The notes under the pieces are model-generated. The model saw only the letters and a list, made by a program, of their open reading frames with translations, made no database searches and was not told the DNA's origin. A program made the translations under genes and the position numbers. This document shows, one piece after another, positions 1-64,000 of a stretch of DNA of 64,000 bases. This stretch comes from a bacterium (GTDB lineage Bacteria > Hinthialibacterota > Hinthialibacteria > Hinthialibacterales > Hinthialibacteraceae). The stretch lies in assembly GCA_963662285.2 (NCBI GenBank), contig CAXXMV010000002.1, positions 288,001-352,000 of the forward strand, read 5' to 3'. The first letter of the stretch is position 1. Each line of letters begins with the position of its first letter.

Positions 1-835
1 GGTAATGAGATTGGCATCGACTTTCTGTGGCTGCAGAAATAGCGGTGGATTGTTGCGAATGATTTTTAAAAGCACTTGATTTTTGATGGAGCGCGGTGTT
101 ATCATTACTGTAATTTTAGATATCTTGTGAATGCTATTTTGGGTGGTTCGGGAGTTTTTGTTTAAGGTAAGATTGTTTCATAAAGTGAAATAATTAAGCG
201 TACTATGGTTGATTTTCCTCACTAGTCGAGATGATTTTCGATAATATTGTTTTGTGTATATTTCCCGAAAAGGAGATTATTCCACTTTGAATTAAATAAT
301 CCGATAGTTAGACTATATTTTGTGTTTTAACATAAGGCGTATAAATATATTCTGCATAAGTGATTGTAATTCAATACTTTTTTAGCAGTATTTAATTATT
401 TTTCCTTTGACTAAAGGATATTTAACATTTTTCGTAGTTGTGATAATGATGATTGGAATCAGATCAAAAAGCAAAATAGGTCATTGATTTTTTTAGGAAT
501 ATATGGTTCAATGTTTTGTAGTTATGCAGATTAACATAAAACAAATGCTCTAAGGTTTGGAATTTTTATAAATTATTAATTTGAATTCGGTTGCGGTTGA
601 GGGAAGTTTTTGAAATCAGCTAAGCATTGCATCTCGTGGAGAAAATTGAATTTTTCTTCTGCTAGGATTGATTGGTATATCATAGCAGCAAGCGAAGTTG
701 CTCGATTATAGTATGAGCCTTTTCGATAATGAATTCCTTTCTCCCGCCGCATTCCATATCGGGATCCAAATCAGGTTTTCCGTGAAAAGCGGTCGTACGA
801 TTTGGGATGGTAAAGGATAAGGGAGAAAACCACCG

Positions 836-1639
836 ATGAATCAAGTGGCTGCACCTACAAATACAACGGCGATGATATTAGAAACTGCCAAAAAAGAAGA
901 CAAGGGTTTCATTCATCCTTCAGTGTGCATTGATCCAAGCGTACAACTTGGAGAAGGCGTGATATTGCACGCGAATGTAGTCATTGAACGAGCTGTACGT
1001 ATTGGCGCCAATGCAGAGATTCATGTTGGTTGTTATATTGGAGAAGATTGCGTAATAGGTGAGAATACTGTTTTGTATACGTCAGTAACCTTGCGTGAAA
1101 AGACCAGGATTGGCGCACGGGTAAAGATTGCTGCGGGAGCGGTTATAGGCAGCGATGGTTTCGGGTATGTGAAGCAGGAAGATGGCGTTAATTTTAAGGT
1201 TCCCCAAGTTGGTTATGTAATTATAGAGGATGATGTTTGCATTGGTTCAAACACAACAATTGATAGAGCTACGTTAGGTAAAACGACTATAAGCAAAGGC
1301 GCTATAATCGGAAATCTGGTTCAAGTCGGTCATAATGTATGCGTCGGTGAGAATTCGAGGATTGGAGACAGCGTCGGTGTTTGCGGGAGTTGTAAGATAG
1401 GGAGTCATGTTTCAATCGGGCAAGGCGTAGGCATGGTTGGTCATATTCGTATTGGCGATCATGCGGAAGTGGCGAGCGGTTCAGGCATCAGCAAAGATGT
1501 TGCGGATGGCGTGAAGATGCAAGGCGTACCTGCAATGGATGAAGAGACCTATGAAAAGTTTTATTCATACCTGTCAAAAATGCCGGAATTCGTTTCCCGC
1601 CTTAAGGATATAGAAGACAAAATTAAGTCTAAAGGATAG
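836..1639 (+). CDS. lpxD: LpxD-like hexapeptide-repeat acyltransferase lacking the N-terminal uridine-binding domain
   Basis: Hexapeptide repeats; [31 protein letters not shown] and QVGHN motifs; SD AAGGGAG upstream. Confidence 0.75.
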
Positions 1640-1853
1640 GTTTTTATTATTATTAGATTTTTTTATGAAACCTGAAAAAGAATTTATTCATAACTTATTT
1701 TTTGCTTCCTTCCGCTTTATCTCTTTAAACCTTTACAATATCTATATAAAAGGCTTTATTCAAATTTACTAACAATAAATCGAATTATGATTAGATTTCA
1801 GATAGATTATCAGTTTTACCTTTAATTAAAAAATATTTCACTAGAGGAGTATT

Positions 1854-2993
1854 ATGGTTCAGGAACGTATTGTAACGTCAGAATCCGTAACGGAAGGACA
1901 TCCAGACAAAATCGCAGATCAGATATCAGATGGAATTCTGGATGCTATCTATGAACAAGACCCGAATGGCCGCGTCGCCTGTGAAACTTTGGTGACGACA
2001 GGTTTGATCCTAATCGCAGGAGAAATAACTACTACTGCCAATATTGAATATTCGAAAATCGCTCGTTCTGTGGTAAATGATATTGGTTATAACAATGCTG
2101 ATTATGGCTTCGATTGCAATACCTGCGCTGTAATGGTTACGCTTGACCGCCAGTCGCCTGATATCTCGCAAGGCGTTGATGAAGGCGAAGGGCACGAACA
2201 AGGCGCTGGCGATCAGGGTATGATGTATGGCTATGCGACCAATGAAAATGATTCTTATATGCCAATGCCAATTACTTTGGCGCATAAATTGACCATGCGT
2301 TTATCTGAAGTGCGTAAATCCGGCGTCTTGCCTTGGGTTCGCTCGGATGGAAAATCGCAAGTCAGCGTTGTTTATGAGGATGGCAAAGTCAAACAAGTTG
2401 ATGCGGTTGTAATTTCAACGCAACATGCTCCGGAAATTTCTCAACAAGAGATTACCGATTCGATTACTGAAGAAGTTATCAAAAAAATCATTCCAGAAAA
2501 TCTTATGCATAGCGGAACCAAGCTGCATATTAATCCAACCGGGCGTTTTGTGGTTGGCGGCCCGATGGGCGACTGTGGTTTGACTGGCCGTAAGATTATC
2601 GTTGATACATATGGCGGCGTTGGACGTCATGGCGGGGGCGCTTTCTCAGGTAAAGATCCATCCAAAGTAGACCGTAGCGCTGCTTATGCTGCGCGTCATG
2701 TTGCTAAGAATGTAGTTGCAGCAGGTTTGGCTGATCGTTGTGAAGTTCAATTGGCCTATGCCATTGGCGTGGCTAATCCGGTGTCGATTGACGTGGATAC
2801 TTTTGGCACGGCCAAAATTCCGGAAGAGCAGATTTCTCAGAAAGTTAAAGATGTTTTCGACCTGCGTCCTTCAGCCATTATCCAGCGCTTGGATCTGCGT
2901 CGCCCGATTTATCGCGCAACGGCTGCTTATGGTCATTTCGGTCGTCCCGAATTCCCGTGGGAAAAATTGGATTATGTTGATAAACTAAAATAA
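1854..2993 (+). CDS. metK: S-adenosylmethionine synthetase
   Basis: [18 protein letters not shown] and [16 protein letters not shown] signatures. Confidence 0.98.
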
Positions 2994-3041
2994 TGGATTC
3001 ATTTATGTTTTTGATGAATCTATCAAATTGATACTATTATT

Positions 3042-3070
3042 ACAAAGCCCCTGCTCAGGGGCTTTGTTTG
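3042..3070 (+). terminator. Intrinsic terminator after metK
   Basis: CAAAGCCCCTG-CT-CAGGGGCTTTG inverted repeat followed by T-rich sequence. Confidence 0.75.
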
Positions 3071-3218
3071 TATTGAAAATCAGGGAATTTTTGTCTGGAT
3101 TACTTGCATAATATTTTTATATACGAAATTTCTACATCTACGTTATTTGATTCAACGACTCCTTTATTGAATTAAATGCAATAAGAGATAACCTTTTAAT
3201 ATAATCAAAGGTGAGGCT

Positions 3219-3944
3219 ATGCGTCTCCAGGAACTTGGTAAGAGAATTCGTACGCAACGTGAAAAGTTAGGACTGAAACAGATTGATCTGGCGCATGCGC
3301 TCCAAGTCAGTCCTCAAGCGGTCTCTAAATGGGAGCGTGCGGAAAATGGACCGGATATAACCATTCTTGGTGAACTAGCTAAATTGCTGGGCGTTTCAAC
3401 CGATTGGCTGTTGGGGCTTCATGCCGAAGATAAAGAAGTATTTGAAGCGACTGTTTTTGCCTCCAGTATTAGAGGCGCCTATAAAAAATCCCGGAAAATG
3501 GAACCGGGTGGTTTTGCGTTGTGGGCTAATGGCTTATTTTTTTCTATTACGGAATCTGTTTTGCGATTTGATGCAGTGCCCATCAAATGTATGGGAGATC
3601 AGTTTCTATGCTTTTTTTCCGGTTCAATGCATCAGGAACGGGCAATTCAAGCCACCCGTTTAACCAAAGAAATGATCGCTGAAGATTTGATAGTGGGATT
3701 GAGCTGCGGAGAGATTTTTCTCGGTTCAGTGGGACATCCTGATTATGCTCATCCAGACATTATGGGAGAAATAGTAAATCTTGCTTTTCTAACCATGGGA
3801 TGGGCTGAAACCAATACGCAAACGCATGTCGCTGTTACCAAGGATGTTATCAGCAGTATTGAGGATGTAGAAATAGGCGAAACGGAATCAGCCATATTCA
3901 AAGGCATTGAAAGTTCTGTTGAAGTGTGTGAGCTTTTGTTCTAG
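3219..3944 (+). CDS. XRE/Cro-C1 HTH protein fused to a degenerate class III nucleotidyl-cyclase-like domain
   Basis: N-terminal LKQIDLA..VSPQAVSKWE..P..LAKLLGVSTDWLL HTH; C-terminal ATVFASSIRG, PIKCMGDQFLCFF and PDIMGEIVNLA resemble cyclase motifs. Confidence 0.8.
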   Translation: MRLQELGKRIRTQREKLGLKQIDLAHALQVSPQAVSKWERAENGPDITILGELAKLLGVSTDWLLGLHAEDKEVFEATVFASSIRGAYKKSRKMEPGGFALWANGLFFSITESVLRFDAVPIKCMGDQFLCFFSGSMHQERAIQATRLTKEMIAEDLIVGLSCGEIFLGSVGHPDYAHPDIMGEIVNLAFLTMGWAETNTQTHVAVTKDVISSIEDVEIGETESAIFKGIESSVEVCELLF

Positions 3945-4005
3945 AAATATTCCATAAATTTGATTACAAAATTATATTAATTAACTTATGAAAGAGGTAA
4001 ATGTA

Positions 4006-5466
4006 ATGAGTCAAGATGCAAAGAAAACAGGGATTGATTTATCCACGATTAAATTACCCGATTATTCAGGTCTACCATATAAGGTTGCTGATTTGGAACT
4101 GGCTGATTTCGGGCGTAGAGAATTAGATATTGCTGAAGAAGAAATGCCGGGTTTGGTGTCATCGAGAAAAAAATATGGCGTTGAGAAGCCTTTATCCGGG
4201 GCGCGGATTACGGGTTCGCTCCACATGACCATTCAAACGGCTGTTTTGATTGAAACATTGAAAGAACTGGGCGCTGATGTTCGCTGGGCGACATGCAATA
4301 TCTTCTCAACTCAGGATCACGCCGCTGCGGCGATTGCCAAAACTGGAACGCCGGTATACGCCTGGAAAGGTGAATCGCTGGAAGACTATTGGGAATGCAC
4401 CTTGCAAGCGCTGTCTTTTCCCGGTGGGAAAGGGCCTGAGATGATAGTCGATGATGGCGGCGATGCTACGTTGCTGATTCACCGGGGATATCAGGCTGAA
4501 GAGGATTCTTCTATTCTGGATGTACCTACCGATGTACGTGAACTAGCTATAATCAACGCTCTTCTGAAACGTGAATTGCAGAAGAATCCTAATCGCTGGC
4601 ATGATGTTGTTAAAGAAATGCGCGGCGTGTCGGAAGAAACCACTACCGGCGTTCATCGTCTCTATGAGATGATGGAGAACAAGAAACTTCTCTTCCCTGC
4701 TATTAATGTTAATGATTCGGTTACTAAATCGAAATTTGATAACCTATATGGATGCCGTGAATCTCTGGCTGATGGAATTAAAAGAGCCACAGATGTCATG
4801 GTTGCGGGCAAGATTGTCTGCGTATGCGGTTATGGAGATGTCGGTAAGGGCTGCGCTCAGTCAATGCGTGGATTCGGCGCCCGTGTCTTGGTTACCGAAA
4901 TTGATCCGATATGCGCTCTGCAAGCCGCAATGGAAGGTTTTGAAGTTACTACTTTGGAAGATGCGCTTAGCGAAGCCAATATTTTCGTCACCACTACCGG
5001 CAACTGCGATATCATCCGAGTCGAGCATATGGAGAAGATGCTGGATCAGGCCATTGTCTGCAACATCGGTCACTTTGATAATGAAATCCAGGTTGATAAG
5101 CTGAATAATTATCCCGGCATAAAAATGTTGACTATCAAACCTCAGGTGGATAAATATACTTTCCCGACGGGGAATTCCATCTTCATGCTGGCGGAAGGCC
5201 GTCTGGTAAACCTTGGTTGCGCTACGGGGCATCCATCATTCGTTATGTCTAACTCATTCACCAATCAGGTATTAGCGCAGATCGATCTATGGAAAGATCC
5301 CAAAGAGATCGGCGTTTACCGTTTATCCAAGAAATTGGATGAAGAAGTCGCCCGTCTACACCTGGCGAAATTGGGCGTTAAAATGACGAAATTAACCCAG
5401 GCTCAGGCCGATTATATCGGAGTCCCGGTTGAAGGTCCCTACAAGCCAGAGCATTACCGGTATTAA
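4006..5466 (+). CDS. ahcY: Adenosylhomocysteinase (start at MSQD, after SD GAGGT)
   Basis: [38 protein letters not shown] and GHPSFVMS motifs. Confidence 0.98.
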
Positions 5467-5499
5467 TTTTGTTGCGGAATAGATAATTGAGTGATTATC

Positions 5500-5533
5500 A
5501 AGGGGCTGCGCTTAACCGTGCAGCCTCTTTTTT
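5500..5533 (+). terminator. Intrinsic terminator after ahcY
   Basis: AAGGGGCTGCGC...GTGCAGCCTCTT stem followed by a T run. Confidence 0.65.
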
Positions 5534-6288
5534 GTTGGATCAGTGAAGGTGCATGGGACGCCGACCAGGCATTTTCCGCATACGTCCGTGGTTCCGAATT
5601 GCGTCAATCGCGCATTGTTATCAAGGCACATTTCATGACAGCGGAAGCGGTCGAATTGCATATCAGTGAAGGCGTGGTTGACGCATCTCTCCATACATTT
5701 TTTACATGACTGGTCGAATTTATAGAGACAATGTTCATGATCCGGCCTGGATGACGGGCTGATCTCTGCGGTTGTTATCATGCTACCCAGTCTTCCACCG
5801 CACCCTTCTTCTGTGATCAACATATTATTCATGCCGAAAGTTCCTAGGCCAGAGATATAGGCGATATGTCTATGTGACCAGTCGCTGATCAACTTTTCCT
5901 CATCAAAATTATGGGTTGCCGGAATGACCTTTGATTGATGGCCGTGTTGGAGCATAAAATTATTCAGATGGTTGCTTAAATCCATAATTAACTGATTCGT
6001 AATAATATACGATTCGGCCCATAGGTCAGAGCAATCCTTATTTTTGATATTGCTACTGGTAATTTCTTTAATAAATGGAATAAAGAATGCGATAACGGTT
6101 TTTGCGTTTTGCAGAAGGTCATTTGGATGAGCATGGGATGGAGAGACTACGGTTTTCAATTCATTGAAGAGTGGATCGTTGGCATCGGCGTAGCCGACTA
6201 ATGGAGTTCTCCAATAATTTTCTATTCCATTTTGTATGGAGTAATTACTAATATATTTTTGAATTTCTTCGGTTATTAATGTCTTCAT
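5512..6288 (-). CDS. Epoxyqueuosine reductase-like 4Fe-4S protein
   Basis: WSHRHIAYISGLGTFG, GRLGSMIT and two Cys clusters (CKKCMERC; CGKC...C). Confidence 0.75.
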   Translation of the reverse strand: MKTLITEEIQKYISNYSIQNGIENYWRTPLVGYADANDPLFNELKTVVSPSHAHPNDLLQNAKTVIAFFIPFIKEITSSNIKNKDCSDLWAESYIITNQLIMDLSNHLNNFMLQHGHQSKVIPATHNFDEEKLISDWSHRHIAYISGLGTFGMNNMLITEEGCGGRLGSMITTAEISPSSRPDHEHCLYKFDQSCKKCMERCVNHAFTDMQFDRFRCHEMCLDNNARLTQFGTTDVCGKCLVGVPCTFTDPTKKRLHG

Positions 6289-6405
6289 GGTTATAGATTC
6301 ATATTAGATTATTAATTTTCACATAGTTTATCTTTTAAGAAGAGAAAGTTGAACCTATAGATAGAACTGAATTACCTCTCTGCACTTGATTTTATAAGGT
6401 AGTCT

Positions 6406-7677
6406 ATGTCATTGTTTAGGCGTCTTTTAATTTGCATTCAAGATAATAATTCCAATGGAGGAAGATTCTCGATGAATATTAAAAAAATAGTATTTCGAAT
6501 GAAATATCGAATATTAGCAGCTCTAACTGTTTGTTGTTTTTCATCTACGGTAATTGCCGAGAGTCCGGCGGGAATGCTGGATAGCCTCTCGAAGAAACGG
6601 GACGCCGTTACCAAGCGCATTTCCAGCTTCGACCAGACGGGCGGCAATAGCGATAGGATTGGCATCGAACCGGGCGCCACGGCGGTTATCGCTCAAATTG
6701 ATAAGCCCGGCATCATTAAACATATCTGGATGACAATAGCTCATTCAGATAAAAACTACCGCCGTATGATGGTTTTACGCATGTACTGGGATGATGAAAA
6801 AGAACCGAGCGTCGAAGCGCCGATAGGCGACTTTTTTGGTCAGGGATGGGGAGAAGAGTATCTCTATAATACGCTGCCATTGGCTGCTGGACCTACCAAT
6901 GGCCGTGGATTGAACTGTTATTTTCCTATGCCTTTTTCCAAACGGGCGCGGATCGAAGTCGTTAATCAATCAGAGAAAAAATGCAACTCGCTCTATTTTT
7001 ATATTGATTATGAGGAACATAAAAAAATATCGAAGGATCAATTACGCTTTCATGCCTGGTATAATCAGGAACTTACTGAACCAATGAAAGGCGATGAGAA
7101 CGAATGGAACGCTCTGCGCAGCCCGGCTGATGAGAATCCTACTGATGAAGATAATTACCTGATAATCGACGCTGAGGGCGAGGGGCATTATGTCGGCGTG
7201 AATTATTACGTCAGTTGCCCTTCTCCGATGTGGTATGGCGAGGGCGATGATATGTGGAATATTGATGGCGAGAAATGGCCCTTTTCGCTGCATGGAACAG
7301 GGACGGAGGATTATTTCAATTCATCCTGGTGTCCCAAGGAAGTATTTATGCATCCATTTTTCGGGTATCCCCGCGTGAATCATCAAGAGGGATGGATGGG
7401 GCGGACTCACTGTTACCGCTTCCATATTCAAGAACCCATTATATTCAAGAAATCATTACGCGGCTCCATAGAACATGGCCATGCCAATAGCATGACTGAA
7501 GAAATCGCCACGGTGGCTTATTGGTATCAGAAAGAACCGCATAAAACGTTTCCTGCTCTGGCGGCAGCAAAGGACCGGCTGCCCCGTTCAGGGATTGGCG
7601 TTTCTGAGATTCATCGCTGGAGAGACGCCTGGAGAGAAAAACAAGGCGGAGGCGTTTTGTGGGGGAATGAGCGGTAA
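6406..7677 (+). CDS. DUF2961 / GH172 family secreted glycoside hydrolase (true start probably downstream)
   Basis: SSFDQTGGNSD, PGIIKHIWMT, CYFPMPF, WYGEGDD and GTGTEDYF motifs; signal-peptide-like stretch. Confidence 0.85.
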   Translation: MSLFRRLLICIQDNNSNGGRFSMNIKKIVFRMKYRILAALTVCCFSSTVIAESPAGMLDSLSKKRDAVTKRISSFDQTGGNSDRIGIEPGATAVIAQIDKPGIIKHIWMTIAHSDKNYRRMMVLRMYWDDEKEPSVEAPIGDFFGQGWGEEYLYNTLPLAAGPTNGRGLNCYFPMPFSKRARIEVVNQSEKKCNSLYFYIDYEEHKKISKDQLRFHAWYNQELTEPMKGDENEWNALRSPADENPTDEDNYLIIDAEGEGHYVGVNYYVSCPSPMWYGEGDDMWNIDGEKWPFSLHGTGTEDYFNSSWCPKEVFMHPFFGYPRVNHQEGWMGRTHCYRFHIQEPIIFKKSLRGSIEHGHANSMTEEIATVAYWYQKEPHKTFPALAAAKDRLPRSGIGVSEIHRWRDAWREKQGGGVLWGNER

Positions 7678-7701
7678 AACATTATCGGATTTGGTTTCAT
7701 T

Positions 7702-7886
7702 GTTGCATTGTTACATAAAAATAGAGAGTAAATAATGAATAGGGATTAGCGTAAGTGATTGTTTTTATGTTGTTTAAGGCATGGCCTGATTATTAAGTAT
7801 TGGATAAATCAATTGCTGAGTTACATAACCGTTACATAAGATGTACGCTCTAATGAACAAATACTATGCGTTAGAGCGTACATCTT
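7702..7886. repeat. Repeat array 3' of the AlbA_2 gene: GTTACATAA direct repeats and a 16-bp inverted repeat
   Basis: GTTACATAACCGTTACATAA at 7820-7839; GTTGCATTGTTACATAA at 7702-7718; AAGATGTACGCTCTAA (7838-7853) / TTAGAGCGTACATCTT (7871-7886). Confidence 0.75.
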
Positions 7887-7896
7887 TTAATATCTC

Positions 7897-9360
7897 TTAA
7901 GCCCAAAAGGGCACGTATTTTGAGTGTTTCTTTGATGTGTTATCTGGATCGTGAGGTTTGATGAGATTTGCTTTTATTGTTTCCGCTATAATTCTTGAGG
8001 CCATAGGGTAGTTGTTGGATTTAATGGAAAAACGTTCTCTAAGGGAAGTATTAGTCATTTGTTCATTTGAAACGTATTTTAAGACAGCGTGTTGGTAGCA
8101 TGCTCTTATTTTCTCTTTTTTATCCATTTGACAAACTTTTTTATAAGCGAAAAGAATTACTTTTGTGTTCTGCTCTGTAACAATAAATTCGGGAGCAGGT
8201 AATTGATAGAATTCTACTTCAGAGATTACTTTGTCTATTCCGCTTCCTCTTTCCTCACAAATATTAATACGCCTCATGAATGAAGCCAGTGATTCGTTTC
8301 TTGATTGGGGCGGCTCATCAATGAAGCGTAACGTGTCTATTAAAGGTGTGCCCGGATTTGTGAATTCTATTCGATCATCGAATATTTCAACAATTGGTCC
8401 TGTTCCATTGATAGTGAAATCCTGATGAATTAAAGCATTTGCGAGGAGTTCCCGAATTGCAATTTCTGGATACATTCGTTCACTTTTCCGCAATGCTTTC
8501 TCAATAATTTCGTTCTGAGGTAATAAATTATTAATGAAATTAATGGCTCCTTCAAATCCTATCGCATAACCATATTTTCCTATTTGTTCCCGGATTGTCT
8601 TTACGCGGTTTTTACCATTATATACAATTACGCGTATTGCTTTTCGTCTTAATGCGTCAATTTGATCAATATCTTTGGCAAATAAAATTCCTCCCAAACA
8701 AGTGATGTCATAATATCCTCCCTCTTTTTCATTTATTAAGTTTTCGGATTTGAGTTTTCCTAATATTCCATTACTGTTTTCAGGAAGAGGCTGGTTTGTT
8801 AAATCGAAATATGTGGGATAATCGATGTATTTAAGGACTTCATCTTTCGATATATTCTTAATAGTAATTTGTTTCTCATATGGTTCTTTATCGAATATTT
8901 TCCATAATGCGCGTTCTTTTTCTGGGAAATCTTGCAGTTTTCGTTTATAACTACCACACCGGATGTATTCAATACCTATGAAAGAAACTGGTTGATGTAT
9001 TGCACGTGGTATTTCAAAAACAACTATATGAAATTTCTTAAATGTAGTATCAATAATTTTAAAATCTATACGAGGTTGAATTCTATTAGATAACCAATTT
9101 TCTAATTCTTCTTGTCCTATCTTATATACACTTGGCTTAAAAGATGTACCAACAATTTCTTTGGACTTATCATCAATACCCCAGATAAGATAACCTTTGT
9201 CTTTTCCACAAAGAGAAGCCGAATTTGATAAAGCCGAAATATATTCTCCAATCTGGTTGTGCTCGGCCTTATTCCTCTTAAACTCAATCCACTCATTCTC
9301 TTTCTGAAGTCCAATAAATTCAGTTAATAATCTATTTATGTATTCGTTTTCTATATTCAT
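7897..9360 (-). CDS. Schlafen/AlbA_2 + HATPase_c_4 + winged-helix protein (paralog 1)
   Basis: ENEWIEFK and LIWGIDD (AlbA_2); YPEIAIRELLANALIHQD, RNESLA and CEERGSG (HATPase_c_4); C-terminal wHTH ending YVPFWA; AT-rich. Confidence 0.85.
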   Translation of the reverse strand: MNIENEYINRLLTEFIGLQKENEWIEFKRNKAEHNQIGEYISALSNSASLCGKDKGYLIWGIDDKSKEIVGTSFKPSVYKIGQEELENWLSNRIQPRIDFKIIDTTFKKFHIVVFEIPRAIHQPVSFIGIEYIRCGSYKRKLQDFPEKERALWKIFDKEPYEKQITIKNISKDEVLKYIDYPTYFDLTNQPLPENSNGILGKLKSENLINEKEGGYYDITCLGGILFAKDIDQIDALRRKAIRVIVYNGKNRVKTIREQIGKYGYAIGFEGAINFINNLLPQNEIIEKALRKSERMYPEIAIRELLANALIHQDFTINGTGPIVEIFDDRIEFTNPGTPLIDTLRFIDEPPQSRNESLASFMRRINICEERGSGIDKVISEVEFYQLPAPEFIVTEQNTKVILFAYKKVCQMDKKEKIRACYQHAVLKYVSNEQMTNTSLRERFSIKSNNYPMASRIIAETIKANLIKPHDPDNTSKKHSKYVPFWA

Positions 9361-9474
9361 CGGGCTTTTTTCCTTACAAGGGAAGAATACAACAATTTTG
9401 TAAATTATTTATTTTATAATAGCATGAAAACACATAATTTATTTAGTTTATGAAAGGCGTATTCATAATCTTTC

Positions 9475-9502
9475 TAAAGTTTACGTAATAATGAGTCGAT
9501 AT
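9475..9502 (+). promoter_or_regulatory. Putative sigma28 (FliA/SigD) promoter
   Basis: TAAA(GTTT)-N16-GTCGATAT, compared with consensus TAAA-N15/16-GCCGATAW. Confidence 0.55.
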
Positions 9503-9541
9503 AATATAGTACAGCGCCCCAGCTCAAGGAGGTGCGGGACT

Positions 9542-9745
9542 ATGTTTAACTCGTTCGATGTTCTAAATCGTGATACGGTAGTCAGCATAGCACAACCGAG
9601 TACGCAGGTTGGCGACACGCAAAAATATGAGGGAAAAGATAATCCCGGCAACCTGTGGTATTATAAACGGCAAGAGCGAAAAAAGGACGGAAAAGAGAAG
9701 AAGAACCGTCCTAAGGGCGACCATAAAGTTGATTTCGTAGCATAG
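9542..9745 (+). CDS. Small basic hypothetical protein (67 aa)
   Basis: Strong SD AAGGAGG upstream of ATG 9542; terminator-like hairpin downstream. Confidence 0.65.
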   Translation: MFNSFDVLNRDTVVSIAQPSTQVGDTQKYEGKDNPGNLWYYKRQERKKDGKEKKNRPKGDHKVDFVA

Positions 9746-9767
9746 AATTACATAAGATATTTCATAA

Positions 9768-9815
9768 CAACGGCTCGCGGGGAATGATTTCTACCTTGCA
9801 AGCCGTTTTGTTTTT
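9768..9815 (+). terminator. Terminator-like hairpin
   Basis: AACGGCTCGC...GCAAGCCGTT followed by TTGTTTTT. Confidence 0.55.
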
Positions 9816-9941
9816 AGGATTATGGGAAAATAAGAGGTGAACTCATCAAGGGTAGAAAATACACTACCCTTGGCACCCAATATTGTTCTCTTCATGACTA
9901 ATAATATCCCACATTAATATTAATATTTGCATAGATAGGTT

Positions 9942-10460
9942 TTATTGCTTGAATTCATTCTCTAGTACAGACATGATGATGATATCGTGATATTGGTTTT
10001 GTGAGAAAAAGGCTTCTCTTTTTCTTCCTTCCGTTTTGAAACCCATTTTTTCGTACATCTGACAGGCTTTTTCATTGAAGGAGAAAACTTCGAGGTATAT
10101 GCGGTGCAGGTTTAATTCGTGGAAGCCGTATTTCATAATGGTTAGGAAAGCGTCTTTGCCGTATCCTTTACCTTGTTGCGTCGGATCGAGATATAAGCCA
10201 ATTTCGGCCTGGCGGTTTTTATGGTCTAGGTGTTTGAGGATGGTGTATCCTGCTGGATTCTGATCTTCTGTTTCGATGATGAATACAATGGTTCCTGAGT
10301 CTCCGGAATAATTTTGATACCAACGCCGTTGACCCGCCTCAGAAACGGGGAGATCGGAGAAGTGAAATTTCATTAAATCGGGATGGTTGCGCCAACCGCG
10401 CAGTAATTCAATATCCTTATCTTCCAGCGCCCGTAAGGTGACAATTTTACCCTTTATCAT
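9942..10460 (-). CDS. RimJ/RimL-type GNAT acetyltransferase, PseH-like
   Basis: WRNHP, QQGKGYG, LNLHRIYLEVFSFN and GFKTEG motifs; downstream of a DegT gene. Confidence 0.8.
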   Translation of the reverse strand: MIKGKIVTLRALEDKDIELLRGWRNHPDLMKFHFSDLPVSEAGQRRWYQNYSGDSGTIVFIIETEDQNPAGYTILKHLDHKNRQAEIGLYLDPTQQGKGYGKDAFLTIMKYGFHELNLHRIYLEVFSFNEKACQMYEKMGFKTEGRKREAFFSQNQYHDIIIMSVLENEFKQ

Positions 10461-10528
10461 GAGAATATCCTTTGAAATTTCTTTTATAACCAGTGTTCTT
10501 TAGCACTGGTTTTATATTGGGTGGTTTG

Positions 10529-10568
10529 ATCAAGGGCTGACCGCATTGCGGTCTTGCCCTTGGCGCCC
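10529..10568 (-). repeat. REP-like palindromic element, copy 1
   Basis: Reverse complement is identical over 40 bp to 16119-16158; internal palindrome CAAGGGC-AA-GACCGCA-A-TGCGGTC-A-GCCCTTG. Confidence 0.85.
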
Positions 10569-10625
10569 ATTACCTTATGTTTTCTCTTAGTCTAGGTGGT
10601 GTTCAGCAGTATTGCTTGTAACTCA

Positions 10626-10659
10626 ACCCCCCTCTAACTCCCCCCATACTTGGGGGGAG
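10626..10659. repeat. C/G-run hairpin (REP-like or terminator)
   Basis: CCCCCCTCTAA leader, then perfect 9-bp stem CTCCCCCCA-TACT-TGGGGGGAG (10638-10659). Confidence 0.55.
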
Positions 10660-10674
10660 AATTTGTTCGTCTGT

Positions 10675-11847
10675 TTATATCGTTTCTCCAAAAGCAATGA
10701 CGGCATCTATTACCCGTTCGATCTCTTCTTCGGTCATATCGGGGTACATGGGAAGGCTTAGTATGCGTTTCCAGATTTCCTCCGCTATGGGGCATTGGGC
10801 GTCGAGCGAGGCGTAGTATGGGTGCATGTGCAGGGGATAGTAATGAACCCCCGGAGCGATGCCGCGACGTTTAAGGTGCGCGATGAGGCGGTCGCGTTCG
10901 GGCACTTTTAGATGATAAATATGCCATGACGACTGGACGTCTTCATGTTCGGGCGGCGTTTCGATCCATGATGGCGCGTCGAAAGCCTGGTTGTATTGTT
11001 CCATGATGGCGCGTCTTTTCTGGTTATTCTCATTGAGGCGTTTCAGTTGAACGATGCCCAGGGCCGCTGATATATCATGCATGTGATATTTGTAGCCCAA
11101 TTCATTGACCCAGTACTGCCAGGCGTACACTCTTTCCTTGGCTGAGCGGGTGAACGTGTCTTTGGAGATTCCCATCCAGCGCATTTCGCGTAGTTTTCTC
11201 GCCCAGGCGGAGTTGTTGGTGAATACGGCGCCTCCCTCTCCACAGGTGAGGTTTTTTACGGCGTGAAAAGAGAAGCAGGTTAACGGAGAGATGCCGCCGA
11301 TCAGTTTTTCTTTGTATTTGGCGCCGCAGGCGTGGGCGGCGTCTTCGATGATGGTGATTTGGCGGTCGCCGATCACTTCGCTCAAGCCGTCTAAATCGCA
11401 GGGGTGGCCGCTGTAATGAACTGGAATAATGGCGCGGGTGTTAGATGTGATTTTTCGTCTTACATCGTCAACATTGATGCAGAGGGTCTCTTCGTCGACA
11501 TCGGCGAAAACTACTTTGGCGTTGCAATAGTGAACTACATGAGCGGTTGAGATGAAGGTTATAGTCGGGATAATAACCTCATCATCCGGTTTAAGGTTCA
11601 ATAATTGCAAGGCCAGATGAAGGGCGGCGGTGCCGGAGTTAAGCGCTGATACGTGCTTGACGCCGAAATGCTTTGCCAGCGCGATCTCGAATTTCTCCGT
11701 CACCGGACCGAGTCCCAGCCAACCGGAGCGTAAGACTTCTGTAACGGCATTGATCTCTTCATCGGTTATAGAAGGACGGAAAACCGGGATTTGTGTTTTA
11801 GGCGTCTTTTTGGTAAGTTTTGGTTTTGAAACGGATTTTCGAGGCAT
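10675..11847 (-). CDS. DegT/DnrJ/EryC1/StrS PLP-dependent sugar aminotransferase
   Basis: NSGTAALHLAL, IEDAAHACG and FSFHAVKNLTCGEGG motifs. Confidence 0.93.
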   Translation of the reverse strand: MPRKSVSKPKLTKKTPKTQIPVFRPSITDEEINAVTEVLRSGWLGLGPVTEKFEIALAKHFGVKHVSALNSGTAALHLALQLLNLKPDDEVIIPTITFISTAHVVHYCNAKVVFADVDEETLCINVDDVRRKITSNTRAIIPVHYSGHPCDLDGLSEVIGDRQITIIEDAAHACGAKYKEKLIGGISPLTCFSFHAVKNLTCGEGGAVFTNNSAWARKLREMRWMGISKDTFTRSAKERVYAWQYWVNELGYKYHMHDISAALGIVQLKRLNENNQKRRAIMEQYNQAFDAPSWIETPPEHEDVQSSWHIYHLKVPERDRLIAHLKRRGIAPGVHYYPLHMHPYYASLDAQCPIAEEIWKRILSLPMYPDMTEEEIERVIDAVIAFGETI

Positions 11848-12066
11848 AAGTAACTCTCTTTTATTAAGATATCGATACTTCTTTACCTATTGTGATCGGT
11901 CAAAACAGAAATAGGTTGAGTTTAAAATAACATATTATTGGTATTCTGTATATATTCTTTTGATGGGGACGTTTATTTGTGAAATTCTTACTCTGCTGGT
12001 TTTGCAGAGCGAGAAAAATACCTACAATCATTTGAGTTACTTTCTATTGGGTGATGAAAAAAAACC

Positions 12067-12819
12067 ATGCAGCAAGAATATTACGCCGAATATTATGAGT
12101 ATGAGAATTATAACTGGTGGTTCGTCAGCCGCCGGAGGATTCTTAGCGCTCTATTGAAGAAATTTCTGCCTCTGACAGATAAAAACAGGTTGATTCTTGA
12201 CGCCGGATGCGGAACCGGGATCAATCTGGCTATGCTGGCTGAATTCGGCCGTGTCACAGGCGCTGATAGTTCAGAGGAAGCGATAAAGTTCTGCGCCATG
12301 CGCAACGAAAAAGAGGTTCGTCTGGCGCAATTGCAAGAATTGCCTTTTGACAGCGGCTCTTTCGATCTGGTCACGGCGCTGGATGTCTTGGAGCATATTG
12401 AAGACGACGATAAAGCCGTTTCGGAATTGGCGCGGGTTTGTAAGAGCGGGGGTAATGTTTTAATTACGGTTCCTGTCTTTCCCTGGTTGTGGTGCGAGCA
12501 TGATGAGATCAACCACCATGTCCGGCGCTATGAGCCGAAACGCATTCATGCGCTTTTAGAGCAGAATAATTTAAGCGTTGTGCACCGTTCATACATGAAT
12601 TCCTTCCTTTTGCCGATAGCCTTGATTTGGCGTTGGCGCAAGCAGTTGATGCGCCTTTTTTCCAGCGATCCAGATATCGCGAGAGCAGATAATATGCATC
12701 ATAATCCCTGGATTAATGCGCTGCTAACCGCAATTTTTACCTGTGAGAAACCATTCGTAAAAAGCGTTGGATTGCCAATCGGCTTATCCCTGGTGATTCT
12801 GGCGCGAAAAGAGACGTAA
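12067..12819 (+). CDS. Class I SAM-dependent methyltransferase
   Basis: LDAGCGTG, LPF..SFDLV..DVLEH and HVRRY motifs. Confidence 0.88.
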   Translation: MQQEYYAEYYEYENYNWWFVSRRRILSALLKKFLPLTDKNRLILDAGCGTGINLAMLAEFGRVTGADSSEEAIKFCAMRNEKEVRLAQLQELPFDSGSFDLVTALDVLEHIEDDDKAVSELARVCKSGGNVLITVPVFPWLWCEHDEINHHVRRYEPKRIHALLEQNNLSVVHRSYMNSFLLPIALIWRWRKQLMRLFSSDPDIARADNMHHNPWINALLTAIFTCEKPFVKSVGLPIGLSLVILARKET

Positions 12820-12888
12820 TTTTTCGTAACTGTATTTCCTTCCACACGTTTTACTATCAATACAAATATATTTTCCCAGGATTGGATT

Positions 12889-13758
12889 ATGAAAAAAGCC
12901 TGTTGTCTTTTGATAATTCTTTTACTGCCTGTTGCGCTATTGAATAGTGATTCCTCTACTACTCCATCAGAAAATCAACGTCCAAGTGATTGCGTGATCG
13001 CCGGTTATAAAGGGCCGGTGCGATTGGTGAAATGGTGGATTCAGGAACTGTATGGAAATAGAGGCGTCAACGCTTGGTCAGATAAAACCCTGTGGAAAAA
13101 GGAACATTATGATAATCGCGGCAACCTGGTTTTAAGAGAGCAATTTAATGATGGCGTGCTAACTTCATCTAACAGTTTTGAAACGAATAGCCAAGGAAAG
13201 ATGTCTATCACTAAATATTTTGATATGACTGGTAAGACAGGCGAGAAATCGCGGTTTTTTAGACAATATAACCATCAAGGGAAAATCATTGATGAAAAAA
13301 GCGTCTCTTCAGATGGAGACTTGCTGAGAACATGGGTCTTTAAATGGGATGGTGATGAGAAGAAAGATACGGTCTCGGTGTATGATGCGGATGGATCATT
13401 AACCGGTGTTGCAGAATGGTTTTATGATGATCTGTTTCGAGTGATAAAGAAGATAGATCCCAAAATAATGGAAGTTCTTTTTGAATATGATGAGCAATGG
13501 AGAATTAAGCGGAAAGAAAAAATCGATTATCTTAATAAAGAGAAGTTAGTGATGATTTTTGAGGATGGCCGACAAGTGAAAGACGAATTTTTTCCCCTTG
13601 ATGGAGAATTAAAAATGTTATGTGTTTATAAGCATGAATTCGATGATCAGGGGAATTGGATCAAACAAATCCAAATAATTCAACCGCTGGCTGGAGATGA
13701 TTGGCCGAAACAAGAGTGTAAGAAAATCTACCGGGAAATTAGTTATTATCAAGATTAA
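12889..13758 (+). CDS. Secreted hypothetical protein with YD/RHS-like beta repeats
   Basis: Signal peptide; YKGPVR and repeated YDxxG(N) motifs; FDDQGNWIK. Confidence 0.6.
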   Translation: MKKACCLLIILLLPVALLNSDSSTTPSENQRPSDCVIAGYKGPVRLVKWWIQELYGNRGVNAWSDKTLWKKEHYDNRGNLVLREQFNDGVLTSSNSFETNSQGKMSITKYFDMTGKTGEKSRFFRQYNHQGKIIDEKSVSSDGDLLRTWVFKWDGDEKKDTVSVYDADGSLTGVAEWFYDDLFRVIKKIDPKIMEVLFEYDEQWRIKRKEKIDYLNKEKLVMIFEDGRQVKDEFFPLDGELKMLCVYKHEFDDQGNWIKQIQIIQPLAGDDWPKQECKKIYREISYYQD

Positions 13759-14045
13759 TAAAACGGGGGAATTCAATAGAAATCTGAACTTCCCTGGTAT
13801 TTTCGACTCCTGCATTAGTATGATTTGCGTATTCCACAGGAATATTTTAAAAACCCCTCTAAAAAAATATATTCTTGCCTAAAATATTATCTCTATAGAA
13901 GATGCCTTTTATAAAATTTAGGTATAATACGGTATGTAACTTCATATTTGTTAAATTTTAATAAAGTTTATGATTTAGATTAAGCATTTTCAATGCGGGA
14001 AATCTTTGATTAAAAGATATAACATGAAATAGAGTAATAACTGAA

Positions 14046-14432
14046 ATGATAAAAATTCCTAAACAAATTCACCTTTTGACTAATGCCATAACCAAGAATT
14101 ATCAATTATTGTATTTCCAATCATCCGGCGGTAATCCTACGCCGATGATAATTGCCTTCAGTTCCGAAGAGAAAGCGAAGCTGTGGATTGCCCAATTTGA
14201 AATGGAATTTGACACGCTACATATAAGAACAGTTTTCGCAATATTTCTGATTCAAAAAATGACGGACATAAATTTCATGATTCTTGATCCGAAACCAGGA
14301 CAGGTGGAATTCACCGCAACCCAGGTTATATCTCTATCACGAGCGAAGAAAAAGGAAAATACCTATCAATTCGCTAATTTTTCCCCATTGGGATGGACGT
14401 TGACTTATTCAGAAGATAAAAGCGATTCTTGA
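14046..14432 (+). CDS. Hypothetical protein (weak SseB-N-like pattern)
   Basis: 128-aa ORF in an AT-rich gap; IIAFSSEEKA...ILDP pattern. Confidence 0.45.
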   Translation: MIKIPKQIHLLTNAITKNYQLLYFQSSGGNPTPMIIAFSSEEKAKLWIAQFEMEFDTLHIRTVFAIFLIQKMTDINFMILDPKPGQVEFTATQVISLSRAKKKENTYQFANFSPLGWTLTYSEDKSDS

Positions 14433-14575
14433 AACCCTCTCATAGATCATGATAATATAAACAGACACTGCAAATTTGTGAAATTTGTTTTGCCCTTTGC
14501 CCTGCCAGGATTGTTCCTCATGCCTCATTTGTGGTAAAGTATGTCATACTTAAACCACATGGGAGCAAAGGGCTT

Positions 14576-16108
14576 ATGGCTTATTTAATAGGTATTGATG
14601 TTGGAACTTCCGGAACGAAAACCGTTCTTTTCGATGAAGCTGGTAAAGCGATCGCCAGCGCTACGGTTGAGTATCCCCTGCTTACCCCCAATCCAGGCTG
14701 GACTGAACAGAATCCTGAGGACTGGTGGAATGCCACGGTAGATACGATCAAAGATGTTTTAGGCCAGAGCCAGGTTGACGCCACGGACATCAAAGGCATC
14801 GGGTTATCCGGCCAAATGCATGGCTCGGTTTTCATGGACGAGAACAACCAGGTTATCCGTCCGGCGATACTATGGAACGACAGTCGCACGGCCGATGCTT
14901 GCGACGAAATCACTCAAACAATCGGCGCCGATAAACTGATTGAATTGGCTTCCAACCCGGCATTAACCGGATTTACCGCCCCCAAAGCGGTCTGGATGAA
15001 AAACAACGAACCCGATAATTTCAAGCGCACCCGCACCCTGTTTCTACCCAAAGATTACGTCCGCTTCCGCCTGACTGGCGAAATCGCTATGGAAGTATCT
15101 GACGGCGCGGGAACCCTGCTTTGCAACGTCAAAAACCGCAACTGGTCTAATGAAATCCTTGACGGACTTGGCATTCCCCGCGAATGGATGCCTAAACTGT
15201 ACGAATCAACCGATGTCTGCGGAACCATAACTGGAGAGATAGCAGCCCTGACCGGACTGAAAGAGGGAACCCCGGTAGTGGGCGGCGGCGCTGATAACGC
15301 TTGCGGCGCTACCGGAACCGGCGTGGTGGTTGAAGGCCGGGTGCTCTCTTCTTTGGGAACCAGCGGCGTTATTCTGGCGCCTTCCAGCAGACCCGATACC
15401 GATCCACAGGGACGCGCTCATACCTTCTGTCATTCAGTCGCCAACATGTGGTACTTGATGGGAGTCGTGTTGTCAGCAGGCATGTCTTTACGCTGGTATC
15501 GAGACGTCATCGCCGACAGCGAACGCGCTCAAGGTCAAAAAGAAGGACGCGACCCTTATGATGTACTGACTGCTCTGGCCAACGAAGCGCCAGTAGGCAG
15601 CGAAGGCTTAATATTCCTGCCCTACCTCACCGGAGAGCGCACTCCATTGAAAGACCCATACGCCCGCGGCGGCTTCGTCGGTTTGACCATACGCCATCAG
15701 CGCAGTCACCTGATCCGCTCTGTACTGGAAGGCATCACCTTCGCTATGCGCGATTCAATTGAAATTTTCCGCTCGCTGGGCGTAGAGATCAAAGAGATTC
15801 GCGCTACTGGTGGAGGCGCCAAGAGTCCATTCTGGAAACAGTTGCAGGCTGATATCTACGGCTGCGAAATCGCCACAATCGGTTCTGATCAGGGCCCGGC
15901 ATTCGGCGCGGCGATTATGGCTGGCGTCGGTTCCGGCGTGTACAACTCCATTCCAGAGGCCTGCGACGCTATCATTGAGGTAGTGGAACGCACCGAACCA
16001 AATGCAGCCAGAGCCAAAGAATACGATGATTACTATGAGGTTTATCATTCTCTCTATCCCGGAATCAAAGATGCATGTCACACTCTATCAAAGAAAGTGG
16101 CGTCGTAA
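14576..16108 (+). CDS. xylB: Xylulokinase (FGGY family)
   Basis: GIDVGTSGTK, GLSGQMHG, ILWND, GGGADN, PYLTGERTP and TGGGAKS motifs. Confidence 0.93.
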   Translation: MAYLIGIDVGTSGTKTVLFDEAGKAIASATVEYPLLTPNPGWTEQNPEDWWNATVDTIKDVLGQSQVDATDIKGIGLSGQMHGSVFMDENNQVIRPAILWNDSRTADACDEITQTIGADKLIELASNPALTGFTAPKAVWMKNNEPDNFKRTRTLFLPKDYVRFRLTGEIAMEVSDGAGTLLCNVKNRNWSNEILDGLGIPREWMPKLYESTDVCGTITGEIAALTGLKEGTPVVGGGADNACGATGTGVVVEGRVLSSLGTSGVILAPSSRPDTDPQGRAHTFCHSVANMWYLMGVVLSAGMSLRWYRDVIADSERAQGQKEGRDPYDVLTALANEAPVGSEGLIFLPYLTGERTPLKDPYARGGFVGLTIRHQRSHLIRSVLEGITFAMRDSIEIFRSLGVEIKEIRATGGGAKSPFWKQLQADIYGCEIATIGSDQGPAFGAAIMAGVGSGVYNSIPEACDAIIEVVERTEPNAARAKEYDDYYEVYHSLYPGIKDACHTLSKKVAS

Positions 16109-16118
16109 GGCCTTTGAC

Positions 16119-16158
16119 GGGCGCCAAGGGCAAGACCGCAATGCGGTCAGCCCTTGAT
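16119..16158 (+). repeat. REP-like palindromic element, copy 2
   Basis: 40-bp identity with the reverse complement of 10529-10568; starts 11 bp after the xylB stop. Confidence 0.85.
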
Positions 16159-16237
16159 TAAACTACTTAATATAACCGGATAGAGAACTTGTTATATTTA
16201 CAATTTGATTTAAAAATAAAATTAAAACAAAATTTTT

Positions 16238-17404
16238 ATGGACGCACTTTTTAATATTCTATTTTGGGGATGCTTCGGCATCCTCATTTATATTTATGCG
16301 GGATACATCCTGGCCCTGCTTGTGCTGGTACGCATCCGTCCGGTGCGGCATGAGGTGGATGAATCATACATGCCTATGGTCTCCATCATTTTCTCAGCCA
16401 GAAATGAACACGATTCACTCCCCGCAAAAATGGATAGCATCCGCCAGCTGAATTATCCCAAAGATAAATTGCAGGTGCTAATCGCCTCAGACGCCTCCAC
16501 CGATGGAACCAACCAATACCTCGCCGTGCAGGATGATATTCATTACGTTGAAATGCAGGAGCATGGCGGAAAAAACGCGGCCTTGAACATCCTCATGCCC
16601 CAAGCCAAGGGCGATGTGCTCTTCTTCACCGACGCCAATACCATCTTTCACCCGGATTGCATTAAAAACGCAGCGCGTCATTTCAGCGATCCCAAAACCG
16701 GAGCTGTAGTCGGCGAGTTGACCTTCACCCAAGGCGAAGACTGGAACGCGGTGGGAAGCGGAGCAGGGTTGTATTGGAAATATGAGAATATAATCAAACG
16801 CTGTGAAAGCCAATTAGGTTCATTGCTGGTAGGCGGCGGCGCCCTGTTGGCCGCCCGTAGCGACCTGGTAAACCAGTTAGACCCCCGCATCGCCAATGAT
16901 CTGGAAATCCCCACCCGCGCAGGCGCCCAGGGATTCAATGTTCTCTATGAACCAGACTGCCTGGGATACGAAAAAGCCCATACCAGCATTTTCGATGAAA
17001 TCGGTCGCACATCCCGCATTGTGGCGCGTGGATTAAGGGGATTCGTCGTCCTGCTGCCCGTGCTGCTGGCGGCGCCCATGCGCTTGTGGCAATTCATCTC
17101 GCATAAGTTTCTGCGCTGGTTCACCCTGGCCTTCGCAGTAGGGACGCTGATCGGCGCATGGGGATTGCGCAGCCAGACCTTTCCAGCAGTGGTGTTCTAC
17201 CTGGGGATTATAATATTACTATCATCTATAGCAGGATTATTGGTTTTACTATTAGCGCCGTCATCGCGCAAGATGAGGCCATTCACCCTACTAGCTCACA
17301 TGCTGATAATGCACCTCGCAGCTCTATGGGGAATCTGCAAAACCATCCTGGGACGCACCCCGGCCACCTGGAGCATCCCCGAATCAACCCGCAAGAATTC
17401 TTGA
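16238..17404 (+). CDS. GT2 family membrane glycosyltransferase
   Basis: ARNE, SDASTDGT, GGKNAALN and FTDAN motifs; N- and C-terminal TM helices. Confidence 0.88.
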   Translation: MDALFNILFWGCFGILIYIYAGYILALLVLVRIRPVRHEVDESYMPMVSIIFSARNEHDSLPAKMDSIRQLNYPKDKLQVLIASDASTDGTNQYLAVQDDIHYVEMQEHGGKNAALNILMPQAKGDVLFFTDANTIFHPDCIKNAARHFSDPKTGAVVGELTFTQGEDWNAVGSGAGLYWKYENIIKRCESQLGSLLVGGGALLAARSDLVNQLDPRIANDLEIPTRAGAQGFNVLYEPDCLGYEKAHTSIFDEIGRTSRIVARGLRGFVVLLPVLLAAPMRLWQFISHKFLRWFTLAFAVGTLIGAWGLRSQTFPAVVFYLGIIILLSSIAGLLVLLLAPSSRKMRPFTLLAHMLIMHLAALWGICKTILGRTPATWSIPESTRKNS

Positions 17405-17430
17405 GTGGATTGTTCAGCATATCCTTCATA

Positions 17431-17886
17431 CTACCCAATTGATGTTTTAATTTTACAAATGCTTCCACGCTCATTTTTTTTCTTCTTTTTCAATTTTTTC
17501 TTACGCTTCTTGCTTTCCCGGTACTCATCGTATTCTTCGGGAGATTCGATTTCTATATATTCTTTTTCCCAATCACTAAATTCAGAATGATAATCGCAGT
17601 TCTCAGTTGAATAGTCGCGGCATGTTTTTGGTCGTTTTTCATAGATGCCGCACCGGTTTTCAGGACTCAATTCACGGCACGGGGTGGGCGCTTTTATCAT
17701 ATAACGGTCTTTTTCTATCAAAAGCGTGATGCCTTTGTGGAGCAGATACCAGCGAATATCATCATGCTGCCGTTTACCGCTTGGTTTATCGATTTCTATA
17801 GTAATATAATGACAGCAGATCGCCGGACATTTATCACAAATACTTTCACACCCAGAACTCATATTCATCTCCTGCGTAGTTTGCAT
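17431..17886 (-). CDS. YkgJ family (CxxCxxCC) cysteine-cluster protein
   Basis: CDKCPAICC and C...CGIYEKRPKTCRDY; Lys-rich tail. Confidence 0.85.
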   Translation of the reverse strand: MQTTQEMNMSSGCESICDKCPAICCHYITIEIDKPSGKRQHDDIRWYLLHKGITLLIEKDRYMIKAPTPCRELSPENRCGIYEKRPKTCRDYSTENCDYHSEFSDWEKEYIEIESPEEYDEYRESKKRKKKLKKKKKNERGSICKIKTSIG

Positions 17887-18123
17887 TTATCTTCAACCAA
17901 CCTTCTAGTAAATTGAAATCCATTTTAATATTAAAAGAGTCAGAAAGAGTCAGAATTTCTAGACGATAATGATTGAGTTAATCTGTACCGGATAATCAGG
18001 ATAATATTATTTTTACATAAATGCGCCTCTTGCATGAGGTCTGCATATAAAACTAAACAAATATTTACGTCATGCTAGTAATCACTAAATAATATCCGAT
18101 ATAATTTATAGGAGATCAAAAAG

Positions 18124-18534
18124 TTGAATACAACCAGAAAAACCATCTATTTATGCGGTCCAATAATGGGCGAAGTACAGGGTGAGGCCAGCCAGTGGCG
18201 TGAAAAAGCCAAACAGATGTTGAATCAGCAATTCGATCTGCTCGATCCCATGCGCAGGGATTTCAAAGACAACGAAGTTGACAGCGCTAATGAAATTGTA
18301 GAATTCGACCTGCAGGACATACGTGATTCAGACATAATCCTGGTCAATTATTGCAAGCCCAGCATTGGTACGGCGATGGAAGTATTCTACGCCGCACATG
18401 ATCAAAGAAAATTTGTAGTAGGTTTTTCTCAATTTAAGTTTGCGGATTGCAACCCCTGGATGGTAAAATTCTGCACCAAGATTCTTCCGTCATTAGAAGA
18501 ATCCGTTGAATATATCAAACGGCATTTCGAGTAG
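18124..18534 (+). CDS. Nucleoside 2-deoxyribosyltransferase-like protein (TTG start)
   Basis: IYLCGPI, LDP, DLQDIRDSDIILV and SIGTAMEV motifs; SD AGGAG. Confidence 0.75.
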   Translation: MNTTRKTIYLCGPIMGEVQGEASQWREKAKQMLNQQFDLLDPMRRDFKDNEVDSANEIVEFDLQDIRDSDIILVNYCKPSIGTAMEVFYAAHDQRKFVVGFSQFKFADCNPWMVKFCTKILPSLEESVEYIKRHFE

Positions 18535-18676
18535 GTATTCATCAATGAAATCGGTGCAATATTTCCCGAAATGCAATAATCTATAACTTTTTTCGCCCTA
18601 TTAAGCAATTTTTGGAGCATCTTTACCGTATAAGTTATTATGGAGCGATTCTAACAATATTATAAATTCTTAATAT

Positions 18677-21124
18677 TTGATGGAGAGCAAAGTGATAAAA
18701 CCCCGCTATGCCAAAATCGATCTTCATTGTCACTCGTGGGCGTCTGACCGTCCTTCACTATGGTTAATGCAGAGGCTGGGTTGTCCGGAAAGTTTCATTT
18801 CCCCCGACCATGTGCGTGAATCGGCCATGCAAAGGGATATGGATTTTGTCACTATCACCGATCACAATACTATTGATGGCGTCGTAAAATTACAAAAATA
18901 CGACAATGTCATCATCGGTGAAGAGGTGACGACCTACTTTCCCGACGATGTTAAAGTACATGTGATTTGCCTGGATATAACGGAACAACAGCACCATGAA
19001 ATTGATAATGTACGAGGCGATATTTTCGAACTGGTTCGTTATTTAAACCAGCATGATATCTTCCATTACTGCGCCCATCCGCTTCATAAAGTTAATGGAC
19101 GCTTGACCTGGGAATTATTCGAGCAGTTAATTCTGCTATTCAAAAACTTTGAGATACTAAATGGAACCCGCTTACGCCGGTTGAATCATGCCGTCCAAAA
19201 GGTTCTGGAAAGTTTAACGCCCGAAGAGATCCAGCGCTTGTCGCATAAACACGGTATCGAGCCAGTCGGTCAACGCCCTTGGGAGAAGAATACCTACGCC
19301 GGAACGGATGACCATAGCGGACTCTTCGTCGGTTCCTGTTTCACCGAAGTAGAGACCGAATCCATGACCCGCGAAGGCGTTATGGAGGGATTGCGTCAGG
19401 GCAAAACGCGCATCAATGGCGACAGCGATGGAATATTGACCTTAGCCCATCAGGTTAACAGCATCGCCTATCAATATTACCGCAGCAAAATCGGTCCGGA
19501 TTCCAGTGAATTGCTGCATCTTCTGGGAAGGATATTTGAACGCAACAAGCCTTTCAAAATGCCCTCCCGGCTAAGGCTGCGCAAAGGATTAAAAAAACTC
19601 CTTAAATATTTCTGGAAGCCCAAAGGCTCTAAAATCAACCTTATCGAAGAGATCAGAGAGGTTGTGCGCAACAGCATCTCTTTCCGGTCGCTTTTCGAAG
19701 AAGGATTGATGACGCGGGAAGAATATAATACCCATGTCTTCAATCTCTCCTCGGAAGTGTTCGACCAGATGATTATCAATGTCTCAGAGAAGCCTCAACT
19801 GCTGCACTATTTCATCCTGTTGGCGCCTACCGTGTTGGCTTCATACATGATGGTTTGTCAAAACCTTCATTCTGAACGTGATATTATTGAAGATGCGGAA
19901 CACTATCTTGGCATTGTGCGCAAACCCAAGGTAGCCTGGTTCACCGATTCTTTCGCCAATATGGATGGCGTATCCAAAACTTGCCGCATGTTCATGGATG
20001 CTTCCCGAAAAAGGGATAAAGACCTGACCATTATCACCAGCCACTCAGAGGAACTTGAAGGCGCCAATGTAATTAATTTCCAGCCTATACGCGAATTCCC
20101 CACTCCGGGCTACGAAAAAGTCAAACTCTACATCCCCTCCATACTCAAGGTTTTTCATTACATCGAGCAACAGGATTTTGATTCTATAGTTGTCAGTACG
20201 CCAGGACCGATTGGTTTGATCGGATTGTTATGCGCCAAACTGATGCATCTTCCGGTTCACGGCATTTACCATACGGACTTGCCGCGAATCGCCCTGCAAG
20301 TATCGAACGACGCCATGTTTGGTAAGTTGGCGCTGGTTATAACCCGTATGTTCTACACCCATACCGATCACGTCATGTCTCCTTCTAAATGGTATCAGGA
20401 AGATATATGCAATCTCGGGATTCCATTGGAGCGCACTAGCATAATGGAGCGATGGATTGATACGAATACGTTTAATCCCGGTTTGCGGGATGAGAACTAT
20501 TGGAATAATAAAGCCGACTGCAACCTGCTTTTCGTCGGTCGCATCTCCAAAGACAAGAACCTAGATTTATTGATCGAACTATATGAAAATCTCGCGCCGC
20601 AATACCATAATTTCGTCATACACTGCGTAGGCGATGGACCATATCTAAAAGAGATGCAACGTAAAACAGCTTCCATGCCGCGTTTTATCATGACTGGCGC
20701 CAAGTTCAAAGATGATCTCGCCGCCGCTTATGCTTCTTCAGATATGTTTGTCTACCCAGGATTATTAGACACTTTCGGTAACGTAATTGTGGAAGCGCAG
20801 GCTTCAGGGCTTCCCTGCGTGGTGATGAATGAAGGCGGTCCGCAAGAACTTATTCAAGCGCAAAAAACCGGATTCGTGGCGCGTACCAACATGGAATTCA
20901 TCAATGCAGCTTCAGAACTGATCAACAACCGACAACGGAGAAAAGAGATGGGGCGGTGCGCCGCTGAATATGCTGGACATCGTTTCGCCGAAGAGGCTAT
21001 CTTTACAAAATTCTGGCAAACAGTTACAAGTCCCATGCCCGAAGATATCGCAAATCACGAGTTCAGGTTCTCTTTTAACCGCAAACATGAATCCCGTGTC
21101 GTGGTTCCCCTGCGTTCCGCGTAA
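18677..21124 (+). CDS. PHP-domain / GT4 glycosyltransferase fusion
   Basis: DLHCHS, ITDHN, AHP and TDDH (PHP); DGVSK, FVGRISKDKN and DTFGNVIVEAQASGLP (GT4). Confidence 0.85.
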   Translation: MMESKVIKPRYAKIDLHCHSWASDRPSLWLMQRLGCPESFISPDHVRESAMQRDMDFVTITDHNTIDGVVKLQKYDNVIIGEEVTTYFPDDVKVHVICLDITEQQHHEIDNVRGDIFELVRYLNQHDIFHYCAHPLHKVNGRLTWELFEQLILLFKNFEILNGTRLRRLNHAVQKVLESLTPEEIQRLSHKHGIEPVGQRPWEKNTYAGTDDHSGLFVGSCFTEVETESMTREGVMEGLRQGKTRINGDSDGILTLAHQVNSIAYQYYRSKIGPDSSELLHLLGRIFERNKPFKMPSRLRLRKGLKKLLKYFWKPKGSKINLIEEIREVVRNSISFRSLFEEGLMTREEYNTHVFNLSSEVFDQMIINVSEKPQLLHYFILLAPTVLASYMMVCQNLHSERDIIEDAEHYLGIVRKPKVAWFTDSFANMDGVSKTCRMFMDASRKRDKDLTIITSHSEELEGANVINFQPIREFPTPGYEKVKLYIPSILKVFHYIEQQDFDSIVVSTPGPIGLIGLLCAKLMHLPVHGIYHTDLPRIALQVSNDAMFGKLALVITRMFYTHTDHVMSPSKWYQEDICNLGIPLERTSIMERWIDTNTFNPGLRDENYWNNKADCNLLFVGRISKDKNLDLLIELYENLAPQYHNFVIHCVGDGPYLKEMQRKTASMPRFIMTGAKFKDDLAAAYASSDMFVYPGLLDTFGNVIVEAQASGLPCVVMNEGGPQELIQAQKTGFVARTNMEFINAASELINNRQRRKEMGRCAAEYAGHRFAEEAIFTKFWQTVTSPMPEDIANHEFRFSFNRKHESRVVVPLRSA

Positions 21125-21147
21125 TAAGGGAAGCGAAGCGGTTTGAA

Positions 21148-22074
21148 CTATGCGAGTTTTTGATGCAAACCCGCATAGGTTGCAGGCGTAAACTTATTCT
21201 TACGTATATAAGAGAATGTAAGGTCGAGCATCTTCATTTCAGGATCAAACTGATGCAATGACCAGGGATGCCAAATTAAGGAAATATAAGTTTTCTTTTG
21301 GCTGAGAGTTTTCTCGAAAAAGATTTTATTGATGGCAAACTCTTCTTGTGGAGTCGTAATATAGCCTTTTGGTATGGCCTCTGGCATAGCGGGAGGCCAG
21401 AGAGTGATCCGTTTAGGCCCCATTTTGTTGTTATTCTTCAATAGGTTTTCATGCCAGCCATGGCCGGGTAGTTCCCATAGGTCAGGAAAACCATTTTCCG
21501 CATAAGTAAACGGCATGTTCAATAACGTGGGCAGTGAATAATCCGGCCCCCAGAGCATACTGCTGGTATATAGGTAACCCGCCTCTTCACAAAAACCTAA
21601 AACATCTTTGGCGTTCTTAAATCCATGTTCAAATCCACATCCCGGACGCATTCCCAGACAGGGGCGCTCAAATACATCTTCAATAATTTTCTTCCCCTTA
21701 AATATTTCAATTCTTTTGTCTTCAAGAGAAATAGCGGATCCGCAAAAGGGGTTATCTCTTAACATTCGGTGCGAGTAGGTATGCGAAGCGATTTCAAAAA
21801 GTGGGTCATCTAATAATTTGCGATATTCAACAGGATTGGCTTGCAGCGTCTTGCCAACGATAAAGAAAGTCGCGGGCATTTCATGCCGCTTATGCATTTC
21901 GACGATTTTCTTACAAGCATCCAGGCATGACGGAGATTCTGTATCATAAGCAGCAATATATAAAGGATTACCTGGATTGGTTTGTTGTGCGCTGGATGAC
22001 CGGGCAAGAGCCGCCGCCCCTACTCCACTGGCTAATGTCGTCTGCAAAAACCGTCTTCTTAGCATAGATGCCAT
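21148..22074 (-). CDS. Tat-exported polysaccharide deacetylase (NodB fold)
   Basis: RRRFL twin-arginine motif; YDTE, ATFFIVG, EIASHTYSH and WHPW motifs. Confidence 0.8.
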   Translation of the reverse strand: MASMLRRRFLQTTLASGVGAAALARSSSAQQTNPGNPLYIAAYDTESPSCLDACKKIVEMHKRHEMPATFFIVGKTLQANPVEYRKLLDDPLFEIASHTYSHRMLRDNPFCGSAISLEDKRIEIFKGKKIIEDVFERPCLGMRPGCGFEHGFKNAKDVLGFCEEAGYLYTSSMLWGPDYSLPTLLNMPFTYAENGFPDLWELPGHGWHENLLKNNNKMGPKRITLWPPAMPEAIPKGYITTPQEEFAINKIFFEKTLSQKKTYISLIWHPWSLHQFDPEMKMLDLTFSYIRKNKFTPATYAGLHQKLA

Positions 22075-22252
22075 GGCTGGTTCCTTTCGATGATTAATAA
22101 TTTGTAATGCAAACGATAATTCTAGACTTTCAATATTTCTAGTGAATCTATCATCTATCTACAGCATTTCTTAGACCTTTCTTGCTTATTAGGCAATTTT
22201 ATGGTGAAATTAATTAGATTCACAATCCATCTTCAGATCAAGGCGGTGGTGA

Positions 22253-22308
22253 ATGTACGTAAAAATCTATTCCAGTACGACAATGGGGATTGAAGCCTAC
22301 ATCATGGA
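22253..22308 (+). pseudogene. Duplicated 5' fragment of comM (att-like left repeat)
   Basis: 51/56 bp identical to 23117-23172; reads MYVKIYSSTTMGIEAYIME versus MYVKIFSSATMGIEAYIME, then diverges and stops after 36 codons. Confidence 0.85.
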
Positions 22309-22449
22309 GATCATGAACATGAACTTAATTGTAATAGAGGGGGAGCAGGTTAGACCCAATTAGGGAAATTGCTACAATGACAGTAATACAATGTTCAGTA
22401 TATGCTTAAAATCCAATATATTCTCACTGCTTGCCAGAGAGATTAAACA

Positions 22450-22956
22450 ATGGGACAAATCAGCAACAATTTCGCTTTCATTGATAGCCAGAATCTTTAT
22501 AAGGGGATAAATGATTGTGGTTGGAAATTAGATTTTAACCGTTTTCGAGTTTACCTTAGGGATAAATACAGAGTAACAAAAGCATTTCTTTTTATTGGAT
22601 ATATTGCCGGAAATGAAACGCTCTATACTTCATTGCAGCAGTATGGCTATCTGCTTATTTTCAAACCTACTCTTGAATATAAAAAAAATGGAAAAAGATA
22701 TACCAAAGGCAATGTTGATGCGGAGTTAGTATTACACGCCATCCTTGAGTTTTCAAATTATGACAAAGCAATTCTAGTGTCAGGGGATGGTGATTTTCAC
22801 TGTTTGATTGAGTATTTAGTAAAACATAATAAACTCGGAAAAATATTGATTCCTAACAGGAAAAGATATTCCGCCCTTCTGAGGAAATTCAGGCCATACT
22901 TCGCGTTTCTGGATAATCTTAATATCAAGATTGGGATTGGAGATGAACAAAAATAA
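22450..22956 (+). CDS. NYN domain (LabA/DUF88, PIN-like) ribonuclease
   Basis: FIDSQNL, KGNVDAEL and VSGDGDF acidic catalytic motifs intact. Confidence 0.9.
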   Translation: MGQISNNFAFIDSQNLYKGINDCGWKLDFNRFRVYLRDKYRVTKAFLFIGYIAGNETLYTSLQQYGYLLIFKPTLEYKKNGKRYTKGNVDAELVLHAILEFSNYDKAILVSGDGDFHCLIEYLVKHNKLGKILIPNRKRYSALLRKFRPYFAFLDNLNIKIGIGDEQK

Positions 22957-23009
22957 AAGAGGGAGAGTAACCTTCGGACGAAACCTTAGGTGTGCCCCCT
23001 CATCGTGAT
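22949..23009 (-). ncRNA. Candidate ~60-nt small RNA convergent with the NYN gene
   Basis: AUCACGAU-GAGGGGG-CAC-ACCU-AA-GG-UUUCGU-CC-GA-AGGU-UACU-CUCCCUC-UUUUAUUUUU hairpin plus U tail, directly downstream of a sigma70 promoter. Confidence 0.65.
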
Positions 23010-23015
23010 ATCTAG

Positions 23016-23043
23016 AGTATACCAAGATAAAAGAATTCGTCAA
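23016..23043 (-). promoter_or_regulatory. Sigma70-type promoter driving the candidate sRNA
   Basis: TTGACG (23043-23038), 16-nt spacer, TG-G-TATACT extended -10 (23021-23016). Confidence 0.7.
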
Positions 23044-23116
23044 TATATTGTTTCACGTTGTGAGTTCATCTTTTCCCGACATATCTAATCTATGCTAAAT
23101 GGGGGCGCTTAATCCA

Positions 23117-24652
23117 ATGTACGTCAAAATCTTTTCCAGCGCGACAATGGGGATCGAAGCCTACATCATGGAAGTCGAGATGGACATGACTTCCGGTCAG
23201 CCGGGGTTGACTATTGTCGGTCTGCCGGACGCCGCTGTTAAAGAGAGCAAGGAACGGGTTCGCTCGGCATTAGTCAATTGCGGCTTTGCTTATCCGCCCA
23301 AGCGCATGACTCTCAATCTGGCGCCGGCTGATGTCCCCAAAGAAGGCTCGGCGCTTGATCTGCCTATCGCTATCGCCATTCTGGCTGCTAATGGATTGAT
23401 TCCCCTTGAGCGTTTGGAAGATTCCCTATTGTTGGGCGAGTTAGCCCTGGATGGAACATTGCGCCCTATCCGCGGCGCCTTGCCCGTGGCTATGGCGGCG
23501 CAGAAAAGGAACTTTAAACGTTTCCTGCTTCCATCCATGAATGCCAGCGAAGCGGCGGTTGTTGAAAATTTAGATATATATCCAGTCAAGACGCTTCCTG
23601 AGGCTTTTAATATTCTTAACGGTAATGGAGATATCAAACCGTTTACGATCAACGTCGAACATTTATTCAGCCAGGCGGCGCATTACGAAATAGATTTCGC
23701 TGACGTCAAAGGTCAGGAACACGCCAAACGGACGTTGGAAGTGGCGGCGGCTGGAGGACACAATCTGATTATGGTCGGGCCGCCGGGATCAGGAAAAACC
23801 ATGCTGGCTAAACGGCTGCCGACTATTCTGCCGCCCATGAGTTTCGAGGAAGCCCTGGAGACCACCAAAATCCATAGCATCCACGGTTCTCTGCCGCCTA
23901 AGCGGGCTATGATCGCCACGCGCCCCTTCCGCTCGCCGCATCACTCGGTTTCTGACGCGGGATTGATTGGCGGCGGCATCCATCCCCGTCCGGGAGAAGT
24001 GAGCCTGTCGCATCACGGAGTGCTCTTTTTAGATGAACTGCCCGAATTTACCCGCAATGTGCTGGAGAATCTTCGTCAACCGTTGGAAGACGGAAGGGTG
24101 ACCATCTCGAGGGCTTCGGGTTCGCTTACTTTCCCCAGCCGGTTCATGCTGGTCGCCGCAGCTAATCCCTGCCCTTGCGGTTATTTTGGCGACTTACAGC
24201 ACACTTGCCAATGTACGCCAAATAAGATTCAAGCCTATATGTCAAAACTATCCGGTCCACTGCTTGACCGGATAGATATTCACGTCGAGGTTCCCAGCGT
24301 CTCTTTTGATGAGCTGCACTCGCCGCCAACCGGGGATAAATCGTCTGTTATCCGCAAACGGGTTCGACAAGCCAGAGACAAACAACTGGAGCGTTTTGTC
24401 AATCACAAAATCTATTGCAACGCCCACATGAGTTCAAAAGACCTGAAAGATTTCTGTCCCATGGATGAGGCTACCCGCGACATGCTGCGCTCCGGCCTGG
24501 AGCGTCTCGGGCTTTCAGCCCGCGCCTACGACCGGGTAATAAAGGTAGCCCGCACTATCGCCGATTTGGCTCACAGCGAAGACATCCGCCCCGAACATAT
24601 TTGCGAAGCAGTGCAATACCGCACCCTGGATCGGAAACTGTGGCTGCGGTGA
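23117..24652 (+). CDS. comM: ComM/YifB Mg-chelatase-like AAA+ ATPase
   Basis: IVGLPDAAVKESKERV, NLAPADVPKEG, GPPGSGKT, PFRSPHH, LFLDELPEF and NPCPCG motifs. Confidence 0.95.
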   Translation: MYVKIFSSATMGIEAYIMEVEMDMTSGQPGLTIVGLPDAAVKESKERVRSALVNCGFAYPPKRMTLNLAPADVPKEGSALDLPIAIAILAANGLIPLERLEDSLLLGELALDGTLRPIRGALPVAMAAQKRNFKRFLLPSMNASEAAVVENLDIYPVKTLPEAFNILNGNGDIKPFTINVEHLFSQAAHYEIDFADVKGQEHAKRTLEVAAAGGHNLIMVGPPGSGKTMLAKRLPTILPPMSFEEALETTKIHSIHGSLPPKRAMIATRPFRSPHHSVSDAGLIGGGIHPRPGEVSLSHHGVLFLDELPEFTRNVLENLRQPLEDGRVTISRASGSLTFPSRFMLVAAANPCPCGYFGDLQHTCQCTPNKIQAYMSKLSGPLLDRIDIHVEVPSVSFDELHSPPTGDKSSVIRKRVRQARDKQLERFVNHKIYCNAHMSSKDLKDFCPMDEATRDMLRSGLERLGLSARAYDRVIKVARTIADLAHSEDIRPEHICEAVQYRTLDRKLWLR

Positions 24653-24683
24653 TTGTTGAGTTCCAGAAACGATTGTTCTGTTT

Positions 24684-26381
24684 TTACTTTCTTTTAAGTC
24701 TATTTTCTTCTAGTTGAACAACTCCCAGTGAGCGGGGTTGGAGTTTGAAAGTTATTGAATTCTGGTTGTTCTCAATTTCGACAGATTCTTTTCGGGGTAG
24801 AGCCAGCGCTTTGTTTTTGATGCTCGAAAGTTCTGATACAGAGAGCGGCCTATCAAACTTAACGCTGAATGTAACTGCTGTATCGTTAAAATTTTCCACC
24901 GCCATTACGCCATTGTCATAAAGATAAAGAGAGACGCAGGTCGGTCCACTGATCTCCATTCCTAACGCTTTTAATAAAGGCTTTCTGATCTCCTCTAGTT
25001 GCTTGCTGTCTAGTTTATATAAATCACGTGGTTCCTGGGGAATCTGAATAACTTTTACTGACTTGGGTATTTCAAGGTGTTTGCTCTGGAGCAGATCTTT
25101 CATATTATGGGTTAGCAAAACTGGTTTGCCGTCAGTGATGAATTTATTGAATTGTCTGGGGAAAACGCCTTGCTTCCAACTCTGCGTTGCGAATAATGCG
25201 CAGGGAAAAGCGGCGTCTATCGTACTTAATGGCGCCATGGGGATGCCCAACATGCCCAGGAAATCATAGATGTACATCTCTTTCGGTGCATCGCTGTTAG
25301 GAATCTTTACCGCCAAAACACCGGTAGGTTTTGCGCCATGAATCAGTTTTGCTAATTCAAATAGCAGGGGCAATTCTTTTCTTAATTCAACCACATTGTC
25401 TGCATGTTCGTCTGACAATAGGGTTTTGTAATTAAACAACAATGCATCTCTCGCTCCTCCAAGGATGGTTTGGCGCGCTTGCTCAACATAAGTCTTGGGA
25501 TTTGTTCCATAAGGATCAAACCAGCCGCCTCCGGTTTTGGCGCCGCCGACGTCGGTTAACCATTGCATAATGAAGAAGGCTTCATATTGCGCTTTGCGTC
25601 CCCATTGCTTACTATCGGGATCACGCGTTTCAGTACCCACCCAGATGATATCAAAATCCCTGGTCTGCGCATCAACGTCATATCCTCGATTATGGAAATT
25701 GTCATACCACTGGGGATATTTTATAATGACTTTAACATTGGGATTCACTTCCCGCGCCGGTTTAAGGATTCGCTCATGACTAGCGCGAAGCATCAGGTCG
25801 CATCGATAGTCAGCCCAGCTGCGTTCGCCACGGGCTTTTTCAGAAATTTCAGTAGTATCATCGGTAAACAGAAAATCATCGATCATAATAACGTCAAACA
25901 AAGACGCAGTGAAACGGAATATTTTCTCACACTCTTCCAGGGTTTTTGGCATCTCGTAATTTGATACCAATTTCCATCCGTTTGATTCAACTCCAATTCC
26001 AGTAGTTGTGACGCATCCGTCGGTTATAAAGCCTGCTTTCTTAAAAGCGTCGCGTCCCCTTATCATGTCTTCTTCTTTAGCCATATATCCATTGCGGAAA
26101 GTTTCGATAAAAACCCGCGTCACGCCGGTTTCTTTACACCATTGAATAGCCTTGTCGACTCCTTCATCAGTAGAGAAATCATCGCGAACGGTTTGCGCAG
26201 TGATTAGAGTTGAAAACTGAAATGTTTTTTCATATATCTTTGCCAAGAACGAAAGTTTCGATTCATCACTGGAGACGGTGATTGCAGGCAATAATAAAAA
26301 GGTTATAAACATTATTACTGGAACCAATGATCTGTAATTCTGATGAGTATTAATGAAAAGATGTTTTAGATAAATCTTCAT
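24684..26381 (-). CDS. Secreted glycoside-hydrolase-like hypothetical protein
   Basis: Signal peptide; IMIDDF, IIKYPQWY and WVGTETRD segments suggest a TIM-barrel GH-like fold. Confidence 0.5.
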   Translation of the reverse strand: MKIYLKHLFINTHQNYRSLVPVIMFITFLLLPAITVSSDESKLSFLAKIYEKTFQFSTLITAQTVRDDFSTDEGVDKAIQWCKETGVTRVFIETFRNGYMAKEEDMIRGRDAFKKAGFITDGCVTTTGIGVESNGWKLVSNYEMPKTLEECEKIFRFTASLFDVIMIDDFLFTDDTTEISEKARGERSWADYRCDLMLRASHERILKPAREVNPNVKVIIKYPQWYDNFHNRGYDVDAQTRDFDIIWVGTETRDPDSKQWGRKAQYEAFFIMQWLTDVGGAKTGGGWFDPYGTNPKTYVEQARQTILGGARDALLFNYKTLLSDEHADNVVELRKELPLLFELAKLIHGAKPTGVLAVKIPNSDAPKEMYIYDFLGMLGIPMAPLSTIDAAFPCALFATQSWKQGVFPRQFNKFITDGKPVLLTHNMKDLLQSKHLEIPKSVKVIQIPQEPRDLYKLDSKQLEEIRKPLLKALGMEISGPTCVSLYLYDNGVMAVENFNDTAVTFSVKFDRPLSVSELSSIKNKALALPRKESVEIENNQNSITFKLQPRSLGVVQLEENRLKRK

Positions 26382-26651
26382 TGTTTAATCCCTCGCTTTT
26401 GGTGATAGCAGGTCAATCAATCTTAGATAGTACGACATTCGAATATCAATATAGTACTATATTGAAAGAATAATCGACAGGTAACTTGAATATAAAGACT
26501 AAGTCTCTTGCAAATAAATATTTGTCGGTTTATTTTACTTTTATCGCGTGAAAATCCTATTATACTCCTTTAGTAGACAATATAACTGAAGCGATCCCTG
26601 ATACTTTGTTTAGGGACATTTCACCAAAGATTGTACAGGACATGTGGGATC

Positions 26652-27095
26652 ATGCGTTTTTCAAAAACTACTGATTATGCACTGAGAGTAATGATGGCTT
26701 TAGCGCTCGCTGATAACAAGCGCCTTAGTCTCAAGAATCTTGCGACTAACGAACAAATTCCACGCAAATTCCTGGAACATGTGGTTCGCACTCTCAAAGA
26801 AAGCGATTTGGTTCATAGCACTCCCGGACCGAAGGGCGGATATAGTTTAAACTCCCCTGCTTCGATGATCTCAGTGGCTAGTATAATCAAATCAGTAAAT
26901 GGACCCTTAATGCCGGATAATATGCTGGAACCGGAATGTCACCCCCAACATCAGCAAGAATCAATCCGCCGATTGCAAGCCGTGGTTAAGGATATTAGAG
27001 TTTTTGCGCGACAACGGCTCGAATCAATCACGCTTGCTGATTTAGCGGAAGTTCGAGATATCGGCGCTCATGAAGGCTTAATGTATTACATCTAG
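26652..27095 (+). CDS. Rrf2 family regulator, CymR-like (no 3-Cys cluster)
   Basis: TDYALR, IPRKFLE, STPGPKGGYSL and ITLADL motifs; C-terminal MYYI. Confidence 0.88.
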   Translation: MRFSKTTDYALRVMMALALADNKRLSLKNLATNEQIPRKFLEHVVRTLKESDLVHSTPGPKGGYSLNSPASMISVASIIKSVNGPLMPDNMLEPECHPQHQQESIRRLQAVVKDIRVFARQRLESITLADLAEVRDIGAHEGLMYYI

Positions 27096-27204
27096 AAAAT
27101 CACACAAAAATAAACCTGCAATCGAACACCCTGGTAACAGGGAAATGAATATTCTTTTATAATATTGCCCGTCTTCAAATCCAAAACAACAAGTTTAATT
27201 AACT

Positions 27205-27747
27205 GTGAATATTTATCAAATCATTTTTATTTCCATCGCGCTGGGTTGCGACGCATTTTCAATTGCTTTATGCATTGGAGCATTTAAGCGTTATCCAGGG
27301 CAGAAATTCCGCCTGGGATTCCATTTTGGCCTATTCCAATCGCTGATGTTTATAGTGGGATTTGGGCTGGGACATGTGCTTCTGGGTTGGATCAGCATTT
27401 ATGGCAAATGGATTGCGTGCGTTATTGTGGGATGCGTGGCGCTGCACATGATTGCTGAATCATTTAAGAAGCATGAAGAGCAAATCGCGACTGATTTGTC
27501 TCGTGGATGGTTCTTGATAACCTTTTCCATAGCGACTAGTATCGATGCTCTTGCGGTAGGTTTCTCATTTGGTTTGCTGGGAGGTTCTCCCTGGTTGTCC
27601 TGCTTAATAATTGGCTTAATTGCAGCGATTATGACCCTGACAGGATTATTCATTGGCCGGCGTCTTCGAGCATCATTCGGCAAAATTGCGGAATTCGGCG
27701 GTGGGATAGTATTACTTTGCGTCGCGCTTGGATTATTGAGAATGTGA
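27205..27747 (+). CDS. mntP: Manganese efflux pump MntP
   Basis: ALGCDAFS, FGLFQ, ATSIDALAVG and AEFGGG motifs. Confidence 0.85.
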   Translation: MNIYQIIFISIALGCDAFSIALCIGAFKRYPGQKFRLGFHFGLFQSLMFIVGFGLGHVLLGWISIYGKWIACVIVGCVALHMIAESFKKHEEQIATDLSRGWFLITFSIATSIDALAVGFSFGLLGGSPWLSCLIIGLIAAIMTLTGLFIGRRLRASFGKIAEFGGGIVLLCVALGLLRM

Positions 27748-27770
27748 GAGTAGAGAGGTTTGATTGATCA

Positions 27771-28280
27771 ATGACTACTCAAGCCTATATCGCATTGGGA
27801 TCAAACCTGGGTGACCGATCCGTAAATATACAAAGCGCTTTGCAACAGCTGACTTTGGAAAAGGGCGTCTCCTTGCTGCGCGTCTCCCCTGTTTATCAAA
27901 CCAAAGCAATAGGTTTCACCGAAGATGTTCCACCTTTCTATAATGGCGCCGCTGAGATTGAGGTTGGATGTTCCGCACAAGAACTATTAGATATTCTGAT
28001 GCGTATAGAAAATCAAATGGGACGCACCCGTGAAGCAAGCCAGGGCTACCTATCCCGCACCATCGATCTTGATATTCTTCTTTTCGACGAAAAAATCATT
28101 GATCAGCCGAACCTGCAAATTCCACATCCTCGTATGCTTCAGCGTTGGTTCGTCTTGAAGCCGCTGGTTGATCTAAATCCAGAACTGGTGATTCCCGGAA
28201 ATGTTATTACCGCCGCAGAGGCTTTAGCGCAGTTATCTCCACAATCTGCGTTATCAGAATCCATTGTCATAACGCTATGA
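27771..28280 (+). CDS. folK: 2-amino-4-hydroxy-6-hydroxymethyldihydropteridine diphosphokinase
   Basis: YIALGSNLGDR, RTIDLDILLF and IPHPRM motifs. Confidence 0.95.
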   Translation: MTTQAYIALGSNLGDRSVNIQSALQQLTLEKGVSLLRVSPVYQTKAIGFTEDVPPFYNGAAEIEVGCSAQELLDILMRIENQMGRTREASQGYLSRTIDLDILLFDEKIIDQPNLQIPHPRMLQRWFVLKPLVDLNPELVIPGNVITAAEALAQLSPQSALSESIVITL

Positions 28281-29746
28281 TCGGAAATCAAAACGAAAAT
28301 CTCAGAAAGTATTCAAATTCATCAACCAATCCGTTAAGCGGATCATGGCGCGTAATCGTTTTGGGAATTTTCAGCGCTATCGGTTATCTGATGATTGCGG
28401 CATGGTCTGGGGATGACCTTCGTCATGGGCAGGTGGATGCCGCAGCTATTACGAAATTCCTTCAAGCATTCGGCCTGCTCTTTATATGTTACTGGCTGCT
28501 AATTTCCCCCCTGGTCAGAGGAAAACGGATGGATCCCCGTCATCTATGGTTTGCGATCGCCTTCGGGCTGCTATTCCGGGCCATACTTCTGCCCACCGAT
28601 TTGATCCTTGAAAATGATATCTACCGCTACATGTGGGATGGTCATACCTCCCGGCAGGGCGTCAATCCTTTCCGCTATGCTCCCTCGGATAACGAAATGG
28701 TTCCCTATCGAACTGAGTATTGGTCTAAGATCAATTATCCCCATATCCCGACTATCTATCCGCCAACCCTTCAATATATCTTCATATCTTCAGACACCAT
28801 CTATCCCGGCAGCGTAACCGGGATGAAATTTTTCCTGCTGGTTTTTGACGTCGGAACCATCTTTATTTTACTGGCCTTATTGGAAGCGCTAAAAAAGCCG
28901 CCGGAGTGGTGCCTGATCTACGCCTGGTCGCCGCTGGTCATCAAGGAGATCGCCAACTCAGGTCACGCGGATGTAGTCAGCGCATTTTGCTTAGCAGCCC
29001 TAATGCTGCTGATAGTGAAAAAGAAACCGATCCGTTCAAGTTTCACATTGGCGGCGTTGTTTTTAACCAAATTCTTCGGAGTTTTGTTTTTACCCCTTTT
29101 TTATCTGACCTGGCGCGTCCGGCATTATGCACTGTTTGGCCTGTTTGTTTTCCTGCTATATCTTCCATTCCTATCTTTGGACGTAAATCCCTTCAAAGGT
29201 TTTCTGACTTATTCAAAGGAATGGCAGTTTAACGCAGGGCTTTATGAGGTATTGCTGAATTTATTTAACCGCGTAGGAGGAAAAGCGGCGGAAAATTCCA
29301 GTATTCTGGCCAGACTCTTTATGTTATCAGTCATTCAAATTACTGTGCTGTGGCAAACCAGCGCTCTTTTATGGCGCAAAAATCAGGTCGATCTTTTTTG
29401 GGCCATGTTTGTGATAACTGCAACCCTTCTACTCTGCTCTCCGGTAATCAATACCTGGTATCTGGTATGGTTGGTTCCCTTTTTCTGCCTGTTCCCCAGC
29501 CGCGCCTGGATCATGTTTAGCGGATTGGCGTTTCTTTCATATACTTATTACTACAACCATTATTTTCCATCATGGGTAAAACTGACCGAATTCGGGATAT
29601 TCTTCTACCTGCTATTTATAGAGGCGGTTCTTCCCAAATTACGATGGGGCGTCATCGGCCCCTGGCCCTCGATTGAAAACGAAACTGAAGCATTAATCGA
29701 AGAGATGACAGAAGCAACAGAACAGAATGATGCTGCGGTGAAATAA
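28277..29746 (+). CDS. GT-C fold polytopic glycosyltransferase (GT87/DUF2029-like)
   Basis: DIYRYMWDG, NPFRYAP, TIYPP, YAWSPL, SGHAD and WYLVW motifs. Confidence 0.8.
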   Translation: MIGNQNENLRKYSNSSTNPLSGSWRVIVLGIFSAIGYLMIAAWSGDDLRHGQVDAAAITKFLQAFGLLFICYWLLISPLVRGKRMDPRHLWFAIAFGLLFRAILLPTDLILENDIYRYMWDGHTSRQGVNPFRYAPSDNEMVPYRTEYWSKINYPHIPTIYPPTLQYIFISSDTIYPGSVTGMKFFLLVFDVGTIFILLALLEALKKPPEWCLIYAWSPLVIKEIANSGHADVVSAFCLAALMLLIVKKKPIRSSFTLAALFLTKFFGVLFLPLFYLTWRVRHYALFGLFVFLLYLPFLSLDVNPFKGFLTYSKEWQFNAGLYEVLLNLFNRVGGKAAENSSILARLFMLSVIQITVLWQTSALLWRKNQVDLFWAMFVITATLLLCSPVINTWYLVWLVPFFCLFPSRAWIMFSGLAFLSYTYYYNHYFPSWVKLTEFGIFFYLLFIEAVLPKLRWGVIGPWPSIENETEALIEEMTEATEQNDAAVK

Positions 29747-29750
29747 CCTA

Positions 29751-29927
29751 TCAATCCAGCTGATCCCAAGTGAAATAGCGTGAACTGGCTACATAGCGGT
29801 CTTTGCTTTTCTTAACCACAACCTTCTTAACCATAAATTTCTTGAATCGTTCGGCGAACCAACCCCAGCGCCCCAGGGTTATCATCACCAGCCGTAATGC
29901 TATAAGTTTGATTGACGTCATGCGCAT
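29751..29927 (-). CDS. Small basic hypothetical protein (58 aa; below the ORF-track cutoff)
   Basis: Manual translation MRMTSIKLIALRLVMITLGRWGWFAERFKKFMVKKVVVKKSKDRYVASSRYFTWDQLD; fills the gap and ends 4 bp from the convergent gene. Confidence 0.5.
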   Translation of the reverse strand: MRMTSIKLIALRLVMITLGRWGWFAERFKKFMVKKVVVKKSKDRYVASSRYFTWDQLD

Positions 29928-30036
29928 AATTCATATCTCAACATATCTGTTATAAATAAATGGCGCGAAAGTTTATCTCACGCGCCATCATCTTAATTCA
30001 AATTCCACAACAAACTACCTCAAAAACCACTAAATC

Positions 30037-30717
30037 CTATTTCTTCTTTTCATTGGTATGTGATTTTAATGTGCTGACGCCTTTGAATGACTTTGTGCGG
30101 TTGGGGTCTTGCCCAGGAGGCGAGAAACGAAATTCCTCTTTAACGAATCCATTCACATCGGGGTGATACCAATACAAATATTTCATTACGATGCTGAATT
30201 CAGGGGGGATTGATACGGTTACGGTTGCATCGACTTTAACGCAATCCTTGAATTTTCCGGCGGGAACTTCAATTGTCTCTTTGTTAATACATTTGACATT
30301 CCAATTAAAATGGTAGGATTTGCCGTTATCAGAAATTTCAGATTTGTAGTTTTTCTCTTCTCCCGGTTTCAAATCCATATAATCCAATTTCACCGGAGGG
30401 GTGAATTCCAGCATTTGAGGACCGGCATCCACCTGATGGATCAACCGTTTGGCGCAGATGAACATTTTAGAAGTTGCGCTATCGTCGGCGCCCCATTTTT
30501 CTGACAATATCCACCGCGTTTCGCCTTTTTCCTTAGTGGTTGAGAGGATTTCACGGGTCCGGTCTCCGTTTACTGGTTGGCCGATACTTCCGGAAGAGCG
30601 GCTTCCAACATGTTTATAGACCCATTTCTCACCTACGGTGAATTCATCCGCCATAGCACAGTTCATAAAAATAATGCAGCATACAATCGCAAGCAAAACG
30701 CTGAATCCTCTTGGCAT
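30037..30717 (-). CDS. Secreted hypothetical protein
   Basis: Signal peptide; ETIEVPAGKFKDCVKV...WYHPDVNGFVK pattern. Confidence 0.65.
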   Translation of the reverse strand: MPRGFSVLLAIVCCIIFMNCAMADEFTVGEKWVYKHVGSRSSGSIGQPVNGDRTREILSTTKEKGETRWILSEKWGADDSATSKMFICAKRLIHQVDAGPQMLEFTPPVKLDYMDLKPGEEKNYKSEISDNGKSYHFNWNVKCINKETIEVPAGKFKDCVKVDATVTVSIPPEFSIVMKYLYWYHPDVNGFVKEEFRFSPPGQDPNRTKSFKGVSTLKSHTNEKKK

Positions 30718-30846
30718 TGTTCTCTCCTCTAAATATTGTGTTTATAATTAAAGTACAACATACTCTTTCTTTTATTTGCTTCTTAAGTCATTATTACCAT
30801 AATTATTAGAACCATAATAATCATAAAAAACTAGAGGAATGATGAC

Positions 30847-32544
30847 ATGACTATTCAAAATTTGTCTCCTGAAGAACAACAATGGGTGGATGCTACCCTT
30901 GCCGGACTAACTCTGGAACAAAAAGTGGGACAAGTTTTTTGCCCATATATGATGAATGAACGCTTAAATCTTGAGGAGCAGATTGATGAATACGCTAATA
31001 GGGTGAAGCAAGAAACCGAGACTTTCGCTCCTGGCGGCTATTACATAAATCGTCACTACATACCAACTACAACCGCAATTTTGAATAATATCAAAAAAAT
31101 ATCGCCTGTCCCTCCTATGATCTGCTCTGATATGGAATCAGGCGCCGGAGGCGGTTTGGGTGGGGTTGTGGCGCCCGACCTGGTTACCTTTCCTCCCGCT
31201 ATGGGCATCGGCGCAACCGGTTCAGAACAATACGCTTATCAAGCCGGGCGTTGTACTGGTTGGCAGGCGCGTATGATCGGGGTGCATTTCGTATTCGCTC
31301 CAAGCCTGGACGTTAATATTAATCCCGATAATCCAATCATAAACATCCGCTCGTTCGGTGAAGACCCTGAATTGGTCTCGCGTCTGGGCAGCGCCTTTAT
31401 CCGTGGATTGCAGGATGGCGGCGTGGCGGCGTCGGCCAAGCATTTCCCCGGGCATGGAGACGCCGCAGAAGATTCGCATCTTCTACTGAGCACTATTACC
31501 GCAGACCGTGACCGTTTGAATAAAGTAGAACTATACCCCTACCTCCGTGCTATTAATAATGCGGATGTGTATTCTATCATGACTGCTCATCTGGCTGTTC
31601 CGGCTTTGGAATCAAATCCAAAATTACCGGCCACCTTATCTTCCATAATTTTACATGACCTCTTACGCGAGGAGATGGGTTTCACTGGTCTTATCGTAAC
31701 CGATGCAATGCTGATGGGCGGCGTAACCACCTTGTATGAAGCTGGAGAAGCGGCTGTGCGGGCGTTTCAAGCCGGGGCTGATTGGATCCTAATGTCTCCT
31801 GATATGAAGAGCGCTTATTCTGCGGTTCTAAAAGCAGTTCAGTCTAATGAAATTTCAGAAGAACGTCTCCATGAATCGGTTGTCAGAGTCTTGTCTCTCA
31901 AAGCTAAACTGGGTCTGCATGAAGAAGAGAACATCGATCTAAATGGATTGAGCGAGTTGCATGATTTGAACCATTATCCTACCAAGGTCAGTTACGCCAT
32001 GTGCGACAGCGCTGTAACTGTGGTTAAAAATGAAAATAATATCCTTCCCCTAAGCGGCGTAGAATCAATGACCGCTCTGCTTTTGTCTGACACGGAAGAA
32101 AAATGTTCTGACAGTGGAGAAAGTTTCTTCGAAGAATTAAGCATGAGAATGGATACGGATATTTCTTGCGCATCGCTTGATCCGGGGATGGATCAAGAGC
32201 AGATTGATTCAATCAACCATATAGTCGAGCACTCAGACGTGTTGTTGGTAGGATTGGTGATTCAGGTGTTGCCCGAAAAAGACAGCGTTGAAATTCCTGA
32301 GGAGTACGCCAGGATCATTGATGCAGCAATCAAAGCCAACAAGCAGGTTATTATGGTTTCATTCGGTAACCCATATATTCTGCGCCGTTTTCCGGATGTT
32401 ACGGCTTATCTATGCGCTTATAGTTATTTTCAGCCTATGGTAAACAGCGTTGTTGACATCCTGTTTGGTGAACGAATCCCTTATGGTAAACTTCCGGTCA
32501 GCATCCCCGGCGTCTGTCCAGCGGGAACCGGATTAACTTATTAG
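30847..32544 (+). CDS. GH3 beta-N-acetylhexosaminidase (NagZ-type)
   Basis: RSFGEDP, KHFPGHGD...DSH and IVTDAM motifs; C-terminal GH3 domain. Confidence 0.9.
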   Translation: MTIQNLSPEEQQWVDATLAGLTLEQKVGQVFCPYMMNERLNLEEQIDEYANRVKQETETFAPGGYYINRHYIPTTTAILNNIKKISPVPPMICSDMESGAGGGLGGVVAPDLVTFPPAMGIGATGSEQYAYQAGRCTGWQARMIGVHFVFAPSLDVNINPDNPIINIRSFGEDPELVSRLGSAFIRGLQDGGVAASAKHFPGHGDAAEDSHLLLSTITADRDRLNKVELYPYLRAINNADVYSIMTAHLAVPALESNPKLPATLSSIILHDLLREEMGFTGLIVTDAMLMGGVTTLYEAGEAAVRAFQAGADWILMSPDMKSAYSAVLKAVQSNEISEERLHESVVRVLSLKAKLGLHEEENIDLNGLSELHDLNHYPTKVSYAMCDSAVTVVKNENNILPLSGVESMTALLLSDTEEKCSDSGESFFEELSMRMDTDISCASLDPGMDQEQIDSINHIVEHSDVLLVGLVIQVLPEKDSVEIPEEYARIIDAAIKANKQVIMVSFGNPYILRRFPDVTAYLCAYSYFQPMVNSVVDILFGERIPYGKLPVSIPGVCPAGTGLTY

Positions 32545-32642
32545 AACTGTATATGATGACTGTATTGTTACATTTTGTGATTGGTTACGTTGATAATCTT
32601 GTGATTTATTAAAAATACTAAATTTATGTAAAAGGAAAAAAA

Positions 32643-34826
32643 GTGATTCTGCGTAATATTATAAAACGATTATTCCTGGCTTCGACGTTTGCAGTAATCC
32701 TGTTAATTTCTGGAGTTTATGCTGAAGATTCTCCAAAGGCGTCTGCAGAGCATACGGCTCAACCTGCTATCGAGGATTTGCTCAAACGGCTTCCACCAAA
32801 GCATCCTAAACTTTTCTTTAGGCCCGAGACCATTGGCGACTACCGCATAAAACTTGAAACTAAATTTTCTGACTACCGGCAGATTTTTTTGGAAAATGCT
32901 GAACGACGGTTGAAGGATGCGGTTGGTGAAGTTAAATTCAAAGCAACTGGTTCGAATGAATCCATTCTGGAAAATATCAAATTAAGACAGGATAACCATC
33001 AGATAGTTACTAATGCCGTCGATCATGCCTGTAATCTTGCTTTCGCCTACATGCTTAATGGCGAAAAGCGATTCGGCGTCCGGGCCAGTGAATGGATCAT
33101 GTCGGTTATGGACTGGCCCGCCGATGGCGCGACATCATTCAAAAATGATGATGAAGCGGCAATGAACATTCTAAGCGGCATATCCCGCGCTTATACCTGG
33201 GCTTATGGCGCGCTGAAAGGCGAAGAACGCGATGTTATAATCAAAACTATGTCCCAGAGGGGCGCCGAGGTTTATGCTGTTTTGCGTGATAAAGACAATC
33301 TTTCACCATCCTCTAATGCATGGCATCACCTTGGCGAAACCGCCATCGTATTTATCGATGATATCCCCGAAGCGCACGCTTGGCTTGAATACGCCATGGA
33401 TGTTTTCTACAAGAATTATCCCGTCTTGGGAGATCAAGAAGGCGGCTGGCATGACGGCATCGCCTATTGGAATAAAGATATAACCGCTCTTTCCTGGTGG
33501 ATGGATATCATGAAATCCGCCTTGAATATCGACGGGTATAAAAATTCCTATTTAAGCCATGCGGGAGATTTCCCGCTTTATGTATGCCCCAATGGAAGCG
33601 AGTTCGGCTTTGGCGATGATTCAGATATCTTCTCATCATCCGAACTGAGTCCGCTAATGCATGTTCTGGCTGAACGGGTAGGCAATCCATATTGGAAATG
33701 GTTCGCCATGCAATCTTTCAAGCCAGACAGGTTTAATAATCCCGACTATCGCGACATGCTGCGATTACCGGAGTCTTCGATTTCTCCAGTTGATCCAAAT
33801 AAAAAACTTCCTGATTCGAAGATATTTCATGACGTAGGTATCGCATCACTGCATGTTGAGCCGTTCAAGGCTAGCGACGATGTTCATGTGCTGTTCAAAA
33901 GCAGCCCACTGGGAACTCAAAGCCACGGCTTCAATGCGCAGAATTCGTTTCTGCTCTGGGCTTTCGGTAAACCATTGCTGACCTGGTCGGGGCATCGCGA
34001 CTGGCAGGGCAGCCGCCATCAACAGGATTGGATGTGGGAAACATTCTCTGACAATTGCATAACCATCAATGGCCAAGGGCAGAAAAAACATTCGCCTGAC
34101 GCGCGCGGTAAGATAATTGCTGAATGGCTCAGTCCTGACTTTGATTATGTCGCGGGCGACGCAACCGAAGCCTATGAGGGGCGCTTAAATAAATTTGTAC
34201 GTCATATAATGTTTGTGAAGCCGCGTATTGTGATCATGCTGGACGAGTTGCAGGCGCCCCAGCCCTCAACCTTTCAATATCACTTGAACGCGCCCAACAA
34301 ATTTTCCATCAAAGCGCAATACGAAATCGAAACCAAAAACGATGCGGCTACAGCGCGGATTATGTTCGCAACGCCGGATAACCTTAAGATCACTCAAACC
34401 TCAGGTCCGAACCCGCCATCAATAGGATTCGACCAGACCCAATGGCGGCTTACCGCTGAAACGCCGGATAAAGTTAAAGATACCAGTTTCCTAACTATGC
34501 TTCGACCATATCCGTCAGGCAAGTTGCTTATCGCAAAAATGGAAAACGCCCGGCGTCAAAAAACCAACCTTTGTTTTTATGCTGTAGATTCACATAGACT
34601 GCTTATGGTTCATAATCCAACCCGAGAGATATTCACCTATGGTTCTATTGAGTCGGACTCAGGATTCCTGCTGATGATGAGCTGGGGTGATAGAGAAGAA
34701 GAAGCCTACTTGTTCGTTACTGATGCGACGACAGTTAAAACAGGTCAATACACCATCTTCGAGTCAAAAAAACGCGAACCATTTTTCGTGAAATGGAAAG
34801 ACATTATGGATAAAATCCCGAAGTAA
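32643..34826 (+). CDS. Heparinase II/III-like (DUF4962) polysaccharide lyase
   Basis: HPKLFF, GGWHDGIAYW, FGDD, SHGFNAQNSF and NCITING motifs; signal peptide. Confidence 0.75.
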   Translation: MILRNIIKRLFLASTFAVILLISGVYAEDSPKASAEHTAQPAIEDLLKRLPPKHPKLFFRPETIGDYRIKLETKFSDYRQIFLENAERRLKDAVGEVKFKATGSNESILENIKLRQDNHQIVTNAVDHACNLAFAYMLNGEKRFGVRASEWIMSVMDWPADGATSFKNDDEAAMNILSGISRAYTWAYGALKGEERDVIIKTMSQRGAEVYAVLRDKDNLSPSSNAWHHLGETAIVFIDDIPEAHAWLEYAMDVFYKNYPVLGDQEGGWHDGIAYWNKDITALSWWMDIMKSALNIDGYKNSYLSHAGDFPLYVCPNGSEFGFGDDSDIFSSSELSPLMHVLAERVGNPYWKWFAMQSFKPDRFNNPDYRDMLRLPESSISPVDPNKKLPDSKIFHDVGIASLHVEPFKASDDVHVLFKSSPLGTQSHGFNAQNSFLLWAFGKPLLTWSGHRDWQGSRHQQDWMWETFSDNCITINGQGQKKHSPDARGKIIAEWLSPDFDYVAGDATEAYEGRLNKFVRHIMFVKPRIVIMLDELQAPQPSTFQYHLNAPNKFSIKAQYEIETKNDAATARIMFATPDNLKITQTSGPNPPSIGFDQTQWRLTAETPDKVKDTSFLTMLRPYPSGKLLIAKMENARRQKTNLCFYAVDSHRLLMVHNPTREIFTYGSIESDSGFLLMMSWGDREEEAYLFVTDATTVKTGQYTIFESKKREPFFVKWKDIMDKIPK

Positions 34827-34924
34827 AATAAATGGATGGATCTGAAATTATGGGTTTGAATGCATTGTTGGATTAAGATAAAGGGATCATTGATAAAGAA
34901 TCCTCAGTTTTCAGGAGTTTGTAA

Positions 34925-36390
34925 ATGACCCTCGAGCGAACGCAAGAGTATCTTCAAGGATTAATCAACGAATTCCTGAAACTACCTTGTGAAACAGAAT
35001 GGATAGAGTTTAAAAAAATAATTCGAATCCAGATGAACTTGGAGAATATATCTCCGCCCTTTCAAATTCAGCAGCTTTGTGCGGCAAGGCGAACGCTTAT
35101 ATGATTTGGGGTATAGATGATTCTACACATGAGATCAAGGGAACGACTTTTAATCCTGCAACTACTAAAAAGGGCGGCGAAGAATTAGAAAACTGGCTGT
35201 TAAATCTTCTGCATCCCAAAATCCATTTCCGGTTTTTCACAGTAAATTTTGATAAGAAAAACGTAGTACTACTGGAAATCGAAAGCGCCTTTCGTCATCC
35301 CGTACGATTCAAAACCGAGGAATTTATTCGAGTTGGTTCGTATAAAAAGCAACTCAAGAAACTTCCAGAGAAAGAGCGGGAATTGTGGAGAATCTTTGAT
35401 CAGGTCCCTTTTGAAAAACAGATTGCAGAAGAAAATCTTTCTGCTGAAGACGTCAGAAGACTGATTGATTATCCAGCGTTTTTTGAGTTACTCAATCTCC
35501 CATTGCCTGATAACGGTCAAAGCATAATCAGTGCTTTGGCTAATGAAGAAATTATTAACCAGGCAGATAACGGGAAATGGTGTATCACGAATTTGGGAGC
35601 TATTCTTTTTGCGAAAGCATTGGATAAATTTCATTCTCTCAAACGTAAATCAGTTCGTTTAGTTCTTTATAAAGGTAATAGCCGGATACAAACCATTCGA
35701 GAACTTGAAGGCAATATAGGTTATGCAATAGGCTTTGAAAAATTGATTGATCATATAACTACCATTCTTCCATCAAATGAGGTAATCGGAAAGGCATTAC
35801 GTAAAAATGTACCAATGTATCCTGAACTGGCGATTCGCGAACTCGTAGCTAATGCCATTATCCATCAAGACTTTTTCATTAGAGGAGCGGGGCCAATAAT
35901 TGAAATATTCGACAAAAGAATGGAAATCACCAATCCAGGAAAACCTCTTGTCGATATCAAACGGTTTTTAGATTCGCCTCCCCGTTCCCGAAACGAATCT
36001 ATTGCGTCTATGATGCGCAGAATTGGTATTTGTGAAGAAAGAGGCAGCGGCATCGACAAAGTTGTATCAGAAACCGAACTTTATCAAATTCCGGCGCCCG
36101 TATTCGAAACCGTAGAAGACAATACGCGTTCTATCCTATTCGCCCATCAACCCTTTAACCAAATGAATAAAGAAAGCCGGATTCATGCTTGCTATCTTCA
36201 TTCCTGCTTGAAATACGTAAACCGAGATTTCATGACTAATACAACGTTACGCGACCGTTTTGGAATAGAATCCAAGAATAGCGCGACTGCTTCAAGAATT
36301 ATTAAAGATACACAGGATGCGGATTTGATCCGGTTATACGATCCCAGCGTGAAAGGGAAATACTCAAAGTACATCCCTTTCTGGGCTTGA
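34925..36390 (+). CDS. Schlafen/AlbA_2 + HATPase_c_4 + wHTH protein (paralog 2), split by a -1 frameshift at A7 (35012-35018)
   Basis: ATG 34925 frame gives MTLERTQEYLQGLINEFLKLPCETEWIEFKK; the -1 frame continues NNSNPDELGEYISALSNSAALCGK into ORF 35077-36390, collinear with paralog 1. Confidence 0.8.
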
Positions 36391-36406
36391 TCTATTGTTC
36401 AGTTTT

Positions 36407-36540
36407 TTATTTGACGGCCATTTGATAAATGATGCCTAGAGAAGGTCTCCTTGACAAATAGCAAATCATTTAATACCTGTAATTAATAGACTTACGTATT
36501 TAATGGAATTCAGATTCTTATTTGATGGCCATTTGATAAA
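36407..36540 (+). repeat. 23-bp direct repeat pair 3' of AlbA_2 paralog 2
   Basis: TTATTTGACGGCCATTTGATAAA (36407-36429) and TTATTTGATGGCCATTTGATAAA (36518-36540). Confidence 0.85.
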
Positions 36541-36637
36541 ACAGCCCACCAGAGCCACTGATTATTTTAGAGTTTTTTTGATTGGGTAATTGTCACTCAC
36601 CACGAAAACTATTTTCATAGAACTACTGCTATACTAC

Positions 36638-37999
36638 CTAAACCATCAAGAAAATAATCCAAGCCGTAATCCCTGCCGCTACGCCTTCGCAGACGCTGCC
36701 CAGCGATTGTAATTTGTATCCTGTGGTTACATCCATTTTAGAAAATTGGGTAACCACCCAGAAATAACTGTCATTGGCATGAGATACGAACATGGAACCG
36801 GCGCCGATCATAACCACCACTAAAGCCAGTTGAGATGGCGCGTCGAATCCCAGCGACGACGCCAAAGGCTGGATGATGGCGGCGGTGGTGGTGATGGCTA
36901 CAGTAGATGATCCCTGAGCGGTTTTTATACCGCAGGCGATTATGAACGGCAGCCATATACCAATGTTCATATCCGCCAGGGGGCCGCCAATAGCGTCTGC
37001 GATGCCGGAGTTTTGCAGAACTTTACCAAAAGCCCCGCCTGCTCCGGTAATCAATATTATTATTGCGGCGTTGGATAATGCTTCCCCGACCCAGCCAGTA
37101 GTGGAGAGCATTTGCGCCTCAAGTTTCTTTGGTAACAGAAAAGCCAGTAAAACCCCAATCGTTAATGCTACCACCGGGCTGCCGATGAATCCAATCACGT
37201 TAAGATTAACCAGATTAAAATGTAAATTGAGATTAATAGACTCTACCAGGTTTTCGGGTAAAGACTTAGCAATAGCGTTTATAACTATAAGCAGCATAGG
37301 CGCCAGAATAGGGATAAATGATCTAAAGGCATTCGGAGCTTGCTTGATCTTCTCTTTGATCTGTTCTTCAGTTACATCAGGAGCAGGATCGATGTAAACG
37401 CGCGAAGCGACTGTGATAGCGAACAACCATCCAACTAATAAAGCGATGGCGCTGACAATAACGCCATAGAGGATGACTAATCCCAAATCGGCCCCCAATA
37501 TTCCCGCCGCAGCGATAGGACCCGGTGTGGGTGGAACCATGGCGTGGGTGGCGTAAAGACCAAGGCTCAAGGCGATGGCGCATGACGCCAGGGTTATCCC
37601 CGCCCGTTTGGCCAGCGCCTTCATCAGCGGCGAGAGAATAACAAAACCTGAATCGCAGAATACCGGGATAGAAACAATGTAACCTACAATTGCCATAGCC
37701 AGCGGAACATTCTTTTTGCCAGTCAATTTCAAGACGCTCTCCGCCATAGTGAACGCGCCGCCGGATTTCTCGAGAAAGACGCCGATAATGGTTCCAGCGA
37801 CAATGACGATGCCGATGTATCCCAAGATGCCGCCAAAACCATCATTGACCGATTTAACGATCTCAGCTAAAGGCATTCCGGACAGCAAGCCGAATCCAAA
37901 AGCAGCGAAAAGCAACGACAAAAATGGATGTAATTTCAACTTGGCGGTGGTTATGATGATGAACAAAACGGAAATTAAGAGATAGATTAGCAATGACAT
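36638..37999 (-). CDS. GntP family permease
   Basis: KLHPFLSL, IPVFCDSGFVIL, PPTPGP, AQGSSTVA and SHANDSYFWV motifs. Confidence 0.9.
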   Translation of the reverse strand: MSLLIYLLISVLFIIITTAKLKLHPFLSLLFAAFGFGLLSGMPLAEIVKSVNDGFGGILGYIGIVIVAGTIIGVFLEKSGGAFTMAESVLKLTGKKNVPLAMAIVGYIVSIPVFCDSGFVILSPLMKALAKRAGITLASCAIALSLGLYATHAMVPPTPGPIAAAGILGADLGLVILYGVIVSAIALLVGWLFAITVASRVYIDPAPDVTEEQIKEKIKQAPNAFRSFIPILAPMLLIVINAIAKSLPENLVESINLNLHFNLVNLNVIGFIGSPVVALTIGVLLAFLLPKKLEAQMLSTTGWVGEALSNAAIIILITGAGGAFGKVLQNSGIADAIGGPLADMNIGIWLPFIIACGIKTAQGSSTVAITTTAAIIQPLASSLGFDAPSQLALVVVMIGAGSMFVSHANDSYFWVVTQFSKMDVTTGYKLQSLGSVCEGVAAGITAWIIFLMV

Positions 38000-38163
38000 A
38001 GAATATTTCCCCGCAAAATATTTTTTTCGGATTCTACAAACCACTACAATTATCCAAAAGGATCAAGTTATCGCAAGGGTGATCAATAGGGATTTTATTT
38101 TACAAGAGAGAATTGTGAGACTATGGAGGGATTTAGGCTTAGCAAAAGAATCTATCTTGGTCT

Positions 38164-38373
38164 TCAGGGATAGTAGTCGTCATCATCGTCGCTGTAAAAT
38201 TCTCTGGATATCCAGCGCAATCCCCAAATGTCGCCGCAGGTAAAAGCGATGCAACCCAGGATGAGCCATATATTAAAGAAACCCCAATAGAAATGCGCAA
38301 AAAGAACATAGACCGCTATGTAGAATCCAATGGCGACCGCAGAACATTTTATCCATTCTTTTTTATCGTGCAT
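38164..38373 (-). CDS. Small two-TM membrane protein
   Basis: Two hydrophobic segments and an acidic tail; SD AGGA. Confidence 0.5.
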   Translation of the reverse strand: MHDKKEWIKCSAVAIGFYIAVYVLFAHFYWGFFNIWLILGCIAFTCGDIWGLRWISREFYSDDDDDYYP

Positions 38374-38458
38374 GATCGTTTTCCTACAAAATATTCTACA
38401 TCATAAATATTATGCGGCTAGTACCTTTTGTGGAGCAACAAAACAAATTATTCTTCGT

Positions 38459-39436
38459 TTATTCATTCTTCAAGGTAGTGTCAATTTCATTTTTTTTAAA
38501 TGTTACCTGTGAAAATGATCCTGAGCAGAACGACAAAATCACTAATCCCACTAAAACTGCAAACCAAAGAGTGCATACCCTTATTATCAAAGTCGCAGAA
38601 GTCGCCGTCGCCTTGGGAATGTTGAAAAGCAGAATCAAAACGCCGCCCATAGCCCCTTCAGTCGGTCCAATGCCGCCGGGAGTCATAAGCAAGGCGCCCA
38701 TGATGGTTGCGAAAGCGTAAGTGAAGGTTGTCGGGATGATGGGTAGAGCAGAATTAAATCCCCATAAGACCAGGTAGAAAGCAACGCATTCCAGAAACCA
38801 TGATCCCAGGCTGATTAAAGTGGCCAGAAAAAGTGGTTTGGGTGAGATCAATAGATATGCGCTCTCATAGGCCATATGCAGTTTCTCGGTATGCGCTCCT
38901 ACCACGGGTAATTTTGAGGAAAACTGTATCAGGGCTTCAGCGGCTTGTTTCCAACTGACGATAACCAAAACCAGCGCGATTGAGCTGATGGAGACGCTGA
39001 AGACCATAGCGCCATGAGGTAAATAGGTGATGCCGAGCAGCGCCATCAACACAAAAGCGATAAAATCAGTCAATCGCTCAGCAAGTATGATCGGGGCGGA
39101 GCGGCTCAATGGCGTATCATTAATCTGCTTAACCAGATATGACTTGAAAACCTCGCCGAATTTACCCGGAGTAGCCGACATAACCAGGCCTGCCAGAAAG
39201 ACTTGCAGCGAAACCTTTGGTTTTAGAGGGATTTTCAGTATGGAAAGATAATAATGCCATTTAGTGAATCGAATTAGATAATTGCTAAAAGCCAGGCATA
39301 GACAGATCGGCAGCACCCACCAGCGAAAAGAGGCGAAGGCGGCCAGGATATCCTGCCAGCCACTCCAGATGCACCAACCAAGGTATAGCGCAGCAGCAAG
39401 GGCGATTGTTATATATAGTTTTTTCTTGAAATCCAT
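38459..39436 (-). CDS. Lysylphosphatidylglycerol synthase TM-domain (flippase-like) protein
   Basis: RFTKWH, TPGKFGE, ERLTD and TPGGIGPTE motifs. Confidence 0.85.
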   Translation of the reverse strand: MDFKKKLYITIALAAALYLGWCIWSGWQDILAAFASFRWWVLPICLCLAFSNYLIRFTKWHYYLSILKIPLKPKVSLQVFLAGLVMSATPGKFGEVFKSYLVKQINDTPLSRSAPIILAERLTDFIAFVLMALLGITYLPHGAMVFSVSISSIALVLVIVSWKQAAEALIQFSSKLPVVGAHTEKLHMAYESAYLLISPKPLFLATLISLGSWFLECVAFYLVLWGFNSALPIIPTTFTYAFATIMGALLMTPGGIGPTEGAMGGVLILLFNIPKATATSATLIIRVCTLWFAVLVGLVILSFCSGSFSQVTFKKNEIDTTLKNE

Positions 39437-39452
39437 AGAGTGGGAAAGCCTT

Positions 39453-40280
39453 TTATTTCATAAATCCAGTTAGATAAAGCGCAATTACCAGGAATCCCAA
39501 AGGGATTGTATAGAAGGCGAATTGATACAGACGACCCTTTTCAATAATCCAGACAAGCATCTTGAGGAACATTACTCCCGATAGGAGTGAAACTATGAAT
39601 CCAGCTGCAGCTGACGTAAAATCGACTGTAATCATAGCCGTTTCTGACACGATTAACTTATAAACTGATGCAATGAAGATGATGGGGATCGACATAAGAA
39701 ATGAATATTCGACGGATTTAGATTTCGAAGCGCCTAAAAGCAATGCTACGCAAACCGTTGATCCAGAGCGGGAGATTCCAGGAATAATGGCAACCGCCTG
39801 AATCAGCCCCATAATCAAAGCGAAATACCATAGGTTTATGGGGAATCCCTTTTGATCATTCTCGATGTTTTTTACGGAAAACGTTGCTAACAGCAGCGCC
39901 CCGGTAATAATGAAAGCAATTCCTACTCCCCAGGATATATCGCGTATGGCCTCGAACTGGTCTTTGAACAACAGTCCGATAACACACGTAATAAAAGTGC
40001 TTATCAGGATGGCTAAGATTAGTTTGCGGTTGCCGGATCTATGGCAATCGTTATCCTGCGCCGGGAACAACGAACTGAACATCTCAATTAACTTTCTTCT
40101 AAAATACAAACAAACCGCCAAAAGAGTAGCCAGATGCAGTAACAAGTCAAAGCCGAGAAATTCGGAAGGTGTATAATTTAGTAGGGTTTCAACAATTACC
40201 AGGTGACCTGAACTTGAAATAGGCAGAAATTCAGTTAATCCTTGAAGAAATCCAAGAAGGCATGATTCGAGAAAAGTCAT
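39453..40280 (-). CDS. uppP: Undecaprenyl-diphosphate phosphatase
   Basis: QGLTEFLPISSSGHL and PGISRSG motifs. Confidence 0.95.
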   Translation of the reverse strand: MTFLESCLLGFLQGLTEFLPISSSGHLVIVETLLNYTPSEFLGFDLLLHLATLLAVCLYFRRKLIEMFSSLFPAQDNDCHRSGNRKLILAILISTFITCVIGLLFKDQFEAIRDISWGVGIAFIITGALLLATFSVKNIENDQKGFPINLWYFALIMGLIQAVAIIPGISRSGSTVCVALLLGASKSKSVEYSFLMSIPIIFIASVYKLIVSETAMITVDFTSAAAGFIVSLLSGVMFLKMLVWIIEKGRLYQFAFYTIPLGFLVIALYLTGFMK

Positions 40281-40383
40281 GTTTAATAAAATAGAAACAG
40301 CTGTGGAGCGTAAAAAGCGGATATAAGCGATTTAACAAACAAACGCTTTCTCTATAGCAACAGCGTGATTCACTCTTCCTGTA

Positions 40384-40737
40384 TTAATCTTTTTTTTGTG
40401 CAGCAAATTTTTCAACGGCGTCTTCTTCACTCTCGAATATTTCGAGCATCGAATAAAACATTGATGTTTTAATGAACTTATGAACTGAATCAGACATATT
40501 ACAAACAGCCACAACGCCGCTGATCAGCGTAATCGCTTTGATGGGGGCGACCAGATGATGCAATACAGAACTTCTTACGGTTGACACTTCAGCGAAATTC
40601 AAAAGTATGATCAATGCCCCTGATTTTCTAACTTCCTGGATTTTTTCTTTCAGTTTCGTAGCCCCATCTAAATCAATATCCCCTTTTAATTTGAGGATTG
40701 TAAGATTTCCATGCGGCATGTTTTCTATACTTATCAT
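40384..40737 (-). CDS. STAS domain protein (anti-anti-sigma-like)
   Basis: LKGDIDL, LLNFAEV..RSS and IFESEEDAV motifs. Confidence 0.75.
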   Translation of the reverse strand: MISIENMPHGNLTILKLKGDIDLDGATKLKEKIQEVRKSGALIILLNFAEVSTVRSSVLHHLVAPIKAITLISGVVAVCNMSDSVHKFIKTSMFYSMLEIFESEEDAVEKFAAQKKD

Positions 40738-40906
40738 TTAGAACTCCTGGTATATAAATAGTATTGATAATATAATTAAACAGATTTCCCGTTAAGTGGA
40801 ATAAATATTATAACTGTATTTTACTTTATACAATATATGAGTAAAAAATAATAAAAAAATTACGTTTTTGGGGAAATGCCAAAAGTTACTATTTCATTAA
40901 TACTAT

Positions 40907-41260
40907 CTACTCTTCGGGTGAAGGATTGAGAAACTGAAGCGCTTCTTTTTTATTATCAAAAATATTTAAATAACGATGCCAGGATGCGTTGCGGAATTGG
41001 CGCAAGGCTTTTTTATCAAATTCAGCCAATGCGATAACGCCGCCAATTCTACGGAAGATTTTCACTGGAAGAGCCAGATTTTCTAAATGTTCCGCTCGAA
41101 TACGTTCTAATCCATTACCTAGCAGCAAGATGCGCGTACTGCCCTTCTGGCGTAGATCGGCAATTGATTTAGCCAGACTTTCTATAGCGGCATTATCCAT
41201 CTCACCCTTTAAAGTCAGGACATCGGATTCGTTTTCGAAGGTATGGCAAATATTCGGCAT
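40907..41260 (-). CDS. STAS domain protein
   Basis: LTLKGEMD, GGVIALA and IFDNKKEAL motifs; SD upstream of MPNI. Confidence 0.65.
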   Translation of the reverse strand: MPNICHTFENESDVLTLKGEMDNAAIESLAKSIADLRQKGSTRILLLGNGLERIRAEHLENLALPVKIFRRIGGVIALAEFDKKALRQFRNASWHRYLNIFDNKKEALQFLNPSPEE

Positions 41261-41543
41261 TCCTTCTACCTCATAGTTGAAACTTCTAATAAATACTAAC
41301 GGCGCCGACCGGTAAGGGTTATGTAGAAAGCGCATTTTTGCTATATTTTGGCTTTCTAGGGTCTGACATTACCCTTGAAAAGACATATATTTAAATAGTA
41401 ATGGATTATATATGATTCATTACTCCAAAGGAACTGTTTTCTGCCAGCATTCCGATTCTCTGGTAATTATTCCACTCTTTGACTAGAATGCGAAGGTAGA
41501 CTACTTATATCCAAGAGATTCGAGCAAAGGAGTATTAGTACCC

Positions 41544-42305
41544 ATGAACGGACAACGGTTGTCCTGGAATACAATTACCAGTTTGTTTTTATGCGCGGCT
41601 TTTATCGGAACAATGGGTTGTTCCAATGTTTCTTACTTAAAGAGAAATGTTAAAGGGCCGTTTTTTAAGGATTCACTCAAAGGCGGCTCCAGCATAGCTA
41701 TCGTGGAGAATGGAGCATTTACCAAGAGTGGATGGTCGCCTGGCAAAGACGGTCAATTGGTTTATGACTTATCAATAATGCCGCAAGGAATGATCTCTCT
41801 TGACGTTACAGGCTTGAATCGAACCGCCGGTGATTCGATTTTCTTGACTTTATTTGAAGCGCCCGACTCGAAATATGCTGATCCTTTCATAAGCAAGAAT
41901 CCATATAAGATTCAACTCTCTCTAAATAACAATGTCACTAATCCAGAAAGCCCCTTCAACTTTTTATGGACTATGAAGACTTTCCCGGAAGGTACGGATT
42001 CCGAATCACGCTATATTGATGGAATTCCTGAGGGAGTGCGTGGTTATGAGAAGATGATAACTTCGGCGCCTATGCCTATTTTTCCTGATGAGGTTTACCG
42101 GATTCAATTGAAATGGAAATCAGGCAAAGCGCAGTTGCTGGTCAATGGCCAGTTATTGGCGGAACATGATTATGAACCGTTAGTCTTTAATGCTGGGAAA
42201 TTAAGATTGGTCATAGGCAAAAGCCCGGTTGGCGATGTTTTCGATCTATCTGACATAACAATTTCTAATGTATGGGTCTCATTCCCATCTGTTTATCAAG
42301 GATAA
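41544..42305 (+). CDS. Putative lipoprotein with a beta-sandwich (ConA-like) region
   Basis: Lipobox-like TMGC; YRIQLKWKSGKAQLLVNG. Confidence 0.55.
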   Translation: MNGQRLSWNTITSLFLCAAFIGTMGCSNVSYLKRNVKGPFFKDSLKGGSSIAIVENGAFTKSGWSPGKDGQLVYDLSIMPQGMISLDVTGLNRTAGDSIFLTLFEAPDSKYADPFISKNPYKIQLSLNNNVTNPESPFNFLWTMKTFPEGTDSESRYIDGIPEGVRGYEKMITSAPMPIFPDEVYRIQLKWKSGKAQLLVNGQLLAEHDYEPLVFNAGKLRLVIGKSPVGDVFDLSDITISNVWVSFPSVYQG

Positions 42306-42398
42306 ACAGATGTTATAGATACACTGCCTTCTTTATTGAATAATTGGTAGCATTCAAGAGGCTGGTTTATACAGCCAGTCTCTTGAGTATTAGGGGGT

Positions 42399-43736
42399 GT
42401 GGATGCAATGCTTGAACGCCTGTTCAGGTTATCGGATAATCAAACTTCCATTCGTCAAGAGATAGTTGGAGGGTGTACGACTTTTCTAACAATGTCGTAC
42501 ATCATCTTCATGCAGCCCATCATGTTATCCAACACCGGAATGGATTTCAACGCAGTAATGGCGGCGACATGCATCTCATCGGCTTTAGCATGTCTGTGCA
42601 TGGCCTTCATGGCTAACTATCCCATCGCGTTGGCGCCCGCTGTTGGTTTGAATGCATATTTTACTTATACCGTCTGCATCGGGATGAAGATTCCATGGGA
42701 AACCGCATTAGGTGCGGTTTTTATCTCCGGCGTCATTTTCCTGATAATGAACGCTTTCGGACTACGCAAGCTAGTAATGGATGCCATCCCTGTTTCTTTA
42801 AAATTCGCTATAGCTGTAGGTATCGGCGTTTTGATCGCTCTGCTGGGATTTGAATGGTCGGGAATCGTGGTTAATGACGATATCACCCTATTAAAAGTCG
42901 GCGAATTGAACAAACCTTATGTGTGGGTTTCGGGGATTGGATTACTGGTGGCTATGATACTAACCAGTTTGAATATTCGCGGCGCCATTCTTTTCGGCAT
43001 CATTACCTCTTCTATCACTGCGATGGGCTTAGATTTGATTTCTGTTCCCGGCGCCATTTACAAGATGCCTTCCTGGGATATGGTTGCTCCCACCTTTATG
43101 CACATGAATCCATGGGCAGCGTTTAAACTTGGTTTTGGAACGATCATTTTCACCTTTTTTATTATTGATCTATTCGATACGGTCGGGACGCTGGTTGGCG
43201 TCGCGCAGGTTGGCGGCTTTATGCAGAACAATGAGTTGCCTCGCGCTAAACAAGCTTTCTTCTCTGATGCCATAGGAACAGTTATTGGAGCAATATTAGG
43301 AACATCAACCGTAACCAGTTTTGTCGAATCAACCTCAGGCATTAGTGATGGCGCTCGGACTGGTCTGGCCAACGTGGCAACGGCGTGTCTCTTCCTGCTG
43401 GCGCTGACTTTTTCACCCTTGGTAGAGATGCTGGGTCAGGGCATACAAACCGAATCAGGAGCATTCGTCTATCCCATTATTTCTCCGGCATTGATCATGG
43501 TTGGTTTCATGATGATGCGGGGCGTCAAGAATATTCCCTGGGATGATTATACCGAGAGCCTTCCCGCATTTATCACGATAATGTTGATTGGATTCAGTTT
43601 TTCAATCACAGATGGCATCGCTTTTGGTATTATTTGCTTTACTATCTTGAAATTGTTAACCGGCAAAGTGCGGGATATTCACCCCGTAATGCTGCTTCTT
43701 TCCATAGTGTTTACGTATAAACTTACGATTCATTAG
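42399..43736 (+). CDS. NCS2/AzgA family purine permease
   Basis: TTFLTMSYI, APAVGLNAYF, DLFDTVGT and ESTSGI..GARTG motifs. Confidence 0.92.
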   Translation: MDAMLERLFRLSDNQTSIRQEIVGGCTTFLTMSYIIFMQPIMLSNTGMDFNAVMAATCISSALACLCMAFMANYPIALAPAVGLNAYFTYTVCIGMKIPWETALGAVFISGVIFLIMNAFGLRKLVMDAIPVSLKFAIAVGIGVLIALLGFEWSGIVVNDDITLLKVGELNKPYVWVSGIGLLVAMILTSLNIRGAILFGIITSSITAMGLDLISVPGAIYKMPSWDMVAPTFMHMNPWAAFKLGFGTIIFTFFIIDLFDTVGTLVGVAQVGGFMQNNELPRAKQAFFSDAIGTVIGAILGTSTVTSFVESTSGISDGARTGLANVATACLFLLALTFSPLVEMLGQGIQTESGAFVYPIISPALIMVGFMMMRGVKNIPWDDYTESLPAFITIMLIGFSFSITDGIAFGIICFTILKLLTGKVRDIHPVMLLLSIVFTYKLTIH

Positions 43737-43848
43737 AGCGATAGTTAAAAATATGTTCGTTTGTTATTACATTTGGTCTTCGAAAAAGCCAATGAGAACA
43801 ATATTATGACAATTACACTAAATCATTTAATATTTCATACTTGAGGAG

Positions 43849-44574
43849 ATGATGAATAATTCAAAAAAATATATTTTCCTCGGCTGGCTGCCACTGCTAT
43901 TATGCCTTAGTTGCCTCATTTTTTTCCCCCTTAACTGGAACTTCTATTATAACCTTCTGACTAGAGAAGACGGTATTATTGAATGGTTGACCGTAGTCTT
44001 AACCATAACGGCCTGCATATTAGTTATGAAATTGGTTTGGAATGAATATTTATCTAATAGAATTTCAATACATTTAATATTCTTGCTGCTATTCGCCGCC
44101 GGGTGCATTTTTTTTGCAGGTGAAGAAATTAGTTGGGGGCAGAGAATCATAGGTATAGAGACAAAAGCAATCTCTCCATGGCTGGCAAATGTTAACCGGC
44201 AAAATGAATTAAACCTGCATAATATACGAGCCTTTTCCAAAATTCGTTTAATTGCGGATATGTTCTGTCTAATTTGGGGAATAATTCTTCCTCTTTTCTA
44301 CTTGAAGAGCACTTTCCCCATCAAGATTATCAAACCTTATATCAGCCCCAGTTGGTTAATTCCAGGATTTGCAACATGTCTATTAATAACCACACCCTTG
44401 AAGATATGCGAACTGATATTCGGTGAGATTCAATGGTTTGAAGAATTGCGCTTAGGAGAACTTAAAGAAACCGCCTTGGGATTAGTTATTTTACTATATT
44501 CGTTACACTTATCGAATGTTTTCAAAAAAAACGCTCTTGATTCATCAATACCTTCGGCAAAAGACCAAACCTGA
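43849..44574 (+). CDS. Hypothetical membrane protein
   Basis: EDGIIE, GEEISWGQRI and NRQNELNLHN motifs; multiple TM helices. Confidence 0.7.
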   Translation: MMNNSKKYIFLGWLPLLLCLSCLIFFPLNWNFYYNLLTREDGIIEWLTVVLTITACILVMKLVWNEYLSNRISIHLIFLLLFAAGCIFFAGEEISWGQRIIGIETKAISPWLANVNRQNELNLHNIRAFSKIRLIADMFCLIWGIILPLFYLKSTFPIKIIKPYISPSWLIPGFATCLLITTPLKICELIFGEIQWFEELRLGELKETALGLVILLYSLHLSNVFKKNALDSSIPSAKDQT

Positions 44575-44582
44575 TCATTTTG

Positions 44583-46001
44583 TTATGGGCCATTTTTTTT
44601 AGTGCGTACCCAATAAATGAAAGACCTTACTAACCGGATTTCTTCTAGCCTGATTCTTGAATGTTCTTTTGCCGGATGCTGCCACCAGAAAGTCCAATCA
44701 TTCTGAAGCCATGGCGCATCGGGGTGAATTTTGTTCCAACGTTGGTATCTTTCTTCTTGCTCAAAACTCAACTTTGCCTTTTGCTTTTGAGCGTAACTAA
44801 TATAGTCGGCTTCTTCAAACACAGCCCATTCGAGATTTACATCAAGCAGCTTTGCTCCAGCCAGATATGAACGCAAGAAATAAGCGCCGTCTAAGTATGC
44901 TCCCTGAAAATCAGCCCCTTCCAAACGCGCTTCAGTAAGATCCGCTTCTTCCATATGAGCGCCTTGAAAAATAGTCTCCTGCATGTGCGCACCACTCAGA
45001 AGCGTTCTCTTTAGAGAAGCTTTGCTGAAATTTGCGCGATTCATTTGGGCGTCATTAAGGCATGCCATATCGAGATTTGCGCCAGCTAGATCCGCATCTT
45101 CAAGATTAACCGAATCCATATCTGCGCCCTCCAAATTGGCTTGAATAAGGTTAGCCCGTTTGAGGTTCGCTCCTGATAATATTATTTCCTGAAGATGCGC
45201 GAAGGATAAATCGGCGTTTTGCAGGTTAGCGTCCCATAGCTTGGCTTTCTGCAATCCAATTTTGTGGAAATTGCCGCCAATCATATAAGCGCCTTTTAAT
45301 TGGATAGGCCCTAAGATTATGGTTAAGGTTTTATCCTCTATCCGGGCGCCTTGAATTTGGCGGAAATGAGGAAATCCGCAGAAACGAGGTAATGATGGAT
45401 GAAAAGGTATCCAATGATATATCCAACTTCTGTGGTCTACCATTTGATCTAAAGAATCCTGGATAGCCTGCATTATTTTATGTTGGGGCGTATCATCGGG
45501 GACGTCTGAGTCGAATAGTTTTCTGTTTTTTCTGTATTCCTGCGACCAGCGTAACACAAGCCTGAACGCTTCATATGGATTTCCGGAAAGTCCTTTAGCT
45601 GCATTTATAACATCATACGATTCCTTAGAGAGAAGTAGTTCCCGGCATTCTTCAACAGTTTTTTTTCTGTAGTATATTTTTCTCCAAATCAGCGCTATCA
45701 GGCTGATAGATATTATACAACTCCAGAAAACCAACCGGTTATTCATTTCCCATTGTTTTAAGCGCTGCGCCTGTTCTGCAGTAGTTGCAGTTATAGATAA
45801 TACCTGACCATCTACGGTGATACTTACAGGAAAGACAATTGGGGTTGGGGTTGGAGCGGTTGTGGATGAGATTATGGGCGAAAATGATTGCCCCCCGGCT
45901 TGCAGCGAGATTAATAGAATTAATAGCAAAGTGGGAAAAACGCTCAAGCGTCGAATCATTATGTTTTTATAATAGGGCGCGTAAGAGGTAAAATCAATCA
46001 A
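44583..46001 (-). CDS. Membrane-anchored pentapeptide-repeat protein
   Basis: Long A(D/N)Lxx repeat tract; N-terminal signal and TM segments. Confidence 0.85.
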   Translation of the reverse strand: MIDFTSYAPYYKNIMIRRLSVFPTLLLILLISLQAGGQSFSPIISSTTAPTPTPIVFPVSITVDGQVLSITATTAEQAQRLKQWEMNNRLVFWSCIISISLIALIWRKIYYRKKTVEECRELLLSKESYDVINAAKGLSGNPYEAFRLVLRWSQEYRKNRKLFDSDVPDDTPQHKIMQAIQDSLDQMVDHRSWIYHWIPFHPSLPRFCGFPHFRQIQGARIEDKTLTIILGPIQLKGAYMIGGNFHKIGLQKAKLWDANLQNADLSFAHLQEIILSGANLKRANLIQANLEGADMDSVNLEDADLAGANLDMACLNDAQMNRANFSKASLKRTLLSGAHMQETIFQGAHMEEADLTEARLEGADFQGAYLDGAYFLRSYLAGAKLLDVNLEWAVFEEADYISYAQKQKAKLSFEQEERYQRWNKIHPDAPWLQNDWTFWWQHPAKEHSRIRLEEIRLVRSFIYWVRTKKNGP

Positions 46002-46214
46002 CTGAGCTTGCTTTTCTAGTTAAGATTCATACCTATTCGTTTGCCGAAAAACTTTTCGTTAAATTCTGCTTGTTCTTTATTTCATCCAAACGCTAAAGCG
46101 CTTAGGACAAGAGTAAGGATATAAATACAGAGATGAGCGTCAATAGCAACACCTTATTGCAGTCAGATATTTATGCAATCACCTATGATTATGTATTCAG
46201 TTTGATAGCATATG

Positions 46215-47120
46215 TTAATTTGCAGGTTGAATCTGTGGTAATTTCAATAAATAACCGTCAACAATCGATTTTACTTTAGCCGACTGCGCCATATCTGGAG
46301 TTATGTTAATGATGCGCGTATGACGATCGGTAATGTGATCATCATTCCATGTAAGTTTAATCTCTCCAACACATTGCCCCCGTTGTCCCGAATGGTGAAT
46401 AATGGTTTTGCTATCTTCCAGGAACATCATTTCATTATAAATTCGATGGTCATGACCACCGAGAATTAGATCAATCCGGGGAAAAGCCTTAGCTAACAGT
46501 ATGTCTTTAGGCTCACCGATATGCGTCATTAAAACGATGATATCTGATTCTTGATCAAGTATATTGATGTATACATCAAGTAATTGCTCAATGGGATTCA
46601 CCTTCATCAGTGTATCTGTCTGATGATTGGTATAGGGGCAGGCCGATCCGATTATGGCTACTTTAACGCCAACTAAGTCAATGATTTTATATGGTTTTAT
46701 ATTGGCTGGTTTTTTGATATTTGAAGTAAATTCAATATTGTAGGCTAGTATGGGTAGAGAGTGTTCTTTCACCAGATCGAACAGTCTTTGCGTCCCGAAA
46801 GAATATTCATGATTCCCGAAAACCAAAGCGTCATAGTTGCATTGGCCAAGTAAATTAGCCATAGCCCCGCCCCGGCTTTCCAAGAGAGCTAAATCTCCTT
46901 TGTTGAACCAGTCGCCAGTATCCAGAAAAATCGTATTCGGATCGAGTTTCTTCTTATATTGTACAAATCGGGCGATTCGGGCTATGTTTACAGAAGTATC
47001 ATGAAAATCGGATGTATGATAAATAGTTATGTTGACCGGCTCTGCTTCTACCGACCAGCATAAAATAGTTACATAGCAAAATATCAAGCAAAAGAACATT
47101 AAGTATTTGTTGTTTCTCAT
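46215..47120 (-). CDS. Secreted 5'-nucleotidase-type metallophosphoesterase (N-terminal domain only)
   Basis: SDFHD, DTGD, GNHE, TH and GGHDH motifs; SD AGGAG. Confidence 0.85.
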   Translation of the reverse strand: MRNNKYLMFFCLIFCYVTILCWSVEAEPVNITIYHTSDFHDTSVNIARIARFVQYKKKLDPNTIFLDTGDWFNKGDLALLESRGGAMANLLGQCNYDALVFGNHEYSFGTQRLFDLVKEHSLPILAYNIEFTSNIKKPANIKPYKIIDLVGVKVAIIGSACPYTNHQTDTLMKVNPIEQLLDVYINILDQESDIIVLMTHIGEPKDILLAKAFPRIDLILGGHDHRIYNEMMFLEDSKTIIHHSGQRGQCVGEIKLTWNDDHITDRHTRIINITPDMAQSAKVKSIVDGYLLKLPQIQPAN

Positions 47121-47152
47121 GTTATCTCCTAAAGGACATCGTATTACCCGAA

Positions 47153-47866
47153 TCATGAATCAAAATCTATCAGCCCGGAATTATATATCTCATTAGATAA
47201 TCGCCGGGAGTTTACCACACTTCGTAAGCCTAGTTTGATAAATATCTTAAGCATTAATGGATTAAATAATATAGTCTTTATGGCAATGATCGAAGACGGG
47301 AAGCCATTGTTTGTAACGCAACTTAAAACTTCTTCGGGAACCGTTTCATCTGCCGCATCAGATATTACCCTGATCCAGGCGAAACGCTCCCCGCGACTTT
47401 TAGCATGACGCGCCACAACCGCCGACTCCATGTCTACCGCCCATGCTCCGGTTTTTTCATGAAGGCTTTGTTTTTCTTCCGGCGTGGCAACAATTTTATC
47501 AGCGCAATATAGGATATTTCGACGGGCTCCTACTATTAAATTTCGCTCATTTGCATCAGAAAAGACTAAACCGTTGGAAGTAAGCACCTTATGCCCGATA
47601 ATGCAGTCACCCAGCTGCAAGACTGGGCCTAACCCTCCTGCGAAACCTATTGAAACCCAATATGTTACGGAAACATCTGAGATTGAGTCCAGTAGGTTTT
47701 TCATTCTTGATTGGCCAACGCCGGAAACCGCAATGCCAATTTCAGTATTTTCCGAGATTTTTTTATACGATACTCGATTATGCTTATCAGGCATTTTGAT
47801 ATCAAGTTGTCGGCAAAAATGCTTGATTTCCTGTGGTAATGCAGCGCAAAACATTATCCGGCTCAT
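47153..47866 (-). CDS. PNP/UDP phosphorylase family protein (HpnG/MTA-SAH nucleosidase-like)
   Basis: SGVG, GFAGGL, AVDMESA and RVISD motifs. Confidence 0.8.
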   Translation of the reverse strand: MSRIMFCAALPQEIKHFCRQLDIKMPDKHNRVSYKKISENTEIGIAVSGVGQSRMKNLLDSISDVSVTYWVSIGFAGGLGPVLQLGDCIIGHKVLTSNGLVFSDANERNLIVGARRNILYCADKIVATPEEKQSLHEKTGAWAVDMESAVVARHAKSRGERFAWIRVISDAADETVPEEVLSCVTNNGFPSSIIAIKTILFNPLMLKIFIKLGLRSVVNSRRLSNEIYNSGLIDFDS

Positions 47867-47997
47867 AAAATCCTAACTTTTTTGTGTTTAGATGGTTATA
47901 TGGCTATTCAAACCGCAAAAATTTTGATATTCTCAGAGAGTATTTTGAAATTGAACATGTATAAAATATCATTTTATTTATTTTTTTGGAAGTAGAC

Positions 47998-48034
47998 AAA
48001 AAAAACCCCTCTGGCGGAGGGTAATACCAGAGGG
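47998..48034 (-). terminator. Intrinsic terminator on the minus strand (3' end of a candidate sRNA)
   Basis: CCCTCTGG/CCAGAGGG 8-bp stem (48007-48034) followed on the minus strand by U8. Confidence 0.75.
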
Positions 48035-48484
48035 AAAACGGTTCGGGAGGAACCGAAGCAGTTGGGAATGTGTGGTGTTTGCGTTTTAAGTTGGTTGGAT
48101 GGAATCTAAATGTAGATTTTCATTCAACCATTGGTCTATTTAACGATCTAAGTATTAATAAGTAACTCTTATAGTCTTTTCTATATTTGTTTGTACTTCT
48201 ATATATATTATATCTTATAGTAGTTTTCGTGCCAATTAATCCTAAAAAAATATTTTTTAGGATTTTTTCAGTTAAATCACAATTTATAAATTCTCCAATA
48301 TACCTAAATATTTAAAATCTAATAGTTTAAGTATATATTTTCTATTTTGTTATAAATAACTTTTTTTATCTGTCTTTAATATATCTCAGGTTAAACAGAA
48401 ATTATTGGGTGATTTGCAAAAAAATGTAATATCATTTCTCTCTTTTTCGATTACAATTCCTATTTTGAGTTAAAAATTAAAAAT

Positions 48485-49486
48485 CTAAGCAGGTTTTTCC
48501 CCCATGATAATTCTGGAATTTGATGCAACCTCATGCATGGATTTAAATTCCAGCCTGGCATTCTCAAGCCACTGTTTTGCTTCTTTGATTGTATAACTGT
48601 CGCCTTCTTCAGTGCTGACCAACATATTGACTGCAAAAATGGCGCTCCATTCAGGAGAAGTGCGGTCTTCTTCTAAAAAGAAATCCTTGAGGCATATCCG
48701 TCCTCCAGGAACTAAGGCGTCGGCGCATTTCTTGACCAAACTCTGATTTGCGTCATAAGAGAAGATATGGATAAAATTGGATATAAAAATAAAATCATAC
48801 TGCCCGCCAAAATCGTCATCGAAAGCGTTACCCGGCATGGTTGACACGCGGTCGCTTAAACCGGCATCTTTGATGTTTTCCTGCGCAACCTCGAGAGTCT
48901 TGGCGCTATCAAAAACCGTTGCATGGAGTCCAGGATTATGTTGAGCAAACCCAATGGAATATAGCCCCGGTCCGCCGCCTATATCCAGCATTTTGCGGGC
49001 GGCGCCAATATCGATGATTTCAGCAGTCTGTTTAGCGCTAATACGTCCTACGTCGGCCATTGCTTTAGCGAATGCCCGGTCATCACTCGCGATACGTTGA
49101 TCCAGTTCGTTATCAGAAACCGGCTTGCCGGTTTTTACTACGTCATACAGTTTTCCCCAGCGCTCATATAAGCGGGCGCCATGATTCATCATGGCCGCCT
49201 TCGATTTCGGGCTGCCGGGCAGTAGATATTCCAAAGCAACCGCGCTGTTGCGGTATAAATCGCCCTCTTTATCCAATAAACCCAGTGTTGTCAAAGCATC
49301 GCATAGTATACGCATACCGCGTGGGTTGCAATCAAGCGATGCGGACAATGCGTCGCTGGAAAGCGTCTGATCAAGCAATGTAGTGAATATCCCAATCCTG
49401 ACGGCGCTGAAAAGAATCTGTGCGCCTCTATAACCACTTGAAATTGCTTCTATTGGATCAACAGCCATTGAATTGTCGCAAGTCAT
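48485..49486 (-). CDS. O-methyltransferase (Methyltransf_2 with dimerisation domain)
   Basis: AVRIGIF, LDIGGGPG and SNFIH motifs. Confidence 0.88.
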   Translation of the reverse strand: MTCDNSMAVDPIEAISSGYRGAQILFSAVRIGIFTTLLDQTLSSDALSASLDCNPRGMRILCDALTTLGLLDKEGDLYRNSAVALEYLLPGSPKSKAAMMNHGARLYERWGKLYDVVKTGKPVSDNELDQRIASDDRAFAKAMADVGRISAKQTAEIIDIGAARKMLDIGGGPGLYSIGFAQHNPGLHATVFDSAKTLEVAQENIKDAGLSDRVSTMPGNAFDDDFGGQYDFIFISNFIHIFSYDANQSLVKKCADALVPGGRICLKDFFLEEDRTSPEWSAIFAVNMLVSTEEGDSYTIKEAKQWLENARLEFKSMHEVASNSRIIMGEKPA

Positions 49487-49547
49487 TGTTGTACTCCTGG
49501 TTTATCTGGTCTGGCAATTATATCTATAGGTTCTATTGACTGGTTGG

Positions 49548-50099
49548 TTAAGGTGTCTTTTCTTGTGGAGTCTCTTCGGTTGGACTCTCTTCTTCAGGAG
49601 GTTCGTCTTGCGGCGCTTCATCTTTGGGAGTGTACATTTTTAATTGCTGTCTGATGAACTCCATACGTTGCGCTAATTCTTCTGCATCCATATTTTTTAG
49701 ATTTTGAACCAGGTTTTTCATTTGTTTGGAAATATCAGAGGAATCTTCTGATACCGGTTCGTTTTCATCTGATATGGGCGCATTTCCCTGCTCTGTCGGT
49801 TCAGTATTAAGCGGTTGAATGCCTTGGGGAGAGGATGAACCAGATACTGGAATTTTAAAGGGAATGATATTTTTAGGATCAATACCGGATAACTTACTCT
49901 TAACATCAGCAACCAGTTTCTCCATATCACCGCGTAATTTGGGATATCCGTTTTCGATATTATGCTGCATTTCAAGCAGCGGTTTCATTAAGGCGTCGAT
50001 TGATTCAATGCCTTCTTCTTGTTCCGGCGACCGGGATATGAAGGCAAGACCGACAAGCACGAAAATTGCAATAAGTATAATAAAGCGAATGGCTTTCAT
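49548..50099 (-). CDS. Hypothetical membrane-anchored protein
   Basis: N-terminal hydrophobic helix; acidic/Pro-rich low-complexity regions; SD GGAGG. Confidence 0.6.
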   Translation of the reverse strand: MKAIRFIILIAIFVLVGLAFISRSPEQEEGIESIDALMKPLLEMQHNIENGYPKLRGDMEKLVADVKSKLSGIDPKNIIPFKIPVSGSSSPQGIQPLNTEPTEQGNAPISDENEPVSEDSSDISKQMKNLVQNLKNMDAEELAQRMEFIRQQLKMYTPKDEAPQDEPPEEESPTEETPQEKTP

Positions 50100-50174
50100 C
50101 GTTTGATTAAACCTCCAAAAAATATCAGTATATTCTTATAATAACATAAATCCGCTAGATAATAATACAAAAAT

Positions 50175-51224
50175 TCAACATATCCGGGGCAACTGCTCAC
50201 CACTTAAGCGGTCGACGATCCGCGTCGCGCCAATACTGCTGGTCATAAGCACTGGAGCAGTCGATTTCTGCTTAACTTCTCCGATTATGGCTGACCCCAA
50301 TCCCTGCGAGTGGGCTGACATTATCTCCAGCGCCCGTTGGGCGTCTTGGGGAGCGACAATAGCCGCCATGCGGCCTTCGTTGGCCACGTAGAGCGGATCG
50401 AAGCCCAGCAACTCACATGCGCCGCGCACCTCTTCGCGCACCGGGATATTATTCTCTTTGATCGATATGGTAAGCGCAGAAGCTTCGGCAACCTCGTTTA
50501 ATGCGCTGGCCAGGCCGCCACGGGTCAGATCTCGCAGGCAATGAATCTCGATGCCCTCGGCGATCATTTTAAGAACCAGATCTGCGAGAGGCGCAGAGTC
50601 GCTTTTGATAGTGGTTTCAAATTGCAATCCTTCACGCACCGCGATGATGGCCACGCCATGCCGCCCCAGGTCTCCATTGATCAACACGACATCACCTTGC
50701 CGGATGCTTGATGGATTGATGGTTAAACCGTGTTCGATAACTCCAATACCGGCGGTATTGATGAATATGCCATCGCCTTTGCCCCGGTCAACCACTTTGG
50801 TATCTCCGGTAACTATGGGTACGTTTACTTCCAGAGCTGCGCGGCGCATTGATTGCGCCACTTTTTCCAGCGTCTCCATGGGCAGGCCTTCTTCGAGAAT
50901 ATAGCCAGCGCTTAGCGCGATGGGACGAGCTCCGCTCATGGCCAGATCGTTGATGGTGCCATGCACCGCCATTGAGCCGATATCACCGCCGGGGAAAAAG
51001 AGAGGCTGCACCACGTATGAATCAGTAGTAAAGGCGATGGGCGAGCCATTGGCGTCGATTACGGATGAATCATGGCGCTGGTTGAGCGCATGGTTATCAA
51101 ATGCTGACAGAAAGACCGACTCGATGAGCCGGTTCATCAAGGTTCCCCCGCCGCCGTGGGCCATAAGAACCTGAGGATAATCCTGCTTGGGAATTGGGCA
51201 TGAAATTTCTATTTTATCTGACAT
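50175..51224 (-). CDS. hypE: Hydrogenase maturation protein HypE
   Basis: [36 protein letters not shown] and C-terminal PRIC. Confidence 0.97.
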
Positions 51225-51263
51225 AGTATTTTGATTATAACCTGGTTTATGATTGTTATTGCG

Positions 51264-52367
51264 TTATGAGGAATCTGATGATAACCGACGGTAGCGGTAA
51301 TAGGCCGAACATGCGCCTTCAGCCGAAACCATTGGCGCTCCCAGAGGCCTTTCCGGGGTGCATTTGACGCCGAAAGCGCTGCATTCATGCGGCGTCTTGA
51401 ATCCTTGTAGAATCTGGCCGCTGATGCATTCGGGAGACTCTTGTGAATCCAGGTCTGCGGCAGAACCGAAACGGTTTTCGGCATCATAATCAGCGTACTC
51501 GTCACGAAGCCCTAATCCGCTGGCGGGAATCTCTCCCAAACCGCGCCAGGTCCGGTCAACCACCCGGAAGACATCTTGCAGGATTTTTATAGCCGCCGGA
51601 TTCCCCTCACGGCGCACTGACCTGACGTATTGATTCTCGACCTCAAAGCGGCCTTCCTCTAATTGCTTGATGCACATATAGATGCCTTGCAGCATATCGA
51701 GCGGTTCGAAACCGGTGATAACGATAGGGGTTTTATGTTGTTCAGCCAAAGGATCGTACTCGGTGGTTCCCATAACTGTACAGACATGCCCTGCGGCCAG
51801 GAAGCCTTGAACCTGGCATTGTGGCGCTGAAAGAATTGCGTCCATAGCGGGCGGAGCCATGACATGAGATACCAGCAGCGAGAAATTCTTCAGCCCTTCA
51901 TGCTTAGCGTGGTGAGCGGCCATGGCATTGGCTGGAGCGGTGGTCTCGAATCCTATGGCGAAAAACACTATTTCCTTTTGTGGATTCTCACGCGCCAGTT
52001 TAACTGCATCTAATGGAGAATAGACCACCCGGACGTCTCCCCCCGAGGCCTTGGTGGAAAACAGGTCGTGCTCTGAGCCGGGAACGCGCAGCATATCGCC
52101 GAACGAACAGAATATAACCTCAGGTCGGGCGGCAATCTCGACCGCTTTATCAATAACCGCAGTCGAGGTTACGCAGACCGGGCAACCCGGTCCATGGATC
52201 AACCTCAGTTTGTCGGGCAGCAGTTGGTCTATACCGTATTTTACGATGGTATGGGTTTGTCCGCCGCATATCTCCATGATCGACCAGGGGCGGGTAATAG
52301 TCTTTCTGATGGCTTGCACATAGCGCTGCGCTGCATCGGGATTTCTATATTCGTCAAGATATTTCAT
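51264..52367 (-). CDS. hypD: Hydrogenase maturation protein HypD
   Basis: [21 protein letters not shown] and MVSAEGAC motifs. Confidence 0.97.
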
Positions 52368-52651
52368 GATTGTTTAGTAGATTGGGGAATAGCTGTCGCT
52401 TCAGCAGATTCGGCCAGATCAGCCATTTCACCCATCTCTTTAAGATATTCGAATATCTGGTTGGCTTCGTCTTCATCAATCACGCTGATTGCGAATCCGG
52501 CATGAACTACAACATATTGACCGATTTCAACTTCGGGGACATAAGCCACTGAAATTTCTTTGATGATGCCGCCAAAATCTATTTTGCCCATTTTATAAAG
52601 GGGATCATCGCCTTCGATGCTGACAACTTTTCCGGGAATTCCTAAACACAT
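52364..52651 (-). CDS. hypC: Hydrogenase maturation chaperone HypC
   Basis: N-terminus MCLGIPG; VHAGFAI. Confidence 0.95.
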
Positions 52652-52749
52652 ATCGGTAACCTTTGTTTTAAAACGCGTATTCACTCAAACTAAGTTTGCA
52701 GGGTAAGAGAGAGTGAAGATTGAGGTAACTACTGGTTATATTGTAGGCG

Positions 52750-55038
52750 TCACAAATTTTTCTGCAATCGGCGGCAGGCGTAGACTGCCTGTCCCAGCGA
52801 TATTCCCCCATCGTTAGGCGGTACGATGATATGCCAATAAGGGGTGAAACCTTCCTCCTGTAAACGCCGTACTGTATTTTCGCATAAATAACGGTTTTGG
52901 AAGCAACCGCCGGTTAATACGACGTCCTTTTGTTCTATGCGATTAGCAGTATCAACGATCATTTCTACTAGCGTATTATGGAATCTGGCCGAGCATAGCG
53001 CAATTGAAACGCCTTCGGCGGCATCTGTAAAAATGGCTTGCATCATGGGCGACCAATCGACCACTAAGACGGAATTTTCAGAAGATTGTATTGTAAAAGG
53101 ATAATGTTCAGCAGTCTCAATGCCATGCAGGGCGAATTCCAACTCCATAGCCGCCTGACCCTCGTAGGAAACCTTATGTTTGCCAGCGATGATGGATGCC
53201 ACCCCATCGAACAGCCTTCCCGCGCTGGAGGTTCTGGGGCATTGAATGCCTTTACGCAGCATGTCTCCCAATAGACGCAGGTCAGTGGTAGGGAAAGATT
53301 GCAGGAAAGCCGCGTTGGTTGAATCGAAAGCAGCCTCGCCCATGCATTCATAGAGCAATCCCAGGGCGGTGCGTTGCGGCTGTTTTATGGCTTTGTCTCC
53401 AGAGGGCAGCGGAAAAGTGCGGAGATGAGCCGCGCGTTGATATCCATCACGATCCGCCAGCAGAAATTCACCTCCCCAGATGGTTCCATCCTGCCCTAAT
53501 CCCGTCCCGTCCCACGATACGCCCAGTACTGGCTTATTGATCTGGTTTTCGGCCATGCAAGAGAGAATATGGGCGTAGTGATGCTGCACCTGCATAAGTG
53601 GCGCATTGCTCTGCTTGGCGAATTGGGTTGAGAGATAATCAGGGTGCAGATCGCAAGCAACGGCCAGCGGTTCAGCCTCAAAAACATTTTGGAAACTGGC
53701 GATGACTTCCTCAAACGCCTGATAAGCCTGTTCGGTTTCCAGGTCGCCGATATGCTGGCTGATAAAGATGTTTGGGCCACGGCTAAGCGCAATAGTATTC
53801 TTCAAGTGCGCTCCAACCGCTAGAACTGAGGGCAGTTCGGCGCCCATATCAACTGGCAGCGGCGCATAACCCCGTGCACGGCGCATGATCTGCTGACGCT
53901 TCAGCATGACCCGCACGATGGAGTCATCAACATGGCGCACGATGGGGCGGTTATGGATCAGAAATAAATCAGCGATGCCCCGCAGCCGATGAAGCGCTTC
54001 ATGTTCATCTATGCAAATCGGTTCGTCGGACAGGTTTCCGCTGGTGGCTACAATGGGGAATTTCAGAATACTCATCAAAATATGATGCAGTGGAGTATAG
54101 GGGATCATAGCGCCCAGATAGGGATTATGCGGCGCTATATTCGGAGCCAGGGATGAACCTGTTTGGTCTATTCTTTCCAACAGAACAATGGGTGATTCGG
54201 CGGAAGTCAGAATGCGTTCTTCCAAATCAGAGACATGGCACTCTAACCGCAGACTTTCCAAATTGGGGAACATTAGGGCCAGCGGCTTTTCTTCGCGGCG
54301 CTTTAGCATGCGCAAGCGGGCGACTGCATCCTTGTTTCGCGCATCCACCATCAGGTGGAATCCACCGAGTCCCTTTATTGCAGTAATTTTACCGTGGTTT
54401 AGAGCCTGCGCTGTTTGCAGTATCGCTTCATGATTGTCGGCCAGTATTTTGCCGGATTGATCCCATAGTTCCACTTGCGGACCGCAAACCGGGCAGGCGT
54501 TGGGTTGGGCGTGGAAGCGGCGATCCCGGGGGTCGTCATATTCCGTCTGACACTCTGGACACATGGCGAAGCGCTTCATGCTGGTGTTAGGACGGTCATA
54601 GGGCAGCCCTTCGATTATACTGAAGCGCGGGCCGCAATGCGTGCAGTTGGTGAAGGGATACAGGTAGCGGCGGTTTTGGGGATCGAAAATTTCAGTTAGA
54701 CATGCAGGGCATGTGGCTAAATCGGGCAATAGCAGAGCCGTCTTGCCGCCCTGCTGATCGCTGGAGCGGATTTCAAATCCAACAAATCCCACTGGTTCGA
54801 GAAACTCATGCGTCATACGCTGAATCAAAGCATGTGGCGGCTGCTCCGCCTGGATGCGCTCTAAGAACCATTCTAATCGATGAGGCAGTCCCTCAATTTC
54901 TATGATAACGCCCTGCCCTGTATTGTTGACCCATCCCGGCATCTGCATCTCATCCGCCAGCCGGTATATAAACGGCCGGAAGCCGACGCCTTGTACGGCG
55001 CCGTTGATGATTATGCGGATTCGTTTGGTTTGATTCAT
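52750..55038 (-). CDS. hypF: Carbamoyltransferase HypF
   Basis: VQGVGFRP, two CxxC zinc fingers, KGLGGF, QHHYAH, DGTG.G.DG..WGGE and PPNDGG motifs. Confidence 0.97.
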   Translation of the reverse strand: MNQTKRIRIIINGAVQGVGFRPFIYRLADEMQMPGWVNNTGQGVIIEIEGLPHRLEWFLERIQAEQPPHALIQRMTHEFLEPVGFVGFEIRSSDQQGGKTALLLPDLATCPACLTEIFDPQNRRYLYPFTNCTHCGPRFSIIEGLPYDRPNTSMKRFAMCPECQTEYDDPRDRRFHAQPNACPVCGPQVELWDQSGKILADNHEAILQTAQALNHGKITAIKGLGGFHLMVDARNKDAVARLRMLKRREEKPLALMFPNLESLRLECHVSDLEERILTSAESPIVLLERIDQTGSSLAPNIAPHNPYLGAMIPYTPLHHILMSILKFPIVATSGNLSDEPICIDEHEALHRLRGIADLFLIHNRPIVRHVDDSIVRVMLKRQQIMRRARGYAPLPVDMGAELPSVLAVGAHLKNTIALSRGPNIFISQHIGDLETEQAYQAFEEVIASFQNVFEAEPLAVACDLHPDYLSTQFAKQSNAPLMQVQHHYAHILSCMAENQINKPVLGVSWDGTGLGQDGTIWGGEFLLADRDGYQRAAHLRTFPLPSGDKAIKQPQRTALGLLYECMGEAAFDSTNAAFLQSFPTTDLRLLGDMLRKGIQCPRTSSAGRLFDGVASIIAGKHKVSYEGQAAMELEFALHGIETAEHYPFTIQSSENSVLVVDWSPMMQAIFTDAAEGVSIALCSARFHNTLVEMIVDTANRIEQKDVVLTGGCFQNRYLCENTVRRLQEEGFTPYWHIIVPPNDGGISLGQAVYACRRLQKNL

Positions 55039-55048
55039 GGGTGGATTT

Positions 55049-55498
55049 TTATTCCCAATCTTCTTCAGAACCATACTGAGGGGGATTAGGCCCGATTGAT
55101 TCAATTAAATTGGGGTAGGTTACGCCTTCTTCAGGCTTTTTAGGTTTTTTTCTGGTTTTTCTTACCTCAAAATACCAATCGTCGCCAAAATCAAAGTGAT
55201 AGAAAAGTTTCAAACCTTTGGGTAATGGAAAGATGTCTGCAAGGATTATTTTTCCATATTCATCAAATACACACTGAAAATCTTTTTCCCAAGATTCCTC
55301 GACAAACTCGATATTCCGATTATCTATATTACGGCCTGCGAAGAATTCAAACAGATGATCCTGGTCAAAACCAACCGAAGATAAAATAATCGCGTGTAAA
55401 TCCAGAAGCGAAATCCCCGAATCAATTTCAATAACCCTAACGCAGTCTTCTTTAATGTAGATGCCTTCTATGCATTCAATTCTAAATGTCCAGAGCAT
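55049..55498 (-). CDS. pRiA4b ORF-3-like protein
   Basis: LLDLHAIIL..VGFDQDHLFEF, YHFDFGDDW and G.NPPQY motifs. Confidence 0.8.
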   Translation of the reverse strand: MLWTFRIECIEGIYIKEDCVRVIEIDSGISLLDLHAIILSSVGFDQDHLFEFFAGRNIDNRNIEFVEESWEKDFQCVFDEYGKIILADIFPLPKGLKLFYHFDFGDDWYFEVRKTRKKPKKPEEGVTYPNLIESIGPNPPQYGSEEDWE

Positions 55499-55676
55499 AA
55501 TTTTTCTCTTTTTTCAAAAAACATTTTAAACAGTTCATTAAAAAATCAGTTGTTTCATGATATACGCTTAAGAACGCCCATAAAGATTTACGTTATAGTA
55601 ATATTTCCGGATATTCCAAAAAATGCTATTCTCACAATTACCGTGTTATTACTACTCGAATAATTAAAATACATCC

Positions 55677-56240
55677 GTGGGTAAAATCAAGAAAATGGAA
55701 ATTCACAACAAGGAATCATTTCACAACCGTATGACGGATATATTCAACCGGGCTTATTTGTTCTGGCATTTCCTGGTTATTCTTCCTTCGATTATCTTGT
55801 TTCTCGCATTGGTGAAACTGGCGATTCCGATGCAATTATGGATATGCCGTTTTACGCAAATTTATATTGGTTCGCTTGAACTCACCATAATTGCTACAAC
55901 AACCATAGCCTTCATAGTTCCTCAACTTTCTTTTTGGGCTATACGAAAGCGAAAATATTTGCTTTTCGGATTTATAATTTCAGTGTTAATTTTGGATATA
56001 GCCGTAATAATTGCTCATGCATCGTATTGCGCTTGGAGTACCGGGAAAGTAGGATCCTTTTATAGTAAGTCGATTACGGTTGAGCAGCTCTATGAGGAAT
56101 GTGGAAAACCATTATTTTACCGGATAATCAAAAATAGCAGATTTGCAATTTATAGTAATGGTAGTACTTATTACATGGTTCCTCTAAATGATAGTGGAAT
56201 CATAAAACAAATGCCGATGGGTTCAATGTGGAATGACTAG
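55677..56240 (+). CDS. Hypothetical membrane protein
   Basis: Three hydrophobic helices and a soluble C-terminus. Confidence 0.55.
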   Translation: MGKIKKMEIHNKESFHNRMTDIFNRAYLFWHFLVILPSIILFLALVKLAIPMQLWICRFTQIYIGSLELTIIATTTIAFIVPQLSFWAIRKRKYLLFGFIISVLILDIAVIIAHASYCAWSTGKVGSFYSKSITVEQLYEECGKPLFYRIIKNSRFAIYSNGSTYYMVPLNDSGIIKQMPMGSMWND

Positions 56241-56250
56241 ATAATCCGCT

Positions 56251-56868
56251 CTATCGGGTTGCGCCTTGCGCGGTTGAATAGCGCACGAAGGTGAAATCGG
56301 GCTGGTAGGGCCTGGACCAATCCCAGTTTAGTGAGGGGTTGTCAATGGTTTCACCGTCAACCAGAATCTGCACGTCTTCGACGGCGGTGGACTGCGCTGC
56401 AACCGTGTTGACAATGCAATAAATAGAAGCCCATTCGCTTAAAGCGTGCCCCGGGTTGTTTTCAATCAACTCCTTGGAAAAGCTGATGTATACCCGATTA
56501 TCGGAATCGCTCCAAATGACGCTTTGCAACTGAGTCCCTTCTGGGATGGGAGCAATAAGATTAACCGGATTTTTTTGAGTATTAAGCAGTTCTTCAATGG
56601 CGCGGCGGATGCGTCCACTGATGGTATCCGCTTTGAGCACCCTTCGGGTATCGATAACGAATTGATTGTGATCCAGCGTGAGATAGAACAGTTCAATCTC
56701 GATACTGGTATCACTCTCGATAGGAGTGGGGTTGGATATTTTTTCTATTTCAGGAATAGGCAAAGGCGCAGGCGTTGTTTCCAGTTGCCAATAGAGATAA
56801 CCGGAAGCAAGCAGAGCCGCCGAGAGGAGAATCGATAAAAAGAGTACAAGAAAAGTTTTTATATCCAT
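56251..56868 (-). CDS. GerMN domain protein
   Basis: IPEGTQL, YISFSKE, IYCIVNTV and VQILVDGE motifs; N-terminal TM helix. Confidence 0.85.
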   Translation of the reverse strand: MDIKTFLVLFLSILLSAALLASGYLYWQLETTPAPLPIPEIEKISNPTPIESDTSIEIELFYLTLDHNQFVIDTRRVLKADTISGRIRRAIEELLNTQKNPVNLIAPIPEGTQLQSVIWSDSDNRVYISFSKELIENNPGHALSEWASIYCIVNTVAAQSTAVEDVQILVDGETIDNPSLNWDWSRPYQPDFTFVRYSTAQGATR

Positions 56869-58160
56869 TATTGAGATTGAGTGGAAAGGGATGATTGATA
56901 TCCCGTTCTTTCATATAAGAAGTCATTAATGGCCAAATAGATTTTATATGCAATTTCCTCTTGCACCCGTGACCTTGATAGGTGTTGGGCGGTGTCGTGA
57001 TGAGCCAGGTTGCCCAGTTCGATCAAAACGCCGGGCATGGTTAATCCACGAAGCACTTGCAGCCGACCCGGCCGGGGAGAGGAATCCATAGTGATAATTT
57101 TTGCGTAAGAATAATAATCTTTCAGTTGAAAATGTATAACGCGCGCTAAACGAAGACTTTCAAGCACATGGTTTTGATATGCTGAATCCCAGCGGGAAGA
57201 TTGATCATCGGCAGCTATAGATTCTCTTGATGGTGGATCAATGGAATCTAATTGAGGATTCATGAAAAAAATCGCTGCTTGCGAAATTGCATCTGTATAT
57301 AGAGCGCCGCACTGAATACTGATAAAAAGGTCTGCATTGCTTTGGTTTGCGAAACCAGCGCGTTGCTCTGGAGTAAGAGCAACTCCATCATTCATCGTAT
57401 TGGTAAAAAGAACTTCGTAATTGGGTGACTCCAGAATAAGTTCCGCCAGGTTTTGGCTGATTTTCTGAGTTATATCCGATTCACGAATACTGGTTGGCAG
57501 AATAGATTGCTTAGCATTTTTGCTTGTTCCCGGATCGATAACAATAACCGCCCGTGGCGCTGTATGACTATCGGCCGTCGGCGCCGGTTCGAAGGGTATA
57601 GTTGGAGTCGCGATTAGATCCTCAAAACTGGGGAAGACAATATCTGGAGTAGGAGTGTTTTGCGGAACAACAGGCGTTGCCTGGAATAAAGGAAATGGCG
57701 TTGGTGATGGCTCTGAAACAGGATTGTTGTTAACAAGACCGGGATCCGCGTCTCCTTCTTTCCACTGTGCGCCGGGTAATAAAAATTGCTTAATGTTTAT
57801 GAAGGGGATATATATCCGGCTTTGATGCCGAATGGATTTTTTCCCGGTATGAATGACTTTATTACCGACTAAAACCCTTTGTTCGCCAACTTTTAAGCCA
57901 ACTTTTATCCCGTCTTTACGTATGAATATTATGGTTCCGGATAAGCCGTCGAATTGCCATCGATTGGGGAAGAACAAAACCAACTGAGCAGCGCGTACAT
58001 ATTCACCATTCTGCAGAAGTTCGGTTTTTAAGGGTATCGGCTGATTATCAAGTATGCCTAGCATCTCGCGAGATGAAGCCGTCTCGGCGTTGAGCAGAGA
58101 AACGATAACCGGGAAGAACCAAATTGCAAAAGTGAGATAAGGTTTATATTTCATTAACAT
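56868..58160 (-). CDS. Amidase_3-family N-acetylmuramoyl-L-alanine amidase-like protein with degenerate Zn ligands
   Basis: VIVIDPGT, RAGFAN, ADLFISIQ and VLRGLTMPGVLIELG motifs; Pro/Thr linker. Confidence 0.8.
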   Translation of the reverse strand: MLMKYKPYLTFAIWFFPVIVSLLNAETASSREMLGILDNQPIPLKTELLQNGEYVRAAQLVLFFPNRWQFDGLSGTIIFIRKDGIKVGLKVGEQRVLVGNKVIHTGKKSIRHQSRIYIPFINIKQFLLPGAQWKEGDADPGLVNNNPVSEPSPTPFPLFQATPVVPQNTPTPDIVFPSFEDLIATPTIPFEPAPTADSHTAPRAVIVIDPGTSKNAKQSILPTSIRESDITQKISQNLAELILESPNYEVLFTNTMNDGVALTPEQRAGFANQSNADLFISIQCGALYTDAISQAAIFFMNPQLDSIDPPSRESIAADDQSSRWDSAYQNHVLESLRLARVIHFQLKDYYSYAKIITMDSSPRPGRLQVLRGLTMPGVLIELGNLAHHDTAQHLSRSRVQEEIAYKIYLAINDFLYERTGYQSSLSTQSQ

Positions 58161-58260
58161 AACGTAGATATTCTAGGTTAAACATACGAACACCGGGAGT
58201 ACTTTAGGGCGATTGATTATAAATACCTATACTATATGACTTTGTTGAAGGCTAAAAAAT

Positions 58261-61200
58261 TCAACTTGTTTCTTCTTTTACTATTATTAGCGGATCGTAT
58301 GGAGGGAAAATAATTCGCCCTAGACCTTCAGAGCGTCGTCCGTCCATTCGAACATGATAATAACGCAGGCAATTATGAGTCTCGATCTTCACAATGGTCC
58401 AATGATTGTCAGGAGGAACGTCAAATCGATTAGGAAGATCGATTGATGGAAATTTAAGCGTTTTGCTTTTACCTGAATCAATGCTGAAATAGCGCTGCCG
58501 GGGAGAAAAAGAAGTTAGCGAATAATCTCCCACTATGGAGCATGGCCATGCCTCTATGGGGGTGATCAAGCGTAGCGTCCCCGACAATTGGTATGGATTA
58601 TCGTTTTGAATTTTGATATTAAATGATTCACGCCTTAATGTCATGGCGATTTCATAATCAACAATTTGTCCGATGTTTAGAATATCTTCTATCAGCAGCT
58701 GTCCTTGAGTGGTTCGAACCTTGATAAATCCATCTTGAGTGGAATCTTCTCGAAGAATTTGTAAAGGAATAACCTGATAAGAACCGCCTTCCAGTCTATA
58801 AGGAACTCGCGATGGTAATGGTCGCCAATAAGGCGGGGTAAGGATTTCCACTTCTCCATTGAACGTTTCGGTAGGAGAATTGTTAACTATAACCAATTCA
58901 ACAGGATGTACGGTAGCCTGGTCTTGCGGGTAGTGATTCTTGATTCCACCGCGAATAGATAGCGTGACTGGCAGGAATCCCAAAGGCGCCGCACCGAGGT
59001 TATGTCTCCAATACCTTGCGGGAGCATAGATTTGAGTTTTGGCATCATCCGGTTCAACGGTTTCCTTCTTTTTCCGCTCAACAGGCAGATCAATGTTGAG
59101 GGTAAGTATTTCGTTGGCATGAGCAATCGTGCGGATAAATTGTTCTTCACGGAAAACTTCGCGTTTCTTTGCTAAAGGCTGTTCGTCAATGCGTACGGCT
59201 TTAACTGATTTGACTGGTTTGCTGGATTCGAGCCAGACGTTGGATTCTTCTCCATGCGTCTCGTATAGACGAACTATAATTGACGATTTAGATTTTGGCG
59301 AAGCATATTCCGCTTCGGGATACCCCGCCGGCTTGATGCCGGAGATCAGGATATTGTTTGGTTCGACGGAAAGGAACGAAGATGAAGCAGGCAATGTTCC
59401 TTCGTGCGGCATTACCGCAAGAGTCATCGGTTCATGGTTATATTCCATAGCCCGGCGGGGGATTTCGGCATGACGCCAGTCGCCGCGATGAGGCAGAAGC
59501 CGGTAACGGAAAATGTGAGATTTTTGTTCAGCGAAGTCGAAGGGCCATGTGGTTTGAGGTTTGGGGCATGGCGTGGTATGCATCAAGGCAGTGACCAGCG
59601 TCCCATCCGGCTCAAGGCTGCAAAGAGTGTTGCCCAGGTTAAGCATGGAGAAACCGTAATCTTGAACGATTTCACTCTCGGGAAGAAAACATGCTATATG
59701 AGGGCATTCCCAACGGTGCGCGATAGTGGATTGGATCATATCGTCTACCGTTTGGGTGGTGAAAGCTTCGGTTTTTCCTGCGAAAATGAATACCGGGCGT
59801 TCGAAGCCATTTTGTTGGTCTTGAACAGCCAATATGACAAATCCAAATTCTTCTAGGTTATGTTCGTAATATTTTCTTGCCTTAAAATTCTGTTTAAGCA
59901 AGTTATTGGTATAAGCGTTTTCTTCGGCTGATCCGATGCTGAAAACACAGGAACGGAAGAGCAAATCCTTTGTGGAATTATCCGTGTCGTATCGGGGAGT
60001 GCAGGTGACGCCATGCCGGGCAAGATGCATCATCAAGCGTTGCCGTAAATCAGAGTAACGGTCGCGTGCAACAACGATTTCTGATGGACCTATAGCCAGG
60101 TTGGAGGATTCTTCTTTGCCATCCATAAACCGGCAAAGAAGAGACCATGATACATCCACCCAACGGTAACATGAATTCATGGCGTGCTGGGAATCCCATT
60201 TCAGGAAGGAACTGAAATAATTCATCTGTTTCCGGTTGCGTCGATAGGCTTTGGCGTAGAACCGGTCTTCGAGAATGGGCCGTGCGCCGGGCAGGTCAAG
60301 AGGAAAGGCAACGGTATACAGATCACGGTTTTCATCAGGCGACTGGGATGGATCGTATAACTCACGTCCCTGATAATTCTCTAGAATGGTAATGCAATCG
60401 ATGTGCGGAGCATTGCGGTATAAGCGAATTTCTTGAATGCGATTGCAGGGTCCGGGTCCGGAGGCGCGAATTAATAAGCGGGAACTGACTGGTCCTTCCA
60501 GGGATTTTACATCGGCTGGCGAATCGGCGGCGCTGATTTTTTCTCCAGTCGTCAAAAGGCGCCAGGCTGGTTCATCCCCTGCTCCTTGAGAAAGAAGAAC
60601 TACATTGTTGGCTGGGTCGGCATGGCTGGTGTTGATAAATTCCTTGCCGGATTCTTTATCAATCAGGCTTACTATGCCTCCACCTCTATCAGGATCGACT
60701 TCAACGCGTAAAAAGTCATTTTCGATCCAGGGCTGACTTTGGGTTTCGAGCAGGAAGGGGATTTCAATTCCATCCCGCTTGACGAAATCGCGCCGGGTGT
60801 AGCCGGTTGCAGGCAGCTGGTTTTCCGTCCAGGTAGCCAGCAGGCGTGAGACTGATCCGTCGGCGTTATGTTCTGCTCTCTCAATTTCATAGGGGACAGG
60901 TTCTTCGTCTTCGTCTACTAGTTCCATCGGTTCAATTTCTCCCTGGACATCGAACCAATGTTGAATGACGCCATCCCTCATCCAGGGCAGGCAGTTGAAT
61001 AGCAATAATGAATCGTTGCTCTTTTCGGGAGGTACGGAAATCCGGGCGGCGAGAGATTCCAGTGTCGAACGCAATTCTTTATCTGCAACATCCAATCCCT
61101 CGCGATAAATATCTAAAACATCGGCGTAAACGATATCCGTTCCGCATCCGGTGATGCCATCGTGGTGTTGACAGAATAATAATTGACGCCATGCATAATC

Positions 61201-62199
61201 CAGTTCGGCGGATGGATAAGTTATGCCATGCAGAGATGCAATAACGCCCCACATTTCCGCTTCGAAGAGTCTATTTTCAAGAAGCCGGTTAGCCAGCTTT
61301 AAGTCGATGCGTGACAATTCACAGCCTTCGTTATATTGCGACATATCACGGGTGACTGGTTCGAGGACTATTTTTTTACTGGCTGCCAGGGTGTGGACGC
61401 ACGAGAAGTATCGCGTGGCCGCCGCGCCGGTTAATATTAGATGAGGGTTTTCTTCAGCCAGTTCGCGGCAATGACCAAGCACCGATGTGCGTGGCGAGCG
61501 CATATCGCCTGCATCCAATACAAGGTTTACATTTAGATTGGGAAATTCCTTCTGAATTCCGTCTAATTTTTGCTTTGCATAGTCTTGGAGCGTTACGCCT
61601 TCCGGTACGGCGTAATCGGTGCGTCGAGCATAAACCGACGAACCGTTGGGTGCGAACCATTGAAACAGATCCGGCATACCGGGAACCAGGATGGTTGGAT
61701 CACGGTAATTACCGCGTGTGAATACTGTTGCCTGAAAACCACATCCCGTCAGGATTTGAGGTAATTGTGGGATATGCCCGAAAACATCCCATGCCATAAA
61801 AACAGGCGCTTCATAACCGGTAAGAGTATTATGATACCGGGAACCAATCAGGATATTGCGTATTAATGATTCACCTGATATGGTCGTTTCATTTGGTTGG
61901 TTGTACGAGCCTCCAGATGCGCAACGTTCCTGTTGTATTAAGCGCGTCACCCACGCCCGTTCTTCGGGATAAAGGTCCAGATAAGGTTTAAGGTAATCAA
62001 TTTCAGATAGATATACTCCGTAATAGGGATCAGCACGACATGCGAGTAAAAATTGTCGCATCAAAGACAGGCATTGTTCGATATATTCCGCCTGCGTTTT
62101 TTCCCAAACCGGATCCGCGTGGAATCCAGGAAGGCAAAAAGTAGTAGGCTTTTTTTGGCGTAATTTTCGAAGTCCGTATCGATTACCGGAAAACAACAT
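58261..62199 (-). CDS. GH38 alpha-mannosidase-like multidomain protein
   Basis: HADPVW, GESLIRN, WDVFGH, QHHDGITG and VRLYETHG motifs. Confidence 0.85.
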   Translation of the reverse strand: MLFSGNRYGLRKLRQKKPTTFCLPGFHADPVWEKTQAEYIEQCLSLMRQFLLACRADPYYGVYLSEIDYLKPYLDLYPEERAWVTRLIQQERCASGGSYNQPNETTISGESLIRNILIGSRYHNTLTGYEAPVFMAWDVFGHIPQLPQILTGCGFQATVFTRGNYRDPTILVPGMPDLFQWFAPNGSSVYARRTDYAVPEGVTLQDYAKQKLDGIQKEFPNLNVNLVLDAGDMRSPRTSVLGHCRELAEENPHLILTGAAATRYFSCVHTLAASKKIVLEPVTRDMSQYNEGCELSRIDLKLANRLLENRLFEAEMWGVIASLHGITYPSAELDYAWRQLLFCQHHDGITGCGTDIVYADVLDIYREGLDVADKELRSTLESLAARISVPPEKSNDSLLLFNCLPWMRDGVIQHWFDVQGEIEPMELVDEDEEPVPYEIERAEHNADGSVSRLLATWTENQLPATGYTRRDFVKRDGIEIPFLLETQSQPWIENDFLRVEVDPDRGGGIVSLIDKESGKEFINTSHADPANNVVLLSQGAGDEPAWRLLTTGEKISAADSPADVKSLEGPVSSRLLIRASGPGPCNRIQEIRLYRNAPHIDCITILENYQGRELYDPSQSPDENRDLYTVAFPLDLPGARPILEDRFYAKAYRRNRKQMNYFSSFLKWDSQHAMNSCYRWVDVSWSLLCRFMDGKEESSNLAIGPSEIVVARDRYSDLRQRLMMHLARHGVTCTPRYDTDNSTKDLLFRSCVFSIGSAEENAYTNNLLKQNFKARKYYEHNLEEFGFVILAVQDQQNGFERPVFIFAGKTEAFTTQTVDDMIQSTIAHRWECPHIACFLPESEIVQDYGFSMLNLGNTLCSLEPDGTLVTALMHTTPCPKPQTTWPFDFAEQKSHIFRYRLLPHRGDWRHAEIPRRAMEYNHEPMTLAVMPHEGTLPASSSFLSVEPNNILISGIKPAGYPEAEYASPKSKSSIIVRLYETHGEESNVWLESSKPVKSVKAVRIDEQPLAKKREVFREEQFIRTIAHANEILTLNIDLPVERKKKETVEPDDAKTQIYAPARYWRHNLGAAPLGFLPVTLSIRGGIKNHYPQDQATVHPVELVIVNNSPTETFNGEVEILTPPYWRPLPSRVPYRLEGGSYQVIPLQILREDSTQDGFIKVRTTQGQLLIEDILNIGQIVDYEIAMTLRRESFNIKIQNDNPYQLSGTLRLITPIEAWPCSIVGDYSLTSFSPRQRYFSIDSGKSKTLKFPSIDLPNRFDVPPDNHWTIVKIETHNCLRYYHVRMDGRRSEGLGRIIFPPYDPLIIVKEETS

Positions 62200-62616
62200 T
62201 GATATTTCACCAGAGTTATAGTGTTTTGAATAATAACGTTTATATTCGCATTCCGAAAAAACCGGAAAATATTGGCTTTTTCGAAGACAAGGGCGATAAT
62301 AAACTAATATAAATTTCAGAACCACTCAAATATACATGTTAGCAAGAACAGTTCATTGAAACAAAACGTCAGAATGCTAGGATATCAAAGAAGTTAATAA
62401 TGAAATAGACCACTGAATAATAGAATTGCGTTCTTATTGATTATTATAGTATTTTTAAACTTGTAAAAGGTTGAGGATTAAAGCCATAATACGGTAAAAT
62501 GTTTCATGGATATTTGAATGAAAAAGAGATTTATTGTGTCTAATAATAATGACGAAAAAGTATTGTTGTCTATACGTATATTAATATAAAAGAAGTGGTT
62601 ATGGACTGTTTAAGAG

Positions 62617-63507
62617 GTGAATGTGAGTGATATTGAGTTGTTGAGCGCCTTAAATGATGATTGGTTCGAGGAGGATATTCCTCCTGCGGAGGCGGTTGTT
62701 TTGCATGGCGGATGTGTAAAAGGCTCTCCAGATGTAATTCTTTATGATATTGATTTGAGGATTTTAGAAGGTGAATGCTTTGGGATCGTTGGCCCCGGAG
62801 GGGCAGGAAAAACTACCCTACTGCATGTAATACTGGGATTAAAACATCTTTCGACGGGAAAAGTGGAACTATTTTCTTCTTTTCCTACGTCACGCTTACG
62901 CAGAGAACTCTCTATTGGTTATCTTCCTCAGTTTACAGAGATTCCACAAAATGTTCCCGCGACCTTGATGGATTATGTGTTAATGGGATTACGAAACGTG
63001 CGGGGTCCGTTCCGCCGCGTGACGCGCATGGACATGCTATATATGGAGAACCTTCTGATGGCGCTCCATCTGGAGCATAAAATCAACCAGCCAGTTGGTT
63101 ATTTCTCCCCCGGAGATCAGCATAAAATACAGATTATCAGAGCGCTTGCGGCTGAGCCTAATCTGTTGGTGTTGGATGAACCTTTTCAGAGGCTTGATCC
63201 TCAGGGACGCAAGGTTTTAGTGCGTTTACTGGCTGATTTGCAACGCAGGAACAATGCCACCATCATTATTACTGCTCAGGATGGTGAACCATTGACTGCG
63301 ATCTGCGACAATATCGCCTGTCTGAATCACTCTCTTTTGTGGATAACTGAAAGCGATCAGATAAATAGTGAAGTTTGGGCTGATCCATGCAATTGTATAC
63401 CAATTCAGGATGAGGGTGAATCAGATGAAATGGATGAGTTTGAATCCGTGTCGGAGGAGCGTGACAGCTATGCGCCCCACAATCATCCAATACAATTTTG
63501 GCGATAG
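62617..63507 (+). CDS. Metal (Zn/Mn) ABC transporter ATPase, ZnuC-like, with degenerate motifs
   Basis: GPGGAGKTT, IGYLPQ and LDEP; signature reads FSPGD and H-loop reads TAQD. Confidence 0.8.
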   Translation: MNVSDIELLSALNDDWFEEDIPPAEAVVLHGGCVKGSPDVILYDIDLRILEGECFGIVGPGGAGKTTLLHVILGLKHLSTGKVELFSSFPTSRLRRELSIGYLPQFTEIPQNVPATLMDYVLMGLRNVRGPFRRVTRMDMLYMENLLMALHLEHKINQPVGYFSPGDQHKIQIIRALAAEPNLLVLDEPFQRLDPQGRKVLVRLLADLQRRNNATIIITAQDGEPLTAICDNIACLNHSLLWITESDQINSEVWADPCNCIPIQDEGESDEMDEFESVSEERDSYAPHNHPIQFWR

Positions 63508-63514
63508 ATAAAAT

Positions 63515-64000
63515 ATGGATATACAATACGCTATAGATCAATTTATGGGCGACAAGAATTTACAGATGCTTTTTCTGAGCGTCATTTTGACAGGGTTGCT
63601 GTGTTCGCTGCTTTCGACTTTTGTGGTAATCAAGCGTATGGCGTTAGCGGGCACAGGGATTGGCGGAGCGGCTTTAACCGGGGCATTTGTAGGGATAGCC
63701 CTTTTTCCCGCTTTAAACATCACCGAATGGCGTATATTGGCTATATCGGGAGCAAGCGCATTTTCTGTAGCCCTGATAATAATGTCATTAAAACGTTTCG
63801 CAGCTGCATGGACTGATGCACTGCTTGGCGTATTAGTTATAGGCATTCTTGTTCTTTGGATTATTTCTGTTCTCCAATGGGGGGTGGAAATCCCAGATTT
63901 GACGGTTTACCTGATTGGATCGTCTCGTATTATGACAGATCTCGATCTATATATCTTGTCGGGCGCTACATCGTTAGTTTTTATAATAGTACTATTTTGC
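63515..64000 (+). CDS. Metal ABC transporter permease, ZnuB-like (truncated by window end)
   Basis: Manual translation MDIQYAIDQFMGDKNLQMLFLSVILTGLLCSLLSTFVVIKRMALAG...YLIGS..MTDLDL; open to the end of the window. Confidence 0.75.
   Translation, partial: MDIQYAIDQFMGDKNLQMLFLSVILTGLLCSLLSTFVVIKRMALAGTGIGGAALTGAFVGIALFPALNITEWRILAISGASAFSVALIIMSLKRFAAAWTDALLGVLVIGILVLWIISVLQWGVEIPDLTVYLIGSSRIMTDLDLYILSGATSLVFIIVLFC

Follow-up and report, generated by a model that had tools for sequence, protein, structure and literature searches.

The window, by which we mean the whole 64,000-nucleotide stretch of DNA that was analyzed, carries metK, a gene for a small regulator and ahcY in this order on the forward strand (Table 1). 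Both neighbors of the regulator had been named as metK and ahcY in an earlier note made from the sequence, and Pfam agrees with both identities; the same note had placed a terminator between metK and the regulator gene, and a hairpin is indeed found there. Translation of ahcY more likely begins at the ATG at 4006, which is preceded by a conserved ribosome-binding site (GAAAGAGG), than at 3988, and the gap between the regulator and ahcY accordingly measures 43–61 nt, depending on which start is used. Because of this gap, the simplest reading of the layout is that the regulator and ahcY are probably co-transcribed as a two-gene operon; no terminator-like site was found between them (3944–3988). 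Convergent with ahcY on the reverse strand lies an ORF of 258 aa that is rich in cysteine (5512–6288) and matches no Pfam family at E ≤ 1.

Table 1. Features of the metK–regulator–ahcY region, in positions of the window.
Feature	Position	Strand	Remarks
metK (SAM synthetase)	1854–2993	+	Pfam S-AdoMet_synt N, M and C domains, E 1e-42 to 9e-73; upstream neighbor, context only
Intrinsic terminator of metK	3042–3067	+	12-bp stem and T tail; between metK and the regulator operon
Weak distal element copy, CTAC-N9-ATTT	3132–3148	+	21 bp 5' of the main site; kept in part in four relatives (alignment); putative binding site
17-bp element CAACGACTCCTTTATTG, predicted operator	3153–3169	+	Core of the inverted repeat 3145–3177; conserved across loci
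Predicted sigma-70-type promoter	3167–3194	+	−35 TTGAAT (3167–3172), 16-bp spacer, −10 TAACCT (3189–3194)
Regulator gene, 241 aa	3219–3944	+	XRE HTH, residues 10–64 (nt 3246–3410); cyclase-homology domain, residues 74–239 (nt 3438–3935)
Ser83 codon; Leu191 codon	3465–3467; 3789–3791	+	Within the regulator gene
ahcY (SAH hydrolase)	3988–5466	+	Pfam AdoHcyase, E 3e-146
Terminator 3' of ahcY	5500–5529	+	End of the predicted two-gene operon

Domain Architecture and Fold of the Regulator

The product of the ORF at 3219–3944 is an XRE helix-turn-helix (HTH) fused to a true class III cyclase-homology domain, as the earlier note had proposed. Its N-terminal domain matches HTH_3 in Pfam (E 3.4e-16; 59.4 bits against a cut-off of 23) and is of the P22 c2/434-like kind, being closest to the c2 repressor of phage P22 (E 2.9e-17) and to Xre of ICEBs1. 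All 20 matches to phage-repressor and antitoxin models of NCBIfam remain below the cut-offs of those models (the best, RstR, at 48.6 against 80), and the regulator has no match to an ArsR or methyltransferase domain in Pfam at E ≤ 1. Taken as a single sequence, the C-terminal domain falls just under the Pfam cut-off for Guanylate_cyc (residues 76–219; E 1.1e-3; 19.1 bits against 21.9), a threshold that some relatives pass unaided (L025, 39.6 bits). Although this single-sequence score is subthreshold, the fold assignment is settled by family profiles, one built from 32 full-length relatives and the other from 23 C-terminal domains, both of which match class III cyclases. Against the PDB, the profile of C-terminal domains found Cya2 (2w01, E 6e-15) and CyaB (3r5g, E 3.9e-13), and OaPAC, CyaC and Rv1625c were also matched by the family profiles among solved class III cyclases. 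A structure prediction, which the earlier note had suggested as a check, leads to the same place: the AF2 model of the regulator is confident (pLDDT 94.2, pTM 0.85), and a Foldseek search with it returned cyclase catalytic domains only (Cya2, CyaC and CyaB; E 7e-12 to 1e-10, target TM 0.72–0.77).

Two copies of residues 68–241, modeled with SAH included but unscored, gave a dimer score of 0.91 (best control 0.00), and the mark applied to this score is one reached by 20 of 30 solved homodimers and by 1 of 23 single chains. Three runs agree in at least 97% of contacts, with a partner pLDDT of at least 91. As cyclase dimers have already been solved, we read this pass as showing the likeness of the model to known cyclase dimers. 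The modeled interface takes in the neighborhood of K123–D127 as well as D180, N187 and L191, and six residues that are invariant in the family (N104, T111, P121, G172, H173 and G183) also lie in it.

Catalytic and Base-Recognition Residues

In class III cyclases, the roles of the metal-binding aspartates, of the Lys/Asp pair that recognizes the base and of the Asn-Arg pair at the transition state are textbook knowledge. A homodimeric enzyme of this class requires both metal aspartates and the Asn-Arg pair in every chain, and substitutions at the positions discussed here abolish activity in the class III enzymes that have been studied. When the regulator is aligned with 2w01 and 3r5g by HMMER, the Asp of the S-D-(I/L)-R-G-F strand, the first metal Asp, is replaced by Ser83, and the Arg of the V-N-L-A-x-R motif is replaced by Leu191. 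K123 and D127 align with the Lys and the second metal Asp of the K-x-x-G-D motif, and N187 is kept at the Asn position of the transition-state pair. D180 occupies the base-specifying position, which is Thr in CyaB and Gly in the guanylate cyclase Cya2, so that K123 and D180 stand beside the specificity pairs K/T (CyaB) and E/G (Cya2).

Counted over the 50 locus-derived relatives and database proteins of 200–330 aa, the family signature at these positions is S/T/G, K, D, D, N, L/I, the first position being S, T, G or A in nearly all relatives. The commonest signature, SKDDNLK, is the window's own and occurs in 43 proteins, and the fully canonical DKDDNRK was seen in only 2 aligned database proteins. 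The last letter denotes the Lys of an FKG motif (K228), which is kept in the commonest signatures and in many members and is variable across the family. By these alignments, the residues that hold adenine and ribose are conserved and two residues that handle the metal-triphosphate and the transition state are gone, family-wide. Since the first metal Asp and the transition-state Arg are absent, the cyclase-homology domain is predicted to be unable to cyclize nucleotides. The residue states read by eye in the earlier note (Ser for the first metal Asp, no catalytic Arg, and Lys, base Asp, second metal Asp and Asn kept) are thus those of the alignments throughout the family, and its description of a pseudo-cyclase that lacks two catalytic residues and retains those for adenine and ribose recognition applies to the family as a whole.

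A Conserved Element in the Predicted Promoter of the Regulator

The regulator's own predicted promoter contains an imperfectly symmetric sequence, CAAY-N9-RTTG, which is the predicted operator. In its strict form, CAAC-N9-ATTG, it is found 65–108 nt 5' of the start codon and in one orientation at 24 of 24 loci whose regulators are at least 53% identical, and at 3 of 26 more distant loci; a 200-nt upstream stretch would hold one strict match by chance with a probability of about 0.3%. The element is common to upstream sequences that are otherwise unrelated and of very different GC content, as exemplified by the copy in the window and by those at L004 (CAACGAATGCGTCATTG) and L005 (CAACCGCCCCGCCATTG). 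The earlier note had put forward two inverted repeats upstream of the regulator as operators, 3145–3155/3167–3177 (91% complementary) and 3191–3201/3202–3212 (82% complementary). An inverted repeat alone is not beyond chance in AT-rich DNA. The first repeat is nevertheless validated by the conservation of its core across phyla, the 17-bp element being kept in all close homologues; the second overlaps the predicted −10 and was rejected as an operator, as it is not conserved as a repeat in the alignment of relatives.

Of 26 distinct sites, 25 have a TAnnnT hexamer at a distance of 16–18 bp downstream of the TTG, against 8.5% at shifted control offsets. Because of this spacing, the TTG is read as the predicted −35 of a sigma-70-type promoter, which would center the element near −41. 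If so, part of the element's conservation is promoter conservation, because the TTG doubles as a −35 box, and the CAAC, the A before the TTG and the second copies 21 bp upstream are beyond what such a box would explain. Four Latescibacterota loci (L001–L003/L075) have tandem copies 21 bp apart, in which CAAC and ATTG are kept and the spacer varies, and a weaker copy is found at the same distance in the window and its four nearest relatives. In the Syntrophorhabdales-type group, a true palindrome, TCAAC-N5-GTTGA, precedes by 21 bp the sequence xAAC-N9-GTTG, which stands at the −35. In CAAC-N9-ATTG, a conserved C at position 10, within the spacer, breaks the dyad symmetry, and the half-sites are 13 bp apart from center to center, which is unusual for a simple HTH dimer. 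At one relative's locus (L107 of genome G010), an identical 17-mer (CAACCAGGGCGTCATTG) is duplicated with its flanks (60–130 and 585–650) at a distance of 526 bp, and a 108-aa ORF for a HigA-like HTH_3 protein lies between the two copies, an arrangement that looks like an insertion that copied the promoter.

Distribution and Gene Neighborhoods of the Family

The family is large and compact. At E ≤ 1e-3 it comprises 946 clusters, the best 120 of which are all 240–316 aa long and 55–93% identical, and 45 representatives of a 50%-identity library reach E ≤ 1e-30; a metagenome scan with a 9-sequence alignment gave only 12 loci. In the window's genome the regulator is single-copy. Gene neighborhoods were compared over 51 rows, namely the window and 50 loci with at least 150 aligned residues, drawn from several searches, of which the genome search listed 80 of about 550 matches. 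Within this set, ahcY is the next gene downstream, in the same orientation, in 24 of the 51 rows; two of them, L008 and L099, come from the same genome, which leaves 23 of 50 distinct rows linked to ahcY. The linked rows belong to Latescibacterota, Hydrogenedentota, metagenome-assembled genomes (MAGs) labeled Nitrospiraceae, unclassified MAGs and the window's phylum. Within the window's own clade of a maximum-likelihood tree (support 97/93), linkage to ahcY holds for 23 of the 29 rows, and one further linked row, L087, falls in the sister clade. Conservation of the neighborhood, which the earlier note had suggested as a check, thus extends across phyla as far as ahcY is concerned, and adjacency to metK is confined to the window's own family.

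An adjoining ahcY is missing from 27 of the 51 rows. Their neighbors include an adenosine deaminase gene at L013, where the element lies directly upstream, MetE genes downstream (L031) or upstream (L027) of the regulator, a thrC-like PLP enzyme (L012, L030) and purA with purM (L015), contexts that would fit a role in SAH turnover or one-carbon metabolism, as would the neighbors of the Syntrophorhabdales-type group described below. At ten further loci (L016–L020, L022, L023, L028, L032 and L033), the neighbors offer no obvious clue of this kind. The two Latescibacterota genomes with the thrC-like neighbor have a single copy of the regulator, and their ahcY lies elsewhere with no element upstream. 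Because of these unlinked rows and of the two genomes with a separate ahcY, linkage to ahcY is to be taken as characteristic of one clade and not of the family at large.

Among the 35 genomes of the window's phylum, ahcY is present in 22 and the regulator in 6. At each of the six ahcY loci that have the regulator, the element is present and correctly placed, and none of the 16 loci that lack the regulator has the element upstream of ahcY; single copies occur inside the ahcY reading frame at L114 and, in reverse, inside ahcY at L110. We give these figures as counts and apply no statistical test, as kin are not independent. The regulator and the element are thus gained and lost as a single cassette between metK and ahcY, which speaks for an element tied to the regulator and against one that serves ahcY expression at large.

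Targets and Other Control Systems

The earlier note had also extended control to metK, and this is not supported here. The region upstream of metK (1640–1853) holds no copy of CAAC-N9-ATTG, the adjacency of metK is peculiar to the window's family as described above, and metK directly abuts ahcY in 8 of the 16 loci without the regulator; metK was therefore rejected as a target. A position-weight scan of the window's genome (7.29 Mb) gave 1678 pattern matches, with the regulator's own promoter at the top (22.9 bits), but this site is itself part of the matrix. The next 44 matches include 38 inside ORFs of at least 110 aa; of the other six, five have no gene properly placed downstream, and one (C6 618722) is only 16 bp before an ORF start. 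As no second convincing target emerged from this whole-genome scan, the regulon looks local and may consist of one operon.

In three Latescibacterota chromosomes (G035–G037), the pattern TCAACN5CN3ATTG occurs 23–38 times per genome, against 2–5 times for a backwards control, an excess that is probably an effect of codon usage. Eight match regions from these genomes comprise five inside ORFs, one with no gene downstream, one some 216 bp 5' of an amylase-like gene and a single cleanly intergenic site. The last (TCAACTACGTCTGGATTG, at L157:1069–1086 in G037 and at G036:C1:2480593–2480610) lies 64 nt 5' of a gene for an ABC-transporter ATPase, about 3 kb from the thrC-like-linked regulator in both of these Latescibacterota genomes, and the transporter gene may be a second target there.

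Other known means of controlling the methyl cycle were sought as well. The earlier note had seen neither MetJ nor a SAM riboswitch; in agreement with it, the SAM-I riboswitch and MetJ were not found anywhere in the window's genome by searches that did detect their controls, and no Rfam family matched positions 1–8000 of the window at E ≤ 1.

Proposed Mechanism

We favor, with somewhat better than even confidence, the reading that the protein is a one-component regulator of the regulator–ahcY operon, acting through CAAC-N9-ATTG and equipped with a dead cyclase pocket that senses an adenosyl compound. In the mechanism that we infer, from recognition of the element and identity of the ligand to the sign of regulation and co-transcription with ahcY, the XRE HTH would bind CAAC-N9-ATTG where it overlaps the −35 of its own promoter, centered near −41, with the two HTH heads held by a head-to-tail dimer of the cyclase type. 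The weaker copy 21 bp upstream (−62) would probably be bound cooperatively. The pocket at the interface, which keeps the residues that recognize adenine and ribose, would bind a non-phosphorylated adenosyl metabolite, most likely SAH, and ligand binding would alter the affinity for DNA and so set the transcription of the operon.

XRE sensor regulators are mostly repressors, and a site at −41 is typical of class II activators. The element, at about −41 relative to the predicted promoter, would suit either kind of regulator. Between a class II-type activator and a repressor that SAH releases, we lean modestly toward the latter, given the prevalence of repressors among XRE sensor regulators and the example of SahR, which works in this way.

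The AhcY reaction is reversible, and the removal of SAH needs the functions of ahcY, adenosine deaminase and MetE. SAH would be the favored ligand, both because the residues for adenine and ribose are kept and those that handle the triphosphate are lost, and because these three functions combined would pull the AhcY reaction in the direction of hydrolysis. A nucleotide would also be compatible with the retention of D127 and, in many members, of K228. The same factor and operator could therefore serve a different effector (adenosine, SAM, MTA, ATP/ADP or cAMP) and report purine or energy status, a reading that we consider unlikely, if still worth keeping in mind. K123, D180 and N187 specify the adenine and ribose parts only, while the nearly invariant D127 and the K228 of the commonest signatures would suit a ligand that bears phosphate or metal, and the contexts with purine genes (adenosine deaminase at L013, purA/purM at L015) point the same way. 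Yet the Arg and the first metal Asp, which would hold the triphosphate and the metal, are lost family-wide and K228 is variable; the dominant neighbor is ahcY, and the MetE neighbors likewise indicate the methyl cycle. Induction of ahcY, adenosine deaminase and MetE together would be most simply explained by SAH.

The proposed SAH sensor might also be no sensor at all. Were the cyclase-like domain a ligand-free scaffold for dimerization, the protein would be a constitutive autoregulator that holds the operon at a fixed level, and the strong dimer model would suit this, as would the six invariant residues in the modeled interface, whose conservation could be structural. We think this improbable, as K123, D180 and N187 have no known role in dimerization and are kept across phyla while the catalytic residues drift, and as persistent linkage to one metabolic gene suggests the sensing of a metabolite. 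Still more doubtful is a DNA-tethered adenylate or guanylate cyclase of an unusual kind that remains active: the fold is complete, with the second metal Asp, Asn187 and the base-specifying pair in place, and some relatives bear the name 'class 3 adenylate cyclase' from their source pipeline, but Ser83 and Leu191 replace two required residues, and nearly all relatives are changed likewise. Finally, we give next to no credence to an XRE repressor of the mobile-element or antitoxin type whose place near ahcY is accidental, for, despite an HTH most like those of P22 c2 and ICEBs1 Xre, a patchy presence in the phylum (6 of 35 genomes) and a HigA-like gene inserted beside the regulator in one relative, all NCBIfam phage and antitoxin models score far under their cut-offs, the regulator's neighbors in the window are metK and ahcY with no toxin or phage gene beside it, and the recurrence of the same gene order across phyla largely refutes this reading.

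Returning to the SAH-sensing regulator, a broader proposal can be framed, which we advance tentatively and hold at somewhat less than an even chance. It states that a class III cyclase domain has been turned into an SAH receptor, the first instance of this fold as the sensor of a transcription factor, and that the result is a convergent, non-homologous counterpart of SahR for SAH clearance in Latescibacterota, Hydrogenedentota, Planctomycetota-related and other mostly uncultured phyla, with relatives retargeted to MetE, adenosine deaminase and folate or thymidylate genes.

Comparison with Known Systems

To our knowledge, control of the methyl cycle has been described only for SahR, MetJ/MetR and SAM/SAH riboswitches. 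SahR combines an ArsR HTH with a methyltransferase-like domain, whereas the regulator described here, with its XRE HTH and cyclase fold, is an unrelated protein. In Alpha-, Delta- and some Gammaproteobacteria, SahR represses SAM-cycle genes in response to SAH, with a core regulon of sahR, ahcY, metH, metF and metK (Leyn et al., 2014, PMC4239095). SahR is encoded with ahcY and regulates it, is autoregulated through a palindromic site and has SAH as its effector, all of which we propose for the present regulator; its operator is a 20-bp palindrome and its core regulon, in other phyla, spans several genes, in contrast to the predicted 17-bp CAAC-N9-ATTG and the apparently single operon here (PMC4239095).

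The class III cyclases CyaB (3r5g), Cya2 (2w01) and CyaC (1wc1) share with the regulator the fold, the head-to-tail dimer (as modeled) and the positions of the Lys, the second metal Asp, the base Asp and the Asn. The regulator family departs from them by having Ser, Thr or Gly for the first metal Asp and Leu or Ile for the transition-state Arg, by a GHPDY loop and a TE motif of its own, and by a fused DNA-binding domain in place of any signaling input domain. Dead cyclase sites of the palm fold are known to have been reused as ligand receptors, as in degenerate GGDEF domains and in the pseudo-symmetric site of mammalian adenylyl cyclase and soluble guanylyl cyclase. Those receptors act on enzymes or signaling proteins, whereas here both sites of a homodimer would be dead and the proposed output is DNA binding. 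With XRE-cupin regulators such as PsdR and PuuR, the regulator shares an N-terminal XRE HTH and a C-terminal sensing and dimerizing domain as well as, by our proposal, local control of an adjoining metabolic gene, often with autoregulation; the sensor is a cupin in the former and a cyclase fold in the latter.

A search of the literature found no description of a family of XRE-cyclase regulators or of such a regulator of ahcY. A term search of PMC12565409 gave no mention of the family in the text that it covered, and the Protein Atlas returned only unnamed XRE clusters. The regulator would be of the one-component, metabolite-sensing type, with a fold that has so far not been described as the sensor of such proteins. 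What is new here is the predicted operator, its position in the predicted promoter, the way in which regulator and element occur together like a cassette, and how far the link to ahcY reaches, with no site at metK, other gene contexts and a regulon that looks local. If the proposal is true, it would fill a gap in the control of the activated methyl cycle in many mostly uncultured phyla and add the class III cyclase fold to the sensor domains of one-component regulators, and a compact switch responsive to SAH or adenosine would be a useful biosensor part. It also bears on annotation, as source pipelines now name relatives plainly 'XRE regulator' or 'class 3 adenylate cyclase'. With a predicted operator and promoter and a short list of ligands, the hypothesis is directly testable.

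Observations at Related Loci

Several features of related loci deserve record. At L008 (5903–7293; the genome of L099 and L122), ahcY is matched in two pieces with a break at residue 310/312, which may be a frameshift or an assembly error, and the spacer between the regulator and ahcY at this locus contains a long GC-rich inverted repeat. A shorter AhcY, lacking query residues of about 162–199 (an insertion segment), is encoded at L162–L165 (G036, G037) and at L117–L121, and none of these genes is linked to the regulator. In relatives of the Syntrophorhabdales/Syntrophus type, an ORF of 122–135 aa with no Pfam or NCBIfam family always lies 3' of the regulator, sometimes overlapping it (L021:5781–6149, L024:5761–6129, L025:5774–6175, L026:5710–6114, L027:5710–6117 and L029:5744–6112). 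This ORF may encode a conserved partner of the regulator or be its target, and it is followed by a gene for ThyX, a methyl-THF:corrinoid methyltransferase-like gene or one for QueF.

Follow-up and report, generated by a model that had tools for sequence, protein, structure and literature searches.

A conserved small RNA gene converges on a NYN nuclease gene in a putatively mobile bacterial cassette

A gene for a NYN nuclease and a gene for a small RNA converge, with overlapping 3′ ends, in a 64,000-nt stretch of bacterial DNA (GCA_963662285.2 CAXXMV010000002.1:288001-352000, hereafter the window), and the same pair recurs at related loci in many phyla. The two genes probably constitute a self-restraining selfish pair of a kind not yet described. 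Comparison of homologous loci documents conserved linkage, geometry, promoter, RNA structure and active-site residues, together with a signature of mobility. We tentatively favour a reading in which the pair is horizontally mobile and a 3′-overlapping cis-antisense RNA holds an active PIN-like nuclease in check, in the manner of a type I toxin-antitoxin system. Full-text searches of the literature found no description of a NYN and small-RNA pair.

The nuclease gene and its convergent neighbour

Within the window, the cassette comprises the following features.

22313 to 22449, plus strand: cassette left arm, in which a promoter-like site (TAGACC-16-TACAAT plus TG at 22351-22378) precedes NYN; from a promoter scan and comparison with metagenome locus L136
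22450 to 22956, plus strand: NYN (LabA-like, PF01936/COG1432) nuclease gene, 168 aa; from the open reading frame, Pfam, homologues and predicted fold
22945 to 23009, minus strand: predicted small RNA of about 60 nt, starting at the A of AUCACGA (23009), ending in a U-run and overlapping the NYN stop
22958 to 23000, minus strand: two-helix hairpin, body and terminator of the predicted small RNA; from fold, covariation and covariance model R1 (80.6 bits)
23016 to 23043, minus strand: sigma-70-type promoter of the small RNA, TTGACG-16 nt-TG-n-TATACT; from a promoter scan and an 80-locus comparison
23044 to 23060, no strand: right-hand limit of the conserved cassette, beyond which homology to other cassettes is lost; alignment with L136 reaches 23060, that with locus L054 about 614 nt after the NYN start, near 23064

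The 168-residue protein matched the Pfam NYN profile (PF01936) over residues 10-139 with 54.4 bits against a cut-off of 24.2. This was the only Pfam match, and PADLOC returned NYN PDLC01154 and a weak HEC-09. The first-pass annotation of this DNA had stated that the acidic motifs of the family are kept, and an alignment of 30 sequences agrees: three aspartates (D12, D90 and D115) are invariant in it, and conservation of D113 is at least 90%. An AlphaFold model built from the 30-sequence alignment reached a pLDDT of 95.9. Foldseek matched this model to 2qip (E 5e-9, TM 0.76) and to the NYN domain of MARF1 (5yaa, E 9.5e-4), and the modelled fold is PIN-like, resembling solved NYN domains. A Vibrio protein of unknown function, 2qip was also the only solved relative by sequence (phmmer, E 1.4e-7). 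With its catalytic aspartates kept and its fold confidently predicted, the protein is apparently an active PIN-like nuclease. Passages of the PIN-superfamily survey by Matelska et al. (2017, PMC5499597) class this NYN group as 'function unknown' and mention no RNA partner.

On the opposite strand, the site that the first-pass annotation had taken for a near-consensus sigma-70 promoter (23043-23016) scores 10/12 and is the top promoter-like site within 21900-23400. The hairpin it had drawn was reproduced exactly: a 7-bp stem with one G-U pair, a CAC/UACU internal loop, a 4-bp stem, an AA/GA loop, and a 2-bp stem with a UUUCGU loop, the minus-strand fold amounting to -18.6 kcal/mol. The hairpin begins two bases 3′ of the NYN stop codon, and the U-run behind it covers the TAA at 22954-22956, as had been said of the U tail. 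As a fold alone it is unremarkable (z = -1.73, with 12 of 200 shuffles equally stable); what lifts the feature beyond chance is the comparison across loci, not the sequence of the single window.

On the minus strand, a G+C-rich hairpin followed by UUUUAUUUUU has the make-up of an intrinsic terminator. A simple consensus terminator scan listed none in the region, probably because the internal loops break its stem rule. No U-run follows the hairpin on the plus strand, so the NYN message probably runs through it. Rfam covariance models gave no match at the small RNA in window positions 21000-24500 (E ≤ 10), nor in 12 further loci (E ≤ 1), where two tRNAs were the only matches. Two coding candidates were set aside. 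The peptide AUG-AGG-GGG-CAC-ACC-UAA within the small RNA is not conserved, there being subfamilies without the AUG, and a 75-aa minus-strand open reading frame (22816-23043) was given no weight as a gene.

Conservation of promoter, start and structure

A homologue scan with one genome per species recovered at least 489 relatives of the NYN protein, and the best 80 of these, 56-72% identical, were compared in detail. By record titles, the hosts of the best 80 are Patescibacteria, Omnitrophota, Elusimicrobiota, Planctomycetota, Spirochaetota and others; across phyla, such conservation of the protein is unusual. The same layout in the same orientation lies 3′ of the NYN stop in 79 of the 80 loci, which are related to each other and do not count independently. 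In the 80th, the contig ends 35 nt after the NYN match. The shared layout consists of a TTGACA/TATAAT-like promoter, an AUCACGA start, a covarying two-helix hairpin, a UNCGU-type loop and a U-run, and was called by eye in several distant loci. A conserved antisense promoter and covarying hairpin in the 3′ flanks of NYN homologues had been proposed as a check on the first-pass annotation, and these are what recurs in the 79 loci.

Promoters were measured on the window and the 79 loci, with 284 windows as controls. Scores of at least 9/12 occurred in 77 of 80 loci, compared with 8 of 284 controls, and 68 of the 80 reached at least 10/12. The TTG of the -35 box is invariant across the 80 loci. 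From the end of the -10 hexamer to the A of AUCACGA the distance is 5-9 nt in 78 of 80 loci, and the AUCACGA block itself is 95-100% conserved in the alignment. Together, this spacing and conservation place the transcription start on that A, position 23009 in the window.

Support for the hairpin came from two alignments. In one fitted to covariance model R1, which leans towards the model's own structure, 14 of 15 hairpin pairs show changes on both sides, and paired cells amount to 82.5%, a share that none of 500 shuffles attained (67.4%) and that fell to 57.6% or less when partners were slid. An independent MAFFT/RNAalifold run found compensatory changes in 8 of 9 pairs. G-U pairs favour the minus strand, 63 against 39; a misregistered subfamily accounts for part of the 39. 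Hardly any variation occurs in the loop (G-G, U-U-Y-G-U, C-C), its G-U-C-C being conserved at 94-100%, and the U-run in alignment columns 59-67 has 60-89% T. A distant subfamily keeps the architecture and the AUCACGA start with entirely different stems and a UACGU or UGCGU loop.

The position of the RNA relative to the coding sequence is also kept, with the NYN stop inside the hairpin or at most 10 nt before it in 73 of 80 loci. Complementarity between the small RNA and the NYN translation start is no greater than in shuffles (mean z 0.11; z < -2 in 0 of 40), which confines any control to the 3′ end. NYN itself contains no conserved target for the AUCACGA block. A pseudoknot between tail and loop (ACGA/UCGU) was rejected, as the AUCACCA variants in loci L088, L089 and L095 come without a compensating change.

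Co-occurrence of the two genes

Each of five genomes searched whole holds one NYN gene and one R1 match, adjacent in all five. In an evenly drawn sample of 151 Patescibacteria genomes, R1 gave 26 matches in 22 genomes and NYN 49 matches in 42 genomes, and 22 of the 26 R1 matches abut and converge on 21 NYN genes. The other four are solitary, one of them beside the remnant of a NYN C-terminus. No intact NYN without the RNA was seen among the best 80 of the at least 489 relatives; with the solitary RNA genes, this gives the asymmetry expected if loss of the RNA were costly.

Of the 28 NYN matches without an R1 match, 16 were inspected. The RNA gene stands at the expected place in 10 of these distant loci, the union of 7 of 16 found by R1 with filters off (E ≤ 0.03) and 7 of 16 found by an anchor-plus-promoter pattern, which recognises 68 of the 78 known loci, with matches in 2.2% of control windows. 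Three more look similar by eye only, and in three the RNA gene is absent by R1, by the pattern and by eye. R1 had no match in 8 loci with far more distant NYN genes (29-52% identity) in genomes related to the window's own. Outside these sets, the RNA gene also lies 3′ of NYN in one viral contig and in L136.

The first-pass annotation had inferred a dedicated, self-promoted transcript and not merely a terminator. Conservation of promoter, start, hairpin and U-run, combined with co-occurrence in five of five genomes, strongly supports such a transcript at the level of sequence.

Signs of horizontal transfer

The unit of NYN and RNA is about 0.65 kb long and usually present in one copy per genome. 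The window's own genome carries one, as does each of five other genomes, and a few of the 151 sampled Patescibacteria genomes have 2-3 NYN matches. Its distribution is sporadic, beside conserved genes: 40 related genomes yielded no close NYN homologue, only matches of 29-52% identity. The G+C content of the cassette is 0.34-0.36, compared with 0.41-0.58 around it. Counted from the NYN start, homology between unrelated loci covers about 30 nt on the upstream side and about 600 nt on the downstream side, where it includes the RNA promoter.

Direct repeats of host sequence, 16-139 nt long and 87-100% identical, flank the cassette in 18 of 77 testable loci, compared with 2 of 62 and 0 of 62 for mock positions in the same loci. 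The repeats of L062 and L090 each occur only twice in their genome, which marks them as local duplications and rules out dispersed repeats as their source. One and the same element occupies distinct sites in L026 and L062, each with repeats of its own. Inspection of 15 loci put the DNA between the repeats at 595-871 nt with no shared termini, and by eye no microhomology or terminal inverted repeats were evident at these junctions. Neither conserved element ends or inverted repeats nor a target duplication of fixed length was found. In several loci (L020, L022, L094, L030), NYN has its start codon within the repeat or 2-6 nt beyond it and would there use a duplicated host promoter and start region. 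A tRNA gene is present within about 300 nt in 7 of 60 loci, and in L052 and L053 the insertion rebuilt the 5′ half of tRNA-Gly.

In L061 the repeat consists of a gene's final ~100 nt, its two copies differing at 17 positions, of which 16 are third codon positions. This rules out a simple target-site duplication in L061 and indicates that the copies evolved as coding sequence in separate lineages. Such patterns suggest that the cassette may often move between genomes by recombination anchored on one side in an adjacent conserved gene and completed on the other by illegitimate joining. For L062 and L090, whose repeats are identical and non-coding, a primary insertion mechanism is still needed.

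No intein domain was found in 34 longer NYN homologues or in 12 long proteins from the top 150 representatives, and the 'fusions' in databases are NYN behind unrelated host proteins (NUDIX, epimerase, methyltransferase) or low-complexity tails. There were no matches in 50,697 phage records, and IMG/VR held one cassette locus.

The insertion at comM

The first reading had overlooked both the mobility of the cassette, with its flanks of duplicated host sequence, and the disturbance of the 5′ region of comM. The host features in the window are the following.

22253 to 22360, plus strand: stub, a diverged second copy of the comM 5′ end, open for 35 codons; left member of direct repeat D1
23116 to 23172, plus strand: right member of the repeat and true 5′ end of comM; from direct repeat D1 and relatives' comM
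23117 to 24652, plus strand: intact comM/yifB (Mg-chelatase-like ATPase) behind the cassette; Pfam Mg_chelatase, ChlI and Mg_chelatase_C

Direct repeat D1 measures 57 nt with 91% identity and a spacing of 864 (22252-22308 and 23116-23172). It corresponds to the first ~19 codons of comM; by eye the similarity continues to about 22330, fading by codon ~25-33. Translation of the stub resembles the ComM N-terminus, and the ComM of relatives aligns over residues 1-511 from the ATG at 23117. Over the 57 nt, the right and left copies are identical to relatives' comM at 48 and 43, 41 and 39, 48 and 42, 43 and 42, and 43 and 38 positions, respectively. A plain target duplication was rejected for the window, where the two comM starts are preceded by unrelated sequences and several differences are synonymous or conservative. 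A degenerate pattern for the first 20 residues, used to trace the origin of the stub, had 0 matches in the genome contigs.

L136, a close relative from a metagenome, has the same cassette beside the same deacetylase gene, with protein identities of 87% for the deacetylase and 92% for NYN. The cassette region (22313-23060) is 92% identical to that of the window and the host flank 84%. In the compared stretch of the RNA genes, substitutions fall in the promoter spacers only, with none in the hexamers or in the part of the RNA compared. L136 has no head of the stub and differs from the window to the right of 23060. As to an empty site, L136 carries the cassette already, its contig ending in a dispersed repeat, and the family relatives are without the deacetylase-comM neighbourhood; no empty allele was seen among them.

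Relation to known systems

The closest geometry is found in type I toxin-antitoxin systems. Passages of PMC8594479 describe TxpA/RatA, BsrE-G-H, YonT and SprG/SprF as accepted type I systems whose antisense RNA lies on the 3′ side and partly overlaps the open reading frame. As far as geometry goes, these families share with the cassette a compact two-gene module and a convergent, separately promoted small RNA. The first-pass annotation had argued that the overlap is too small for a type I antisense RNA, which is a weak argument given the overlap with the stop or last codons in 73 of 80 loci and the 3′-overlapping families described in PMC8594479. Type I toxins are small hydrophobic peptides, typically <60 aa, according to PMC11264685 and PMC6563280. 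The cassette differs from these families in its product, a soluble NYN nuclease domain of 168 aa and no small hydrophobic peptide, in its RNA of about 60 nt and in its occurrence in many phyla.

Likenesses to other systems are partial. SymE/SymR of E. coli also combines a nuclease-like protein with a cis-antisense RNA, which represses the toxin; however, it is the 5′ end of symE, start included, that SymR overlaps, and the fold of SymE is AbrB-like, not NYN. In IS10, transposase is limited by RNA-OUT, which targets the message by pairing at its 5′ end. The cassette would resemble IS10 as a mobile element restraining its own enzyme with a stable stem-loop antisense RNA, but IS10 has inverted ends and a fixed target duplication and the cassette has neither. 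VapC and other PIN type II toxins share with NYN the PIN-like fold of metal-dependent nucleases and conserved acidic residues. Type II systems encode a protein antitoxin in the same operon, whereas the cassette has no such open reading frame.

Proposed mechanism and alternatives

In the explanation that we tentatively favour, NYN and the convergent small-RNA gene would be one selfish, horizontally transferred unit of about 0.65 kb. The small RNA would be made constitutively from its own near-consensus promoter. With the two genes overlapping convergently, it would by construction be a perfect complement of the NYN message where this ends, from the last codons through the stop codon into the 3′ hairpin. 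It may curb NYN output post-transcriptionally, by loop-loop contact and duplex formation, then cleavage or blocked termination. The logic would be that of a type I toxin-antitoxin system, except that the 'toxin' would be an enzyme of 168 aa. We infer that the RNA is expressed, that the message continues past the hairpin, that less NYN is made when the two pair, and that NYN left unchecked does harm.

Loops of the Y-U-N-R type are typical of fast-pairing antisense RNAs, and the loop of the main family fits this motif (Y34 100%, U35 95%, G38 99%). Combined with a strong promoter and a stable terminator hairpin, it makes up the standard kit of fast-acting antisense RNAs. Several observations speak against the antisense reading. 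Y-U-N-R fails in the distant subfamily with its UACGU and UGCGU loops, and AUCACGA and the loop are far more conserved than cis-antisense pairing needs, which hints at a protein partner. Moreover, lower mobility than that of the other types has been proposed for type I systems (PMC5367252), but the cassette spans many phyla. The three of 16 inspected distant NYN loci in which the RNA gene is absent, and the lack of added complementarity at the NYN translation start, also weigh against it.

Such a partner could be NYN itself; the first-pass annotation had proposed that the RNA may inhibit NYN, guide it or be its substrate. The small RNA might act on the protein as a pseudo-substrate inhibitor, like a type III antitoxin, as a cofactor, or as a substrate that NYN processes, and we consider this unlikely. 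The strong conservation of unpaired sequence, in the AUCACGA block and in G-U-C-C of the loop, agrees with a protein-binding RNA, as do a U-N-C-G-U loop kept in the distant subfamily on entirely different stems, the unusual conservation of NYN across phyla (56-72% identity among the best 80 of the at least 489 relatives), and the occurrence of one RNA and one NYN per genome. Type III systems (ToxIN, AbiQ) likewise join an RNase to a dedicated small RNA with sequence conserved beyond its stems. Their antitoxin, however, is a tandem repeat array that precedes the toxin gene in the same orientation and that the toxin processes, whereas the cassette has a single hairpin RNA downstream on the opposite strand, and no tandem array was found in 21900-23500. 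The toxin families also differ: Pfam and PADLOC give NYN-type matches only, and the protein is not of the ToxN/AbiQ kind. Finally, the fixed overlap with the stop codon has no role in a model of protein binding.

The mobility data bear on another reading, which we think quite improbable, namely that NYN drives the spread of the cassette by homing or insertion breaks in DNA and that the antisense RNA merely limits its dose. The patchy distribution speaks for it, with no close NYN homologue in 40 related genomes and at least 489 relatives of the protein across phyla. So do the excess of flanking host duplications over mock positions, duplicated sequences that in two genomes occur nowhere but at the insertion site, the different positions that one element occupies in L026 and L062, and insertions that reconstitute the start of a host gene (comM here, the 5′ half of tRNA-Gly in L052 and L053). 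In addition, the PIN-like fold includes DNA flap nucleases, and T5 FEN was among the weak Foldseek matches of the NYN model. Free-standing homing endonuclease genes, such as seg and mob of phage T4, resemble the cassette as single small nuclease genes that occur sporadically beside or inside conserved genes (here comM and tRNA-Gly).

Several observations argue against homing. To our knowledge, NYN is not a homing-endonuclease family, and no intron- or intein-embedded relatives were found, inteins having been sought in the 34 longer homologues and 12 long proteins given above. The cassette also differs from homing genes in having its own antisense RNA gene. It has no conserved termini or inverted repeats, its flanking repeats vary in length, and there is usually one copy per genome. 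The copies in L061 come from diverged orthologues, which indicates recombination between genomes and not a staggered cut.

More doubtful still is an autonomous minimal mobile element of a new class. NYN, perhaps RNA-loaded or RNA-timed, would break DNA at gene starts, with tens to >100 target bases duplicated, the host gene rebuilt, and a promoter and ribosome-binding site captured. If true, this would be a new nuclease-driven mobility mechanism or a new homing-endonuclease family.

The least probable account is that hairpin and promoter form a generic insulating or regulatory module (a bidirectional terminator or polymerase roadblock) with no specific tie to NYN: the hairpin and U-run do look like an intrinsic terminator and four copies are solitary, but the promoter fires into the terminator after ~10 nt so that only the hairpin is transcribed, no U-run follows on the plus strand, and R1 matched once per genome in five genomes, always at NYN, and in none of the 8 distant-NYN loci.

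Implications

If the pair is indeed a mobile nuclease gene restrained by an antisense RNA, the small RNA would represent a new, widespread and strongly conserved RNA family, absent from Rfam and present in 22 of 151 sampled Patescibacteria genomes and in several other phyla. The pair would be the first case known to us of antisense RNA restraining a PIN-like/NYN enzyme instead of a membrane peptide. The notion of an RNA-antitoxin system would be broadened, and LabA-like NYN proteins, 'function unknown' in passages of PMC5499597, would gain a testable role. The cassette would also represent a compact route of gene transfer, consisting of a coding frame and its own repressor, with host promoter and start borrowed through duplication in several loci. 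As such, it would show how genes may move among ultra-small, uncultivated bacteria.

Right end of the cassette

The cassette comprises the NYN nuclease gene and a convergent small-RNA gene with its own promoter. Two closely related Elusimicrobiota loci, L082 and L085, are 96% identical until a few bases beyond the RNA promoter. Past that point, L082 (3068-4217) contains an additional segment of ~1.15 kb relative to L085 (3068). Because the two loci diverge just past the RNA promoter, the right end of the cassette is a rearrangement point.

A metagenome contig from a close relative (L136), which carries the same cassette beside the same deacetylase gene, ends ~90 nt past the cassette. In the window's genome (G000), 31 or more places match the terminal ~60 nt of this contig with 79-97% identity:

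L216, G000:C8:1437377-1437435, match to the L136 terminus
L217, G000:C3:130306-130365, match to the L136 terminus
29 more places in G000

This terminal sequence probably represents one end of an insertion sequence, which would explain why the contig stops where it does.

Additional RNA-gene copies and neighboring genes

Some loci contain one NYN gene followed by two tandem copies of the RNA gene, or a second weak copy ~400 nt downstream. Such arrangements occur at:

G184:C4:32186-32385
L131:668-795
L069:1476-1537

Within the window, the 565-aa ORF adjoining comM (24684-26381, minus strand) had no Pfam match at E <= 0.01. An 815-aa protein (18677-21124, plus strand) is an unusual fusion by Pfam analysis: the N-terminal part matches the PHP-associated family PHP_C weakly, and a GT4 glycosyltransferase lies in the C-terminal half.

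Cassettes flanked by duplicated host sequence

At L030 (2442-3700), a NYN cassette has inserted into the beginning of another, more distantly related NYN-family gene. The flanking 36-nt repeat includes the -10 box of the promoter as well as the start codon and the first four codons. Thus, the same duplicated start is common to both NYN genes.

Two further loci, L052 and L053, carry the cassette between direct repeats:

L052:2217-2355 and 3227-3365, repeat copies
L053:2312-2418 and 3207-3331, repeat copies

In both, the repeat consists of the 5' half of tRNA-Gly(UCC) and its promoter region, with its end falling inside the anticodon loop. The L052 repeat itself contains an older insertion of ~85 nt with a 16-nt repeat of the first tRNA bases at its borders, and the order of two repeat blocks is swapped in L053. 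Together, these arrangements look like nested events at a single hot spot.
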